Positions 1 to 64,000 of a DNA stretch of 64,000 nt are shown piece by piece. Origin of the DNA: Alphaproteobacteria bacterium (GTDB taxonomy: Bacteria; Pseudomonadota; Alphaproteobacteria; UBA7887); contig CBDCGL010000011.1 in the NCBI GenBank assembly GCA_965216755.1, positions 2,240,001 to 2,304,000 of the forward strand. Reading direction: 5' to 3'. The position numbers and the translations under genes were made by a program. The notes beneath the pieces are model-generated. The model was not told where the DNA came from. It worked only from the letters and a program-made list of their open reading frames with translations, and made no database searches. Each line of letters opens with the position of its first letter. The first letter of the stretch is position 1.

Positions 1-2
1 TC

Positions 3-1025
3 GATGACGAAAGCGGTTTTTGCCAGCCCTGCCTGTCGCCGGTCTGGGATACATCTTTAGCCGCCCATGCTTTGCTCGAGGCCGACGATCGTCATGCCGG
101 AAATCGGATCACGGCGTCGCTGGACTGGCTAGCCGAGCGGCAGGTGTTGACCGGCGCGGCCGATTGGCAAGTGCGGGCGCCAAACGTGGCGCCGGGTGGT
201 TGGGCATTCCAATACAACAACCCCCACTATCCCGATGTCGACGATACCGCCGTCGTCATGATGGCAATGCATCGCGCCGACCCGGCCAGATATGCCGATG
301 CCATCAACCGCGGCGCGACATGGCTGAAAGGCATGCAGAGCAAGAATGGTGGCTGGGGCGCCTTCGATATCGACAATACCCACGACTACCTCAACCACAT
401 TCCTTTCGCCGATCATGGCGCGTTGTTGGATCCACCAACAGAGGACGTGACGGCACGTTGCGTGAGCGCGTTGTGTCAGATTGGCCACAGCGCAAACGAG
501 CCGTCGATTGCAAGGGGCCTGGCCTTTCTGCGGGCCAGTCAGCAGCCCGATGGATCGTGGTTTGGTCGATGGGGTACAAATTATGTCTATGGTACCTGGT
601 CCGTATTATGTGCATTCAATGCTGCGGGTGAGCCCGACTCGGCGCCCCACATTCGAAAGGCCGTCGCTTGGTTGAAGAATCAGCAACGCGCCGACGGCGG
701 GTGGGGTGAAGATGGCGCCACTTATTGGCCGGCCCGGCGCGGCGAAGCCAAGACCAGCACACCGTCACAGACGGCCTGGGCACTGTTGGGGCTGATGATG
801 GCCGGCGAGGTCGGCTCCGACAGCGTCAAGCATGGCATTCAATATCTATTGGCGGCGCCTCGCGACGGCGCGCGCTGGCACGAGGAAGAATTCACCGCGG
901 TCGGCTTTCCGCGCGTTTTCTATCTGCGCTATCACGGTTACGCGGCCTATTTCCCGCTCTGGGCTTTGGCGCGCTATCGTAATCTGCGCCGCGCCAACAG
1001 TCGGCGACCGGCTTTTGGCATGTGA
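3..1025 (+). CDS. shc: Squalene-hopene cyclase, C-terminal part (5' end outside the window)
   Basis: Frame open from nt 3: CQPCLSPVWDT, YPDVDDTA (DxDD catalytic motif), QW repeats (QSKNGGW, QQPDGSW, QRADGGW), GFPRVFYLRYHGY. Confidence 0.97.
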   Translation, partial: DDESGFCQPCLSPVWDTSLAAHALLEADDRHAGNRITASLDWLAERQVLTGAADWQVRAPNVAPGGWAFQYNNPHYPDVDDTAVVMMAMHRADPARYADAINRGATWLKGMQSKNGGWGAFDIDNTHDYLNHIPFADHGALLDPPTEDVTARCVSALCQIGHSANEPSIARGLAFLRASQQPDGSWFGRWGTNYVYGTWSVLCAFNAAGEPDSAPHIRKAVAWLKNQQRADGGWGEDGATYWPARRGEAKTSTPSQTAWALLGLMMAGEVGSDSVKHGIQYLLAAPRDGARWHEEEFTAVGFPRVFYLRYHGYAAYFPLWALARYRNLRRANSRRPAFGM

Positions 1026-1762
1026 CGCGCGTTCGTCCGTCTCGCGCCCCAATTGGAATCGTTACGGGCTTGAACGCGGAACGCCGCCTGGTAACGCGCC
1101 TTTTGTGGACGTCACGTGGAACCGCCCCAGCGCCCATCGCGACGTGTTGTGGCCCAGGTCCGGAAGCGGCCGCACGCGCCGCCGCAGCGGCCATCGCGGA
1201 TGGCGCCACCGCGCTCGCGAGCGTCGGCTTTGCTGGAGGACTGCGCCCGCGGCTGGGCTCGGGCACAACGGTCGTCGCGCGCGCGGTGGTCGACAGCGCG
1301 GGCAACAGCTTTGCCTGTGACCCGCACTGGCGCCGATTGGTTTTGGGCGCCGTTCTGAATCACGACAGCGTCCTCGATGGAACCATTTGCAGCGTCGCCG
1401 AACCTGTCGCGACCCGCGCCGCAAAAGCAGCCCTGTATGACCGTTTGAGGTGTGACGCTGTCGATATGGAGAGTGCCACGGTCGCGCAGACCGCGGCGCT
1501 GTCTGATGTTCCGTTCATTGCTTTGCGCGTGGTCGCGGATCCGGCTTGGTGCCAGCTTCCCCCCGCCGCACTTCAAGCCCTAACCGAGCAGGGCGGCGTA
1601 AGCCCACGTGCCGCCCTCGTGGGCGTCGCCGCCGCACCCTGGCAACTGCCCAACCTGATTCGCGTGGGCATTCATACCGCGCGCGCCCGGCGCGCGCTAC
1701 GCCGCATGCTCGCGGTCGCGGGCGACGCCTTGTGCGCCGTCTCCGTCATCGAGAAACTTTGA
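1022..1762 (+). CDS. hpnG: Hopanoid-associated nucleoside phosphorylase
   Basis: GTGA overlap with shc; PNP_UDP motifs GFAGGL, AVDMES, ALRVVAD. Confidence 0.88.
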   Translation: MTRVRPSRAPIGIVTGLNAERRLVTRLLWTSRGTAPAPIATCCGPGPEAAARAAAAAIADGATALASVGFAGGLRPRLGSGTTVVARAVVDSAGNSFACDPHWRRLVLGAVLNHDSVLDGTICSVAEPVATRAAKAALYDRLRCDAVDMESATVAQTAALSDVPFIALRVVADPAWCQLPPAALQALTEQGGVSPRAALVGVAAAPWQLPNLIRVGIHTARARRALRRMLAVAGDALCAVSVIEKL

Positions 1763-2842
1763 CACGTTCCGCTCGAACACATAGTCCGCTGGCCGCGCCT
1801 GCGACAAATCGATCTCAGGCGCCATCGGACCATCGGTCCGGATGCCACGCAACTTGACCGCAAGGGCGCGCAGCGGCTTGGCGACCGTATCCGCGACCGC
1901 GCTCGGCTCGTATCCGCAGTGAACCATGCAATCAGCGCACTTCTCGTAGCGGCCGGTGCCGAATTTGTCCCAATCAGTCGAGTCCATTAGGTCTCTAAAT
2001 GAAGAGGCCGTGCCTTCGGCGAGCAAGTAGCACGGTCGCTGCCAACCAAATATGTTGCGCGTTGGGTTACCCCACGGTGTGCAATGGTAGCTCTGATTGC
2101 CAGCCAGGAAATCCAAAAACATGTGCGACTGGCTAAACCGCCAGCGCCGCCCCTTGCCGCGCCGGAACACATCGCGGAACAAGTTTTTGGTCTTATTGCG
2201 GGTCAGGAAATGTGTTTGATCCGGCGCGCGTTCATAGGCATAGCCGGGCGAAACCGTAATGCCTTCGACGCCTAGCGACATACAATAGTCAAAAAACTCC
2301 GCGACGCGCTCCGAGTGCGCGCCATCAAACAATGTACAATTAACGTTGACACGAAAGCCTTGATCGCGCGCTTCCCTGATAGCATCGATCGCCCGGTCAA
2401 ACACGCCGTCTTGACAGACCGCGCGGTCGTGTTCCTCGCGCAGGCCATCCAAATGAACGGAGAAAGTCAAGTAGGGCGTTGGTGAAAACAGATGCAACTT
2501 TTTCTTGAGTAGCAAAGCATTTGTGCACAAATAAACGAACTTCTTGCGCGCCACGATGCCTGCGACAATTTGATCAATTTCCTTATGAAGCAACGGCTCC
2601 CCGCCTGGAATGGAAACCACGGGCGCGCCGCATTCGTCGACCGCATCCAGGCATTCCTGCACCGACAAGCGACGGTTCAGGATCTCATCCGGATAGTCGA
2701 TCTTGCCGCAACCGGCACACGCCAAATTGCATCGAAACAGGGGCTCAAGCATCAGCACAAGAGGATAACGGGTCTCACCCCGCAACCGCCTAGACAGAAC
2801 ATACCGGCCAACGGTGTAAGCTTGGATCAACGGTACCGCCAC
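1697..2842 (-). CDS. hpnH: Adenosyl-hopene transferase (radical SAM)
   Basis: MLEPLFRCNLACAGCGK (CxxxCxxC), CTPWGNPTRNIFGWQRPCY, CADCMVHCGYE. Confidence 0.95.
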   Translation of the reverse strand: MAVPLIQAYTVGRYVLSRRLRGETRYPLVLMLEPLFRCNLACAGCGKIDYPDEILNRRLSVQECLDAVDECGAPVVSIPGGEPLLHKEIDQIVAGIVARKKFVYLCTNALLLKKKLHLFSPTPYLTFSVHLDGLREEHDRAVCQDGVFDRAIDAIREARDQGFRVNVNCTLFDGAHSERVAEFFDYCMSLGVEGITVSPGYAYERAPDQTHFLTRNKTKNLFRDVFRRGKGRRWRFSQSHMFLDFLAGNQSYHCTPWGNPTRNIFGWQRPCYLLAEGTASSFRDLMDSTDWDKFGTGRYEKCADCMVHCGYEPSAVADTVAKPLRALAVKLRGIRTDGPMAPEIDLSQARPADYVFERNVSKFLDDGDGAQGVARDREHAA

Positions 2843-2884
2843 TGCTTATGTCTCCTTCGAAACGGCCGAAACCGTATCTGACGA

Positions 2885-3817
2885 TCAGCCTGCCTCGGCC
2901 AAGAGCGCCGCAGGCAATTTGAACTGGACGCGCTCAACAACACCATCCAATACGCGAACGTCGACCGATCCCATTTCATGCAAGCGATCGACCACTTCCT
3001 GTACCAACTGCTCGGGCGCCGACGCCCCCGCGGTCACGCCCACCGTGCCTGCCGATACCAACCACGCCGGATCGATGGCTGTTGAGTCATCGATCAAATA
3101 GCTGGCAACACTGTGTTCTTCACCGATCTCACGCAGTCGATTGGAATTCGAACTGTTTTGCGCACCAACAACCAACATCACGTCAACTTGATCAGCCAAC
3201 GTCCGTGCGGCAGTTTGGCGATTTTGCGTAGCATAGCAAATATCGCGAAGGTCGGGACCGCTGATATTGGGAAATCTGGCGCGTAGCGCCTCGATCACAT
3301 CGCGCGTATCGTCGACGCTCAGCGTCGTTTGGGTCACATAGGCGAGTTTTTCCGGATCGCGCACCGACAGCTGTTCGACATCGCCGACGGATGAAACCAG
3401 CAAGACACCGCCTTCGACGCGCCCGCTCGTGCCCTCAACCTCCGGATGCCCGCGATGTCCGATCAGAATCACCTGCCGGCCCTGCAACGCAAAACGTTGC
3501 GCCTCGTGATGAACCTTGCCCACCAGTGGGCATGTCGCATCGATGACCGACAAGCCGCGCCGCCCGGCTTCGTCTTCAACATTTTGTGAAACGCCATGAG
3601 CACTGAAAATTGTCACCGCGTCGTCTGGAATCTCGTCGAGCTCTTCGACAAAAACCGCGCCCTTGGCGCGAAGTTCCTCGACCACGCGCTTGTTGTGGAC
3701 GATCTCGTGACGCACGTAGACTGGCGGCCCATACCGTTCCAGCGCACGCTCAACAATCTCTATAGCGCGTTCGACGCCGGCGCAGAACCCGCGCGGTTGA
3801 GCCAAAATTACTCGCAT
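2885..3817 (-). CDS. ispH: 4-hydroxy-3-methylbut-2-enyl diphosphate reductase
   Basis: [47 protein letters not shown]. Confidence 0.97.
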
Positions 3818-4111
3818 TTCTTATCTTCCGAATGCCGGCTGGCGGCCGGTTCTCAGCGTCCGCCCGCGCCGCCTTTTTGCACGCCAAATCCAAACTAACT
3901 GAAAAGACACCATGCCGCCAACAATCGCGTGCGACTGACCAATCTATTTCCCTAATCTGGTCAGGGACTTAAAGGCGCAAACGATAATTCCCAAGGAAAC
4001 TCGTTGGCCAGCAGACCTGGCCCTGCATGCAACGGCCATTGTCCGGTTGCAATCTTGCCTTGACCCAGCGAACAATATCGCAATCCGACAAAAAACGATG
4101 GAGAGGATCAA

Positions 4112-4576
4112 ATGCACGCGACTGCTCGATGGACCTGTCTTGTTGCCCTGATCATGGGTTCTGTTGTTGCCATCAACCCACAATCCCAGGCCGCTGATGA
4201 ACCCGAAAACATTATCAAGTATCGCCAAAACGTTATGAAAGCGATCGGCGCGCATATCACCAATATCGCGGCTGTCGTCAAAGGCGAGGTCACCTATGTG
4301 GAGAACACAGCACTGAATGCCCGGGCCATTCGCGAATTGCTGACGCTGATTCCGGACCTATTTCCGGAAGGCACCGACACCGGCAAGACAAATGCGCTGC
4401 CGGATATCTGGACCGACCGTGCCAAGTTCGATGAATTGGCGGACGCCATGAACGGTCCTGCCGACGAGATGGTCGCGGCTGCCGAAACCAACGACATGGC
4501 AACGATCGGCGAGGCGCTCGGCAAGTTGGGCAAGGCATGTGGAAATTGTCACAAACCATTCCGCAAAGAGCTCTAA
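4112..4576 (+). CDS. Class II cytochrome c (c'/c556 family)
   Basis: Signal peptide, YRQNVMK, ALPDIW, C-terminal CGNCHKPFR; RBS GGAGAGG upstream. Confidence 0.92.
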   Translation: MHATARWTCLVALIMGSVVAINPQSQAADEPENIIKYRQNVMKAIGAHITNIAAVVKGEVTYVENTALNARAIRELLTLIPDLFPEGTDTGKTNALPDIWTDRAKFDELADAMNGPADEMVAAAETNDMATIGEALGKLGKACGNCHKPFRKEL

Positions 4577-4602
4577 TATCGCTGACGGGTCGGCTGCGCA
4601 CC

Positions 4603-5565
4603 GTGCGCGGACTCGACGCGATTTTGCGATCATCCTGGCGTGGTTTCGCGACGGCAATGTCGCTTGCGCTCGCGCCGCCGACGGCGGGCGCCCAGGACGG
4701 CGATGGAGCGTCGACAGTTGCAGCCGCCGTCGCCCGGGGCGCCTATATCCTGCGCGCCGGCGGCTGCGTCGCCTGTCATACGGCGACCGACATGGACGGC
4801 CCGTTCCTGGCTGGCGGAGCAGCCATCGAAACGCCATTTGGGCGGTTCTACGCGCCCAACATCACGCCTGACCGCGAACATGGTATCGGCCGATGGACGG
4901 AAGCTGATTTTACCCGCGCCATGACCCAAGGGCGCGCGCCCGATAGCACAGCCTATTACCCGGTGTTTCCCTATCCGACTTACACGCGGATGTCGGCGGG
5001 CGATATCGCGGACCTGTGGGCGTATTTGCAGACCGTACCCGGCGATCCGACGCCGCGACGGCAACATGAAGTGGCGTTCCCCTTCTCGTTCCGTTGGCTG
5101 AATCAACTATGGCAAACGGCATTTTTTCATCCCGGTCCTTTTCGCGGCCATCACGGACGCGATCCGGTCTGGAACCGGGGCGCATATTTGGCTGAAGCGT
5201 TGGGCCACTGCGGCACATGTCACACACCACGCAACCTGCTCGGCGGCCCGCAATTGGCCATGGTTCAGGCTGGTACACGATTGCCGAACAGCGAAAACAC
5301 CGTACCCAATATCACGCCCGACAGCGAGACCGGCATTGGTGACTGGAGTGAGGGCGATATCGTCTGGTTGCTCAAAATGGGGTTCCGGCCTGACGGCAAT
5401 GATGTGCAAGGCACGATGGCGGAAGTCATTGAGCACAGCACCAGCCATCTTTCGAATGATGATTTGAAAGCTCTGGCCACTTATCTGCGTGCGCTGCCGC
5501 CGGTCGACAATCCGATTCGCGTAAGACCAACAACCGACGACGGCGATACAGGCGACGCGTGGTAG
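4603..5565 (+). CDS. Diheme cytochrome c (gluconate/alcohol dehydrogenase cytochrome-like), usual partner of cytochrome c'; start uncertain (GTG 4603 or ATG 4657)
   Basis: GGCVACHT and GHCGTCHTPRN, two PNITPD repeats, YYPVFPY. Confidence 0.88.
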   Translation: MRGLDAILRSSWRGFATAMSLALAPPTAGAQDGDGASTVAAAVARGAYILRAGGCVACHTATDMDGPFLAGGAAIETPFGRFYAPNITPDREHGIGRWTEADFTRAMTQGRAPDSTAYYPVFPYPTYTRMSAGDIADLWAYLQTVPGDPTPRRQHEVAFPFSFRWLNQLWQTAFFHPGPFRGHHGRDPVWNRGAYLAEALGHCGTCHTPRNLLGGPQLAMVQAGTRLPNSENTVPNITPDSETGIGDWSEGDIVWLLKMGFRPDGNDVQGTMAEVIEHSTSHLSNDDLKALATYLRALPPVDNPIRVRPTTDDGDTGDAW

Positions 5566-5822
5566 CTCGAGAAGATCACGCGACTGTCAGACTGTGGCCA
5601 GACTCTGCGCAGATCTGGGCGTTTTCGTGGCGCGGCTCAAAAAAACGTGATCGGGCGATTGATCGACCCGATCGAAGCGCCACATAGCCGGCAAGCGCGG
5701 CACGTCGCCGTGCATTCTTGTTCAAATCAAGACGACAGCGGCGAACCGAACACGAACATCGGCCGCTGCTTGCGTCGGTGCCAACAGCTTGGCGCCATCG
5801 TCGTGAAGGAGTTTTCGACCTG

Positions 5823-7298
5823 ATGCTTGAGATCCCCGTGCGCGCTCCCGCGGGCGCGCGTGTTCGCAATACTGCCGTGGCCGGCATTGTGCTGATCGCG
5901 TCTCTCTGGGTTAGCGCTGTCGCCCAAGCGCGCTCGGCGCCGGACAGCTTTGCCGGCCTGGCCGCCGATTTGATCCCGGCCGTCGTCAACATTTCGACAG
6001 AGAAACGCGTCGATGTCGATCCCCGCATGGCGCCGCAAGATCGACCCCAGTTTCCGCCCGGCTCACCATTTGAAGAGTTTTTCGATCGCTTTTTTGGTCC
6101 GTCTCAACCCAATGGCGGGCGACCACGCCAGCTGCCAACCTCACTTGGATCCGGGTTCATTGTCGACTCACAGGGCTATGTGGTGACAAATAACCACGTC
6201 GTTGCCGAGGCCACCGAAATATCGGTCATATTGCATGACGAACGAACCCTGCCGGCAACCGTAATTGGACGCGACCCAAAGACCGACTTGGCACTGTTGA
6301 AGATTGACGCGGACACCCCCCTGCCAGCCGTGGAATTCGGCGATTCCGATGCCGCCCAGGTCGGCGACTGGGTGCTGGCGATTGGCAACCCCTTCGGGCT
6401 CGGCGGTACTGTGACCGCCGGAATCGTGTCCGCCCGGGCGCGCAACATCAACGCCGGTCCATTCGACGATTTCATTCAAACCGACGCGCCGATCAATCGT
6501 GGCAATTCGGGCGGCCCGCTGTTCGACATGAATGGCAAAGTGATCGGCGTCAATACCGCCATCTATTCGCCGACCGGCGGCAGCGTCGGCATCGGCTTTG
6601 CCATTTCTGCGGCTTTGGCTGAGCCGATTGTCGACCAATTAAAGGAACATGGCCGACCAATCCGGGGCTGGTTGGGTGTCCAGATTCAAGGTGTTACCGA
6701 AGATTTGGCCGACGGACTTGGCCTCGACTCGGCCGCCGGCGCCCTGGTCGCGGAAGTCGTCCCCGAAAGCCCGGCCGCCGCGGCCGGTTTCCAACCCGGC
6801 GACGTAATCGTCGGATTCGATGGCCAAGAGATCGATCGCGTGCGCACGCTGCCGCGGGCCGTCGCCAATACCCCGGTCGGGAGCCGCGTCGACGTCACCG
6901 TCATCCGTGACGGCCACGCCAAGACCATGTCGGTACGGATCGGACAGCTCGAGGAAGACGTGGTCGCCGCGTTGCCGACGCCGGCAAGCCCGTCGGGCAA
7001 CACCGGCTTTGGGCTAGTGATCGCACCGCGCAGCGCTGATCTCGAGGCGCGCTACGATTTGGCCTCCGATGTCGACGGCATGGTGGTAGTCGGCGTGCGT
7101 CCGGGCTCGCCGGCCGCCGCGGCAGGGCTCGTGGAGGGCGACCTCATTGCCAAGGTCGGTGACACCAACGTGTCGGACGGCGACGATGTGCGCGAAGCTC
7201 TCCATAGGGCCGAACTGGCGGGCCATCGGACGGTCTTGTTCCTCGTCAACCGCCAGGGCACATCGCTGTTCTTGGCCATGCCCGTGGCGATTGGTTAA
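5823..7298 (+). CDS. degP: DegP/DegQ (Do family) periplasmic serine protease
   Basis: SLGSGF, TNNHVV, DPKTDLAL, INRGNSGGPL, two PDZ domains; start approximate. Confidence 0.93.
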   Translation: MLEIPVRAPAGARVRNTAVAGIVLIASLWVSAVAQARSAPDSFAGLAADLIPAVVNISTEKRVDVDPRMAPQDRPQFPPGSPFEEFFDRFFGPSQPNGGRPRQLPTSLGSGFIVDSQGYVVTNNHVVAEATEISVILHDERTLPATVIGRDPKTDLALLKIDADTPLPAVEFGDSDAAQVGDWVLAIGNPFGLGGTVTAGIVSARARNINAGPFDDFIQTDAPINRGNSGGPLFDMNGKVIGVNTAIYSPTGGSVGIGFAISAALAEPIVDQLKEHGRPIRGWLGVQIQGVTEDLADGLGLDSAAGALVAEVVPESPAAAAGFQPGDVIVGFDGQEIDRVRTLPRAVANTPVGSRVDVTVIRDGHAKTMSVRIGQLEEDVVAALPTPASPSGNTGFGLVIAPRSADLEARYDLASDVDGMVVVGVRPGSPAAAAGLVEGDLIAKVGDTNVSDGDDVREALHRAELAGHRTVLFLVNRQGTSLFLAMPVAIG

Positions 7299-7362
7299 GA
7301 GCGCCACCCCGATACGTGACTTGGGGGCGCGAGGGCCGCGCGCCCTTTCGGGGCGGCTCCGA

Positions 7363-8166
7363 TCAGGCGAAGCGCGGCGATCGCTTCTCACGATGAGAGG
7401 CGACGCCTTCGCGCACATCCGGCCCGGTGAAGCCGAGCATCTCCAACGCGCACGATGTGTCAAAGGTGGGACCTGCCATGCGCAGCCAGTTGTTGAGGGC
7501 GAATTTGGTCCAACGAATCGCCGTGCGCGACCCACCGGCCAGACGTTTGGCGACGTCCAAGGCCGTGTCCTGCAGAGCGTCATCGTCGACACACAGCGAC
7601 ACCAAGCCCACCCGTTCCGCCTCCTCCCCACTCAACGGTTCGCACAGCAACAGATGATATTTGGCCTTGGCCATGCCGCACAGCAGCGGCCACACTACCG
7701 CCGCGTGATCGCCGGCGGCGACCCCAAGCCGCGTGTGACCATCGATAATGCGGGCCGAACGCGCCGCGATGGAGATGTCCGCCAACAATCCGACCACCAG
7801 GCCCGCGCCGACGGCGGCGCCGTGCATTGCCGAAACGATTGGCGTATCGCAATTGATCAGGTTGTAAACCAGGTCCCGGGCCTCGCGCCAAACCCGTACG
7901 CGCGTATCCGCGTCGTCGATCATCGATTCGACCAGGTCAAAATCGCCACCAGCGGAAAATGCTCTTCCGGCGCCGCGCACAATGACTGCGTCAACGTCGG
8001 GGTCGTCGTCGATGGCGCGCCAAACCGCGGCCACTTGGGCGTGAGTCTCCGCATCGATGGCGTTGAATTTCTCCGGTCGATCAAAGGTCAAGCGCAGAAT
8101 TTTTTCGGCCGGTTGATCAAATGTCAGGCGATCGAACGCCGCATAGCGCGCATCGCTGGTGGCCAT
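7363..8166 (-). CDS. Enoyl-CoA hydratase/isomerase family protein
   Basis: [40 protein letters not shown]; start at ATG 8166 or 8193. Confidence 0.9.
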
Positions 8167-8211
8167 GATGTGCCCTTTCAGATTAGAAGTCATGCTGGCT
8201 GGTCGGTTACC

Positions 8212-8646
8212 CTACTCGGCCGTGATGATCCAGACCAGGCGGACGAATACTGCGACCACAGCCACCATTTGCGCCATATTCAGAACAACGCTAAGGCGAT
8301 GCAGGCGCCCGAAGGCGCGGACATCGGCTGGATTGCCGGCCAACCGACCCGCGCGGTGTCTTTCAATGCGGGGGATCAGAGCCTGACGCGCAAAAACAAA
8401 GCCAATCGAGACCGCCACCAGAACCGCGGCAGCCGCCATATCATGGAAAATGGTCGCCAGCGCCGCCAACGCACTGGCGATCGCCATGATCGCGTAGTAG
8501 ACCGGGAATACGCCGGCCAGAAACGCGGCCGCCACGTCGCGCGGCAGTTTGGCGAACACCAAGGGTGTGACGACAAAAGCGAAAAAGACCATGGCCCCCA
8601 TGATCACGCCGACGACCCCCAGCGCCACGACATAAGACACTGTCAC
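8212..8646 (-). CDS. DUF4149-like four-TM membrane protein
   Basis: FFAFVVTPLVF, FPVYY, FGRLHRLSV; RBS AGGAG before GTG. Confidence 0.75.
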   Translation of the reverse strand: MTVSYVVALGVVGVIMGAMVFFAFVVTPLVFAKLPRDVAAAFLAGVFPVYYAIMAIASALAALATIFHDMAAAAVLVAVSIGFVFARQALIPRIERHRAGRLAGNPADVRAFGRLHRLSVVLNMAQMVAVVAVFVRLVWIITAE

Positions 8647-8726
8647 CGTTCACTCCTACTCGGTCCCGGCCGGCTCGGATCGCGCGGCCGTATTCCACAC
8701 CGATGCTATATCCATAGGAAGGGATT

Positions 8727-9794
8727 ATGGCGAACAGTTTGACACTCACCGCCGCCGCTTTGGTTGCCATGCTCGATGGTTGGACCGGGCTGTGGCAGGG
8801 CCTGGTGGACTCCTCGGACGCAACTCTGGGCGCGGCACAAATCGCTGTGCCTGCTCCTATGCCGCCACCGATTGCGATCGATGTCGGTGACGGCACGTAT
8901 ACAAATGGCGGCGGCGGCCCGCGAGTGGCACTGTCGGCGGTATCAGTGTCGGGCAAGCACGGCGGCAAAGCGTGGCAATGGGCGGTCGGCGACGTGTATC
9001 TGACACCCCCCGACAGGCAGGACAATATCGTCCGCGTACTCCTACCGTCACCGCAAACGTTTCGGTTGGCGCAAGGCAAGACCGGGCGCGTGGTGACGTT
9101 GTGGGCAACCAATCTAGCCGCCGTGGTTCACCGCGATACGGCCGGCCGCGTATCACAGACACGGTTGACGGGCGACGGTATTACTTTGCAAAGCGGCGAT
9201 CACGAATTTTCGGCCGAATCTCTGATCATTAAGAGTGAGCGCACCGCGCCCGATCGCGTCCGCATCGGCGTGGCGATTACGGATATTGTGTTACCGGCGG
9301 CCTGGCACCTTGGGCCGCCATTCGGTGACACGATGGAGAGCATAAAGATCGACGCCTGGGTCCACGGCTTGGGTGATCCGCGACCGACCTCAGCCGTCGC
9401 CTGGCGCGACGGCGGCGGCGTCGTCGGACTCAATCATGTCCGTGCCAAATGGGGTCCCTTGGCCGTGAACATTTCCGGACGGTTTGGCCTTGACGGTGTG
9501 CTCCGCCCCGAAGGCCGCGTCCGCGTCGCCATCACCGGGGTCGACGAAGCGCTGGTCGCGGCCACCGAAGCCGGTGTGATCAGTGAATCCACCCGCAACG
9601 CAGCAAGCGACGGGCTAGCGCGGCTGGCCCGTCTGCGGCAGACTGATGCTGTCACGGATCTCAGCCTTAGTTTTGAACTGGGCGGCGGACGCCTGAGTTT
9701 CGAGGGTCTGCCATTGGTCGGCTTGCCGGCGATCGCTAAAATGCCCAAGCCTGCGGCGCCCGGGTGTGAAACGAAAGACGCACCCAACTGCTGA
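8727..9794 (+). CDS. DUF2125-like exported protein
   Basis: N-terminal hydrophobic stretch; WRDGGG..L....KWGPL...G..GLD..LRPEG pattern. Confidence 0.6.
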   Translation: MANSLTLTAAALVAMLDGWTGLWQGLVDSSDATLGAAQIAVPAPMPPPIAIDVGDGTYTNGGGGPRVALSAVSVSGKHGGKAWQWAVGDVYLTPPDRQDNIVRVLLPSPQTFRLAQGKTGRVVTLWATNLAAVVHRDTAGRVSQTRLTGDGITLQSGDHEFSAESLIIKSERTAPDRVRIGVAITDIVLPAAWHLGPPFGDTMESIKIDAWVHGLGDPRPTSAVAWRDGGGVVGLNHVRAKWGPLAVNISGRFGLDGVLRPEGRVRVAITGVDEALVAATEAGVISESTRNAASDGLARLARLRQTDAVTDLSLSFELGGGRLSFEGLPLVGLPAIAKMPKPAAPGCETKDAPNC

Positions 9795-9822
9795 CCAAGC
9801 AGAGTTGGATTTACAAATAAGC

Positions 9823-9855
9823 GCGGCGACGCGCTTGTTCCGGGCGCGTCGCCGC
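9823..9855. terminator. Hairpin between convergent genes, likely bidirectional terminator
   Basis: Perfect 12-bp inverted repeat GCGGCGACGCGC (9823-9834) / GCGCGTCGCCGC (9844-9855). Confidence 0.6.
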
Positions 9856-9875
9856 AATTCACAGGAGCGGATCGG

Positions 9876-10961
9876 CTACGGCAACTGATAGCCGTCCTTG
9901 ACCATTTGAATCTTATAGAGGCTCTTGCCTGAGGTGACGTAGAGAACATTGGATTCGTCGCCACGGCCAAAACCAACATTGGTCGGCAGCTCTTCTCCGG
10001 TTGAAACATAAGCAAGTTCTTCGCCGTCTGGCGAAAAGACACCAATTCCGGGACGGTTTTCGGCACGCATTGCCACATAGAGATTGCCGTCCACGTCGGT
10101 GACCAGGCCGTCGGGGCCGCTATAGGGCGCGTAGTCGACCAGAACGCGGCGATTGCTCGCGGTACCATCCTCGGCCAGATCGTAGGCTTGTAGAAGATGT
10201 GGTCCGACCAAGGTCCCCTCGCCTTCTTCCAGCTGCATGAATCCGAACCAGCCATTGTCGTTGCTCACCACGTAGAGGGTCTTCTGGTCAGGTGAGATCA
10301 AAACGCCATTGGTCTTACCAGCGTCGGTGATTATGCGATTGACCGTGCCATCGGGATCGAGGCGGTAAACCGCGTAACCCGGTTGGAAAATGGGTTCGTG
10401 GCCCAAATAGCGTGGATCCGAGAAATAGATCCGTCCCTTCTCGTCAATGGTGATGTCGTTGAGAGCATTGTACGATTCACCATTGTACGTGCCGGTCAAG
10501 ATATAGCTCTTGCCTGTCTCCATATCGGTCTTGACCAACATGCGGCCGCCATAGTCGGCACCAAGAGCCGCAATCATATTGCCGTCGCGATCGAATTTGA
10601 TGCCGTTCGACATGCCACTGGGCGACCGGAATATCGTCGCCTCGCCGGTCTTCGGATCGTAACGCCAGATGTTGCCAGCTTGCGAATAAAGCCCTGCCTC
10701 GTCCTTGCAGAACTTTGTAAACGTGATGTCGCTGAAATACATGTAGCCGTCGTGACCTGCGGCGACGCCCTCGGTCAAGATACAGCCGCCATCCCACAAC
10801 CTCATCAGTTTGGCACCTTCCGGCAGAACACTGGAATCGCCGGTCGGTGCCGGAAAACCGGCGTCTTCGCCTTCAAAATATTGCGCGAACGCGCTGGTAC
10901 TGGTCGAAGCCAGCATCGCGATCGCCAGCACCGCTGTGGATATCGTGGCGCCCTTTAGCAT
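9876..10961 (-). CDS. Periplasmic SMP-30/gluconolactonase family protein
   Basis: Signal peptide from MLKGATIST; TEG, SNG, NDI, FSDP, NGV, PDG, PTNVGFG beta-propeller motifs. Confidence 0.9.
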   Translation of the reverse strand: MLKGATISTAVLAIAMLASTSTSAFAQYFEGEDAGFPAPTGDSSVLPEGAKLMRLWDGGCILTEGVAAGHDGYMYFSDITFTKFCKDEAGLYSQAGNIWRYDPKTGEATIFRSPSGMSNGIKFDRDGNMIAALGADYGGRMLVKTDMETGKSYILTGTYNGESYNALNDITIDEKGRIYFSDPRYLGHEPIFQPGYAVYRLDPDGTVNRIITDAGKTNGVLISPDQKTLYVVSNDNGWFGFMQLEEGEGTLVGPHLLQAYDLAEDGTASNRRVLVDYAPYSGPDGLVTDVDGNLYVAMRAENRPGIGVFSPDGEELAYVSTGEELPTNVGFGRGDESNVLYVTSGKSLYKIQMVKDGYQLP

Positions 10962-11172
10962 CTGCTTCCTCCCAAAGTTGGGTTTTGTCCCCACCCAATC
11001 CATGCGCGCGGACACGGCTCCAATCGATCTCGCGAATTCGGAAGCTCATACGTCCGCCTCACCATGTCGTCTGCGGCGGGGCTCTGTTACGTGTGGTATA
11101 TGCTAGGGCACGGTGGCCAGTGGGCCAAGCGGGCTTTGGCCGCTAGGCGTTCAAAGCACCGTATCGGTTACA

Positions 11173-11691
11173 TCAAGTAAGGTCTTTTGGCGTGGTATAC
11201 GACATCAATTGGGCCACGTCGGGCCCAGCCTGGCGCCATTGGGTGATCGCCAGTTCGTAACAGGCCAGCGCGCATGTCGGAAACTTGGACGCTATCAGCT
11301 TGGCATTCGGATCGCGCGACAACCGCGCCAGGCGGTTGGCGAAATCATGCAATCCTGGATTGTGCCCCACCAACATGACCGCCGAGGTGCCGTCATCTAC
11401 CCCCCGTATGACACTGACAAGGGTGCCAACATTGGCGAGGTAGAGCTGTTCGAGATATTCGACCGTCGGCGCCAAATTGGCGGCGCCAAAGGCAACATCA
11501 ACAGTTTGCCGACAGCGAATCGCGGGCGAACACAAAACGAGCTCAGGCGGTTGCTCCAGTCGCGCCAGATGGTGCCCGATGAGCAACGCCGCCCGCTCGC
11601 CACGGGCATTGAGGGGCCGCGCGGCGTCCTCGATGCCCGATTCATCCCAACTTGATTTCGCGTGCCTCAGCAGGTGCAGTTGTCGTGACAC
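11173..11691 (-). CDS. SixA-type histidine phosphatase
   Basis: LLRHAKSSW, RPLNARG, SPAIRCRQT, VGHNP, FPT. Confidence 0.9.
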   Translation of the reverse strand: MSRQLHLLRHAKSSWDESGIEDAARPLNARGERAALLIGHHLARLEQPPELVLCSPAIRCRQTVDVAFGAANLAPTVEYLEQLYLANVGTLVSVIRGVDDGTSAVMLVGHNPGLHDFANRLARLSRDPNAKLIASKFPTCALACYELAITQWRQAGPDVAQLMSYTTPKDLT

Positions 11692-11748
11692 TGCCGAGCC
11701 CTCGTCAGATAGGAAAATGGTGGCGCCGGACTGCGCCGGCGCCGTCCA

Positions 11749-12357
11749 TTAGCGCGCGGCTTGCACCTGCGCATCCATTTCGAGGTTCGCGATCAGACGT
11801 GATAGCGAGTCGTTAAGCTGACCCTGTTCCTTGCGGCCTATGCCACCCAACGCGATATCATTCACTTCGCCCGCCAACGGCACCAGTGATTTCTGGAGCG
11901 TCTTACCCTTGCGGGTCAGGCGAATATGAATCTGTCGGCGATCCGTTTCGCTGCGCACACGCTCAACCAAACCCTCGCGTTCCATACGATCCAAAGTCCG
12001 CACCATGGTGGGGGCTTCGATCCGCACGCGCTGGCTGAGCTCTTTCTGTGTGAGGCCATCTTCCTCCCACAAGCACAGAAGAACCGGTAGTTGTCCATAT
12101 CCGATCCCCTTCGGCGTCAGGCGCGCTGCAAGCGCACGCGCAACCAAACGCGAAACCAGGGTGATCAGTTGGGCCGTTGATTCCGCACGTTTCGCTGGCG
12201 CCGCAGCGCTGGCTTTACCTGCAGACTTCCGCCGTGCGACCGACGTGGACTTGGCGACCGTGCTCGCGCGGGCTCTGGACTTGCCCTTTGCTACACGCTT
12301 TGTCGCCTTACCCGTCGATCGACGAGCAGTTGATTTTCTTGTCGTTTCCCGTGCCAT
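11749..12357 (-). CDS. MarR family regulator with a basic N-terminal extension
   Basis: LWEEDGLTQKEL, TMVRTLDRMEREGLVER, DRR..LT..G; RBS AGAGG before ATG 12357. Confidence 0.88.
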   Translation of the reverse strand: MARETTRKSTARRSTGKATKRVAKGKSRARASTVAKSTSVARRKSAGKASAAAPAKRAESTAQLITLVSRLVARALAARLTPKGIGYGQLPVLLCLWEEDGLTQKELSQRVRIEAPTMVRTLDRMEREGLVERVRSETDRRQIHIRLTRKGKTLQKSLVPLAGEVNDIALGGIGRKEQGQLNDSLSRLIANLEMDAQVQAAR

Positions 12358-12497
12358 ACTAACCAAACCTCTTTTGCGGCTAGTCATTGTTTCACAAAGT
12401 GGGTTTACTTCCAAGTGGCCTATGCCGCGCAGCAATGCGGCCCTCCCAACACCGCATCGTGGCTAGCGATACGGTATCTCTTGTGAAAAAGCCCTGC

Positions 12498-13358
12498 CTA
12501 GGCAAGCCAGCGCTTGCGCCGTCGATAATGCTTCACATCGCGGTAACTACGGCGTCCGCTCTCGCTCAGACCCAAATAGAACTCCTTCACATCTTCGTTT
12601 TCGCGCAGAACCTTGGCGTCACCGTCAAGCACCACGCGTCCGTTTTCAAGGATATACCCATAGTCGGCATATCTGAGTGCGATCGTCGCATTTTGTTCAG
12701 CAATCAGAAAACTGACGCCTTCGTTCTTGTTTAATCGCGCAACGATCTCGAAAATCTCCTCAACCAACTGCGGGGCAAGCCCCATTGACGGCTCGTCGAG
12801 AAGAATAAGTTTCGGCCGTGCCATCAAGGCGCGGCCAATGGCTGTCATCTGTTGTTCGCCGCCCGAAACATACCCGGCTTGGGTTGTACGCCGATCGGCG
12901 AGGCGTGGAAAATAGTCATAGACGAGTTTTAGGTCGTCGCCAACTGCGCCGCGTCCATCGCGTCGTGTATAGGCGCCGGTTAGGAGGTTTTCCTCAACCG
13001 TCAAATGTTCAAAACAATGCCGACCTTCCATGACTTGAACGACGCCGCGAACGACCAATTCGTTCGGGCTAAGTTGTTCGACGCGCTCGTTCTGATAGAG
13101 GACCGACCCTTTCGTGACCGCGCCGCGTTCACTTCCCAGCAAATTCGAAACCGCTTTTAGCGTGGTGGTCTTGCCGGCGCCATTGGCACCAAGCAAAGAT
13201 ACCACAGCGCGTTCCGGCACTTGGAGCGATACACCCTTTAGCACCAAAATCACATGGTCATAGACGACTTCGATATTATTGACCGATAGCAAGGTCTGGA
13301 CACCGGGATCAACTGCCGGTTCCATGACCTCTGCCATCGCCATTTGTTGCGAACTCAT
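12498..13358 (-). CDS. LivF-like ABC ATP-binding protein
   Basis: GANGAGKTT, SGGEQQM, LLDEPSMGLAP. Confidence 0.93.
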   Translation of the reverse strand: MSSQQMAMAEVMEPAVDPGVQTLLSVNNIEVVYDHVILVLKGVSLQVPERAVVSLLGANGAGKTTTLKAVSNLLGSERGAVTKGSVLYQNERVEQLSPNELVVRGVVQVMEGRHCFEHLTVEENLLTGAYTRRDGRGAVGDDLKLVYDYFPRLADRRTTQAGYVSGGEQQMTAIGRALMARPKLILLDEPSMGLAPQLVEEIFEIVARLNKNEGVSFLIAEQNATIALRYADYGYILENGRVVLDGDAKVLRENEDVKEFYLGLSESGRRSYRDVKHYRRRKRWLA

Positions 13359-13370
13359 GAAAGCGCTCGA

Positions 13371-14711
13371 TCAGCCGGCTGCCGCGCAATCTCTCGGCGT
13401 GATACCTTTTTCCGCAGCATAGGCCGCCGCCGATTCCTCGATCATTTCGCGGGTAAGCTCCCAATCCGGTTCAATCCACTGATCGGTGATCAGTTGCCAC
13501 TTTTCGCCGTCCCACTGCTGGACGTTGACCATGCCGCGACCTTCATGATCTTCGCACGAAGTGCTCAGCGGCGAAAGCAACCCTTCGGCGCCTAATTCCT
13601 TGATACGCTCAGCAGTGATATCGAGATGCTCCAGAGCCCACTGGACCTCTTCCCCACTTAACGAACGGTTGCCAAACTTCACCATCGCCGTCCTAAAAGC
13701 TTCCGTCACCAAAATGCCCTGAATGACCCCTCGATTGTAGTAAATAGAACCAACTCGATCCGTGTCGATAGCGCCCTTACCGGCGTCATGGACATATTTC
13801 AGGATGTCCTGGATTATTGGAAAATCAGCGCCCGGCGCGTGGAACGTGGTCGTCACATAGCCGACCGCAGCCCGACCCGCTGGAATGACGTCTTCTTCAG
13901 ATCCACACCACCATACGCCAACAATACGCTCGCGTGGAAAATTCACCCGTGCGGCTTCTTTTAAAGCCGTTGAGCACATCACGCCCCATCCGCGATTAAT
14001 CACCCAATCGGGTTTAAACCGCCGGCCAATTTGAAGCCAGGTCGCTTTTTGATCGAGGCCAGGATGGGCAACCGGATAATGCTTCACTTCGAAGCCATAT
14101 TTCTCGGCCATGCGATTGAGCACTGGCGATGATTCTTTTCCATAAGCCGAATCATGATGCAAATTGGCGATCTTCAGCCCGGCAAGCTTATCAAAGCCAC
14201 CCGATTGTTGGGCGATATAAGCAATTTTCGCAGTGTTCTGATTCCAGTAGTTCGTGATCACCGGAAACAGATAGGGAAACACGCGACCGTCTGACGCGTC
14301 GGTGCGGCCATAGCCCACGGTCATGACCGGAATCCGGTCTTCCGCCGCGCGCTCCATGATCGCATAGGTCAAACCAGTCCCGAGCGGGTTGAAAACCGTC
14401 GCCCCCTTGTCGCCACGACCCTTAAGCCTCTCGTAACATTCGACCATGCGATCGGGCTGATAGGCGGTCTCGCACTCTTCCCACGTCAGGGGCACGCCAT
14501 TTACGCCACCGTCGCGGGCGTTCAACATGGCCATGTAATCGATGAATCCGCCGCCAACACCCGATCCGCCGGGCGCGTAGGGCCCGGTCCGGTAGAGGGT
14601 CACCGGCACAAACAGTTCCTCTGCCTGAACCACCAACGGGGCAAAACCGGCCGCAGCGACCGTCAGTGCCGCCGCAAGCCCTAGGACGGACCGTGTCCGC
14701 ACTGTCGTCAT
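13371..14711 (-). CDS. ABC substrate-binding protein (Peripla_BP_6/LivJ-like)
   Basis: Signal peptide, YRTGPYA, EECET, GYGRTDASDG, SCEDHEG. Confidence 0.9.
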   Translation of the reverse strand: MTTVRTRSVLGLAAALTVAAAGFAPLVVQAEELFVPVTLYRTGPYAPGGSGVGGGFIDYMAMLNARDGGVNGVPLTWEECETAYQPDRMVECYERLKGRGDKGATVFNPLGTGLTYAIMERAAEDRIPVMTVGYGRTDASDGRVFPYLFPVITNYWNQNTAKIAYIAQQSGGFDKLAGLKIANLHHDSAYGKESSPVLNRMAEKYGFEVKHYPVAHPGLDQKATWLQIGRRFKPDWVINRGWGVMCSTALKEAARVNFPRERIVGVWWCGSEEDVIPAGRAAVGYVTTTFHAPGADFPIIQDILKYVHDAGKGAIDTDRVGSIYYNRGVIQGILVTEAFRTAMVKFGNRSLSGEEVQWALEHLDITAERIKELGAEGLLSPLSTSCEDHEGRGMVNVQQWDGEKWQLITDQWIEPDWELTREMIEESAAAYAAEKGITPRDCAAAG

Positions 14712-14853
14712 TGCTTCCTCCCTGTCTCGTTCATTATTCGCCTTTTCCGGCGATATTTACGCAAAGTATCACAAATTCGATAGGTTGCGTTGCCAATCTG
14801 GATATCACCGCATATCGATGTGGCGGCCGCGGGCCGCCGACGGCCAAACTCAG

Positions 14854-15918
14854 CTAGTGCGGAAACGGCCATAACCTGAGTTTTTCTTTTGCAATCTGCC
14901 ACAATCTGGCCAGGCCCATCGGCTCAACAATCAAGAAAAAGATGATCAAACTACCAAAAATCACCAATTCCAAGTTCGACAGGGTATCGATCTGGATCGC
15001 TGAGCCAAACAGCGCTGCAAAATTGTTAATCAAAATTGGCAGTAAGACGATGAATGCAGCACCAAAAAATGACCCAAGAATGCTACCCAAACCGCCGATG
15101 ATAATCATAAATAGCACTTGGAACGAGCGATTGAGGTCGAATGCCTGTGGCTCCACCGTGCCCAAATACACAAACGCCCACAATCCCCCGGCCACGCCGC
15201 AATAGAACGAGCTTATGGCAAAGGCCAACAGTTTCGTTCGTAGCAGCCGGATGCCGATGACCTCAGCGGCGATGTCCATGTCGCGCACCGCCATCCACGC
15301 ACGTCCTATCGAGCCCCGCACCATATTCTTGGCCGCAAGGGTCAGCACCACAACAATCGCCAATGTCAACAAATAGCGGCTTTCGACCGACTTAAATTCG
15401 TAACCCAATACGGTGATGGGCGGCGCACTAATCACGCCTGAACTGTCATAGTTGGTGAACCAGCCAATCGTCGTTAGCATCCACTCAATCGTGAATTGCG
15501 CCGCCAGGGTCGCGACCGCCAAGTAGAACCCCTTGATCCGCAAGCTCGGCAGGCCAAACAGGATTCCGACGAGTGCCGCCACCAAACCGGCCAACGGCAA
15601 TGCGACCAAAAACGACAAGCCGTCGATACGAATCATCAGATTGTACGCGGCGAACGCGCCAGCCGCCATGAAACCGGCAGTGCCCAGCGACAATTGCCCG
15701 GCATAGCCGGTCAGCAAATTGAGTCCCAACGCCGCTAACGAATAGATCAGAAAGGGGATGAAGATCGAACCGAGCCAATACTCATTGCCAAGCAACGGTA
15801 CGGCGATGAATGCGACAAGCAACAGCAGCCATACGCCCCAGCGGTCTTGGGCAATTGGAAAGATCGCTTGATCGCTACGATATGTGCTCTTGAATTGACC
15901 GGTTTCGCGATAGAGCAT
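14854..15918 (-). CDS. LivM-like ABC permease
   Basis: GLNLLTGYAGQLSLG, GFYLAVATLA, GRAWMAVRD. Confidence 0.92.
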   Translation of the reverse strand: MLYRETGQFKSTYRSDQAIFPIAQDRWGVWLLLLVAFIAVPLLGNEYWLGSIFIPFLIYSLAALGLNLLTGYAGQLSLGTAGFMAAGAFAAYNLMIRIDGLSFLVALPLAGLVAALVGILFGLPSLRIKGFYLAVATLAAQFTIEWMLTTIGWFTNYDSSGVISAPPITVLGYEFKSVESRYLLTLAIVVVLTLAAKNMVRGSIGRAWMAVRDMDIAAEVIGIRLLRTKLLAFAISSFYCGVAGGLWAFVYLGTVEPQAFDLNRSFQVLFMIIIGGLGSILGSFFGAAFIVLLPILINNFAALFGSAIQIDTLSNLELVIFGSLIIFFLIVEPMGLARLWQIAKEKLRLWPFPH

Positions 15919-15924
15919 CGGAGT

Positions 15925-16818
15925 TTAGACCCGTTCGATGATTTTTTCGCCAAACAGGCCTTCCGGCCTAATCATCAAGAAAACCATGGCCAGGAGATAG
16001 GGGAAGAAATTCTCGACACCGCCATGGCCAAGCACATCGCTGGCAAATACCTCGGCCAGTTTTTCACCGGCGCCGATGATCAATCCGCCAACAATCGCAC
16101 CAGGCACCGAAGTAAACCCACCCAATATCAGCACCGGCAGCGCTTTCAATGCCAACAAAGAGAGGCTGAATTGAACACCCAGCCGGCTGCCCCAGATAAT
16201 CCCCGCGACAAAGGCAACGATGCCCGCCACCGCCCACACCACAATCCATACCGTCCGCAACGGAATTCCGACGCTGAGCGCGGCTTGATGATCGTCAGCC
16301 ACGGCGCGTAGGGCCCGCCCCATACGCGTGCGCTGAAAAAAGATCGCCAACAACGCGACCAACAGCCCGGCCACCGCCGCCGCGTAAATCTCGTTGGTCA
16401 CGAAAAAAAACGGCCCCAGTTCAAAAGAGGCATACGGATCGCCAATCTCCAGCGCGTGCGGATCACTACCCCAAACGCCCTGCGCCATGCCTTCGATGAT
16501 AAAATTGAGACCAATTGTGGCCATAAACAGCGTGATTGCGGGCTGGTTTACCAGCGGCCGCAGCACGACTCGTTCGACGCCGATGGCCAGTCCGATCATT
16601 ACCAGAATCGTGACCGCTGCCGCGAGCAGAAACGGCCAGTTCATTTCTAGCAAGCTCACAAATGTCAGAGCCGCCATCAGCACCATGGTGCCCTGGGCGA
16701 AATTGAACACGCCGGAAGCTTTGAAAATGAGCACAAATCCCAACGCCACCAGCGAATACATCACGCCGGCCAAAAGGCCGTCGAACAGCGCCTGAACATA
16801 GAGCAGAAAAATATCCAT
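15925..16818 (-). CDS. LivH-like ABC permease
   Basis: YSLVALGFVLIFKASGVFNFAQG, GRALRAVAD. Confidence 0.92.
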   Translation of the reverse strand: MDIFLLYVQALFDGLLAGVMYSLVALGFVLIFKASGVFNFAQGTMVLMAALTFVSLLEMNWPFLLAAAVTILVMIGLAIGVERVVLRPLVNQPAITLFMATIGLNFIIEGMAQGVWGSDPHALEIGDPYASFELGPFFFVTNEIYAAAVAGLLVALLAIFFQRTRMGRALRAVADDHQAALSVGIPLRTVWIVVWAVAGIVAFVAGIIWGSRLGVQFSLSLLALKALPVLILGGFTSVPGAIVGGLIIGAGEKLAEVFASDVLGHGGVENFFPYLLAMVFLMIRPEGLFGEKIIERV

Positions 16819-16842
16819 GAATCCCGTCCGCCGTCGCTCGAA

Positions 16843-17675
16843 TTATTGGGAGACGCCGAGGTAAGCGTCGATGACACGTTGATCCGCGCGAACCTCGTCC
16901 GGCGTGCCATCGGCTATCTTGAGGCCGTAATCCAACACAACCACACGATCGGATATGTCCATCACAACACCCATATCGTGCTCTATCAAAATCACGGTGG
17001 TGCCGAATTCATCGTTCACATCAAGGACAAATCTTGACATGTCCTCCTTTTCTTCGACGTTCATGCCAGCCATCGGTTCGTCCAACAACAACAGGCGCGG
17101 CTCAGCAGCCAAGGCACGGCCAAGTTCGACGCGCTTTTGCATGCCATAGGGAAGCCGCCCGACCGGCGTTTTCCGGATCGACTGGATTTCTAGAAAATCG
17201 ATAATCTTTTCGGCAAATTCACGATTCTCGATCTCCTCGCGTTGGAACGGCCCCCAATACAGCGCTTGCCACAAGAAACCACGCCGCATCTTCATGTTTC
17301 GGCCCGACATGATGTTATCGAGCGTGGTCATGCCCTTAAAAAGCGCCACATTCTGAAACGTGCGTGCAATGCCTTGGCGGGCGATTTCCGCCGGACCGCC
17401 CGAACGCCGTTCGACACCATCAAAGTAAATGTGACCAGCCTGCGGGTGATAGACGCCATTGACGCAGTTCAAGAGCGACGTCTTGCCGGCGCCATTGGGG
17501 CCGATGATGGCAAGAATTTCGTGCTCGCGCACCGCGACACTGACATCGTTGAGCGCCTTGACACCACCGAATGACAGCGTAATGCCCTCGGCCCGCAGCA
17601 GAACGTCGCCAAGCGCCTTGTCCGGCGGCGGCGGACCGGCGTCTTCGGGCCTCATGTCGTTGGCGTTCTCGGGCA

Positions 17676-17676
<1 letters not shown>
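16843..17676 (-). CDS. LivG-like ABC ATP-binding protein
   Basis: GPNGAGKT, RTFQN, LLLDEPMAG, IEHDM. Confidence 0.93.
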
Positions 17677-19649
<1,973 letters not shown>

Positions 19650-19855
19650 CGCCCACCACCGCCAGGCGGCGACCCAACATCGCTTGCATCTTATCCTCCC
19701 AAAATCACATTCATTGCGGCGCGTCTTCCGGCGCCTGGGCGAGGCGATTATTTCGGCAAAAGGCGTTTGTTACAACCCCGGTGTCGCCGACGTCCGCCAG
19801 CAACCTTGCCAAATCGGCACCAAATCACGGGCCCGCCGCCCGAACAATCGCCCAC

Positions 19856-20593
19856 CTATGACGATGCGAGAGCCAAAACGGGCGTGCCAATAGAAAGCCG
19901 AAGCAGGTCGTCGGCGCGCCCTTGATTGACGGCTAACTCGACCAAACCATTGGAATTTTCGTACCAGATCGGCATACCCTTTGCGACATCGGAAAATGTA
20001 CGCGCATGAGGGATGGTTTGTCGACCAGCCTTTAGAACAGCATCGGAGGGCAAGGTGCTGGCGCGCATGCCGGTCATCGCATTGCCATATGTATCGATGT
20101 AAACAACTTCGCCCAAATCATCCAGCCAATCCGCGCCCGCGACTGTCGCCGGGTCCAACCGGGTGCCATCCACAGGTTCATGGCCGGTCAGGGCCGCAGC
20201 AACCGGCGCAAAAAGGTCGCGGCCATGAAATGTCGCACTGAGTTGATCGGGGCGCCAGTCGATCTCATACCATTCAATTTCTTGGGCGCGCCGCGACACA
20301 ATGGCAAACAAACCATTGTCCGGGCCCACAAACCAACGATCGTCGGCACGTACCATAATGGGTCGTCTTCCAACATTTCCGACACCCGGATCGACAACGC
20401 CCAAACATACGCAACGTACCGGCAGCTGTTCGGCGAGCGCTGCCAAAAGATAGGCCGCGGTCTTGGGGTCGAATGTTGGCGCATCGTGCATCAAATCAAC
20501 CACCGGCTGATCCGGGTCGCACTTGGCCAGCGCCACTTTGAGCTGCCCCACATAGGGGCCTTCCGTGCCAAAATCGGTAAACAAAACAATCAT
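19856..20593 (-). CDS. DUF62 SAM hydroxide adenosyltransferase (SAM hydrolase; fluorinase/chlorinase superfamily)
   Basis: MIVLFTDFG, VVDPGVG..RR, GPDNG, ATFHGRDLFAP, YIDTYGN, NSNGLVELAVNQG; RBS GAGAAGGA. Confidence 0.92.
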   Translation of the reverse strand: MIVLFTDFGTEGPYVGQLKVALAKCDPDQPVVDLMHDAPTFDPKTAAYLLAALAEQLPVRCVCLGVVDPGVGNVGRRPIMVRADDRWFVGPDNGLFAIVSRRAQEIEWYEIDWRPDQLSATFHGRDLFAPVAAALTGHEPVDGTRLDPATVAGADWLDDLGEVVYIDTYGNAMTGMRASTLPSDAVLKAGRQTIPHARTFSDVAKGMPIWYENSNGLVELAVNQGRADDLLRLSIGTPVLALASS

Positions 20594-20606
20594 CGTGAAA
20601 TCCTTC

Positions 20607-22832
20607 TCAGTGGCGGCCCACGGCGCGCGCACCATGTGTCATCGTCACCAATGCCGCAACAAGAACCACCACCAGACCAATCCAAAGCCAGGTCATCATC
20701 GGATAGATGCGCAGCACAACCGGTACTGTCGACGGCGCGCGCACTAAGTCGGGCGACGCGCCCGCCGCTTGCGCCGTTGGCGCCTCGGCGCCAACCGCGG
20801 TATAGGAAATCGCCGGCAACCACACTTGCACATCGCGCCACCAGCCGCGATGAATAAACGGGTCAATGATTTGGCTTGCGCCGCTGATGGTGCGCGCATA
20901 ACGATAATCCAGAATTTCGCACATCAGACGGACCGGGCCCAAACCACCCGGCGCCGGCGGTTGGCTGTCACGATAGGCCGCTTGTCCGACAGCGCTTTGT
21001 ACGACGTCATCGCCGCGCCGCCGTTGCCACGCGACGCGACCGAGCGCCGAAAAGCCCCCGGCTTGGTCACCGCTGCCACGGCGGCCATCACGTGCAATTT
21101 GCTCGCGCTCGATGTCGACAGTGATCGCGTAGCCCCACGGGAAATCGATTGATTGGCCAAATCCCTCCGGAAAGCGTACGTCACGTTTGGTGTGGACATC
21201 ATAGACAGTGGCAACGGTGGCACTGAACAGGGCGACGACCAAGCCCGCATGGATGACACCAATCGGCAGGTAATAGCGCGTGACGACGCTATGGCGGCCG
21301 CGTCGGCGCATGCCGTCGATGGCCCAGACAAGGGCGGCCACAGCAAAATAGCCCATGGCCACCGCCAAACCGTCGAGCCAAGGAAATATCGCCGTCGTAT
21401 TAGCCGAGGTCATGCCTTTCCCGGTATAAAAAATCCCGGTCGGCGCGATGAAATACGGCACGAACGCGGTCGCGCAAATGACCGCGGCAGTGACGCCCCA
21501 ACGGCTTTGCCAGTGCCGAAGCGGCAGGAAATTGTGGCCGCCGGCCCAGCCGACGACAATACCAATCACCGCCAGCCAGGCATTGACCCCGAACCGATCG
21601 ACATCCCATTGGGCAAAAAGCTGATCCAGAGACTCGGCCTCGCGGGATGACACCCAGCGCGCCAAAAATGCAAAAAACGGTTTCAGCGAGGCCGGTCGGG
21701 GCCAATCCTGCCACTCAGCGATGTAGGCTTGGGCAATATAGCCAGCGGCGACGGTCGCCATGACCGTGAGCGCCAAAACCGCGATGGTGATCATCACGGC
21801 GGCCTCATTGCGGCGCGGCGCCTCCACGTTGCGGCCGCGCGCGCGCCACAATGCCCAGGGAATCGCGGCGGCAACAACAATGGCCCCGACCAGGATCCAC
21901 GGAAAAGACGTCTCGCCCACATAGCGGTGGGACGATGCCAAGGTTGGGGTCCGCGTGATAACCAGTGACAGCAACGCCGCCAGTGCGGTGGCAATGCCCA
22001 ACAGTGGGCTTAGGCGCGCATACGCACCATTGGCGCGATAGCGACGGATGGTATGCAACTGTGCGGACGCCAGGGCCCAGACGACAAACACCGATGTCTG
22101 GACGACATCCCAATGCCAAAACGCCCCAAAGGTAAAGTCTTCATAGGCCCACCACATACCGGCGGCAAGTCCGGCCGAAAGGATCAACCAGCCCCAACGC
22201 ATGTGACGGGCCGCGACCGCGGCCCATGCAGTCCCATCCCGCGCCAAGGCTTCAAACGCAGCGCCCATGGGCGCAACAAAAAAGGTGTAGGCCACAAAAA
22301 CCATCGGTGGATGCAACAACATCCAGAATCGCACCAAGTGCGCGTTCATGCCGCGTCCGTCCGCTGCCGCAAGATAGGCTTCGGGCGTTGCGGTGAAAGG
22401 CGACCACCACACGGCCCCCGACGCGAATAACGCCGTCACCAACAGGGCACCACGTCCCGTCCATGTTCCATAATTGGTCAGCGCGACGGCCGCCACGGCG
22501 CTGAAAGCACCGAGCCCCAGCAATGTCCCTTCATCGCCACCCCATAAATTAGCAAGCTTATAATACCAAGGCAGCGCGGTGGCGCTGTAAAGCCATACGT
22601 AATTGACGTTGAAACGATCGAATAGCAGCGCGTGCGCCAAGGCCAGCATCGCCGCGCACAACAGCACGGCGGCGATGGTGGCTGCCGCGTTTTGTCGACG
22701 TGGCATCAGGAGACCGCCGAGGATCGCCGCCAGCGCGCCAACCACCGAGATCTGTGACGCCAAGCCGCCGATCAGCATCAGCAGACCGGCCAAGAGTGCG
22801 GCGATGGTGACTGTTGTGAGCGTCCGGACCAC
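20607..22832 (-). CDS. Divergent CcmF/NrfE-like cytochrome c synthetase (heme lyase)
   Basis: YKLANLWGGDEGTLL, LHPP, WWAYEDFTFGAFWHWDVVQT (WWD-like), AQLH, SSHRY, IHAG, IYPMMTWLWIG; likely GTG start 4 nt after the qhpE stop. Confidence 0.85.
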   Translation of the reverse strand: MVRTLTTVTIAALLAGLLMLIGGLASQISVVGALAAILGGLLMPRRQNAAATIAAVLLCAAMLALAHALLFDRFNVNYVWLYSATALPWYYKLANLWGGDEGTLLGLGAFSAVAAVALTNYGTWTGRGALLVTALFASGAVWWSPFTATPEAYLAAADGRGMNAHLVRFWMLLHPPMVFVAYTFFVAPMGAAFEALARDGTAWAAVAARHMRWGWLILSAGLAAGMWWAYEDFTFGAFWHWDVVQTSVFVVWALASAQLHTIRRYRANGAYARLSPLLGIATALAALLSLVITRTPTLASSHRYVGETSFPWILVGAIVVAAAIPWALWRARGRNVEAPRRNEAAVMITIAVLALTVMATVAAGYIAQAYIAEWQDWPRPASLKPFFAFLARWVSSREAESLDQLFAQWDVDRFGVNAWLAVIGIVVGWAGGHNFLPLRHWQSRWGVTAAVICATAFVPYFIAPTGIFYTGKGMTSANTTAIFPWLDGLAVAMGYFAVAALVWAIDGMRRRGRHSVVTRYYLPIGVIHAGLVVALFSATVATVYDVHTKRDVRFPEGFGQSIDFPWGYAITVDIEREQIARDGRRGSGDQAGGFSALGRVAWQRRRGDDVVQSAVGQAAYRDSQPPAPGGLGPVRLMCEILDYRYARTISGASQIIDPFIHRGWWRDVQVWLPAISYTAVGAEAPTAQAAGASPDLVRAPSTVPVVLRIYPMMTWLWIGLVVVLVAALVTMTHGARAVGRH

Positions 22833-22836
22833 CGGG

Positions 22837-23565
22837 TTATCGACCGCCGGGGTCGGCGCTGCCACGGCGCTCTGGGCCACAAAATCGTGCCATCTGCCGC
22901 AATCGGGCGATGGCCTGAGACGTGGTCCGCGGCTTGCGCGCGGCCGTATCCCGCGCCAGTAGACCGCATGCATGCGCGACGGCGAAACTGGCGCCGCCGG
23001 CGGATGGTACGTCGCGCTCACCAACAGCATCTAGCGGCCGAACATGGGCGCCGAAATCGGCCTGCGCGCTGTTGAGCCAAGAGATCTCATCGACGGCACA
23101 ACGCGCATCGCCGGTGATCCTGATTACACCGGGGTATGCGGCCGGATAAACCGGGTCACCTCGCGCCGGCGCCGAGGCCAGCAGCACGGCACCCGCGGCA
23201 CACGCGGCGGCGCATGCGGTTCGCAGGACCGGTCGGTCGGCCCTGAGTCCGAAGCTCAGCGTGATCAAATGCACGTCCTGGGATATCAGCCAGTCCAGGC
23301 CCGCGGCCACCACCTCGGCGGTCACCGGATGCCGACGTGTAAAGACTTGCGCGTTGACCAAGACCGCGTTCGGCGCGTGATGCCACATGATCCGAGCCAA
23401 CGCCCCGCCATGGCCAACTTGATCCGCTCGGGCGGGCCCAGTTTCGATTTGCCCGGCTTGGTTGCGTACAAAGCGGCGTTCGGCGATCACATGAGACACG
23501 CGGGCAGCATCCACACCGCTGTCCAACAAGCCAATACGCACTGCGGTATGGTCAGCGACTGTCAC
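22837..23565 (-). CDS. qhpE: Subtilisin-like leader peptidase for the QHNDH gamma subunit
   Basis: Triad motifs LLDSG, GHG, GASFAVAH; YPAAYPGV; short with no signal peptide; GTGA overlap with qhpF. Confidence 0.88.
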   Translation of the reverse strand: MTVADHTAVRIGLLDSGVDAARVSHVIAERRFVRNQAGQIETGPARADQVGHGGALARIMWHHAPNAVLVNAQVFTRRHPVTAEVVAAGLDWLISQDVHLITLSFGLRADRPVLRTACAAACAAGAVLLASAPARGDPVYPAAYPGVIRITGDARCAVDEISWLNSAQADFGAHVRPLDAVGERDVPSAGGASFAVAHACGLLARDTAARKPRTTSQAIARLRQMARFCGPERRGSADPGGR

Positions 23566-25313
23566 GGCCGTGTGTCGTGGGTAGCGCGCCCGGACGACTG
23601 TGGCATCAATTGGCCATCGACCAAGGTCACGATTTCATCCGTACCAATCAGCGCATCGGGGCGATGCGAAATGATGATCCGCGTACGATCTGCAAAGGCG
23701 GCGTCGACCGCTTCAACCAACCGGCGTTCCGTTTCCAGATCCACGGCCGACGTGGCTTCGTCCATCACCAAAATACGCGGATCCTGCAACACCGCGCGCG
23801 CGATGGCCAGGCGCTGGCGTTGGCCGCCAGACAGGCGCGCGCCGCGCTCACCAACGGGCGTGTCATAGCCTTCTGGCAAAGTTGACACAAACGTGTCAAT
23901 TTGCGCGCGGGCGGCGGCAGCGCGCACCGCAGCAGCGTCGGCTTCCGGCGCAGCGTAGCGAATATTGTCGGCGATCGAACCACGAAACAGCACGATATCT
24001 TGGGCGACGACGGCAACCGTTTGGCGCAATGCCGCCAAATCCAGTTCACGCAGATCGATCCCATCAATCACGATGCGCCCAGCTTGAGGATCGAAATGGC
24101 GGTGCAAAAGATCTATCAGAGTTGTCTTGCCGGCCCCAGAAATGCCTGCCACGCCAACCTTCGTGCCCCCGCGAATGGTTAGGCTCGCGCCATCCAAAAC
24201 CACGCTTGAATCACCCGGATAGGCAAATTCAACTGAGTCAAAAACGACCCCGCCGACGCCATCCGCGGGCAGTGGCCGTGGCATCGCGGTCGGACGAACA
24301 GCAGGCCGTGCCATGGTCAGGCTGCGCACGCGATCCAGACTGACAGCCATACGCATCATACCAATATAAACACCGAACAGACTTTGCACCGGCCCCACGG
24401 CAAATCCGAGATAGGTTGAGAACGCAATCAATGTGCCGATGGTCAGCTCACCCCTGATGATCATCGCGCCGCCGGCCAAAAAGACGAGCGCTCGACTAGC
24501 CGAAGTCAGCAGGTTGGGTACCGCGGCGGTAAGAAACTCGGTCACTTGCAGCCGCAACAAGTCGCCAAGATAGCGTTGATTGAGGCGGCGCAAGCGCGCC
24601 ACCTCGCGCGCTTCGGCAGCGACCGATTGGATGAACTTCATCGCCGGTAAGGTTTCAACCAGAAACGCGGTCAAATCACTCAATCGTTCGCGCACAGTGC
24701 GCGTGCGCACTTCGACGCGCGGCCGCATGCGGCGCAGAAACAAAGCCTCGACCGGTAAAAGGACGAGGGCGACCAGCGTCAATTCCCAGCTTAGCCACAG
24801 CATCAGTGCCAAGGCACCGATCAGGCCCAATACGCCATTGACGGCCGCCAGCACGGCATCAACGCTGAAGCGCTGCAACGCAGCTACATCGCCATCAAGT
24901 TTCTGCAGCACGTCGCCACTGCGCGCTGCGGCAAAATATGCGGGCGACAAGGTCTGCAAATGACCGTACACCGCCTCGCGCATGGTAAACAGGACCAAGC
25001 CGGACAATTTGACGTGCTGGTAGCGGTTGACGCCACCCACGCCCAGATTCACGATCCCGGTCGCCAAAAGCAGTCCGGTCAACGCCGTCAACCAAGCGAA
25101 ATCCCCGGCTAGGATGCCATCGTCGATGATCAGCTTCATGATGTAGGGCTGGGCGGTAATGATCGCCGTGGCCAGCGCAGACAGTACCAAGACTGCGATC
25201 AATCGGCCCTTGTGCGGTCGCACATAGCCGAACAACCAGCGCAACGACTCGGCGTCCAGGAGCGACGGGATCGAAGGCGCCACCTGCGGCTCAGCCATAC
25301 CCGCCAGCGCCAT
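23562..25313 (-). CDS. qhpF: ABC exporter (TMD+NBD) for the QHNDH gamma subunit
   Basis: Hydrophobic N-terminal half, GISGAGKTT, LSGGQRQR, MDEATSA; located in the qhp operon. Confidence 0.87.
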   Translation of the reverse strand: MALAGMAEPQVAPSIPSLLDAESLRWLFGYVRPHKGRLIAVLVLSALATAIITAQPYIMKLIIDDGILAGDFAWLTALTGLLLATGIVNLGVGGVNRYQHVKLSGLVLFTMREAVYGHLQTLSPAYFAAARSGDVLQKLDGDVAALQRFSVDAVLAAVNGVLGLIGALALMLWLSWELTLVALVLLPVEALFLRRMRPRVEVRTRTVRERLSDLTAFLVETLPAMKFIQSVAAEAREVARLRRLNQRYLGDLLRLQVTEFLTAAVPNLLTSASRALVFLAGGAMIIRGELTIGTLIAFSTYLGFAVGPVQSLFGVYIGMMRMAVSLDRVRSLTMARPAVRPTAMPRPLPADGVGGVVFDSVEFAYPGDSSVVLDGASLTIRGGTKVGVAGISGAGKTTLIDLLHRHFDPQAGRIVIDGIDLRELDLAALRQTVAVVAQDIVLFRGSIADNIRYAAPEADAAAVRAAAARAQIDTFVSTLPEGYDTPVGERGARLSGGQRQRLAIARAVLQDPRILVMDEATSAVDLETERRLVEAVDAAFADRTRIIISHRPDALIGTDEIVTLVDGQLMPQSSGRATHDTRP

Positions 25314-25336
25314 TGCGCGAACCAGGGCGGATATAG

Positions 25337-25366
25337 AAAAAGGGGGCCGGCCCTACGCCGCCCCCC
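25337..25366 (-). terminator. Intrinsic terminator/attenuator between qhpB and qhpF
   Basis: Minus strand GGGGGGCGGC-GTAGG-GCCGGCCCCC-TTTTT. Confidence 0.65.
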
Positions 25367-25390
25367 ATACCCACTCCGCTCGTAGAAAGC

Positions 25391-26518
25391 TTATCGTTGG
25401 ACCACACGAAACGTGCCGGCGCCTTGGTCGCCACCGCCCGGCAATTCGATCGTCGCAATCTGTTCCAGAGTTTCGGTTGAATGAATAGCGATGTCGTCGA
25501 ACGTGCTACCGATGTAAATCTCGGACCCATCACTCGACACGATCGCCGAATAATAAGTGTGATCTAGCTCGATGCGATGGACCAGGTCGCCGGTGTCCAA
25601 ATCGTACTTGCTGAGGTGCGAGTAGACGCCATAGATGTGCTTGGGATCAGTGGGGCTTTTGGCCAGCGAAAAGATAATCAGGTCCATCGACGCGATCGGC
25701 ACCTGGCTCACCTCGTTGGTGGTCAAATCGATCATTGTCGCGCCCAGTTTGAAATCTACCATCTCATCGAAATTACCCGCGTCGCGCGCTTCGCGGCTGG
25801 AAAACTCTGGCGCGCCAAACGGCATCACCATGGTTTCAGTGGTTTCGTAGATCGGCCAAAACGCCAGACCGTCGGGCGTGCCGTACGTTGGCTGGGTCTC
25901 CTGCCAATACAAGATCGGAATGGTCTCGACAATGGTGCCGGACGCCATGTGAATCTTGTACAGATCATGACCGCCCGCCCAGATATGCTCGCCGTCGGCC
26001 GACGGCGCCATGATGGTCAAACCACGCGGCACGTCGAAGGTACGTGTCGGCGTCGCCTCTAAGCCGGCGGTGGCATCAAAAACCGCCACCCGGTGTGGCA
26101 AGATCGTGTAGCGATCGCTGAGCAGCTCGACCCGCGATTGCATCGCATAGATCTCACTGCCGTCGCGTGTCACCGTCATGGCACCGATCGTTTTGCCGCG
26201 AATATTGCCTTCCGACATATTGGCGCGGAACACTTCTTCGCAGGTGTCCAGGTTGATGCCCGAAATTTCGCCCCAGCCCGCGGTGACGACATAGGCGACG
26301 TCGCCGTCCGGATTGACAGACACGGTCAGCGGCGAGCCGCGTCCTGGAATATCGCAATCGCGCACCACCTCGCGCGCGGCGACATCGATCAAGAACAGCT
26401 TGTTCGGTTTGCTGATAGCGACAATAAAATCGGCAGACAGGGCCGGCGTCGCCGCAGACAGCGCGACTCCGGCGAGCCCAACCGTCGCGATCAGTGCATG
26501 CGTCAGGACTTTGCTCAC
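25391..26518 (-). CDS. qhpB: QHNDH beta subunit (beta-propeller)
   Basis: GTG start after GGAGG, signal peptide, KPNKLFLID, GINLDTCE, LDHTYY, IELPGGGDQ; follows qhpC. Confidence 0.88.
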   Translation of the reverse strand: MSKVLTHALIATVGLAGVALSAATPALSADFIVAISKPNKLFLIDVAAREVVRDCDIPGRGSPLTVSVNPDGDVAYVVTAGWGEISGINLDTCEEVFRANMSEGNIRGKTIGAMTVTRDGSEIYAMQSRVELLSDRYTILPHRVAVFDATAGLEATPTRTFDVPRGLTIMAPSADGEHIWAGGHDLYKIHMASGTIVETIPILYWQETQPTYGTPDGLAFWPIYETTETMVMPFGAPEFSSREARDAGNFDEMVDFKLGATMIDLTTNEVSQVPIASMDLIIFSLAKSPTDPKHIYGVYSHLSKYDLDTGDLVHRIELDHTYYSAIVSSDGSEIYIGSTFDDIAIHSTETLEQIATIELPGGGDQGAGTFRVVQR

Positions 26519-26574
26519 CTTATCCTCCCACGTTTTTTTCTTCTTTGGCTCACCGGCGTGATGTCTCGCCTGCC

Positions 26575-26907
26575 CTACACCGTGCCGTCGCCGGTTGGAA
26601 ACACTGATTCCAGCAGCCGCCAGTCGCGTTCGGCCGACGGCGCATTGGCGTTCCAGTCTGGATAGGTATTCAGCGTATCCGGTACCTGGGCCGGCCACCA
26701 GCATGGGTCGGCACAACCGTACAGATCAGCCTCCATGGGCTGACACAGCGACGCGACACCGCCGAACGGATCGACTTCCCAACCGGGATCCAGGGTGGTC
26801 GAGCAACCGGCGACGACTTGCATCATCATCACTTCCTCGACCTGGCCACCGTCGATCGCTTTATCGACCACGTCCGCCTTTCTGTTCATGGACTTCAGAT
26901 GCTTCAT
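26575..26907 (-). CDS. qhpC: QHNDH gamma subunit precursor (CTQ and thioether-crosslinked peptide)
   Basis: 28-aa leader MKHLKSMN...; core [13 protein letters not shown]...[24 protein letters not shown] keeps the C7/E16, C27/D33, C37/W43 and C41/D49 positions. Confidence 0.97.
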
Positions 26908-28337
26908 TTGTAAGCCCTCCGAGGCTCGATATGTCTGGCAAAAAAGCCTGGGTTCCGATTCATGATCCGGGTGTAAACGTCGATACCGAAGTCGACCCAG
27001 TCACGCATCAGATCGCAATAGTGATAGGTCGGGTGCACCGGATCGTTGTAGTGGGCATAACTCTCATGATAGCAGCCGCCCGAGCATAAATTCCGAATTC
27101 GACAGGTGTCGCAGCCGCGATCGGTCCGGTCGAGTCGTGACTCGAGGAATTTCCCCAACCTCGGCTTGTCCAAACCCGCATCGACGTCGCCGAAGGTGTC
27201 CAGATCTGAACCGGTAAAGCGATGGCACAGATTGATGCCGCCGCCGGTGTCAACGGCAACCAGGCCCAGTCCGGCGCCACAAGGCAACGCTTTGGTCATG
27301 CCCTCCGACAGATCGGTCATCAGCTGATGCATATTGCCGAAGCCGATATTGCGGTCTTCGCACGCCGCGTCCTGGTAATTGCGGCCGAGCGTCTTCATGC
27401 CGGCGAAGACTTCGGCCAATTCGTCACCGTTCAATTTGAACAAGGCGTTATCGGACGACGTCACCGGCGAAAAGCCGACCTCGTGAAAACCAATATCGTT
27501 GATAAGATGATCCCAAATCGCCACCACGTCGGTGACCCCGGCGGTCAACGTGACCCGTGCGCCGATTGGCCGTGAATCGTAGCGGTCCAACAGCATCCTG
27601 GCTTTCGCCGCGACCACGTCATAGGTGCCAGCGCCGCCCACCGTGCGGCGATTGATATCGTGCAGGGCCTTTGGCCCGTCCATGCTGATGGTCAGGCCGA
27701 AGCGATGCCGATTGAGATAGTCGACAATCGGCGCGGTCAGCATGGTCGCGTTGCTGGTCATGGTAAAATCGACGCGCTTACCCAATTCGCGCGCGCGCCG
27801 TTCGGCATACTCGACCACGTCCTTAATCAGCGGCAAATTGGTCAACGGTTCGCCACCGAAAAACACGACATTGAAACGATCGCGCGCGCGCCCTTCCTCG
27901 AGCAGCATTTCGATGCTCTTGACCGCCGTCTCGAACGACATTTTGTCGCCCTTGGCGGGCGTTGTCAGATCTTCTTTGTAGCAATAGGTACAGCCCAGAT
28001 TGCAACCGGTGTTGACGTTCAAGACAACGGTGGAAAGCGGAAAATTCTCTATCTTGATCTGCTTTTGTCGAGCGCGCACCGGGCGGCCATCGCTGACCAC
28101 CTCAAGGTCAATGAATTCCTGCAGGGCTTCGGTCACTTCTTTGGGCGGCACGCGGCCTTCAAAACGGGCGCGGACATCGCCCGCGGTCACGGATCGCGTT
28201 TCCGCGAACAAATCCATGATTTCACGGCCGACCGGATCGAGCTCGAACAAACTGCTGGTCGGAATATGAAACAGCATCCGCCGCGGTCCGACATCGACCT
28301 GGTGGACATTGCTGTCAACCAATTGCAGCGTGGTCAT
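26904..28337 (-). CDS. qhpD: Radical SAM/SPASM thioether-forming maturase
   Basis: [11 protein letters not shown]-terminus, [36 protein letters not shown]. Confidence 0.96.
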
Positions 28338-28427
28338 CGGTGCCCCCGCATGTCCGCATGCGGCGCACATTTTTGCCTGCGCCGCATGCTTTTTCGTTTG
28401 GGGTTCTTGGCTGGGATCATGACCGCG

Positions 28428-30029
28428 TTACCGAATCGGCGGATCGTTCCAGCGTTGCACGGTGACGATAAGCTGCCCGGAGCCGACCACCTCGTTGCCA
28501 TCGTCATTGATGGTGGCGTCGACCCGCAAATTGCCAGCGTTGTTGGTCCGGAATGGCCGCTCTGGATTCAAGCCCGCGCCAGCCGGTACATAGACCCCGG
28601 TATTGGGATCCATTGCGCCGGCGTATTTTTCATCCTCCAGCTCGGCCGCCACTTCGTCAAACGGTACCGCAGCCCAAGTCGCGGGCATTGAACCGATGCG
28701 AATATCGTCATCGGTTCCGGCCTCACCGTCGGCCCCGTTGGCGTAGGCGACCGCGTCAAACACCGCATTGACCAAGGGCGTCAGTCCGCCATTGCCGCCA
28801 ACCCGCGCGATGTTGTACGGCGGCTCGACTTGAACCGAATCGACTTGGGTATAGACCGCGAACAACCCGTCGGCCTGGCTGCCGCCGACCGAGATCCCGC
28901 GCCCGCCAACGGCGGCATCGGCCGCCGCCTCGGCACGCACGACGATCGTGTTTGCATCGGCGGACACGGTTTCCAGCACGGCTACGCCGTCGCCCAAGCT
29001 GACGTCGCCACTGAGGCCCGTGCCATGCACCGCGATCTCCGCGGTCTGGCCAGATTTCAGATAGGCCGGCTGAACGGCCATAATGTGGCCGCCCGACCCA
29101 TCGCGCACGGCGACGATATTGGCGCCGAACTCATCCGCACCCAACTGAAATGCGCGGCCCGCAATGCGGTTGCCATCCTCGGAAACGGTAAAAACGGATC
29201 GGTTGACGTCGCCGCGACTGTTGGTCGACCGTCCACGCCATTCATAGCCGGTATAAAGAATGCTCTCGCCCGTGCCCGAGACGGTTGAGCCATCGGGATA
29301 GGTCGCCTCAAACGAATAGCTATATCTGTCGTCGCCTATGCTCTCGACCGTCATCATACCTTGTGACACGCCGCGGCTGGGCGCGTGCGCCACGACCCGC
29401 CAGCTTCCGGACAAGTCGGGGCTCTGAAATCCTTTCCAGGCGTTCCACGCGTCGGTTTCGAAGGGAAAGCGCTCCGTCAACCAATCGACCGTATCCGTCG
29501 TCGCAATCTCAAACCACTCGCGGTCGCGACCATAGAATTGATATTCCGTGGTCGGCCATTGGCCAAGATGGAAATGGACGTGCAACAACCATTCGTTGCG
29601 CGTGCGCCGCTGTAACGCGCCGCGCGCGCCACTGTGGCAGCGTGCGCACATCAGACCATATTCGTCCGGGAAGTCTTCGATCGCGCCGGGCCGTTTCTCT
29701 AGAATATACCGATAAGGTTCAGTCTCGGCGGGTGCTAGGCCCTGGGTATCGGAAAGGTACTTGACCAAGGCGCGCCGTTCCTCGGCCGAGACTTCGACGC
29801 CGTGCATGATGCCCATCCGCACTATCGTCATCAGCCACCCTTCGGGCGTTTTGCGCTGCTCGGCAACGCGACTGAGGCCGCCATCCTCTTGAGTATGGCA
29901 ACTACCACAGCGAGCATTGAGAATTTCGGGTCCATCCGCCGCCGTCGCGACGCGGGTGGCGCCACCTGCCGCAAGGTTTAGCGACACCAAAATCGCAAGC
30001 GCCACAGGGCTATAGAAACCTATGCGCAT
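28428..30029 (-). CDS. qhpA: QHNDH alpha subunit (diheme c)
   Basis: Signal peptide, CGSCH, QRKTPEGWLMTIVRM, CARCH, HFHLGQWPTTEYQ, YTGYEWR, TVQRWNDPPIR. Confidence 0.96.
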   Translation of the reverse strand: MRIGFYSPVALAILVSLNLAAGGATRVATAADGPEILNARCGSCHTQEDGGLSRVAEQRKTPEGWLMTIVRMGIMHGVEVSAEERRALVKYLSDTQGLAPAETEPYRYILEKRPGAIEDFPDEYGLMCARCHSGARGALQRRTRNEWLLHVHFHLGQWPTTEYQFYGRDREWFEIATTDTVDWLTERFPFETDAWNAWKGFQSPDLSGSWRVVAHAPSRGVSQGMMTVESIGDDRYSYSFEATYPDGSTVSGTGESILYTGYEWRGRSTNSRGDVNRSVFTVSEDGNRIAGRAFQLGADEFGANIVAVRDGSGGHIMAVQPAYLKSGQTAEIAVHGTGLSGDVSLGDGVAVLETVSADANTIVVRAEAAADAAVGGRGISVGGSQADGLFAVYTQVDSVQVEPPYNIARVGGNGGLTPLVNAVFDAVAYANGADGEAGTDDDIRIGSMPATWAAVPFDEVAAELEDEKYAGAMDPNTGVYVPAGAGLNPERPFRTNNAGNLRVDATINDDGNEVVGSGQLIVTVQRWNDPPIR

Positions 30030-30105
30030 AACCTCCCCTTCCTCCGACTTCGGCCGCACATACACGCGACGGCCGCAGCGCGGCTTATTCTTGATGATTA
30101 ATGAA

Positions 30106-30134
30106 ATGTTCTTGTGAAACGGGCGGCGAGTCAA
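30106..30134 (-). promoter_or_regulatory. Possible sigma70-type promoter of qhpA
   Basis: Minus strand TTGACT-N17-GAACAT about 75 nt upstream of the ATG; -10 is weak. Confidence 0.35.
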
Positions 30135-30304
30135 GGCGCCCGAAATCACGATAATCGGCCGTGAGGTGCCTGATGGAAGAGGTTGCGCCGGTCGCGACCG
30201 CGCGCAGCACAAAAAACTGCGCTCAGCCGCCGGCCTCTCGTCTTGACACGCACCAACGCCCAACATGCCCGACCGCACGACGTCCGGTAGGGTTATGGGG
30301 TTCG

Positions 30305-30739
30305 TCAGGCGTTAATGTATTCGCGAAGCTGGTTCGCTTCTTCCTCTGCCTCGCGGATCCGATACTTAACTACATCACCGATGCTCACGATGCCGACCAA
30401 GGTGCCGTCAGCGAGGACCGGCAAATGCCGACATCGCCGCCTGGTCATCATCGACATGACGTCGTCGATGGTGGTCGACTCGGTAACCGACAACACGTCG
30501 GTGCTCATCAATGTCTCAACTTTTTCATCCAAGCAAGCGGCGCCGCGTTCGGCCACACCATAAATCATGTCGCGCTCGGACATCATGCCGACCACGACGC
30601 CGTCAGCACCGGTCACCACGACGGCGCCGATGCGATGATCTACCAGACGCTTGGCGAAATCGCCGATCCGCACATCCGGGGTCACGGTAACAACCGCCAC
30701 CCCCTTTTCTTGCAATATGTCGCGTACATACATAGCCAA
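30305..30739 (-). CDS. CBS-pair domain protein
   Basis: VRDILQEKG, HRIGAVVV, SERD, RHLPV, GIVSIGDVVK. Confidence 0.92.
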   Translation of the reverse strand: MAMYVRDILQEKGVAVVTVTPDVRIGDFAKRLVDHRIGAVVVTGADGVVVGMMSERDMIYGVAERGAACLDEKVETLMSTDVLSVTESTTIDDVMSMMTRRRCRHLPVLADGTLVGIVSIGDVVKYRIREAEEEANQLREYINA

Positions 30740-30925
30740 CCCCCTGCCGCCGAGCGGGGGGGCCGAGTCAGGTTGCGGGCGCCCCCTGGTTTTCGATCAC
30801 CGGGTTTGCCACCGCGACCCCCCGATCAGCTCTTCAACACAAGTATAGCCCAAAACCGGCTATTCCCCAAATCGAGTCGCTGGCGCACGCACCCCAAGCA
30901 GTTGGCCATATTGCCTTTATTGTCT

Positions 30926-32956
30926 CTATGACGCCGACGCCGCGGCGACCACGTCATCGGCAAGCTTGCCTTGAAGTTCCTGCAGATGGTCGAAATGGTA
31001 GTCAAACGTGCCCACGCCACGGCTGAGCGAGCGCAGCTCGATGATCAGGTCGTGCAATTCCGATTGCGGCAATTGAGCCGCCACCGAATCCCAGCCGTCC
31101 CACCCATCGCGGGGTCCGAAACCAAGGATCTGGCCGCGGCGACCGCTCAATAGGCGCTGAATATGGGCGGTGAATTCCGATGGCACGAACACCTCGACGT
31201 GGTAGATCGGCTCCAATAGCACCGGATTACATTTCGGCATGCCCTCGTTCATGGCGATTCGGCCCGCGGTCTGAAATGCCATTTCCGAGCTGTCGACCGA
31301 GTGATATGAGCCGTCCGTCAGTGTCACCGCCACATCCACCACCGGGAAGCCCAGCGGTCCACGTTTGCAATAGTCGACGACGCCATGTTCCACCGCGGGA
31401 ATGTATTGGCGCGGCACGGCACCACCGACAATCGTGTTGTTGAATTCAAACCCACTGCCGCGTGGTAACGGCTTGATATCGATGAAAACGTCGCCGAATT
31501 GCCCATGGCCACCCGATTGCTTTTTGTGGCGCCCATGAATGTGGGTCGCCGGTTTGCGAATCGTTTCCTTGTAGGGCACCGACGGCGACTCGGTGCGAAG
31601 CGGCAGGTGGAATTTGTTGCGCGCGCGCTCCAATGCCACTTGCAAATGAATCTCGCCTTGGCCGCGCAGCAACATCTGATGGGTTTCCGGGTTCGGCTCC
31701 ATGATCAGCGACCGGTCTTCCTCTGTCAATTTGTGCAGCGCGTCCGACATCTTGACTTCGTCGCCACGGTTTTCCGCAGCGACGCCAAAGGCGTAAACCG
31801 GCTTCAGCGGTTCGACGACGGCGCCATCGGTTGCGGCCAACTTGCCATCGGGCGACAGCATGACACCGGTCGCGATCTCGTCCATGCGCCCAAGCGCAAC
31901 AACCTCGCCCGCCTTGGCCTCCGGCACCTTGGTCGTGGCTTGGCCGACCATGCGATTGACACTGCCGACGCGCTGGCCATTCAGGGTCATGCCGTCTTTC
32001 AGCGTGCCCGTCCAAACCCGCACCAACGACAATTTGCCGCTTGACTGCGTGTGGTAGGTTTTCAGCACCTGGGCCGCGGTCTCAGACCGATCGGCCAGGC
32101 TCACGCGCGCCGCGGCGACATCAGCTTCGGGCACGTCATGGCGCAGGGCCTTCATCAGTCGGCGAACACCGTTCTCATGCTCCGCCGCACCCAAGAACAC
32201 CGGCACGATCAGCGATTCGCCAAAATCCTTGTGTAGCGACGCAAAGATTTCGTCGGTCGGCGGCACCACATCTTCGAGCAGCTGCTCAAGCAACGTATCG
32301 TCGAAATCCGCCAACGCTTCGAGCATTTCCGTGCGGGCTTGTTGCTCGGAATCGGTCATCGATTCGGGAATTTGGATTAGCGAAGATGCCTGGTCGTCCT
32401 TGTACTGATAGGCACGTTCGTGCACCAAATCGATGTAGCCCTCGACCGTATCGTCATTGATGATCGGCACCTGACGTAGCACCAGCGGCCGCTTGCTAAC
32501 CCCCTGCAGTGCGGAAAGGAAATCCGGCACAGGTGACGTCGCTCGGTCCATTTTATTGACGAAAATCATGTGCGGGATATTGCGGTCATCAAGGAATCGC
32601 AGCAGCGGCATCACGGCGACGGCGCGATCGGGTTCGGGTTCGCAAACGACGATGGCGGTATCGACGCCAACCATGGCATCGAGTGACTCTTGAAGGAATT
32701 CGAGGGAACCGGGACAGTCCAGGATCGTGAAAGTTTCCCCCATATACTCGAAGCTCGCCGGCGACACCTCCACGCTCATTTGCCGGTTTCGCGCCTCCTG
32801 TGACCCGTCGCCCACCGTATTGCGATCTTTGATCGTTCCCTTGCGCGATATGGCTCCGGCGGCAAACAACATGCTTTCCATCAAAGTGGTCTTGCCGCTG
32901 GAATATGTTCCAACCAATGCGACGGTTCGTGCTCCTGACGGCGTCTTGCTCGGCAT
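30926..32956 (-). CDS. Elongation factor G paralog (EF-G2/EF-G-like)
   Basis: GTYSSGKTT, DCPG, NKMD, GQGEIHL, HKKQSGGHGQFG, DGSYHSVDSSEMAF, LLEP. Confidence 0.92.
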   Translation of the reverse strand: MPSKTPSGARTVALVGTYSSGKTTLMESMLFAAGAISRKGTIKDRNTVGDGSQEARNRQMSVEVSPASFEYMGETFTILDCPGSLEFLQESLDAMVGVDTAIVVCEPEPDRAVAVMPLLRFLDDRNIPHMIFVNKMDRATSPVPDFLSALQGVSKRPLVLRQVPIINDDTVEGYIDLVHERAYQYKDDQASSLIQIPESMTDSEQQARTEMLEALADFDDTLLEQLLEDVVPPTDEIFASLHKDFGESLIVPVFLGAAEHENGVRRLMKALRHDVPEADVAAARVSLADRSETAAQVLKTYHTQSSGKLSLVRVWTGTLKDGMTLNGQRVGSVNRMVGQATTKVPEAKAGEVVALGRMDEIATGVMLSPDGKLAATDGAVVEPLKPVYAFGVAAENRGDEVKMSDALHKLTEEDRSLIMEPNPETHQMLLRGQGEIHLQVALERARNKFHLPLRTESPSVPYKETIRKPATHIHGRHKKQSGGHGQFGDVFIDIKPLPRGSGFEFNNTIVGGAVPRQYIPAVEHGVVDYCKRGPLGFPVVDVAVTLTDGSYHSVDSSEMAFQTAGRIAMNEGMPKCNPVLLEPIYHVEVFVPSEFTAHIQRLLSGRRGQILGFGPRDGWDGWDSVAAQLPQSELHDLIIELRSLSRGVGTFDYHFDHLQELQGKLADDVVAAASAS

Positions 32957-33555
32957 AATGGCCCCAGCTCCCTCCCAGTTGCGGGCGCCACGCCTGCGTT
33001 TGGCCATAACACCAAACCACGTTCGGCGGCATCCCGTTGTCATCGGTCCGTAATTGATTCCGGGGCCGTGCTCGAGAGGCAAGCAAAAGCGACGCCGGTC
33101 AGCCTCAGAACCTACAATATTTTCGAATGGCGTCGCCGGAGAAGCGCGCTAGCGACGCGCGGCCGGCACGCACACGACGAAAGCCAGCAGCCAGAGACTG
33201 ACCACACGCGACGGGCGCCGGCGAGACGAGCCGGCGCGCATCGTTACTTGGAGCCACTGCACGACGAGAAATTGACAATAACGCACTATCCTGGTCAGGA
33301 TCTTAGTTCGTGGCCGTAAAAGCACAATATCGACGCCGTTCGACATTTTCGGACGCAGGGCGCGTTTCCGGCCCAGGGGCGCCCAGCATGGAGTCGTCCG
33401 ATCCGATTTGGCCGCATTACCCCGCCATTTCGTGGCCCTGGACGATCAGGGCTTGGTGCAGGGAACACATAGCCCTACTCTATTCCGTGCCATGAATGTG
33501 GCTCAGGAATGGGCCGGAACAACCGGCTATAACGTTGGGAGGAGGAGCAAAACGG

Positions 33556-34194
33556 ATGAGGAAGGCTGTAGATCCGACAACATGGTGGAAGCGCCGGCTC
33601 GGTGCGGCCATCGTCACGTTGTTGGCGGCACCGGCCTTGGCGCTGATGACGGCACCTGCTGCCGCCGAAGACGCCTCGGCCGAGGATATCAAGGAAGGGT
33701 TTCGGGTATCACAGACCTGTGCAGGCTGTCACGGCCCGGCAGGCGCGGCGCCCGGAAATACCATTCCCGTCATCGGCGGACAACACGCGAAATATATCGG
33801 CGATGCACTGCGCGACTACCGTGCCGACAAGCGCGACTATTACGTGATGAACTACATCGCGAAAGCGTTTTCCGACGACCAGATCAATCAGATTTCGGCG
33901 TGGTTTGCGGCTCAAGATTGGGTGGCAACGGAAACCGCGCACAATGAGGCCAGCGCGAGCATGGCGGCGCCACGCGCCGAGCGCTTGTGCGCCCTGTGTC
34001 ACGGCCCAACCGGCGAAGGCACTGACATCGGGCCACGCATCGCGGGTCAGCCGGCGGCCTATTTGGCCAGCGCGTTGCAAGCGTACAAGGCCGGCAAACG
34101 CACCAGCGACACGGCCCTTGCGATGACGTTGGTGCAAAAGATCGCCGACGGCGAGCTCGACGCTCTCGCCCACTATTATTCCAGCTTGCGCTAG
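33556..34194 (+). CDS. fccA: Diheme cytochrome c4-type subunit of flavocytochrome c sulfide dehydrogenase
   Basis: RBS GGAGGAG, signal peptide, CAGCHG and CALCHG, directly upstream of fccB. Confidence 0.82.
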   Translation: MRKAVDPTTWWKRRLGAAIVTLLAAPALALMTAPAAAEDASAEDIKEGFRVSQTCAGCHGPAGAAPGNTIPVIGGQHAKYIGDALRDYRADKRDYYVMNYIAKAFSDDQINQISAWFAAQDWVATETAHNEASASMAAPRAERLCALCHGPTGEGTDIGPRIAGQPAAYLASALQAYKAGKRTSDTALAMTLVQKIADGELDALAHYYSSLR

Positions 34195-34203
34195 GAGGCG
34201 ACG

Positions 34204-35499
34204 ATGAGATTTGATCGCAGAACACTGCTCAAATACGGCGCCGCCGGTGTCGGCGCACTGGCAACGTCGCAACTGCCGCTGCCAGCCCTGGCGGCGGGTG
34301 AAATTATGCCGAAATCGGGCCCACGGGTGGTTGTCGTGGGTGGCGGTTGGGGCGGCGCCACGGCCGCCAAATATTTGCGGCTGATGGCCCCGTCGATCGA
34401 AGTCGTCATGATTGAAAAGGAAGATGCATTTCGATCATGCCCGGTCAGCAATTGGGTGATCGGTGGTCTCAGGACCATGGACGACATCACGGTCGCCTAC
34501 GACACCTTGGCCAACGTCCACGGTGTCAAGGTCGTCCAGGACACGGTGACCGGCATCGATCCCGCCGCCCAAACCGTCACCGTCAGTGAAGGCTCCATCG
34601 CCTATGATCGCCTGATCCTTTCGCCGGGTATCACGCTGATTTACGACGGTATCGAAGGCTTGACCGCGGAAACCGCGCGTGACGTGTTCCCCGCCGCCTG
34701 GAAAGCGGGCCCGGAGACCCAGCGCCTGCGCAATCAGTTGGCCGCCATGGAAGATGGCGGCACCGTGGTCATGACCGTACCGCTGAGCCCCTATCGCTGC
34801 CCACCGGGGCCCTATGAACGCGCGTGCATGATCGCCAATTACCTGAAAACACACAAAAGATCGTCCAAGCTGATCGTTCTCGACGCAAATCAGAAAATCG
34901 TCTCAAAAGGCAAGCTTTTCCAAGCGGCCTGGGACGATTTCTACAGCGACACCATCGAATATTGGCCAGACAGCAAGGTGGTAAAAGCCGACCCGTCGAC
35001 CATGACCGTGTCGACCGATTTCGACGACATTAAGGGCGACGTCATCAATATTGTGCCCGAGCAACGGGCCAATGATTTGGTTGACGCCGCCGCGCTACGC
35101 GCCCAGGGCCGGCGCTGGGTTGCGGTTAATCCATGGGACTATCAATCGACCGAGCAACCCAACATTCACGTGATCGGCGACGCCACCGATCAAACAACTG
35201 TCGGCAAAGTGCCGAAATCCGGCTTCATTGCCAATTCAATGGGCAAAGTCGCCGCGGCCGCCGTGGCCGCGCGCATCGAGGGCCGCGAACCGAGCCGGCC
35301 GAGCATGGCCAACACCTGCTACAGCCTGGTGAGTGCCGATGAGGGCATTTCCGTCACTGCCGTCTATGACTGGAACGAAGAGGAATCGAAAATGGCGGCC
35401 ATCGAAGGTGCCAAGGGCTTGTCACCGGAGCGTTCGGCCGAGGTCGCCGCCAACGCCGAAGACTGGGCCCAAGCGATTTGGGCTGACATGCTCGGTTAA
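34204..35499 (+). CDS. fccB: Flavocytochrome c sulfide dehydrogenase flavoprotein (FccB/SoxF)
   Basis: Tat signal RRTLLK, VVVGGGWGG, SCPVSN, YRCPPGPYER, PKSGFIANS, NTCYS. Confidence 0.93.
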   Translation: MRFDRRTLLKYGAAGVGALATSQLPLPALAAGEIMPKSGPRVVVVGGGWGGATAAKYLRLMAPSIEVVMIEKEDAFRSCPVSNWVIGGLRTMDDITVAYDTLANVHGVKVVQDTVTGIDPAAQTVTVSEGSIAYDRLILSPGITLIYDGIEGLTAETARDVFPAAWKAGPETQRLRNQLAAMEDGGTVVMTVPLSPYRCPPGPYERACMIANYLKTHKRSSKLIVLDANQKIVSKGKLFQAAWDDFYSDTIEYWPDSKVVKADPSTMTVSTDFDDIKGDVINIVPEQRANDLVDAAALRAQGRRWVAVNPWDYQSTEQPNIHVIGDATDQTTVGKVPKSGFIANSMGKVAAAAVAARIEGREPSRPSMANTCYSLVSADEGISVTAVYDWNEEESKMAAIEGAKGLSPERSAEVAANAEDWAQAIWADMLG

Positions 35500-35532
35500 G
35501 GCGTTGCTCGTGGCATCACTTGGCCCGTCGCG

Positions 35533-36645
35533 CTATGGGGCGGGGCGGCAGTAACGCCGCCCCTTCCAGTTTGATCGTACGCCGCGCCAATAGCGCCACG
35601 CCGAGGTCCAGGTCATGGCCAGATAGAGTGTTCCGATAAGCGGCAACGTCGCCGCCCAAAACGGCGATTGCCGGTAGTAACGGAGGGTCGGCAGATAACT
35701 GATGGCCATCGCCGCGCATGCCAGAACAGCCAGCTCGGCCGGCCCGGTCAACAGTGCCGCAACCGGGATGACGAAGGCGATCGCCATCAGCACGGTGCAA
35801 AGCATCAACAGCCCTAGCGAGTAGCCAAGTTGAGTGAACGCCGTGCGCGCCACCATGTTCCAGATCGCGGCCAACTCCCGATAGCCACGATGACTGCGCG
35901 CGGCATGGCTCAGCCCGATCCAGGTACGCCCGCCGCGCGCCTTGACTTTGCGCGCCAGCGCACAATCGTCGATCAGGGCGTCGCGCAAAGACGTGAACGC
36001 GTCGACTGACCGCAACATATCGGTGCGCACCAAAATGCAGCCGCCGGCCGCGGCCGCAGGCCAGCGCAGCCGACTGTTGGCCAAGGCAAAGGGATAGAGC
36101 AATCTGAAAAAATAAACGAACGCCGGCATTAACAAACGTTCCCAGAATGTGACCATGCGCAGCGCTGCCATCAGCGACACAAGGTCCCATTCGCCGTCGA
36201 CAAGTTTGCGGCGAAGGGCGACAAGGGTCCCCCGTGTGAGTGCGATATCAGCATCGAGCAACAGCACCAACGGCGTGTGAACGTCCGCCAACCCCTGTTG
36301 CAAGGCCCACAGTTTGCCACTCCACTCGTCGGGCGGCGCCACACCGGCACGAATTGAGACCCCGGGCAATTCGAGGCCGCGCACCATATCCGCCGTGCCA
36401 TCGTCTGACTGGTCGTCGATGACCACAATGCGCAGGCCGTCGCCTTGATTGGCAAGCGCGCGAAGCGTCGTATCGATGGTATCGGCTTCGTTGCGCGCCG
36501 GAATCAATACCGTGACATCGTCTAGAGCCGCCTTTGCGGTATCGGCCGCCGCAACGTCGAAACGCTCGCGGGTTCGCCATGGTTGCCACGGCAACAACAA
36601 TATAATCAGCCACAATGCCGCACTAAGCCAAGCCAACGGAGTCAC
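35533..36645 (-). CDS. hpnB: Hopanoid-associated GT2 glycosyltransferase (HpnB-like)
   Basis: IPARNEA, DDQSDDGT, WSGKLWA, LDADI, ERLLMPAFVYFFRLLYP, AAAGGC, LIDDC, MVARTAFTQL. Confidence 0.8.
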   Translation of the reverse strand: MTPLAWLSAALWLIILLLPWQPWRTRERFDVAAADTAKAALDDVTVLIPARNEADTIDTTLRALANQGDGLRIVVIDDQSDDGTADMVRGLELPGVSIRAGVAPPDEWSGKLWALQQGLADVHTPLVLLLDADIALTRGTLVALRRKLVDGEWDLVSLMAALRMVTFWERLLMPAFVYFFRLLYPFALANSRLRWPAAAAGGCILVRTDMLRSVDAFTSLRDALIDDCALARKVKARGGRTWIGLSHAARSHRGYRELAAIWNMVARTAFTQLGYSLGLLMLCTVLMAIAFVIPVAALLTGPAELAVLACAAMAISYLPTLRYYRQSPFWAATLPLIGTLYLAMTWTSAWRYWRGVRSNWKGRRYCRPAP

Positions 36646-36687
36646 GACCTGATCGCGGCCCCGCGGCGACCACCATCGATGCGCCGA

Positions 36688-37653
36688 TCATCTTGGCGGC
36701 GCCAGCTCATAAAGCGGCGGGTCTCCGTTCGCCACCCGCTCGACATTCTCCAACGAGATGCGGAAATTCCGTGTCTTCGACTGGCGCGTCTGCCCACCAA
36801 TATGCGGCGTCAGAATAACCCGCCCGCGCGCGGCGTCCGATAGTGACAAGAACGGATGATACGCGCTCAAGGGCTCGTCGGCGAACACGTCGAAGCCGGC
36901 ACCCGCCAGCTGTCCGGCCGAAAGCGCATCGGCGACCGCCTGCTCATCGACAATGCCGCCGCGCCCTGCGTTAATAAGTATGGCATCCTTTTTCATCAAG
37001 CCAATGTGGCGCGCGTCGATCAGACCTTTGGTCTTCGCTGTCAAAGGCAGGCAGACCGCAACGATGTCCGATGTCTCGCACAATCGATCCAGATCCATGG
37101 CGGCGACGACGTCGTCTTGCTGATCGCGATGAGCGGCGCGGACAACCTCTAAGCCCAAGCCACGAAACAGCCTTGCCGTGTCGCGTCCGATATTGCCGAA
37201 CCCGACCACGCCGACCTGCCCCTCAAGTTCCTGGCCGGCGACGTTGGCCCGACGACCAGCCGCCCAAGCCGCCGCACCGCCGGTGCTCAGCACGGGCAGC
37301 GGTCGGCGCAACCGGAATGCCAGCTGCACGATCAATTGGGCCACCGACGGCGCGTTCAGTCCGGGAAGATAGGCCACCGGAATGCCGCGCGCGGCACATG
37401 CCGCCCGGTCGACATTGTCGAAGCCGGCGCCGGTGAGCTGGACCAAGCGCGTTGTTGGCGCCAAATCCAGCAGCGCCGTATCGACACGTCCGAAGCCGGA
37501 CGCCGTGATAATGAACGCGGCGCCCGCGCATGCGGCCTCGGCCTCAGCCCGCACGGCGGCTTGCCCAAAATACAGCTCATAGCCCGGCGGCGGCGCCAGG
37601 CCGGTGGCACGGAAGTCGGCCTCAGGCCACAAGAACGCAACTTTGCGAGTCAT
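36688..37653 (-). CDS. D-isomer-specific 2-hydroxyacid dehydrogenase family protein
   Basis: GAGFDNVD, GVVGFGNIG, INAGRG, DVFADEP, TPHIGG. Confidence 0.9.
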   Translation of the reverse strand: MTRKVAFLWPEADFRATGLAPPPGYELYFGQAAVRAEAEAACAGAAFIITASGFGRVDTALLDLAPTTRLVQLTGAGFDNVDRAACAARGIPVAYLPGLNAPSVAQLIVQLAFRLRRPLPVLSTGGAAAWAAGRRANVAGQELEGQVGVVGFGNIGRDTARLFRGLGLEVVRAAHRDQQDDVVAAMDLDRLCETSDIVAVCLPLTAKTKGLIDARHIGLMKKDAILINAGRGGIVDEQAVADALSAGQLAGAGFDVFADEPLSAYHPFLSLSDAARGRVILTPHIGGQTRQSKTRNFRISLENVERVANGDPPLYELAPPR

Positions 37654-37771
37654 CGGCGAAAAATATCGCAGGCTGTCATGCATAGCTAGCACACGCGCCG
37701 CGTGGACTCCGGCCCGCTCGGCAGCGTAAAGTGCGCCGCGATTCGAAACAGCGCAGAACCGCGGCGGAACG

Positions 37772-38218
37772 ATGACCCATATCCTGTTGATCCAAGGCGC
37801 CAATATGACTTGGCTTGGCCGGCGCGAGCCGGAACATTACGGCACCACCACCGCCGCCGAACTTGATGAAATGGTCCGCGACCATGCGCAGCGTCACAGC
37901 TACCAGCTCGATATCTTCTACACACATGTCGAAGGCGAAGCGATCGCGACCATATACGATGCCGTCGACAAAGGGATCGACGGGTTGGTGATGAACCCGG
38001 CTGGGTTCTCGATGAACGGCAAGGCCTTGCATGATTGTATTCTCGGTTGCGCGCCGTTGCCTTATGTCGAGGTGCACATGAGCAATCTTGCCAAGCGCGG
38101 CAAAGAGTCGGTGCTGGCCGATGTCGCGCGTGGCGTGGTCATGGGGTTTGGCACGGATTCCTATTTGCTGGCGCTCGATGCCATGCTTGAAATCCTGAAA
38201 CGGCAAGGCGAGCCATGA
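37772..38218 (+). CDS. aroQ: Type II 3-dehydroquinate dehydratase (divergent)
   Basis: GANMTWLGRREPEHYG, EGE, NPAGF, EVHMSN, GFG..SY. Confidence 0.8.
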   Translation: MTHILLIQGANMTWLGRREPEHYGTTTAAELDEMVRDHAQRHSYQLDIFYTHVEGEAIATIYDAVDKGIDGLVMNPAGFSMNGKALHDCILGCAPLPYVEVHMSNLAKRGKESVLADVARGVVMGFGTDSYLLALDAMLEILKRQGEP

Positions 38219-39309
38219 CAACACTTAAGGTCCAGCCGGGCATCCTTGACATTGCACCCTACATCCCGGGACGTGCCGAAGCCGACGGTGGCAAGCGGCT
38301 GATCAAATTGTCGTCGAATGAAACGCCCCTCGGCTGCAGCCGCGCCGCGATCGAGGCCTATAAAGGCCTGGCCGACCATCTACACCTTTATCCGGATGGC
38401 AGCGCGAACGCTTTGCGCCATGCAATTGGTCACCGCAACGGTTTGGACCCCGATCGGATCTTGTGCGGCAACGGCTCTGACGAACTGTTGATGCTCATGG
38501 CCCATGCCTTCGCCGGCCCCGGCGATGACGTGCTGATGACCGAACACGCCTTCGCCATGTACGTCATTTCCGCGAAAGCGGTCGGCGCGACCCCGATCGT
38601 GACGAAAGAAACAAGACTGACCGCCAATGTCGATGCATTGTTGGCAGCCGCCGGGCCAAACACGCGGATCTGCTATATCGCCAATCCCAACAACCCGACC
38701 GGGTCCTACATTGCCGACGACGAGATGGCGCGCCTGCGCGCCGGTTTGCCCGATCACACGCTATTGGTCATCGATTCGGCTTATGCCGAATACATCACGC
38801 GCAACGACTGTGCCGACGGCCGTGCGCTCGTCGACAGCCACGACAATGTGGTCATGACCCGCACATTTTCGAAGATTTACGGATTATCCGCACTACGTGT
38901 CGGTTGGATGTATGCGCCGGCGCCGATCATCGATGTGCTGCAACGCATTCGCGGCCCGTTCAACGTTAATGCCGCGGCGCAAGTCGCGGCGGTCGCCGCC
39001 CTCGACGATGTCGCGTTCGTCGATCGCGCGCGCGCCCACAACGCCGAATGGCTGCCCTGGCTGGAACGAGAAATCGCGCGGCTCGGCCTGACAGTGCACC
39101 CGAGCGCGGCCAATTTCGTGCTGGTCGAGTTTCCGCGCACCGACTCCTCGTCGGCAGCGACGGCCTATGATCAATTGCTGCGGCGGGGCATCATTCCGCG
39201 CCGTCTCGATAATTACGGCCTGCCGGACTGTCTCCGTTTCTCGATTGGTTTGGCCGATGAAAATCGATTCGTCGTCGATGCGCTAAAAGAAATCGTCGAA
39301 AATCGATAG
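38215..39309 (+). CDS. hisC: Histidinol-phosphate aminotransferase
   Basis: KLSSNETPLG, YPD, GNGSDE, NPNNPTG, DSAYAEY, RTFSKIYGLSALRVG. Confidence 0.93.
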   Translation: MTTLKVQPGILDIAPYIPGRAEADGGKRLIKLSSNETPLGCSRAAIEAYKGLADHLHLYPDGSANALRHAIGHRNGLDPDRILCGNGSDELLMLMAHAFAGPGDDVLMTEHAFAMYVISAKAVGATPIVTKETRLTANVDALLAAAGPNTRICYIANPNNPTGSYIADDEMARLRAGLPDHTLLVIDSAYAEYITRNDCADGRALVDSHDNVVMTRTFSKIYGLSALRVGWMYAPAPIIDVLQRIRGPFNVNAAAQVAAVAALDDVAFVDRARAHNAEWLPWLEREIARLGLTVHPSAANFVLVEFPRTDSSSAATAYDQLLRRGIIPRRLDNYGLPDCLRFSIGLADENRFVVDALKEIVENR

Positions 39310-39315
39310 CGTAGC

Positions 39316-40812
39316 CTAAGTCACCGCTCGGCCGACGGTCCGGCAATCCGATGGCAAGTTTGCAAGCGCGTCGAAATCCGGTGTCGGACGGGCCAGGACC
39401 GGATCGTCGGCGAAAATCTGCTCGATGGCCTGCGCCCCGGAAAGAAGCGCATGATCCCCGAACATGCGGCCGACAATTTGGATGCCAAACGGCGTCCCGT
39501 TTTCGTCGCGGCCGCACGGCAGCGTAACAACCGGGTGGCCAACCACCGTCAGCGATGACGTCAACGCCAGCCACGCCATGTAGTTTTCGACCGGCTGTCC
39601 ATCTATGGATGGCGGGTTGCGGTGCCGCCATGGGAATGGCGGAATGCTGACGCCCGGACAGATCAACAGGTCGTAATCGTCGAATATACCGGCAAACGCT
39701 TGGAAAAGATCCATCTGCCGCCGCCGCGCGACCGCGATGTCTCTCATTGGGGTCGCGAGCGCCGACTTATAAGTGGCGCGGATATTCGGATTGAAGTCCG
39801 CGTCCCAACTTTCGGCGTCACGGTAATATTGGCTGACAAAGACGTCCTGGCGCAAAAGCCAATCCACTTCCGGCGCGTCGCGCAGGTCGATGGGATGCCA
39901 ATCACACGCCGCGAAAAGGCCGCTCATTCGGGCCACACGATCCGCGAAACAGCGGCGAATTGATTGCGATACCAACACGCCACCAAGGTCGGCGCTAACC
40001 GCCACCCGCAGGCGGCTTAAATCAACCGGTTGCAGCCGCGCGAACGCCGCCACATCAAGCGGAAAGGCCATCGGATCGCGGTGGCCGCCGTCGCCACGGC
40101 TAGCGATGACCGACAGCAACAACCCCGCATCCGCGACCGTGCGCGCCATGGGGCCTTGGACACTGTAAAAGGTTTGCGGCGTCGTGCGGTGTTCGTTCGG
40201 CACCACGCCGGGTGTTGCGCGGTAGCCAACCACGCCGCTGTAGCACGCTGGAATGCGCAGACTGCCGCCGTGATCGGACCCGGTCGCCAAAGGCGCCATG
40301 TGGGTCGCCAAGGCCACCGCCGAGCCGCCCGATGAACCACCACATGTCAGCGCAACATCGAACGGGTTGCCGGTGGCACCGAACAACCGATTGACGGTGT
40401 TGGCGCCGATGCTGTGCTCCGGTACGTTGGTTTTGCCGATAACAATCGCGCCCGCGCGGCGGATCCGGGCGACGATGCCGGCATCCCGGCTCGGCACGTT
40501 TTGCGCGAATTCGGTGGCGCCGAAGGTTGTCCTAAGGCCGGCGGTTTCGTGAATATCCTTGATCGCAACCGGTATGCCGTGCAGTGGCCCGAGGTCTGCG
40601 CCACACGCGACGTCGGCTTCGGCCGCCGCGGCCTGGTCCAGCGCCTGCCGATCGTCTCTCACAACCATGGCATTGACCGCCGGATCGACGCGATCGATTT
40701 GGGCGAGACAGGCGTTCACCAATGCCACCGGCGAAATAGCGCCGCTCCGGATCAGGCGCGCCGCCTCTATGGCGCTGAGGCCAGCAAGGTCCAAAACTTC
40801 ATCTCGCGCCAA
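39316..40812 (-). CDS. Amidase signature family enzyme
   Basis: PVAIKD, GKTNVPE, GGSSGGS, GSDHGGSLRIPA. Confidence 0.92.
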   Translation of the reverse strand: MARDEVLDLAGLSAIEAARLIRSGAISPVALVNACLAQIDRVDPAVNAMVVRDDRQALDQAAAAEADVACGADLGPLHGIPVAIKDIHETAGLRTTFGATEFAQNVPSRDAGIVARIRRAGAIVIGKTNVPEHSIGANTVNRLFGATGNPFDVALTCGGSSGGSAVALATHMAPLATGSDHGGSLRIPACYSGVVGYRATPGVVPNEHRTTPQTFYSVQGPMARTVADAGLLLSVIASRGDGGHRDPMAFPLDVAAFARLQPVDLSRLRVAVSADLGGVLVSQSIRRCFADRVARMSGLFAACDWHPIDLRDAPEVDWLLRQDVFVSQYYRDAESWDADFNPNIRATYKSALATPMRDIAVARRRQMDLFQAFAGIFDDYDLLICPGVSIPPFPWRHRNPPSIDGQPVENYMAWLALTSSLTVVGHPVVTLPCGRDENGTPFGIQIVGRMFGDHALLSGAQAIEQIFADDPVLARPTPDFDALANLPSDCRTVGRAVT

Positions 40813-40818
40813 TTGTGT

Positions 40819-42216
40819 TCACAGTCTGATTCTCGACCAGTAACCGGCTTGCCACAGAGCACTCAAAATGCAAGCGACAGCAATTCTGTACACAACATAA
40901 CAAATCCACATGCCAAGCAGGCCGTAACCCAGCGTCGGGCCGACCAGCCAGGCTGTCGGCAAAAACACAATCCATTGCATGATCACCGTCACGATCATGG
41001 TCTGTCGGGTTGCACCGGCGCCGTTCAGACTGTTCATCATTACGCCCGCGACCAAATCGACGAGGGTCACGCAACCGATCATGCGGAGCGGCCAGCGGGC
41101 GATGGCGATCGTTTCTTGGTCGGTGACAAAAACGCCCACCACGAGGTCGGGTACGAGGACTAGCGGCAATCCGATCGCCAACATGAGCGCCATCCCGACC
41201 CAAATCGTGTCCCACGGCCAGCGTCGCGCATCGGCGATGTCGCCGCGACCGAGGGCCTGTCCAACGAGGGTCGCGGACGCCAAACCAAGCCCCAGACTGG
41301 GCAACACCGCGACCAGCATAATGTTGGTCATGACATTGGAGGCGGCCAAGGCGCGCACGCCAATCAAACCAATGATCCAAAACATCGCGGTTAGACCGGC
41401 GGCAAAAAGGAACTGCTGGAGCGCCGACGGCAAGGCAAAACGGATCAACCGACGCATCGTGTCGCGGTCCGGCCAGCCGACCAAAAAGCCATTCGGTCGG
41501 CCATGCCCTACCCCAAGATAAGTGTACATTGCCGTTCCGACGAACGTCGCGATGGCAGTGCCGATGCCGGCGCCCAATGCACCCATGGCGGGCGCGCCCC
41601 AGTTGCCGAAAATCAACATGTAATTCAGTGCGATGTTCACGGCGTGCATGATCAACTGGGTGCGCAGATAGTAGCCAGGACGGTCGGTCGCATTCCAAAA
41701 GCCGCGATAGGCGAAATTCATCCCGACCGCGGCGATCGCGACCACGCGCGCCTGCAAATAGGGACCGGCTTCGGCAACCACACCGGGATCGTCGTTCAAC
41801 CAACCAATCAATGTGGGCGCGAGCAAAAACAATATGGTGCTAAGCGGCAGCGCCGCCGCTAGGGCGAGGACCAGACCGCCATTGAGCGGCACGGCGGTGA
41901 TATCGTCACGCCCTTCGCCTTTGCGCCGGGCGACCATCGCCTGAACGGCAACGGCCAACCCCGTCACAAAGGCGAATGCCATGAAATTAACGTAGCTGCC
42001 CAACCCGACGCCGGCCAATGCGGTCGGTCCCAACCGACCGACCATCGCCGTGTCCACCAGGTTAAAGATGTTCTGCGACACCATGGCGCCAACGACCGGT
42101 ATGGCCAGAAAAAGTATGCGCCGCGCCCTTGTTCGGTTCGGCCAGCGCCATCCACGGCCAGCGCCGCCTGCCGGCACAATCGGGGCTGGGTTATCGCGCG
42201 GTGTCAAAGGTCTCAA
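40819..42216 (-). CDS. MATE family efflux transporter
   Basis: LVDTAMVGRLG, NIALNYMLIFG..GAPAMGALGAGIGT, multiple TM segments; start uncertain. Confidence 0.9.
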   Translation of the reverse strand: MRPLTPRDNPAPIVPAGGAGRGWRWPNRTRARRILFLAIPVVGAMVSQNIFNLVDTAMVGRLGPTALAGVGLGSYVNFMAFAFVTGLAVAVQAMVARRKGEGRDDITAVPLNGGLVLALAAALPLSTILFLLAPTLIGWLNDDPGVVAEAGPYLQARVVAIAAVGMNFAYRGFWNATDRPGYYLRTQLIMHAVNIALNYMLIFGNWGAPAMGALGAGIGTAIATFVGTAMYTYLGVGHGRPNGFLVGWPDRDTMRRLIRFALPSALQQFLFAAGLTAMFWIIGLIGVRALAASNVMTNIMLVAVLPSLGLGLASATLVGQALGRGDIADARRWPWDTIWVGMALMLAIGLPLVLVPDLVVGVFVTDQETIAIARWPLRMIGCVTLVDLVAGVMMNSLNGAGATRQTMIVTVIMQWIVFLPTAWLVGPTLGYGLLGMWICYVVYRIAVACILSALWQAGYWSRIRL

Positions 42217-42706
42217 GGTGACTGGTCAGCTTGGTCAGGAGGCGATCGAGCTGGCCACGTTCTGCCTCTGAAAGCACGGCCAAGACGTGCGCCTCATAAT
42301 TGCGCGCCAAAGGCGCAATGCGCCGATAGACGGCACGCCCGGAAGCGCTTAGCCGCAAAAGATTTCGGCGACGGTCCCGCACATCCGCCTTGCGCTCGAT
42401 GTGCCGCGCCTGCTCGAGGCGTCGTACGGCGCGGCTGACAGTGACTTTGTCCATCAATGTGCGCGCACACAACGTATTGGCCGTCACGTCGCGCGACTGA
42501 GCCAAGACGGCAATAATCCGCCATTCCGGGATCGATAAATCAAACTTGGTCGCGTACTCGTGGGCGAGGGCTTTCGATGCCAAGGTCGCCAAAATCGATA
42601 AGCGATACGGAAAAAAGCGGTCCAAAATCAACGGGTCGCCGTCCACGGCCGCACAATCGCGGGTGTGGGTCGAAGGCGAATAGTGAGTGTGCTTCTTGAG
42701 CGACAT
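42191..42706 (-). CDS. MarR regulator divergent from hmgA
   Basis: FFPYRLS, IPEWRII, MDKVTVSRAV, DRR. Confidence 0.9.
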   Translation of the reverse strand: MSLKKHTHYSPSTHTRDCAAVDGDPLILDRFFPYRLSILATLASKALAHEYATKFDLSIPEWRIIAVLAQSRDVTANTLCARTLMDKVTVSRAVRRLEQARHIERKADVRDRRRNLLRLSASGRAVYRRIAPLARNYEAHVLAVLSEAERGQLDRLLTKLTSHLETFDTAR

Positions 42707-42729
42707 GACCAAGGGTCGTATGGTGGAAA

Positions 42730-42749
42730 TTAGTTACAAATTAAACTAA
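42730..42749. promoter_or_regulatory. Candidate MarR operator
   Basis: TTAGTT-ACAAATTA-AACTAA palindrome in the marR/hmgA divergent intergenic region. Confidence 0.55.
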
Positions 42750-42858
42750 CCGGCCGGCCTATTGAGGCACCGACCACACTGGCGTCGTCGGCCTCTGTAA
42801 CACGCCTGCGCGGCAGGGTAATCTGATTGAAGCTGGCACACAAAGCGGACGCACACGT

Positions 42859-44019
42859 ATGAAAACCTGGTTGACTGTTTCTCGCACAGAGGGCCGATCG
42901 TCGCGTCAGGCCCATGCCGATCTGCCGACCGGCACCTATGAGCGCGAACTCGGCAAGGAAGGATTTTTCGGGCCGGCGACACAGATGTACCACACTCATC
43001 CACCGACCGGGTGGATTGGGTTTGACGGGCCGTTGCAGCCGCGCGCTTTTGATACCAACAAGCTGACATCCGGCGCACAAACAAAATCTGCCAACACCCC
43101 CTGGCACGCGCATGAACTGCTGTGGAACCAAGCGACGCGGGTTCGCATGTGGACAATCGCCGACGCCATGGATTCTTTGGCCCGCAATGCCGACGGCGAC
43201 GAGTTGCTGTTTGTTCATCAGGGCCATGGCGATCTGTTTTGTGATTACGGCCGCCTGGCCATCCGGGACGGTGACTACGTGGTGCTGCCGCGCGGCACCA
43301 TGTGGCGCATCGAACCGAGCGACCCCATGACCGTACTGATGATCGAAGCGTCAAACGGCAGCTATTTCCTGCCTGAAAAGGGCATGGTCGGCCGGCACGC
43401 GATTTTTGATCCGGCCATTCTCGACACACCGCAAATCGACGACGCCTTTCGTGCTCAGCAAGACGAGCGAGAGTGGCAGGTGCATATCAAACGCGGCCAG
43501 GAGACGTCCGTTTTGACCTATCCGTTCAACCCGCTTGACGCTGTCGGTTGGCACGGTGATTTGGCGCCGGTCCGGATCAATTGGCGCGACATTCGCCCAT
43601 TGATGAGCCACCGCTATCATCTGCCGCCATCCGCCCATACGACGTTTTTGTCGGATCGTTTTGTCGTCTGTACTTTTTGCCCGCGGCCGATCGAAAGCGA
43701 TCCCGGTGCATTGAAAGTGCCCTTTTTTCACAGCAACGAAGATTATGACGAGGTGATTTTCTACCACCGTGGTGAGTTCTTCAGCCGCGACAACATCCAT
43801 CCTGGCATGATTACCATGCACCCCTGCGGTTTCAGTCACGGCCCCCATCCGAAAGCCTTTGCCACCGGCGCCAAGGCGGCACGCAAAGAAACCGACGAGG
43901 TCGCGGTGATGATCGACACCCGCGACGCCCTCAACATCGCGCCAGCCGCCGCCAGCGTTGAATGGCCCGGCTATGTCGACTCATGGAAACCGGCAACGCC
44001 GGCCGAGGCCGCCGAATGA
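42859..44019 (+). CDS. hmgA: Homogentisate 1,2-dioxygenase (short type)
   Basis: RNADGDELLFVHQG, PLDAVGWHG, HLPPSAH, PFFHSNEDYDE, HGPHP. Confidence 0.93.
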   Translation: MKTWLTVSRTEGRSSRQAHADLPTGTYERELGKEGFFGPATQMYHTHPPTGWIGFDGPLQPRAFDTNKLTSGAQTKSANTPWHAHELLWNQATRVRMWTIADAMDSLARNADGDELLFVHQGHGDLFCDYGRLAIRDGDYVVLPRGTMWRIEPSDPMTVLMIEASNGSYFLPEKGMVGRHAIFDPAILDTPQIDDAFRAQQDEREWQVHIKRGQETSVLTYPFNPLDAVGWHGDLAPVRINWRDIRPLMSHRYHLPPSAHTTFLSDRFVVCTFCPRPIESDPGALKVPFFHSNEDYDEVIFYHRGEFFSRDNIHPGMITMHPCGFSHGPHPKAFATGAKAARKETDEVAVMIDTRDALNIAPAAASVEWPGYVDSWKPATPAEAAE

Positions 44020-45014
44020 AACTGGCGTCATTGAAAAGTGCCGGCCGTGACGGCACGTTGATCGTGGTATCCCGCGATTTGACGCGGGCCGTGGCGGTGC
44101 CCGATATTTCTCCCACATTACAGCAGGCGATAGAAGACTGGCCGAATACGGCGCCGCGCTTGAATCACACTTATCAGCGCCTCAATGATGGCATCGAAGA
44201 TCGCGCATTTTCGCTCAATGTCGCGACCTTGGCGGCACCGCTGCCACGTGCGTTTCAGTGGGTCGATGGCAGCGCCTATGTCAATCACGTCGAACTGGTG
44301 CGCAAGGCGCGGGGCGCCGAAATGCCGCCGAGTTTTTGGACCGATCCGTTGATGTATCAGGGATGCTCGGATGGCTTTCTGGGCCCGCGCGATCCGATCG
44401 AAGCCGTCAGCGAGGCGTGGGGCATCGACTTCGAGTCCGAAATCGCCGTGGTCACCGACGATGTGCCGCTTGGCACCGACACGGCGCGAGCCGGCGCCCA
44501 TATTAAGCTCCTGATGCTGGTCAACGATGTCAGTCTGCGCGGCTTGATCCCGGCCGAACTCGCCAAGGGCTTCGGTTTCCTTCATGGCAAACCGGCCAGC
44601 GCCTTTTCGCCGGTCGCGGTCACGCCGGACGAACTTGGCGCCGCCTGGCACGACAACAAAGTGCATCGACCGCTGATTTCGGAGCTCAACGGCGCCACGT
44701 TCGGCGCGCCCAATGCCGGCCTTGATATGACCTTCGATTTTGCCGCGCTGATTGCGCACGCCGCAAAGTCACGATCATTGGCTGCCGGCACCATCGTCGG
44801 GTCCGGCACCGTCTCGAACCAAGACCGGTCCGCGGGCTCGTCGTGCCTGGCCGAACAGCGCATGCTGGAAACGATCGATGACGGCAAGCCAACCACCCCG
44901 TTCATGCGGTTCGGCGACCGTATCCGCATCGACATGGTCGACGACAAGGGCGACAGCATTTTTGGTGACATCGACCAGACGGTCGTCCAAATCGCGCCCG
45001 CGAGTCAGCCATAG
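44016..45014 (+). CDS. fahA: Fumarylacetoacetate hydrolase family protein
   Basis: MKLASLK..GRDG, DGSAYVNHV, IDFESE, VNDVSLR, GSGTVSN; ATGA overlap with hmgA. Confidence 0.9.
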   Translation: MKLASLKSAGRDGTLIVVSRDLTRAVAVPDISPTLQQAIEDWPNTAPRLNHTYQRLNDGIEDRAFSLNVATLAAPLPRAFQWVDGSAYVNHVELVRKARGAEMPPSFWTDPLMYQGCSDGFLGPRDPIEAVSEAWGIDFESEIAVVTDDVPLGTDTARAGAHIKLLMLVNDVSLRGLIPAELAKGFGFLHGKPASAFSPVAVTPDELGAAWHDNKVHRPLISELNGATFGAPNAGLDMTFDFAALIAHAAKSRSLAAGTIVGSGTVSNQDRSAGSSCLAEQRMLETIDDGKPTTPFMRFGDRIRIDMVDDKGDSIFGDIDQTVVQIAPASQP

Positions 45015-45015
45015 C

Positions 45016-45660
45016 ATGAAACTTTACGGCTATTTCCGCTCGTCCGCCGCGTACCGCGCACGCATCGCGCTCAATCTCAAAGGCCTCGCCTATGAGTCGA
45101 TATCGGTGCATTTGGTCAAGGATGGCGGCGCGCAGTTCCGACCCGACTATGTCAAACGGAACCCACAGGCGTTGGTGCCCACCTTGGAAACCGACGATCT
45201 GGTACTGACTCAATCTCTGGCGATCATCGACTATCTCGACGACATATGTCCCGACCCGCCGTTGTTGCCAGATTCACCCGCGGCACGGGCGCGCGTGCGC
45301 GCCATCGCCCTGGCCATCGCGTGCGATATTCACCCGCTTAATAATCTGCGTGTGCTGAACTTCCTCACCAATGAGCTGGCGGTCTCGTCCGACGATCGGA
45401 CTCGCTGGTACCACCATTGGGTGGAAAGCGGATTGGCGGCGGTCGAGAAAATGCTCGCCCATGACCCCGGCACCGGCACGTTTTGTCATGGCGACCAACC
45501 CGGCCTGGCCGACATTTGTCTGGTGCCCCAAGTCGCCAATGCCGAACGGTTCGCTTGTGATTTGGGGCCGTGCCCGACCATCCGCCGTATCAATGACGCA
45601 TGCCTCGCAATGCCCGCGTTCAGTGATGCCGCGCCGCAAAATCAATCGGATGCCGAGTAG
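45016..45660 (+). CDS. maiA: Maleylacetoacetate isomerase (GST zeta)
   Basis: YFRSSAAYRARIALNLK, NPQALVP, QSLAII, ACDIHPLNNLRVL. Confidence 0.96.
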   Translation: MKLYGYFRSSAAYRARIALNLKGLAYESISVHLVKDGGAQFRPDYVKRNPQALVPTLETDDLVLTQSLAIIDYLDDICPDPPLLPDSPAARARVRAIALAIACDIHPLNNLRVLNFLTNELAVSSDDRTRWYHHWVESGLAAVEKMLAHDPGTGTFCHGDQPGLADICLVPQVANAERFACDLGPCPTIRRINDACLAMPAFSDAAPQNQSDAE

Positions 45661-45768
45661 TCAAAACCGGTAATCTGATACCTGGGCTTTGCCATTCGCG
45701 GGATACACACTATTTGGGTTTGCGAGGCATAACACACGCTGCGGCGGGGGAAGCCTAGGCAACCGCGG

Positions 45769-45786
45769 CCTGTAACTGGTTACAGG
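45769..45786. promoter_or_regulatory. Palindromic operator-like site
   Basis: CCTGTAAC-TG-GTTACAGG, 8-bp perfect arms. Confidence 0.45.
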
Positions 45787-45850
45787 ATACGACGATCGCG
45801 GCTAAAATATTGATTATTAAGCATAGTCTCATACGTCCCGGTGGTCTCGG

Positions 45851-46312
45851 ATGATCACCGATTCAGCGCCCGTGAGCGTTAATCCGACCGCTGTACAAAA
45901 TGGTGGCCAGCGCGTCGGTGCTGTCCGCGAGTTGGCGACATCGCAACGTCCGACCGCGCTGCCAGTGCCGCAGCACGTCGCTCGCTTTGGGCGCTCCGTG
46001 CCGCTGCTGGACGGTGGCACCGCATTCCATGCCCAATTGGCCCGCGATAATGACCCCAGGGCCCGGGACAGTTACGGCTTGTCGGCGGATGAACGACGTC
46101 TGGCCAACCGCCTCCGGGAACCCAACGGTAATACGGCCCTGGCGCCGCCCGGACTGACCCGCCTGAGTGGCACGCGCGACGCCGGCATCGCGGCCACAGT
46201 GGTCGAAATCGGCGCCGACGGGGTGCCGTCGATCCGTACCGTCAAACCTGCCCTAGACGTCGCCGCCGCCGCAGCCCACACAATTGGGCGCGACGTGTCG
46301 ATCTCCGTCTAA
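45851..46312 (+). CDS. Hypothetical protein
   Basis: 153-aa ORF filling the gap after an AT-rich promoter-like stretch; ends IGRDVSISV; overlaps the sigZ 3' end by 60 nt. Confidence 0.5.
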   Translation: MITDSAPVSVNPTAVQNGGQRVGAVRELATSQRPTALPVPQHVARFGRSVPLLDGGTAFHAQLARDNDPRARDSYGLSADERRLANRLREPNGNTALAPPGLTRLSGTRDAGIAATVVEIGADGVPSIRTVKPALDVAAAAAHTIGRDVSISV

Positions 46313-46888
46313 TCCGATCGACCGCCGCTTATATTTGACGATATTACCGCGCCGATCCGCCTCGATCGCGCAGCAGCGATACAGGGCCTGTTTGAGTTTG
46401 GCGCGCCCGCGCTGCACCCTTGATTTCATGCCCGACACGGAGATACCCACACGCCGTGCGGCCTCGGCTTGGGTCAGGCCTTCGATATCTGTCATGAGCA
46501 AAGCACCAGCGTAAGGCTCCGGCAGTTCCATGATCATCGGCCGCAAACAGGCTGCCAGCGCGGTTGTCACATCGTGCTCGGGGCCGCTGTCCCCCATGGG
46601 GTGCATGGGGTCGGTCGGATCATCGGCCATCGCCGCGCGGCGACGCACCTCCGCGCGGCGGTAATGATCGATGAGCGTGTTTGTCGCAACGCGTCGCATC
46701 CACGCGATCGGGTTGGTCGCGTTTTCAACGGCAAGGCGCGATTCAACGAGCTTCAGCAATATCTCGCCGGCCAGGTCGTCAGCATTGGATGGATGAACAT
46801 GCCGACGAACATAGGTATGCAGATTTCCGACGAAGGCCCGCCAGATATCACGCGCCCGCGCGTCACTGAGTGCGACCTGCGCCATCAA
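46253..46888 (-). CDS. sigZ: ECF sigma factor, SigZ family
   Basis: ADDL.GEI.LK, W..RVATNTLIDHYRR, CLRPMIMELPEPY, GMKSRVQRGR, RCC. Confidence 0.85.
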   Translation of the reverse strand: MMAQVALSDARARDIWRAFVGNLHTYVRRHVHPSNADDLAGEILLKLVESRLAVENATNPIAWMRRVATNTLIDHYRRAEVRRRAAMADDPTDPMHPMGDSGPEHDVTTALAACLRPMIMELPEPYAGALLMTDIEGLTQAEAARRVGISVSGMKSRVQRGRAKLKQALYRCCAIEADRRGNIVKYKRRSIGLDGDRHVAPNCVGCGGGDV

Positions 46889-47328
46889 AGACTGCCGCAG
46901 CAGCTCCCCTTTGGCCGACTTTGCGCCGCCACCCCGGCAACGCCAAGATCGTGACCGCCCTGATCGGGATTGTCATCGATGATCTGATACCATTCCCAGC
47001 GCAGCCCCTGGGGTTCTTGCGACCAAACCTTGTCTTGCACCGCATGACAGCACGTCGTGGCGGTCTCGACCTCGTCGAGCAATCCGGAGCCTGCCAGACG
47101 GTCTTTGGCGACTTCGACTGCGGCCCCTTCGAATACTTCGACGCCCAAATGATTGAGTCGGTCGGCAGCGTCCGGGTTTTCGAACAGAACAAGCTTCAAG
47201 GGCGGCTGGTCGATGGCAAAGTTGGCGTAACCGGGGCGCTGTTTGTGTGGCGTCGCATCGAACAGTTTCGAGTAATAGTCGACCGCTTCGTCAATATCGC
47301 GCACATTCAGGGCCAGTTGCAGGCGCAT
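46885..47328 (-). CDS. ArsI/CadI family VOC metalloenzyme (C-As lyase-like)
   Basis: MRLQLALNV, YSKLF, RPGYANF, LNHLGVEV, TTCCHAVQDKVW, WEWY; RBS AGGAGG. Confidence 0.9.
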   Translation of the reverse strand: MRLQLALNVRDIDEAVDYYSKLFDATPHKQRPGYANFAIDQPPLKLVLFENPDAADRLNHLGVEVFEGAAVEVAKDRLAGSGLLDEVETATTCCHAVQDKVWSQEPQGLRWEWYQIIDDNPDQGGHDLGVAGVAAQSRPKGSCCGSL

Positions 47329-47362
47329 GGCAAACCTCCTTTGAAAACATTTCGCATTGTAT

Positions 47363-47392
47363 AAGACGCAGCGGCGCTTGTAAGGACGCAGC
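47363..47392 (-). promoter_or_regulatory. Candidate ECF (SigZ) promoter
   Basis: Minus strand TGCGTC-N16-CGTCTT; GCTGCGTC repeated with 20-bp period, about 35 nt upstream of the arsI ATG. Confidence 0.5.
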
Positions 47393-47521
47393 TTTTTTGC
47401 TCCATCGAGGCCCGAACACGCCATAACTTGAAGCGCGCCAATGAACCCGTTATGAGTTGCCTGCCGTTTATCGGCCCGCATCAACGGCGAAACGTATCAA
47501 CAGCGAAACAGGGACGCTGGC

Positions 47522-47650
47522 ATGTCGTACGATCAAGATCAAATGCTTCAAGAACATCAGGCGGTTTGGTCCGGCTTCATGAAGCTGTGCACCTATTCGG
47601 TCATCGCTATTGTCGTCTTGCTCATATTGATGGCGATCTTCCTGCTCTAA
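47522..47650 (+). CDS. aa3-type cytochrome c oxidase subunit IV (42 aa, not in the ORF track)
   Basis: MSYDQDQMLQEHQAVWSGFMKLCTYSVIAIVVLLILMAIFLL: EH...W.GF motif plus one C-terminal TM helix; AGGGA RBS. Confidence 0.8.
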   Translation: MSYDQDQMLQEHQAVWSGFMKLCTYSVIAIVVLLILMAIFLL

Positions 47651-47672
47651 GGTCTGCTCGGATTCGACATCC

Positions 47673-48206
47673 GTGCAACCCGACCTGCCCTTCATTGCGC
47701 CGCGACCGGCACCGATAGCGGCGGCTGGCCGGCGCTTTCGCGTTGCGGTACCCGGGCCGCGCCAGTCAGCGGCGCAGGCTGGAAAGGCAGTCGACGCCCA
47801 GGATATCGCGCGCGGCGCCATCCGCCTGCTGGACGCGTTGGGATATCGCACGTTGACCGAGATGCGCCTGGTGTCCGGGCGGCGAGTCGATGTCATCGGC
47901 CTCGATCGGCGCGGCCGGTTCGCGGTCGTGGAAGTGAAGTCCAGCCTTGCCGATCTGGCGGCGGACAAGAAATGGCAGGATTATTTGCCTTATTGCGACG
48001 ACTTCTATTTTGCCGTCGCCAGCAAATTCCCTCTTGACCGGCTTCCGGACGAGACGGGCATTATGATCGCCGACCGATTCGCCGGGGAAATCGTGCGCTG
48101 CAGTCTGCGGCAAACAATGAACGGCGCGGCGCGGCGACGTCAGATTCTGCAATTCGCCCTGACCGCCGGGTCGCGTTTGTATCAGCAAGACGAAACTGAC
48201 ATATGA
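47673..48206 (+). CDS. mmcB: MmcB family DNA repair protein (DUF1052)
   Basis: IARG..RLL, SGRRVDV, VEVKSS..D...DKKWQDYLPYCDDFYFAV, GIMIADRF; start uncertain. Confidence 0.88.
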   Translation: MQPDLPFIAPRPAPIAAAGRRFRVAVPGPRQSAAQAGKAVDAQDIARGAIRLLDALGYRTLTEMRLVSGRRVDVIGLDRRGRFAVVEVKSSLADLAADKKWQDYLPYCDDFYFAVASKFPLDRLPDETGIMIADRFAGEIVRCSLRQTMNGAARRRQILQFALTAGSRLYQQDETDI

Positions 48207-48342
48207 TGGCGGCGGGATGCTGGCGTGCGCGGGGTCCGAGCCTCGGCACGCAATTTATCGCGGCACTCAGGCAGAATGTGGGTCGTTGCAGTATGACCGT
48301 GTGGGCCAGGGCAACGCCGGTCGGTTTTCGGGGGGTGGAACG

Positions 48343-48525
48343 ATGGTTCGGTCACGTCGCAAGGAAGCACTGTGCATCTTGTTGGTCTCGGCGACGACAC
48401 TTGTCGCCGGTTGCAACCTGCAGCGCGACGATCTCAATCCGATTCGAATCTTTTGTCCGGGTACCTTCGACCCTGAAACCAACAAGTGCGTTGTTGACAC
48501 GGATACGCCGCTGGGGGGACCGTAA
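48343..48525 (+). CDS. Small lipoprotein (60 aa)
   Basis: MVRSRRK, hydrophobic stretch, lipobox VAGC; RBS GGGGGTGG; two further Cys. Confidence 0.6.
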   Translation: MVRSRRKEALCILLVSATTLVAGCNLQRDDLNPIRIFCPGTFDPETNKCVVDTDTPLGGP

Positions 48526-48566
48526 AACGTGACGCAAATTTGCCGAGCGGCAATAACGAGGTTCAC

Positions 48567-49214
48567 ATGACATCGCTGACCACGCGTCTGCAGGCGCTAT
48601 ATACGGGCGTCGTGTATGACACCATGAGCGATATGGGGTTGCCGTCGCAGGCCCTGCCGCCCGAAATTCAACCGCTTGATCCCGGAAAGACCGTGGCCGG
48701 TCCCGTATGGACATTGAGTGGCGTCGCAACACCCAGTGTCAGCCGGCACGATTCGCTGCTGAGCTGGACCGAATTCCTGTCCAAAGCACCCGCCGACCAC
48801 GTGATCGTCTGTCAGCCCAATTGCATGACCTTGGCGTTGATGGGCGAGCTTTCGGCAGAGACCCTGAAATCGCGCGGTGTCCTCGGTTACATCGTCGACG
48901 GTGGCAGCCGCGACATCGATTTCATCGTCAAACTTGGCTTCCCGGTCTTTTGTCGCTTTCGCACACCAGCGGATATCGCCGGCCGTTGGCGGGTCGACGA
49001 AATGGGTCAGCCGATCAAGATCGGCCAGACCGAAATAGCCACCGGTGATTACGCGATCGCGGACCAAGACGGGGCCGTGATCATACCCGGCGACCGCGCC
49101 GAGGCAGTGATCGCCGCGGCCGAAGCCGCGGTCAATAGCGAAAACAAAATTCGGGATATGATCCTGTCGGGTGGTGATCCCAAAGAAGCCTATTTGCAAT
49201 ACGGCAAATTCTAG
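48567..49214 (+). CDS. RraA/HMG aldolase family protein
   Basis: YTGVVYD, ALMGEL, VDGGSRD, GFPVF, DQDGAVIIP. Confidence 0.88.
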   Translation: MTSLTTRLQALYTGVVYDTMSDMGLPSQALPPEIQPLDPGKTVAGPVWTLSGVATPSVSRHDSLLSWTEFLSKAPADHVIVCQPNCMTLALMGELSAETLKSRGVLGYIVDGGSRDIDFIVKLGFPVFCRFRTPADIAGRWRVDEMGQPIKIGQTEIATGDYAIADQDGAVIIPGDRAEAVIAAAEAAVNSENKIRDMILSGGDPKEAYLQYGKF

Positions 49215-49226
49215 GACCCGTAAACG

Positions 49227-50018
49227 ATGGCCTCAGAGCAGACATTCTCGGTGCTGGCCCAGTTTCGCATAGACGGCAAGATCGCGGTGGTGACCGGCGG
49301 TGGCGCCGGCATCGGCCGTATTGCGGCCCTTTCCTTCGCCGAAGCCGGCGCCTACGTTGCCGTTACCGATATCGATTTGGCAGCCGCTGAGCAGGTTGCC
49401 GCCGAGATCACGGAAGCTGGCGGCAAGGCGGACGCGCGCGCATTAGATGTGTCCGACAATGCCGCCATTTCGACCACCATGCAGGCGATCGGCCGCGATC
49501 ATGGCCGTATCGATATCCTGATGAACAATGCCGGCGTCGCGCAACGGGACGCCACCGAAACCATGCCGTTGGACGTGTGGGACCGGATTGTTCAAGTCAA
49601 TCAAACAGCGGTGTTCGTATGTTCGCAGGAGGCGGGCAAGTTCATGATCGCCAACAAGAGCGGCGCGATCATCAATGTCGCATCGATCATGGGGCTTGGC
49701 GGCGGCGGCCTGTATCCCAATTTGCCTTACCACGCCACAAAAGGTGCCGTGGTCAATATGACCCGCGCGTTGGCGTCCGAATGGGCGGCTTATGGCATTC
49801 GGGTAAACGCCTTGGCGCCGACGTTCGTGCGCACCGATTTGACCAAGCGGCTTCAGGAAAACAACGCACTGGTTGCCGAGATCAACGCCCGCACACCGCT
49901 GGGGCGCTTTGCCGAACCCGAAGAGATGGCCGGCGCGATCCTCTATCTCGCCAGCCCGGCGGCGGCGATGGTGACCGGCCATATTCTCGCCGTCGATGGC
50001 GGCTGGACCGCGATCTGA
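49227..50018 (+). CDS. SDR oxidoreductase
   Basis: TGGGAGIG, NNAG, YHATK, VNALAP, VDGG. Confidence 0.93.
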   Translation: MASEQTFSVLAQFRIDGKIAVVTGGGAGIGRIAALSFAEAGAYVAVTDIDLAAAEQVAAEITEAGGKADARALDVSDNAAISTTMQAIGRDHGRIDILMNNAGVAQRDATETMPLDVWDRIVQVNQTAVFVCSQEAGKFMIANKSGAIINVASIMGLGGGGLYPNLPYHATKGAVVNMTRALASEWAAYGIRVNALAPTFVRTDLTKRLQENNALVAEINARTPLGRFAEPEEMAGAILYLASPAAAMVTGHILAVDGGWTAI

Positions 50019-50042
50019 CTCGCGATCCACGCCGCCCACGAA

Positions 50043-51953
<1,911 letters not shown>

Positions 51954-52261
51954 CTAAATCCTGTTTGCTGCGGTTGAGATGCCATAAACCCGCTGCGCAC
52001 GCACACCGTCGCACGGTACGCTGTCGTCACGACCACACTCAAACGACTTGCCTGTGAACGCAGACTGTCGGCCATCGGACAAGATGTGGCCACGCTTCGG
52101 CACAAGCCCCGGGCACGCACGTATCGACTGGCAATGCTCTAGCTGGCTCTCCGTTGCATGGCTATGACGTCTCCCCACGAGACGCCGTTGCCGACCGACT
52201 CGACGTTCCCAAAAGCCGCCGACCCAGTTACAAAAAGGGGCACAAATCGCGTGGGACGTCT

Positions 52262-52275
52262 TTGATCGAGGTCAA
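52262..52275. promoter_or_regulatory. FNR/DNR/NnrR-type box upstream of nirS
   Basis: TTGAT-CGAG-GTCAA, one mismatch to TTGAT-N4-ATCAA. Confidence 0.7.
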
Positions 52276-52314
52276 TTCCCTAACCGTCGCGGTGGGTCGA
52301 GTGGCGCGACCGGG

Positions 52315-53184
52315 CTACTCGCTGACAGTCGGCCCCACGCCCATCACGCGGGTTTGGCGCATGTAGCGGCGATATTTGTCGGCGTCATAGCCTTCGCCGC
52401 GGTGAAGCAAACAGCGATTGTCCCAGACAACCAAATCACCCGGCTGCCAGCGATGGGTATAGACATGCGTATCATCGGTCGCGCGCGCCAAAAGGTCGTC
52501 GAGCAGCCCGCGGCTGTCGGACTCGGTCCAACCTTCGATCGTTTTCGCGTGAGAGCCAACAAAATAGTTCTTGGCGCCGGCGCGGGGATTGCTGCGTACC
52601 AGCTTTTGACGCACCGGCGGCAACGAGGCCGCGTGCGACGGCGTCACAGCATCCGGGCTGACCTTGCTTCTGGAAAAGACATAGTCGTGGATCGCGATGA
52701 GCGGATCGATGGTCGTCCGCATGTCCTCAGACAAGCGCTCATACGCAGCGCGGGCACTGGCGAAATGTGTGCCGCCACCCTCGTCGGGGACCTCATAAAC
52801 ACACATGATCGAGACAAACGACGGCACTTCGCGAAACGACGAATCCGAATGCCACATATTGTTGCCGGTTAGAAATTTGGTCTTTTTGTGCGTGCTACCG
52901 AGCTGGGTGCCGTCTTGTTCGACATTGCCGATGGTGCCGAAATAGTTGATCCGCCCTTCCTGACCGAGAACAACGTGATTGGGTTCTGGCGTGCCCAACC
53001 GCTTGGTAAAGGCGAGTTGACGATCATCATCAAACGGCTGGTCGGGAAAGCACAAAAACGAATGCGTGTCGATGGCAACCCGAATCTCTTCCAACACCTC
53101 GTCTGACAATGGTGCCCTCAGGTCTATACCGTCAACGCGTGCTCCGAACTCCGCATGCAACGGTGATACTGTCATGTTGGACAT
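52315..53184 (-). CDS. TauD/TfdA family Fe(II)/2-oxoglutarate dioxygenase
   Basis: WHSDSSF (HxD), GGTHFAS, WQPGDLVVWDNRCLLHR. Confidence 0.93.
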   Translation of the reverse strand: MSNMTVSPLHAEFGARVDGIDLRAPLSDEVLEEIRVAIDTHSFLCFPDQPFDDDRQLAFTKRLGTPEPNHVVLGQEGRINYFGTIGNVEQDGTQLGSTHKKTKFLTGNNMWHSDSSFREVPSFVSIMCVYEVPDEGGGTHFASARAAYERLSEDMRTTIDPLIAIHDYVFSRSKVSPDAVTPSHAASLPPVRQKLVRSNPRAGAKNYFVGSHAKTIEGWTESDSRGLLDDLLARATDDTHVYTHRWQPGDLVVWDNRCLLHRGEGYDADKYRRYMRQTRVMGVGPTVSE

Positions 53185-53343
53185 GCTGTCTCTCCCGCCA
53201 ATTCCCATAGTGGGATTGCATCACAGAGCGGCGCCGGATCCAAGCCGCGCGTGATGCACGACAGGCGCGCGCGGGCGCCATATCATGCCAGTCGGGCAAA
53301 CCAGCCAGATGGCCTAAGGCAGCGCGCGTACGGGAACAAACTC

Positions 53344-54159
53344 ATGAACCAGATATCGACCGTACGGCACGGTGCCGTACTGATCGCCACGATCACCAAC
53401 CCACCAGACGGCACCATGGATGCCGATACTGAGCGCGAACTGGTCGCCCTTCTCGATACCGTCGAGGGCGACACCGCGATCCGTGCGGTCGTCTTCACGG
53501 GCGGCTTGCCGGATGTCTTCATTCGCCATTATGACGTCGGCGTCCTTGAAAATGTGGCGCGCGACATGGCTGGCCGCGGTTTGACATTCAGCACGGCCCG
53601 TTCGGTGCCGGAAGCACCCTATCATGCGTGTCTGCGCCGAATCGAAACGCTACCCAAGGCGTTCATCGCCGCTATTAACGGCACCGCCATGGGCGGCGGT
53701 TTTGAACTTGCTTTGGCTTGCGACATAAGGGTTGCCAAAGACGGCCCCTATTGGCTCGGCTTGCCCGAAATCAACATCGGTTTGTTGCCTGGGGCCGGTG
53801 GAACGCAGCGACTGCCGCGGATTATCGGCGAAGGCCGCGCGCTGGAGTTGTTGCTTCATGGCCGCACATTACGGCCGCGCGAAGCAGCGCAATGGGGCTT
53901 GGTATCGGAATGTGTCGATGGTGATGTTGTGGCGGCCAGCGTCGCGGTCGCCACGCAGTTGGCGCACAAACCGGCACGCGCCATGGCTCACATCAAACGT
54001 TTGGTTCGTGGCGCCGTCAGCCAGCCCGTGGATCAGGGACTTGCCGACGAACGGACCCTGTTTTGCGATTTGATGGTCAGCGACGAAACCATCAATTTGA
54101 TGGCGGAATTGAACACCGGCCGACGCGATATTCGTGATGACGGCGCAGACAACCAATGA
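53344..54159 (+). CDS. Enoyl-CoA hydratase/isomerase family protein
   Basis: FIRHYDV, AINGTAMGGGFELALACD, GLPEINIGLLPGAGGTQRL. Confidence 0.92.
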   Translation: MNQISTVRHGAVLIATITNPPDGTMDADTERELVALLDTVEGDTAIRAVVFTGGLPDVFIRHYDVGVLENVARDMAGRGLTFSTARSVPEAPYHACLRRIETLPKAFIAAINGTAMGGGFELALACDIRVAKDGPYWLGLPEINIGLLPGAGGTQRLPRIIGEGRALELLLHGRTLRPREAAQWGLVSECVDGDVVAASVAVATQLAHKPARAMAHIKRLVRGAVSQPVDQGLADERTLFCDLMVSDETINLMAELNTGRRDIRDDGADNQ

Positions 54160-54225
54160 CCGCACCGGTTTCACCGGCGCGGCCAGCGTCTAGAACGTCA
54201 TGCAGTCCGGCGCGACAAAGGTGAT

Positions 54226-55437
54226 TCAATCGGCGCCGATCACGTCGCCCATCGGCTCCCAGACCTCGCCGTTGAACTTGACCAGTTGCATTTGCTCGAT
54301 CGGGAAGAAATCATCGGGCCCGGTATCGAGCGTGATCCCCGGCAACAGCATCGGCACTTGGAGATTATCCAAGGCCGCGGCCTCTTTCATGATGTTCTCG
54401 CGGGTCAAATTGTCGCCGGCACGTTCCAATACGTGTGCCAAAGTCGATGCCGCCGCATAGCCATAGGCATTGAACAATTCGGCCTTATTGCCATCCGGAT
54501 GGTATCTATCCATCCACGTGATCCAGGCCTTATAGTCGTCATCGTCGAACCATTGCGGATCGGTTGGATCCTTCAGATAGACCGACGAAATCACGCCGAC
54601 CGATTTGTCAAGACCGGCGGGTGTCAGCACGGCTTCGACCGATGACGACACATTGTTCAGGAAATGCACGGGCCGCCATCCGGTATCGTAGGCCTTACGC
54701 AACGCCTGCGCCGCAAACTTGGGCGTGGTGATATTGAAAAACACGCTGGCACCACTATTTTGCATGGCAACGATTTGAGAATCAATTGTCGGATCCGTCA
54801 CCTCATATGGCTCGGCGATGGCGATCATACTGTCCGCCGCGTCACCCAAACCTTCAATGAATCCGTCCAGGTAATCCTTGCCGTAATCGTCATTCTGATA
54901 GAGCACGGCAATCTTGGCATCGGCGTGATTGTCGAGAATGTATTTGGCGTAGATCTTGGCTTCGGTCGGATAGGGCGGTTGCCAACCCATGCTCCACGGG
55001 TATTTCTGCGGATTGCCCCACTTGCTGGCCCCGGTGGCAACGAAAATATGCGGCACTTTCTTGGCGTTGACATATTTGTGGATGGCGGTGTTTGTGGGCG
55101 TGCCGAGGGTTTGGAATAGCAGCAGGACCTGTTCCTGCTCGACCAATTTGCGTACCTGTTCGACCGTTTTCGGCGGGCTGTAGCCGTCGTCCAGCGTGAT
55201 GAAATTGATCTGACGCCCGTTGATGCCCCCCTGATCGTTGATCATGTCGAAATAGGCGGAGATCGCCTTGCCGATCGCGCCATAGGCCGAGGCAGGCCCG
55301 CTATAGGGGTTGGTGTTGCCGATTTTGATCTCGGTGTCGCTGGCGCCCACGTCATAGGTGCCGTCCGCAAGGGCGGTCCCGGTGGTCGCAAGCAGCGACG
55401 CGACAAAAAATGTGCCAAGCCACGAGTTCTTGATCAT
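54226..55437 (-). CDS. ABC substrate-binding protein (LivJ-like)
   Basis: Signal peptide, PYSGPASAYG, DDGYSPPKT, LYQNDDYG. Confidence 0.92.
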   Translation of the reverse strand: MIKNSWLGTFFVASLLATTGTALADGTYDVGASDTEIKIGNTNPYSGPASAYGAIGKAISAYFDMINDQGGINGRQINFITLDDGYSPPKTVEQVRKLVEQEQVLLLFQTLGTPTNTAIHKYVNAKKVPHIFVATGASKWGNPQKYPWSMGWQPPYPTEAKIYAKYILDNHADAKIAVLYQNDDYGKDYLDGFIEGLGDAADSMIAIAEPYEVTDPTIDSQIVAMQNSGASVFFNITTPKFAAQALRKAYDTGWRPVHFLNNVSSSVEAVLTPAGLDKSVGVISSVYLKDPTDPQWFDDDDYKAWITWMDRYHPDGNKAELFNAYGYAAASTLAHVLERAGDNLTRENIMKEAAALDNLQVPMLLPGITLDTGPDDFFPIEQMQLVKFNGEVWEPMGDVIGAD

Positions 55438-56495
55438 TTGTCTGTTCCTCCTGCAGGTTGCTTGTCCAACCCCATCGCCGGTATCTGACCTGATCTTGCC
55501 ATGATCCACGTCCCGAGCGTGCTGGCAAGTCCGGCTGCACCGCGTGGCATGAGATACATCAGCGAAATCAGGATCACGCCGTAAATGGCCCAGGGTGCCG
55601 CCTTCGATATCTCTTCGGCAATATTGGGAACGAACTGAATGAACAGGCCGCCGATCACCGCGCCCCAAATGCTGGCCAGGCCGCCGACAACCATGCCGAC
55701 AACCAAGATGATCGAGACCAGGAAATTAAAGCTGTCGGGCGCAACGAATTGGACCACGATGGCGCCAAGCGCGCCGGCGATGCCCGTGTAGCCGGCACTG
55801 ATTCCGAAGGCGAGTGACTTATAGATGGGAACGTTGACCCCCATCGCCGACGCCGCCACCGACTGATCACGAATGGCGACCAAAGCCCGACCGCTGCGGC
55901 TGTTGAGCAGATTCGCCGCGAAGATATAGAGAAGTACGACGACCGCCAGTGTGAAGTAATAAAGCCATTGATCTTGGCTGAGCGGCAGCCCAAATGGTGC
56001 GTCTGGCTTGATGATAACAATCCCTTGCACGCCGCCGGTCCAACCCTCAAACAGGTCGTATTTCAAGATCTGCGGCACCGCAACCGCCAGCGCAAAGGTG
56101 GCCAGCGCCAGATAATGTCCGCGCAGCCGGGCGGCCGGAAATCCAAACACAAACCCGATACCGAGGCATAGGAACCCGGCGACCGGCAATGTCAGGAAAT
56201 AGGGGAGTTCCCAGCGATCCATCATGATCGCCGCGGTATAGGCGCCGAGTGCGTAGAAGGCACCGTGGCCGAGCGAGATTTGACCGCTGAACCCGGTCAA
56301 CAAGTTAAGACCCAAAATCGCGATCGCGTAGACCAAAGCCAGGGTGTATTGGAAAGTTCGGTAGTCGGTTGTGATCAGGGGTATGACAAGGCCGAGCACA
56401 AGCGCGGCACCGAGCCCCAACCGACGCCATTGTCGCCCGGTCAATCCCCAAAACCGCGGCGCGCTCGCGCCATCATGAACATTGAGAGCCGCCAT
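55434..56495 (-). CDS. LivM-like permease
   Basis: GLNLLTGFSGQISLGHGAF, YLALAT, GRALVAIRD. Confidence 0.92.
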   Translation of the reverse strand: MAALNVHDGASAPRFWGLTGRQWRRLGLGAALVLGLVIPLITTDYRTFQYTLALVYAIAILGLNLLTGFSGQISLGHGAFYALGAYTAAIMMDRWELPYFLTLPVAGFLCLGIGFVFGFPAARLRGHYLALATFALAVAVPQILKYDLFEGWTGGVQGIVIIKPDAPFGLPLSQDQWLYYFTLAVVVLLYIFAANLLNSRSGRALVAIRDQSVAASAMGVNVPIYKSLAFGISAGYTGIAGALGAIVVQFVAPDSFNFLVSIILVVGMVVGGLASIWGAVIGGLFIQFVPNIAEEISKAAPWAIYGVILISLMYLMPRGAAGLASTLGTWIMARSGQIPAMGLDKQPAGGTDK

Positions 56496-56498
56496 GCC

Positions 56499-57383
56499 TT
56501 ACACCCGTGTGACAGCGGTTTTGCCGAACAGGCCGCCGGGGCGGAAAATCAGCACGGCAACGATCAGCACCAGGGCGACGGTCAGCTTGAGTTCGTTGCC
56601 GATGAACGGCACATAGGCGCCGAGCAAATTCTCAAGCACACCGACGATGAAGCCGCCGACCACGGCACCGCCCGGATTGTTGATGCCACCCAGCAACGCG
56701 CCCGCAAAGCCGTAGAGCAATATGCCCGACATCATGGTTGGATCCAAAAACACGATCGGCGCCACCATCATGCCGGCGACGGCACCGATCGCGGCCGCCA
56801 ATCCCCAGCCCAGAGCAAGCATCCAGCCGACCCGGATACCGACCAAGCGGCTCGATTGTGGGTTCTGCGCCGCCGCACGCATCGCCAACCCCAACGATGT
56901 GAAGCGGAAAAACAGATAGAGCAAAAGCAGCACGACCAGTGTGACGCCGATCGCGCCAAGATCGTGCATGCGGAACGAGGCGCCGCCCGGCAGCACCAAT
57001 GGCGTATCTGGAAACGGGCTCGGAAACGGCTTCAGCGTGTATGTCCAGATCCAACCCGCGACGCTGTTGAAGATCACCAACAAACCGATAAACACAATGA
57101 TCAGCGTCAATATCGGTGCTTTTTCGACCGGACGGATGATCACCCGCTCGATCACCACGCCGGCAAAAAACGATGCTGCGACGGTGAGAAAAAAAGCACC
57201 CCAATAGGGCATGCCCGCATTGATCAAGGTCCACGCGATATAGGTCGAGAACATCGCCATTTCGCCTTGGGCGAAATTGATCAGTTCCGTCGCCTCATGG
57301 ATCATGACCAGCGCCAAGGCGATACTGGCGTAAATTCCGCCCGCCGCAAGTCCGGCCACGACGAGCTGTAGGAAATATTCCAT
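56499..57383 (-). CDS. LivH-like permease
   Basis: INFAQGEM, GLAMRAAAQN. Confidence 0.92.
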   Translation of the reverse strand: MEYFLQLVVAGLAAGGIYASIALALVMIHEATELINFAQGEMAMFSTYIAWTLINAGMPYWGAFFLTVAASFFAGVVIERVIIRPVEKAPILTLIIVFIGLLVIFNSVAGWIWTYTLKPFPSPFPDTPLVLPGGASFRMHDLGAIGVTLVVLLLLYLFFRFTSLGLAMRAAAQNPQSSRLVGIRVGWMLALGWGLAAAIGAVAGMMVAPIVFLDPTMMSGILLYGFAGALLGGINNPGGAVVGGFIVGVLENLLGAYVPFIGNELKLTVALVLIVAVLIFRPGGLFGKTAVTRV

Positions 57384-57397
57384 CCGCTTTTTCGCCC

Positions 57398-58111
57398 TTA
57401 ATAGCCGAGATAAGCCTTGCGCACGGCGTCGTCCCGGCCAATGTCGGCAGCCGCGCCCGAAATCGCTACGCGGCCGGTTTCCAACAAATACGCCTGATCA
57501 GCAAGCTCAAGTGCCAGCGACGCATCTTGTTCGACCAGCAGCATGCCGATCCCCTCTTCGTCGTTGATGCGGCGCATGATCGCGAACAGGTCTTGGACGA
57601 CGCGCGGCGCCAAACCGAATGACGGCTCATCGAGAAGCATCAAACGCGGTCGCAACATCAGCGCGCGCGCCAGCGCCAACATTTGCTGCTCGCCGCCGCT
57701 CAGCGTTCCGGCCTGTTGGCGGAAGCGCTCGCGCAGGACCGGAAAATAGCCCAACACACGTTCAAGATCCTCGCCAACCGCGGCCCGGTCGCGCCGCGCA
57801 TACGCACCCAAGCGCAAGTTTTCATCCACGCTCAGGCCAGTAAACGTGCCGCGCCCGTCTGGCACATGCGCAACCCCAAGCCGGGCAATATTCTCGGTCG
57901 ACAGGCGCTGGATATCGCGGCCCTCAAGTTCGATCGTGCCGCTGGTCCGCACCATGCCGCACACGGCCCGCAAACTTGTGGTCTTGCCCGCGCCGTTGGC
58001 ACCAAGAATGGTCGTCACACCGCCGGCCGCGACCGAAAAATCAATGCCGAACAGAACCTGAGTCGAACCATAGGCGGCCTCAAGACCGCGCACCTCTAAC
58101 AGCGACGACAT
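57398..58111 (-). CDS. LivF-like ATP-binding protein
   Basis: GANGAGKTT, LSGGEQQM, LDEPSFGLAP. Confidence 0.93.
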   Translation of the reverse strand: MSSLLEVRGLEAAYGSTQVLFGIDFSVAAGGVTTILGANGAGKTTSLRAVCGMVRTSGTIELEGRDIQRLSTENIARLGVAHVPDGRGTFTGLSVDENLRLGAYARRDRAAVGEDLERVLGYFPVLRERFRQQAGTLSGGEQQMLALARALMLRPRLMLLDEPSFGLAPRVVQDLFAIMRRINDEEGIGMLLVEQDASLALELADQAYLLETGRVAISGAAADIGRDDAVRKAYLGY

Positions 58112-58941
58112 TACTCGTCGGTGCCCAAATAGGCTTGGATCACAGCCGGATCATTGCGCACCTCATCGGGCGTACCCGCGGCGATGGTGCGCCCAAAATC
58201 GAGCACAATGACTTGGTCAGAGATCGGCATCACCAAGCCCATGTGATGCTCCACCAGCAACACCGTGACGCCGCGGGCGTCGCGCACCGTCTTGATCAGA
58301 GCCCCGAGCGCGTTGACTTCCTCATGATTGAGGCCGCCGGCGGGTTCGTCCATCAGCAACAACCGCGGCCGGCAGGCCAGCGCCCGGGCGAGCTCGACAC
58401 GTTTGCGCGTGCCGAACGGCAAACCCGCGACAACGTCCTGAGCAACCGCATTCAAATCCAGAAAATCGATGACATCGGCGGCCGTGGCACGCAGAACAGT
58501 CTCCTCGGCACGACATTGCCGAATCCGCAACGCATTGCCCAGAAAGCCGCTACGGCTCCAGTGGTGACAGCCCAACAGCACATTGTCGAAAACGGTCATG
58601 GTGTCGAACAGCGCCAGGTTCTGAAAGGTCCGGCCAATGCCCATACCAGCGATGTCGTGGGGCGCCGCGTCGAGCAACGACCGCCCGTCGAGTTCAATCT
58701 CGCCCGATAACGGCGTGTAGAGCCGGTTGAGACAATTAAAAAGCGTTGTTTTGCCGGCGCCATTGGGGCCGATCAGAGCAACGATTTGGCCACTCGGCAC
58801 CTCAAACGTGACCGAATCCAGCGCGACAATGCCGCCAAAGCGGACGACGATGTCACGCACACGCAATAGCGGTTGGGCGGCGCCGGTCGCCGCGCCGATC
58901 GGTTCACAGGCGGCGCCGCGCACCGTCTCAGACGCCATCAT
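58111..58941 (-). CDS. LivG-like ATP-binding protein
   Basis: GPNGAGKTT, RTFQN, MDEPAGGL, VEHHM; start uncertain. Confidence 0.92.
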   Translation of the reverse strand: MMASETVRGAACEPIGAATGAAQPLLRVRDIVVRFGGIVALDSVTFEVPSGQIVALIGPNGAGKTTLFNCLNRLYTPLSGEIELDGRSLLDAAPHDIAGMGIGRTFQNLALFDTMTVFDNVLLGCHHWSRSGFLGNALRIRQCRAEETVLRATAADVIDFLDLNAVAQDVVAGLPFGTRKRVELARALACRPRLLLMDEPAGGLNHEEVNALGALIKTVRDARGVTVLLVEHHMGLVMPISDQVIVLDFGRTIAAGTPDEVRNDPAVIQAYLGTDE

Positions 58942-59115
58942 GTCGGCTGTCGTGACCACAGCCCGACCGGTCGCGCGATCCGATCGCAACAGCGGCGCAA
59001 TTCATGTCGGTCCCCCCATTTGAGCCGTTGTTCGGCCCGCACTTACCTTTATCGGTGTGTCTTTATCAGTGTGGCGAGAATTGATGAGACAGGTCAACCC
59101 CGTGCGACGTCTTGG

Positions 59116-59868
59116 CTAGTGGCGGTAGTCAGGCTGCTCCCGGTCCAATTTGCGGCGCAGCGCGGCGAAATGGCGTCGGTAGTTCGACGCCGCGCCTGAT
59201 CCCTCGGTCTCAATCTGCTCAAAAACTTTGCGGATCATATCTTCTGGGATCAGCTTGAGCGGCCGTCCGGTGGACATGGCCAGAACCTGGGCGCGGCACG
59301 CCCGGTCCAAGTAGTAGAGATCTTCCCATGCGCCAGCGACCGAGTCAGAGGCCACGGTCACACCGTGGTTGGCCATGAACAACACGTCCTTGTCACCCAG
59401 CGCCCGCGCGATGCGATCGCCTTCATCCCAACCCAGCGCCGCGCCACCATATTCGTCGTCATAAGCAACTCGGTCAAAAAAACGGCAGGCGTTTTGATCC
59501 GCGGTGAGCAAGCGGCCGTCTTCGATCATGCACAGGGCCAAGGCATACGGCATGTGGGTGTGCATGACGCAGCGGCCGTCGGGCCGTGCCTTGTGGATCG
59601 CGGCGTGAATGTAGAAAGCACTCGGCTCCACGTAACCGTCTCCGGCACGCTTTTCGCCGTTGAAGTCCACGACCATCAAGCGACTGGCGGTGACCTCGGC
59701 CCAATGCAGCCCATAGGGGATCAGAAAGAACCGATCGTCATACCCCGGCACCATCAAGGTCAGATGATTGCAGATCCCCTCGCTAAAGCCATGCTGGTCG
59801 GCCAACCGATAGGCCGCAGCCAAGTCTTCCCGCGCCGTTTGCTCGGCATCTTGACCGGTGTCGTTCAT
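59116..59868 (-). CDS. Class II aldolase/adducin family protein
   Basis: REDLAAAYR, CNHLT, IHAAIH, MHTH, ANHG. Confidence 0.92.
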   Translation of the reverse strand: MNDTGQDAEQTAREDLAAAYRLADQHGFSEGICNHLTLMVPGYDDRFFLIPYGLHWAEVTASRLMVVDFNGEKRAGDGYVEPSAFYIHAAIHKARPDGRCVMHTHMPYALALCMIEDGRLLTADQNACRFFDRVAYDDEYGGAALGWDEGDRIARALGDKDVLFMANHGVTVASDSVAGAWEDLYYLDRACRAQVLAMSTGRPLKLIPEDMIRKVFEQIETEGSGAASNYRRHFAALRRKLDREQPDYRH

Positions 59869-60110
59869 GGGTCCTCCCTACTCCGATCGATGGGTTGCCA
59901 CCTGCGCGCAAAATATTGAACAAAACAAGAACACACAGGCTCGACCTCGAATTACATAGGGCGGCCGACCGCGACAAGGGAACTGGTCAGCCCTGGTAAA
60001 TCTTTATGCCCAGCGGGTCGCCAATTCGCTCACAGATTTCATCGAAAGTTTACCCGTTGCCAGTAGACCGGACCGTATCCGCGCCGAAATCGGCGCCGGC
60101 GAGGAGACCG

Positions 60111-61793
60111 ATGGCCGCTTCCCAAGACAGCACGCTGCGCTTCGAACGCGACCGATTTGTCGCGTTTGCTTTTGCCGCCGCGGACCTGCTGCTGGAAACC
60201 GATGCCGCGGGCACGATCCAATATGCCTTTGGCGCCGTGCGCGGCCTGACCAAAAGCACCGAGAGCGCGTTGCGCGGTACCAAGCTCCTCGATTTGTTCA
60301 GCGATCAGGACAAACCCGTTGCCACACATTTGCTGGCCCGGCTGAAAGATGGCAATCGTATGTTGCCGACGCGGGTCGCGCTGAAAACTGAGGCAGGCAT
60401 CCCGGCCCAAGCCTTGATGGGCGGTTGCCGCCTGCCGAACGCGGCGGGGCGTACTTTCGTCACTTTCACGATGGTCGCCGGCCTGCCGCCACGCGTTGTC
60501 GGCTTTGGCAAAGCTGGGCTCTATGATCGCGACCAATTTGACGAGATCGCCTGCCAGCGATTGGCTTCGACGCGGCAGACCGCCGTCGACGCCAAACTTG
60601 CGCTGTTCGTCGCCGACGGCTTGGCAATATTACGGGAACAGGGCGACCAGGACACGGTCGATCGGTTTTTGGACCAGTTCGCATCGATCCTGCGGGCCAG
60701 CGCCATCGGCGATGCCGCGGGCGAGATCGACATGGAGAAATTTGGCCTGGTGTTTGACGGCAACCAGAAGATCTCACTTGTCGAAAACGCCGCCCAGTCC
60801 GCCCTCGATGCCCTGGGCCTTAGCGATCGTGTCAAGCTCACGTGCGATGTCATCGATCTCGACCCGGGCCGCCTTAGCGACGCGGACGCCGGCCGGGCCT
60901 TGTCATACGCGCTGCGGCTTTTTCGGTCCAACGACTCCGACGGCTTCACGCTTACATCGTTGAGCGACGGTGCCGAGGCCATCCTGCGCGACACGCTGCC
61001 ACGGCTGGAACGCCTGCGCGATACCATCGACGACCGTGCTTTCGACATCGTGTTTCAGCCCGTGGTCCACCTTAACGGTCACAAAGTGCACTATTTCGAG
61101 GCACTGACTCGCATGACCGGCGTCGGCACGCCGGGCGAAATGATCTCGTTCGCCGAAGAAATCGGCGCGCCGACCGATTTCGATCTGGCGGTGTGCAAAA
61201 GCGTATTGGAAAACCTGGCTACACAGGCGCGTTCTGGGTGGACCCCAACCATCGCCGTCAACCTTTCGGCACGTTCGCTGGAAGGCGCATTATTCGTCAA
61301 CGAAATTGTCAAGTTGTTGGCAAGCTACCAAGACGTGCGCAGCCAATTGGTGTTTGAGCTGACCGAAACGGCGTATGTCGCCGACGCCGACAGCCTCAAC
61401 CAGACCATTCAAGTGCTGCGCAATGGCGGCCATAAAGTGTGTATCGACGATGTTGGCGCCGGAACAACCTCATTCCAGTCGCTCTACAATCTGAAGTTCG
61501 ACTACGCCAAGGTCGATGGCGTCACCGTGCGTCGCGCCTGCGCGGACACGCGTGCCATGTCGGCGCTGAAAGCGATCGTCAAAGTGTGCGGTGATATCGG
61601 CGTGGAAGTGATCGCCGAGCAGATCGAAGACGAACGCGAGGCCAGCATCCTGCGCCAACAAGGTATTAAATTCGGCCAAGGTTATCACTATGGCCGGCCG
61701 GCGCTCGATTTCCGCAAATATTACAGCGACCCCGCGCCACCGCGTGGCCAGCGCGCGCCGCGGCGCCAGGGGGCTCAGTCGAGTTGGGGCTAA
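60111..61793 (+). CDS. PAS plus degenerate GGDEF plus EAL c-di-GMP phosphodiesterase
   Basis: RBS GAGGAG; ERDRFVAFAFAAADLL PAS; FQP, EAL, VNLS, ELTE, DDVGAG, KVDG, AEQIE, QGY. Confidence 0.88.
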   Translation: MAASQDSTLRFERDRFVAFAFAAADLLLETDAAGTIQYAFGAVRGLTKSTESALRGTKLLDLFSDQDKPVATHLLARLKDGNRMLPTRVALKTEAGIPAQALMGGCRLPNAAGRTFVTFTMVAGLPPRVVGFGKAGLYDRDQFDEIACQRLASTRQTAVDAKLALFVADGLAILREQGDQDTVDRFLDQFASILRASAIGDAAGEIDMEKFGLVFDGNQKISLVENAAQSALDALGLSDRVKLTCDVIDLDPGRLSDADAGRALSYALRLFRSNDSDGFTLTSLSDGAEAILRDTLPRLERLRDTIDDRAFDIVFQPVVHLNGHKVHYFEALTRMTGVGTPGEMISFAEEIGAPTDFDLAVCKSVLENLATQARSGWTPTIAVNLSARSLEGALFVNEIVKLLASYQDVRSQLVFELTETAYVADADSLNQTIQVLRNGGHKVCIDDVGAGTTSFQSLYNLKFDYAKVDGVTVRRACADTRAMSALKAIVKVCGDIGVEVIAEQIEDEREASILRQQGIKFGQGYHYGRPALDFRKYYSDPAPPRGQRAPRRQGAQSSWG

Positions 61794-61811
61794 CTTCCCA
61801 ATTTCGGTGCC

Positions 61812-61910
61812 AATTGCGGTGACAGTTTACTAAATAAAATACACAAATGATTGTGACGCGAAAAAATACTGATACAAAATATGGTGTATTTAGTAAACTG
61901 TCACCGAATT
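61812..61910. mobile_element. MITE/REPIN-like inverted-repeat element
   Basis: Perfect 20-bp inverted repeat CGGTGACAGTTTACTAAATA (61817-61836) / TATTTAGTAAACTGTCACCG (61887-61906), AATT at both outer ends, AT-rich 50-bp core. Confidence 0.65.
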
Positions 61911-61911
61911 A

Positions 61912-62601
61912 TTACCATTGTATCTTTCGACCGTCATAGCGCCGGAAGCTGCCGGATTTGCCAGGCCGCATCCGGTCCAGCACCCGCGCCAGCCCGGCAG
62001 CGCTTTCTTCAGGGCCGACGTCCGCGTTCGGTCCGCCCATGTCGGTGCGCACCCAACCCGGATGCAGGGCCACCAGCGTGATGCCGCGTGCCGCCAGATC
62101 GCCGGCAAGCAATTTGGTCGCCATGTTTAAGGCCGCCTTGCTGGTCCGATAGATATAAGCACCCCCGGACGCGCCAGAGATGCTGCCCATTTGACTGGAC
62201 ATCATGGCAACCTGGCGGCGCTCGGACGCCTCAATTTGAGGTAGGAACGCCTGAACCATCTTGACCGGTGCGATCAAGTTGATGGCAAACACCTCCGGCC
62301 AGCCAGCAAAATCCAGATCATCCAGCGTCTGGCGGTCGAAATCGCCAAAGACCCCGGCATTGTTGAACAGCACGTCCAAGCGACGTTCCGCCAAGGTTGC
62401 CGCCAAGGCGTCGATTGCTTGATGGTCCGTCATCTCAAGCTGATGGATGTCGACGTCATGGCCGGCGGCCAACGCGCGTAAGGCAGCGGCCCGCCCCGGG
62501 TCGCGGCAGGTGGTGACGACGCTCCAGCCATTTGTGGCGTAGTGACGCGCGAGCGCTAGACCGATGCCACGGCCAGCGCCGGTTATCAGAATGGTCGGCA
62601 T
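61912..62601 (-). CDS. SDR oxidoreductase (CsgA/C-factor-like)
   Basis: TGAGRGIG, NNAG, SSQMGS, YRTSKAALN, HPGWVRTDMGG. Confidence 0.92.
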   Translation of the reverse strand: MPTILITGAGRGIGLALARHYATNGWSVVTTCRDPGRAAALRALAAGHDVDIHQLEMTDHQAIDALAATLAERRLDVLFNNAGVFGDFDRQTLDDLDFAGWPEVFAINLIAPVKMVQAFLPQIEASERRQVAMMSSQMGSISGASGGAYIYRTSKAALNMATKLLAGDLAARGITLVALHPGWVRTDMGGPNADVGPEESAAGLARVLDRMRPGKSGSFRRYDGRKIQW

Positions 62602-62706
62602 GTCCCCTCTCCCGATGTCGTCGCGATTCCCAACCGGACGTTGCGACCTATCGCCGTCGCGGCCTTGTCTTCATGACCATCAATACCCGCCGCGCCGACG
62701 CAAAAG

Positions 62707-63960
62707 TTACGAGCTTGCTGGCTCCGGCGGCTCCAAAGAAGGTTCGCGGCTACGCCCATAGATGATGGCAGCCCCGCCAACCAACACGGCCAAAAACCAG
62801 AACATCGCGCTGTAGGCTTCGGGCGGCCGGGCGCCGCCAACGGTTGCGAATGCGCCGACGATCCAGCCACTGATGACTTGCATCAATCCGACACCGCCAA
62901 AATTGAATAGGTTGGCGACGGTCAAGCCGCGTCCCACCATAGTTTGCGGAAACAAGCTGCGCACATGTGTCACCAAGACGACGGGATAAGCGCCCGCGAA
63001 CCCCGCCAGTCCGAACATGATGTACAAGGTTGCGGGGCCGCCCGGCGGCAGCAGCGCCAAAACAACACAGGTCGCCGACAATATACCGGCACCGAGACAG
63101 GCCAGCCATCTCAGGGATGGCGCAAAGCGAGCCATGGCGCCATAGGCCAATGTCCCCGCCATGGCCATGATCGACATGCCCATCAGCACGTTGGCCGCGG
63201 CGACGACGCCGAGCCCTTGGACTTCCTTCAGATACGGCGCCCCCCAAAGACCCAAGATCGTGGCGACACTGGCGTAGGAGACCGCGTTCAACGGTAGAAC
63301 GAAATGTAATTGGCGGTTGGCGAGAACGGTCCCGACGCCGCGCACCGCCGTAACAAGAGTCTCGCGAGAACCGGTCGGAGGCGGCGTGCCCGGTGGCCGA
63401 TCACGCACCATCAGCCAAATGACCCCCGCGGTCATAACGGTGATTGCCGCGATCCCGACAAAGGCGCCACGCCAGCCGACGGCTTCGGCAACCAATGCCA
63501 ACGGTGTGGTGGCGATCAGTCCGCCAGCACTGCCGACCGACATAACGATGGACGCCAGAAACGGAAATTGCCGCGGCGGGAACCATCGTGACACGAGTAC
63601 CAATGCGCCGATATAGGCGGTCGCACATCCGAGACCGGTGATCCCGCGACCAATCGCAAGCACGGTCGCCGAGGGCGCCGCCGCAAAGATCACGGCGCCG
63701 ATCGCCGCAACAACAAAAAGAGTCGCGTTAACCGCGCGCGGCCCGAAACGATCAATGAAAACACCCGCGGGCACTTGCGTTACCGCAAACACCAGGAAGA
63801 ACATGCCGCCAAGTACACCCAGCGCTTCGGCCGACAAACGCATATCCGCGATCAGCGACGGCGCCAAAACACCGACCGACGTGCGGTAGAAATGGCTCAA
63901 TGTGTAGCTCAGACAAAGCACGACCATCAGGACGAGGCTCGCACGCGCACGTCTGTCCAT
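62707..63960 (-). CDS. MFS transporter
   Basis: QVPAGVFIDRFGPR (motif A), about 12 hydrophobic segments. Confidence 0.92.
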   Translation of the reverse strand: MDRRARASLVLMVVLCLSYTLSHFYRTSVGVLAPSLIADMRLSAEALGVLGGMFFLVFAVTQVPAGVFIDRFGPRAVNATLFVVAAIGAVIFAAAPSATVLAIGRGITGLGCATAYIGALVLVSRWFPPRQFPFLASIVMSVGSAGGLIATTPLALVAEAVGWRGAFVGIAAITVMTAGVIWLMVRDRPPGTPPPTGSRETLVTAVRGVGTVLANRQLHFVLPLNAVSYASVATILGLWGAPYLKEVQGLGVVAAANVLMGMSIMAMAGTLAYGAMARFAPSLRWLACLGAGILSATCVVLALLPPGGPATLYIMFGLAGFAGAYPVVLVTHVRSLFPQTMVGRGLTVANLFNFGGVGLMQVISGWIVGAFATVGGARPPEAYSAMFWFLAVLVGGAAIIYGRSREPSLEPPEPASS

Positions 63961-64000
63961 TTGCCGAATTCCGATATGCGGGGACGTACTGGGTGGGTCG

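Follow-up and report, generated by a model that had tools for sequence, protein, structure and literature searches.

The closest described systems are the quinohemoprotein amine dehydrogenase (QHNDH) genes qhpABCDEFGR of Paracoccus denitrificans and Pseudomonas putida, two model operons which are not known to include a CcmF-like gene. The order and strands of the qhp genes vary among organisms, and QhpD has been described as the maker of the thioether cross-links in QhpC (PMC7876137). Concerning the CcmF-type proteins, the points of reference are CcmF of Thermus thermophilus (6ZMQ), E. coli CcmFH, and the paralogs of which NrfE (NrfEFG) is the typical case. The latter are encoded by a second CcmF-type gene, located beside its presumed target in genomes that also harbor the housekeeping Ccm system, and NrfE-type paralogs come with CcmH-like partners of their own. 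Dedicated CcmF paralogs have been reported to serve non-canonical heme motifs, such as CXXCK in E. coli NrfA, or that of Shewanella SirA (PMC6976685).

The window, i.e. the whole 64-kb stretch of DNA that was analyzed, contains eight genes of interest on the minus strand, in the order qhpA-D-C-B-F-E, CcmF-like and DUF62, all of them located where the initial annotation had placed them:

30030..30304, minus strand: non-coding stretch 5' of qhpA, 275 bp, likely promoter region
28428..30029, minus strand: qhpA, QHNDH alpha subunit, start at 30029 (TIGR03908, 626.9 bits against a cut-off of 274)
26904..28370, minus strand: qhpD, radical SAM/SPASM maturase (TIGR03906, 743.7 bits against a cut-off of 453)
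26575..26907, minus strand: qhpC, gamma subunit precursor of 110 aa, the CTQ carrier (NF037958, 169.9 against 50, full length)
25391..26518, minus strand: qhpB, beta subunit (TIGR03907, 352.3 bits against a cut-off of 223)
23562..25313, minus strand: qhpF, ABC exporter with permease and ATPase in one chain (ABC_membrane and ABC_tran domains)
22837..23565, minus strand: qhpE, subtilisin-like leader peptidase (NF049966, 250.8 bits against a cut-off of 165)
20607..22832, minus strand: CcmF-like gene, 741 aa (PF01578, 38.5 bits against a cut-off of 29.9)
19856..20593, minus strand: DUF62 / SAM hydroxide adenosyltransferase-family gene, 245 aa (PF01887 and PF20257)

The qhp genes were called by comparing bit scores with the cut-offs of NCBIfam equivalog models. 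No equivalog or QhpF-specific model matched QhpF; it shows 66-68% identity in relatives, which also keep the qhpF slot between qhpB and qhpE. QhpA has 533 residues, with a signal peptide, two CXXCH motifs (residues 41 and 128) and four Pfam QHNDH alpha domains, and qhpB probably starts at the GTG at 26518, preceded by GGGAGGA. The qhpE stop codon (TAA, 22839-22837) is followed, after a 4-nt spacer, by the GTG at 22832 that starts the CcmF-like gene, whose own stop (TGA, 20609-20607) is separated from the ATG of the DUF62 gene at 20593 by a 13-nt spacer containing GAAGGA. Gene order, single strand and both spacers had been proposed in the initial annotation, and are borne out by the models together with the reading of the sequence. 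The same is true for QhpC, said to keep the full set of CTQ and thioether residues: numbered after its 28-residue leader it retains Cys7, Glu16, Cys27, Asp33, Cys37, Cys41, Trp43 and Asp49, which we take to be the cross-link and CTQ residues, with the Cys37/Trp43 pair presumably forming CTQ. Of these features, PMC7876137 mentions Trp43 and Asp33, the ring between Cys41 and Asp49 and the leader of 28 residues.

A CBS-domain gene (30305-30739) lies upstream of the non-coding stretch that precedes qhpA; a promoter and terminator scan of 19400-30800, with counts at chance level, yielded no sigma-70 consensus site in 30030..30304. No second qhp operon was found in the genome, and none of the eight genes is of the U32 (UbiU/UbiV-like) type. 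The locus is an ordinary, intact qhpADCBFE operon for a periplasmic quinohemoprotein amine dehydrogenase. It shares the A, B, C, D and E genes, and a probable F gene, with the operons of P. denitrificans and P. putida, as well as the presence of QhpG in the genome, and differs from them in that qhpG is distal and of a different lineage, in that no AraC gene is adjacent, and in the CcmF-like gene that is appended to it.

The initial annotation had reported that qhpG and the AraC regulator gene are absent from the 64 kb, and had offered two explanations, namely a qhpG located elsewhere in the genome or a distinct, less O2-dependent maturation system. The absence is confirmed: tblastn with six QhpG proteins gave no QhpG-like stretch in the window (best E 0.27), no qhpG remnant was found between the CBS gene and qhpA, and none of the four AraC-type genes of the genome that are over the Pfam cut-off falls in the window. 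A genome-wide search shows the first explanation to be right, since a single QhpG-family gene over the cut-off is found at G000:C11:3831740-3833035, 1.56 Mb away from qhp. Its product scores 451 bits with NF049967 (cut-off 240; model positions 1-423), within the 373-483 bits of the operon-linked QhpGs, and matches the solved QhpG 7CTQ at an E of 8e-69. The alignment to 7CTQ shows that Glu42, Arg47, Arg70, Trp183 and Arg314 are retained, with what appears to be a numbering offset of 2 relative to the published residue list; mutation of each of these residues nearly abolishes activity (PMC7876137). Deletion of qhpG is known to cost the gamma subunit its quinone and 28-32 Da of mass. Among 61 relatives, QhpG over the cut-off is confined to qhpD holders and present in 8 of these 9 genomes, the ninth, without a QhpG match, being 86% complete and having a contig that ends at qhpA. 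In a class sample of 401 genomes qhpD occurs in 14, all of which (14/14) have QhpG.

In the QhpG tree, the protein of the window genome forms a clade (SH-aLRT 100) with that of relative G003, which is also unlinked and 62% identical. This clade is nested among operon-linked QhpGs, apart from the operon-linked ones of the same family, to which the distal QhpG is 43% identical, versus 69-73% for QhpD in the same comparison. The distal qhpG overlaps the upstream GT2 glycosyltransferase gene by 4 nt, which makes shared regulation with qhp improbable; GT2 is itself preceded by a B12-radical SAM methyltransferase gene, and genes for a GtrA-like and an epimerase-family protein are found nearby. The GT2 and B12-radical SAM genes were considered as partners of the distal QhpG and discarded: their homologs are beside QhpG in 0 of the 80 CcmF-like loci, nor were they found beside it in G003, and for this reason the gene context of the distal qhpG, which differs from that in G003, is taken as incidental.

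The overlap with GT2, the neighbouring B12-radical SAM, GtrA-like and epimerase-family genes and the low identity to same-family QhpGs compared with that of QhpD would nevertheless fit a distal QhpG that serves some other substrate, belonging to the GT/B12-radical SAM cluster, with QHNDH being matured otherwise or inactive. We consider this distinctly unlikely, given that the gene is the only one of its family in the genome, scores as the operon-linked ones do, keeps the five residues found essential by mutagenesis and nests among operon-linked QhpGs, that QhpG is absent from relatives without qhpD, and that the GT context is not common to the G003 homolog. In the reading that we prefer, this lineage would have lost an operon-linked qhpG formerly placed just upstream of qhpA, and a QhpG of a different lineage, encoded 1.56 Mb away, may serve QhpC. 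In the closest relatives, qhpG-qhpADCBFE-CcmF-like forms one string. With the distal QhpG present, CTQ would still be made via the known O2-dependent route.

As to the regulator, a Pseudomonas qhp-linked AraC used as query has no relative in the window genome at an E of 1e-5, and this AraC type did not show up in those of the 80 loci that come from same-family relatives (L001-L005, L028). The DUF62 protein matches the N- and C-terminal SAM_HAT domains (PF01887, 153 bits; PF20257, 76 bits) and reaches 172 with the NCBIfam (R)-SAM hydrolase models, whose cut-off is 350, so that no exact function is assigned. DUF62 occurs in 4 of the 80 CcmF-like loci, and synteny shows that it is retained at its position in a relative from which qhp has disappeared. 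It is a conserved flanking gene outside the qhp system, and not an extension of the operon. In relatives, a gene on the opposite strand stands between DUF62 and the CcmF-like gene; its loss from this genome, by a local deletion, made the two neighbours, and they are probably co-transcribed.

These data also bear on the second explanation, according to which a QhpG-independent, less O2-dependent route for QHNDH maturation would be built on the SAM hydrolase together with the CcmF-like protein. The lack of both qhpG and an AraC gene, and the presence of nirS, in the window and the fact that many CcmF-like carriers come from denitrification genera, e.g. Thauera and Azoarcus, which are known for this metabolism, are in line with it. 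However, QhpG is present in this genome and in every qhpD genome of the class sample, qhpG belongs to the same string in the closest relatives and lies inside 34 of the 80 CcmF-like loci, and DUF62 is rare in these loci and outlasts qhp. Such a route is, hence, highly improbable, and QhpG and the CcmF-like gene co-occur instead of replacing each other.

The CcmF-like protein belongs to the wider Pfam family PF01578 and falls below the curated cut-off of TIGR00353 (CcmF/NrfE family), with 105 bits against 569 and a match that covers positions 1-316 of the 578 in the model; its best NCBIfam matches include NrfE models (95-101 bits). Its profile matches CcmF 6ZMQ at an E of 7e-31, and its AF2 model (pLDDT 92.5) retrieves the same structure in Foldseek (E 2e-15, TM 0.69 on the target), with a structural alignment along the whole length. 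Identity to the genome's own CcmF is 29%, restricted to residues 48-338, and the protein is ~80 residues longer. The C-terminal half gives no match to Pfam CcmF_C at an E of 0.01; a beta domain is predicted at residues 546-711, followed by the last helix.

The WWD heme site comprises residues 228-246. In 67 family sequences, which are 36-57% identical to the protein of the window and display 48 invariant columns, there is little or no variation at His174, His260, His302, His528, W228, A229 and D242. In alignments with 6ZMQ and with the CcmF of the same genome, His174, His260 and His302 correspond to P-His1, TM-His1 and P-His2, respectively, and His528 would be TM-His2, judging from its position in a predicted membrane helix. 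W228, A229 and D242 align with the WWD residues W229, A230 and D243 of E. coli CcmF, for which WWD and His ligand residues are given in PMC10746174. The site deviates from the canonical one, with PVQT for PVEN and an additional near-invariant His240; His165 and Cys638, both in the periplasmic domain, are also invariant and family-specific. The protein is a deep-branching, divergent CcmF paralog that belongs to a family of ~740 residues. With T. thermophilus CcmF and E. coli CcmFH it shares the predicted fold, the WWD and the two periplasmic and two transmembrane His; it is set apart from them by the location of its gene in a dehydrogenase operon and not in a ccm cluster, as well as by His165, His240 and Cys638.

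Concerning the linkage, at least three of qhpA, qhpD, qhpC and qhpB are beside the CcmF-like gene in 43 of 44 well-flanked loci, defined as those flanked by 8 kb or more on each side (44 of the 80). A qhp gene is present in 68 of the 80 loci, from alpha-, beta- and gammaproteobacteria, at no more than 500 bp in 61 of these 68, and with all qhp genes on the same strand in 66. The arrangements are E>CcmF-like (30), CcmF-like>A (27) and B>CcmF-like (4). Of five genomes whose CcmF-like locus showed no qhp gene, four have qhpD elsewhere, and the 52 qhpD-negative relatives give one CcmF-like match, a remnant of 134 residues in G009 that contains a stop codon. On the other hand, the CcmF-like gene is found in 5 of the 14 qhpD-bearing genomes of the class sample, and the 9 operons without it are scattered over the QhpD tree, so that at least 5 changes are needed. 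The CcmF-like gene is a real, conserved companion of qhp, but an optional one, since many qhp operons do without it.

The several losses or gains that this optional character implies would also be expected if the gene merely hitch-hiked with qhp as mobile or syntenic DNA, with no role in QHNDH. This is very unlikely, because the linkage persists through three gene orders and three proteobacterial classes, co-occurrence holds genome-wide even where the genes are unlinked, the gene decays upon qhp loss, as the G009 remnant illustrates, and the invariant columns reflect strong purifying selection. Of the two correlations anticipated in the initial annotation, the co-occurrence of this CcmF clade with qhp is therefore found, whereas the anti-correlation with qhpG is not, 34 of the 80 loci holding both. 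Although qhpG does exist elsewhere in the genome, the CcmF-qhp linkage is strongly conserved, so that a membrane protein dedicated to heme handling remains a viable idea. The literature searched contained no report that connects QHNDH with CcmF.

We infer that the CcmF-like protein is, most likely, a candidate heme lyase dedicated to QhpA. It would take heme from the housekeeping CcmE at the WWD site and then attach it to both CXXCH sites of QhpA, by which means the strongly induced, diheme QhpA would gain a maturation capacity of its own. Housekeeping CcmE, CcmF and CcmH are all present in the window genome, and CcmE and CcmF in 5/5 of the other CcmF-like carriers tested. As in NrfE and similar paralogs, this is a second CcmF-type gene beside its presumed target, in addition to the housekeeping system; in contrast to them, the target has two plain CXXCH motifs and the partner gene is absent, as 11 of 12 CcmF-like carriers have a single CcmH match in their genome and thus no accompanying CcmH paralog. 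The complex predicted for the CcmF-like protein and the CcmH of the same genome has a score of 0.01, the mark being 0.32, and is evidence neither way.

Two CXXCH motifs are present in 7 of 7 QhpAs whose operon lacks the CcmF-like gene and in 67 of 70 others, the three remaining matches having one motif. A special QhpA heme motif that needs its own lyase was also considered and discarded, as no alignment column separates operons with the CcmF-like gene from those without it. In the 9 of 14 qhpD genomes that lack the gene, the housekeeping CcmF evidently suffices.

It should be noted that several observations speak against a lyase. The two motifs of QhpA are plain CXXCH, whereas known dedicated CcmF paralogs serve odd ones; there is no CcmH paralog and no CcmF_C match, the WWD site is non-canonical, and the invariant Cys638 has no counterpart in canonical CcmF.

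The protein could instead be a repurposed heme-handling membrane protein that is not a heme lyase. It might be a stable heme-b/periplasmic-heme module passing electrons from QhpA into the quinone pool, or a helper that provides oxidising power when CTQ is oxidised and cross-linked in the last periplasmic step; in both forms the invariant periplasmic Cys and the extra His of the WWD would hold heme permanently and not pass it on. Housekeeping CcmF is found in every carrier tested and matures QhpA where the paralog is absent, hence a second lyase looks redundant, and the canonical QhpA motifs and missing CcmH paralog point in the same direction, as do His240 within the WWD and the periplasmic His165 and Cys638, all of them absent from canonical CcmF. 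The transmembrane heme b of CcmF has, besides, been proposed as a redox centre (PMC10746174), which would suit such a function. However, every residue that positions or ligates the transferable heme is retained, as a working synthase needs, and the quinone site and the stable second heme are purely inferential. We therefore regard repurposing, in either form, as unlikely.

Taken together, the reading of an ordinary qhp operon with a distal QhpG, a putative QhpA heme lyase and a DUF62 neighbour is a reasonably probable one. A qhp cluster without qhpG does not, on its own, constitute evidence for an O2-independent route, and the whole genome needs to be checked. The CcmF-like gene is a candidate ninth qhp gene in many genomes of Pseudomonas, Thauera, Azoarcus and Methyloversatilis and of alphaproteobacteria, several of them genetically tractable; the carriers include the non-pathogenic Methyloversatilis universalis FAM5, Pseudomonas nitroreducens and Thauera butanivorans. 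If it encodes a lyase, a family tied to a plain-CXXCH cytochrome and devoid of a CcmH partner would suggest that heme attachment may be limiting when an enzyme under strong induction is assembled; alternatively, the CcmF fold may do something else beside qhp.

Eight closely packed genes on the minus strand of the window include an ordinary qhp operon. QhpA, QhpD, QhpC, QhpB and QhpE are named by NCBIfam equivalog models with scores well over their cut-offs, the sixth gene, an ABC exporter, occupies the QhpF place, and the CcmF-like gene and a DUF62 (SAM hydroxide adenosyltransferase family) gene complete the set. The CcmF-like frame opens with a GTG at 22832, 4 bases past the qhpE stop, and runs for 741 codons, while the DUF62 start is the ATG at 20593, 13 bases past the CcmF-like stop and preceded by GAAGGA. 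QhpA shows a signal peptide and two CXXCH sites, and in QhpC all cross-link and CTQ residues are present. The gene arrangement and the QhpC residues of the initial annotation are therewith confirmed in every detail, as are the presence of nirS in this organism and the absence of both qhpG and an AraC gene from the 64-kb window. Upstream, qhpA is preceded by a non-coding stretch of 275 bases, then by a small gene with a CBS domain and by an EF-G gene; downstream, DUF62 is followed by genes for an acyl-CoA synthetase and for an ABC transporter of the branched-chain type. The related genome G003 harbors an insert of about 1 kb between qhpB and qhpF (locus L101, 10995-12018), carrying two short ORFs of 120 and 192 aa, which is absent from the window.

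Features of the window
19856-30029, minus strand: qhp operon with the CcmF-like and DUF62 genes
33496-35499, plus strand: flavocytochrome c sulfide dehydrogenase pair, cytochrome c subunit followed by the FCSD flavoprotein, 3.5 kb upstream of qhpA
50043-51944, minus strand: nirS, encoding cytochrome cd1 nitrite reductase (Cytochrom_D1 at 490 bits, and a cytochrome c domain)

The possibility that qhpG lies elsewhere was borne out by a whole-genome search. The NCBIfam equivalog NF049967 (QhpG, cut-off 240 bits) has a single match over cut-off in this 99.8% complete genome, which contains only one qhp operon; the match covers model positions 1-423 and the second best reaches 48 bits.

Features of the distal QhpG region
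C11:3831740-3833035: distal QhpG gene, NF049967 451 bits, 1.56 Mb from the operon
C11:3831674-3836379 (locus L089, 9672-14379), minus strand: distal QhpG neighbourhood

The distal protein aligns with 7CTQ, the solved structure of QhpG, at E 8e-69 and retains Glu42, Arg47, Arg70, Trp183 and Arg314, as well as Trp74, Glu84, Trp181 and Phe322, among the residues named in PMC7876137 (an offset of two between the 7CTQ chain index and the paper numbering was deduced from several named residues matching). According to that paper, replacement of any of the first five almost abolished QhpG activity (Oozeki et al. 2021, PMC7876137).

The phyletic pattern, an evenly drawn class sample and a QhpG tree are three lines of sequence evidence that point to the distal gene as the QhpG of this system. 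Within the window genome and 60 relatives, QhpD occurs in 9 of 61 genomes, once as a contig-end fragment, and QhpG passes the cut-off in eight of the nine, the ninth genome being 86% complete with a contig that ends at the qhpA start; no genome of the 61 without QhpD has a QhpG over cut-off. The class sample comprises 401 genomes (397 also at most 5% contaminated), and all 14 that contain QhpD contain QhpG. In the 13 besides the window's, QhpG and qhpD share a contig, at 1.5-7.3 kb in the 11 genomes new to this sample. The tree was built with 50 rows, namely 48 QhpGs plus an outgroup of two relatives that score below the cut-off, leaving out two partial matches and eleven duplicates. It pairs the window's QhpG with that of G003 (SH-aLRT 100, 62% identity) and places the pair within the radiation of operon-linked QhpGs, apart from the operon-linked QhpGs of the same family, which are 43% identical to it as compared with 69-73% for QhpD and 59-61% for QhpA. 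Relatives of these two genomes have qhpG between CBS and qhpA; in G003, EF-G, CBS and qhpA follow each other without anything between and QhpG lies on a separate contig. In the simplest history the common ancestor of the two would have lost the qhpG between CBS and qhpA, and both would depend on a QhpG from a different lineage that was gained elsewhere. The absence of qhpG from the operon is explained by relocation, and the idea of a maturation system less dependent on oxygen fails, with QhpG present in this genome and in 14/14 QhpD genomes of the class sample.

A GT2/B12-radical SAM setting is unusual for an enzyme that dihydroxylates a peptidyl tryptophan. The distal gene shares 4 nt with a glycosyltransferase gene of the GT2 type (PgfS/ArnC-like), upstream of which lies the gene for a 707-aa B12-binding radical SAM methyltransferase (KedN5 family), and genes for a GtrA-like membrane protein and an epimerase-family protein are nearby. 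Because of this overlap, and of the position of GT2 after the B12-radical SAM gene, the distal QhpG is probably not controlled together with qhp. This context, and its difference in G003, whose QhpG has cupin, SDR and alcohol dehydrogenase genes around it, speak for a gene that does not serve QhpC, which we consider quite improbable.

Concerning the CcmF-like gene, a word-based protein search yielded 199 relatives at E ≤0.001 among 8000 candidates scored; the 120 listed are mostly of about 740 residues, share 38-60% identity with the window's protein and bear at their source no name more specific than "CcmF" or "CcsA". The locus scan, with one genome per species and a 19-sequence alignment, gave 110 relatives, and the 80 best loci were taken further. 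Among these 80, 68 contain at least one qhp gene, and 43 of the 44 loci with at least 8 kb on each side contain at least three of qhpA/D/C/B, a conserved linkage; 11 of the 12 qhp-free loci are short on at least one side, and four of five genomes with a qhp-free locus have QhpD elsewhere. The closest qhp gene is within 500 bp in 61 of the 68 loci, with all qhp genes on the same strand in 66. Gene order varies, with three arrangements: qhpE followed by the CcmF-like gene (30 loci, alpha- and betaproteobacteria), the CcmF-like gene followed by qhpA (27, mostly the Pseudomonas nitroreducens/citronellolis group, with some Rhodocyclales), and qhpB followed by the CcmF-like gene (4, Emcibacter and Thauera). 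In Emcibacter-type loci the CcmF-like gene is followed by a SelO gene. The sole well-flanked locus without a qhp neighbour, L023 (NVTE01000012.1, 10001-11920), is from a genome with qhpD on another contig, showing that the two can be unlinked.

In the set of 61 genomes the CcmF-like gene is confined to those with QhpD, except for a remnant in G009, a genome of the same family where the whole qhp operon was lost, leaving a clean deletion scar. This remnant (134 C-terminal residues with an internal TGA; C3 of G009, locus L111, 6323-6610) takes the place of the lost operon, with the CBS gene on one side of it and the conserved downstream flank on the other. Linkage that survives rearrangement in three classes, genome-wide co-occurrence and decay after qhp loss argue for a functional tie between the CcmF-like gene and qhp. 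The tie is not obligatory: only 5 of the 14 QhpD genomes of the class sample have the gene, and in a QhpD tree of 73 rows, a biased sample with 62 rows collected via the CcmF-like gene itself, the nine operons without it are scattered, well-supported branches forcing at least five changes. Nor does it stand in place of qhpG, which is found within 34 of the best 80 loci, and in the nearest relatives qhpG-qhpADCBFE-CcmF-like form one string. Two loci of the same family (f84), L126 and L129 (G105 and G246), have qhpE, F, D and G, with no qhpA, qhpC or qhpB by tblastn at E 1e-8 in the 20 kb fetched, and may represent a diverged or heme-less relative of the qhp system.

As for the regulator, the qhp-linked AraC protein of a Pseudomonas locus found no match in this genome at E 1e-5. 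Of the genome's four AraC-type genes that pass the Pfam cut-off, none lies inside the window or close to the distal qhpG, and no AraC of the Pseudomonas qhp-linked type shows up in L001-L005 and L028, the loci of same-family relatives within the set of 80.

DUF62, proposed as part of an extended qhp system, is a neighbour incidental to qhp. The same-family relatives have EF-G, CBS, (qhpG), qhpADCBFE, CcmF-like, a 449-residue gene, DUF62, acyl-CoA synthetase and ABC ATPase, the 449-residue gene being on the opposite strand and missing from the window.

Feature separating the CcmF-like gene from DUF62 in relatives
L101 16620-17969, minus strand (also in L103, L107 and L111): conserved 449-residue gene, no Pfam match

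It is because this opposite-strand gene is gone that DUF62 follows 13 bases behind the CcmF-like gene in the window, where it may be co-transcribed by accident of deletion. In G009, the 449-residue gene, DUF62 and the rest are still in place after qhp loss; DUF62 occurs in only 4 of the best 80 loci and was not found outside this family, nor was any sign found of its serving the radical SAM enzyme.

Pfam places the CcmF-like frame in the cytochrome c assembly family, its NCBIfam CcmF/NrfE match is weak (105 bits vs a cut-off of 569), and the Pfam CcmF_C model does not recognize its second half. With the family profile, positions 35-390 match Thermus thermophilus CcmF (6ZMQ) at E 7e-31, and identity to the CcmF of the genome itself is 29% across residues 48-338. 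A confident AlphaFold2 model from 67 sequences (mean pLDDT 92.5, pTM 0.94) predicts, as in CcmF, a membrane body of helices, a beta domain at residues 546-711 and one more membrane helix at the end; Foldseek matches it to 6ZMQ alone, over the whole length (E 2e-15, target-normalised TM 0.69; second match E >0.1). Invariant or nearly so in the 67 sequences are His174 (in LHPP), His260 and His302 (in SSHRY), which align with P-His1, TM-His1 and P-His2, respectively, and His528, which lies within a predicted membrane helix and is probably TM-His2. Equally conserved are Trp228, Ala229 and Asp242, corresponding to E. coli CcmF W229, A230 and D243, which position heme according to PMC10746174. The family differs from canonical CcmF in having PVQT instead of PVEN after the WWD tryptophans, a near-invariant His240 within the WWD site, and invariant His165 and Cys638.

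The window's genome also has a normal ccmE-F-G-H-I cluster, with CcmE, CcmF_C and CcmH confirmed by Pfam models and ccmG and ccmI named solely by ORF size and position. CcmE and canonical CcmF are present in all five beta- and gammaproteobacterial carriers tested, and exactly one CcmH in 11 of 12 carriers, the twelfth being 83% complete; hence, the paralog is always an extra in System I organisms, without a partner of its own. It combines a CcmF fold and retained heme-binding residues with a conserved place beside the gene of a diheme cytochrome c, in organisms that also have a housekeeping heme chaperone system. We infer that it would accept heme from holo-CcmE and attach it to QhpA, as a private maturation line for a subunit made in bulk upon induction. 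In Methyloversatilis universalis, a carrier of the CcmF-like gene (L061), the levels of three qhp genes, given as QhpA, QhpB and QhpC, rise about tenfold on methylamine, and the consulted portion of that report describes a seven-gene cluster qhpRADCBFE with no mention of the CcmF-like gene (PMC5023235). The weak point is that the QhpA CXXCH sites are ordinary, no column among 77 distinct QhpA sequences separating operons with and without the CcmF-like gene, and that housekeeping CcmF is evidently enough in the latter. This leaves room for a CcmF fold converted to a stable redox unit linking QhpA to the membrane, or to an aid for the last oxidative CTQ step, which we regard as unlikely next to a QhpA heme lyase.

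In the full texts searched, with most subscription journals outside, no paper joins QHNDH with CcmF, CcsA or cytochrome c biogenesis, and no description of this family was found. The lasting result is a family of divergent CcmF paralogs, conserved and optional, that is tied to qhp operons and relates to a known kind, the dedicated CcmF-type heme lyases.
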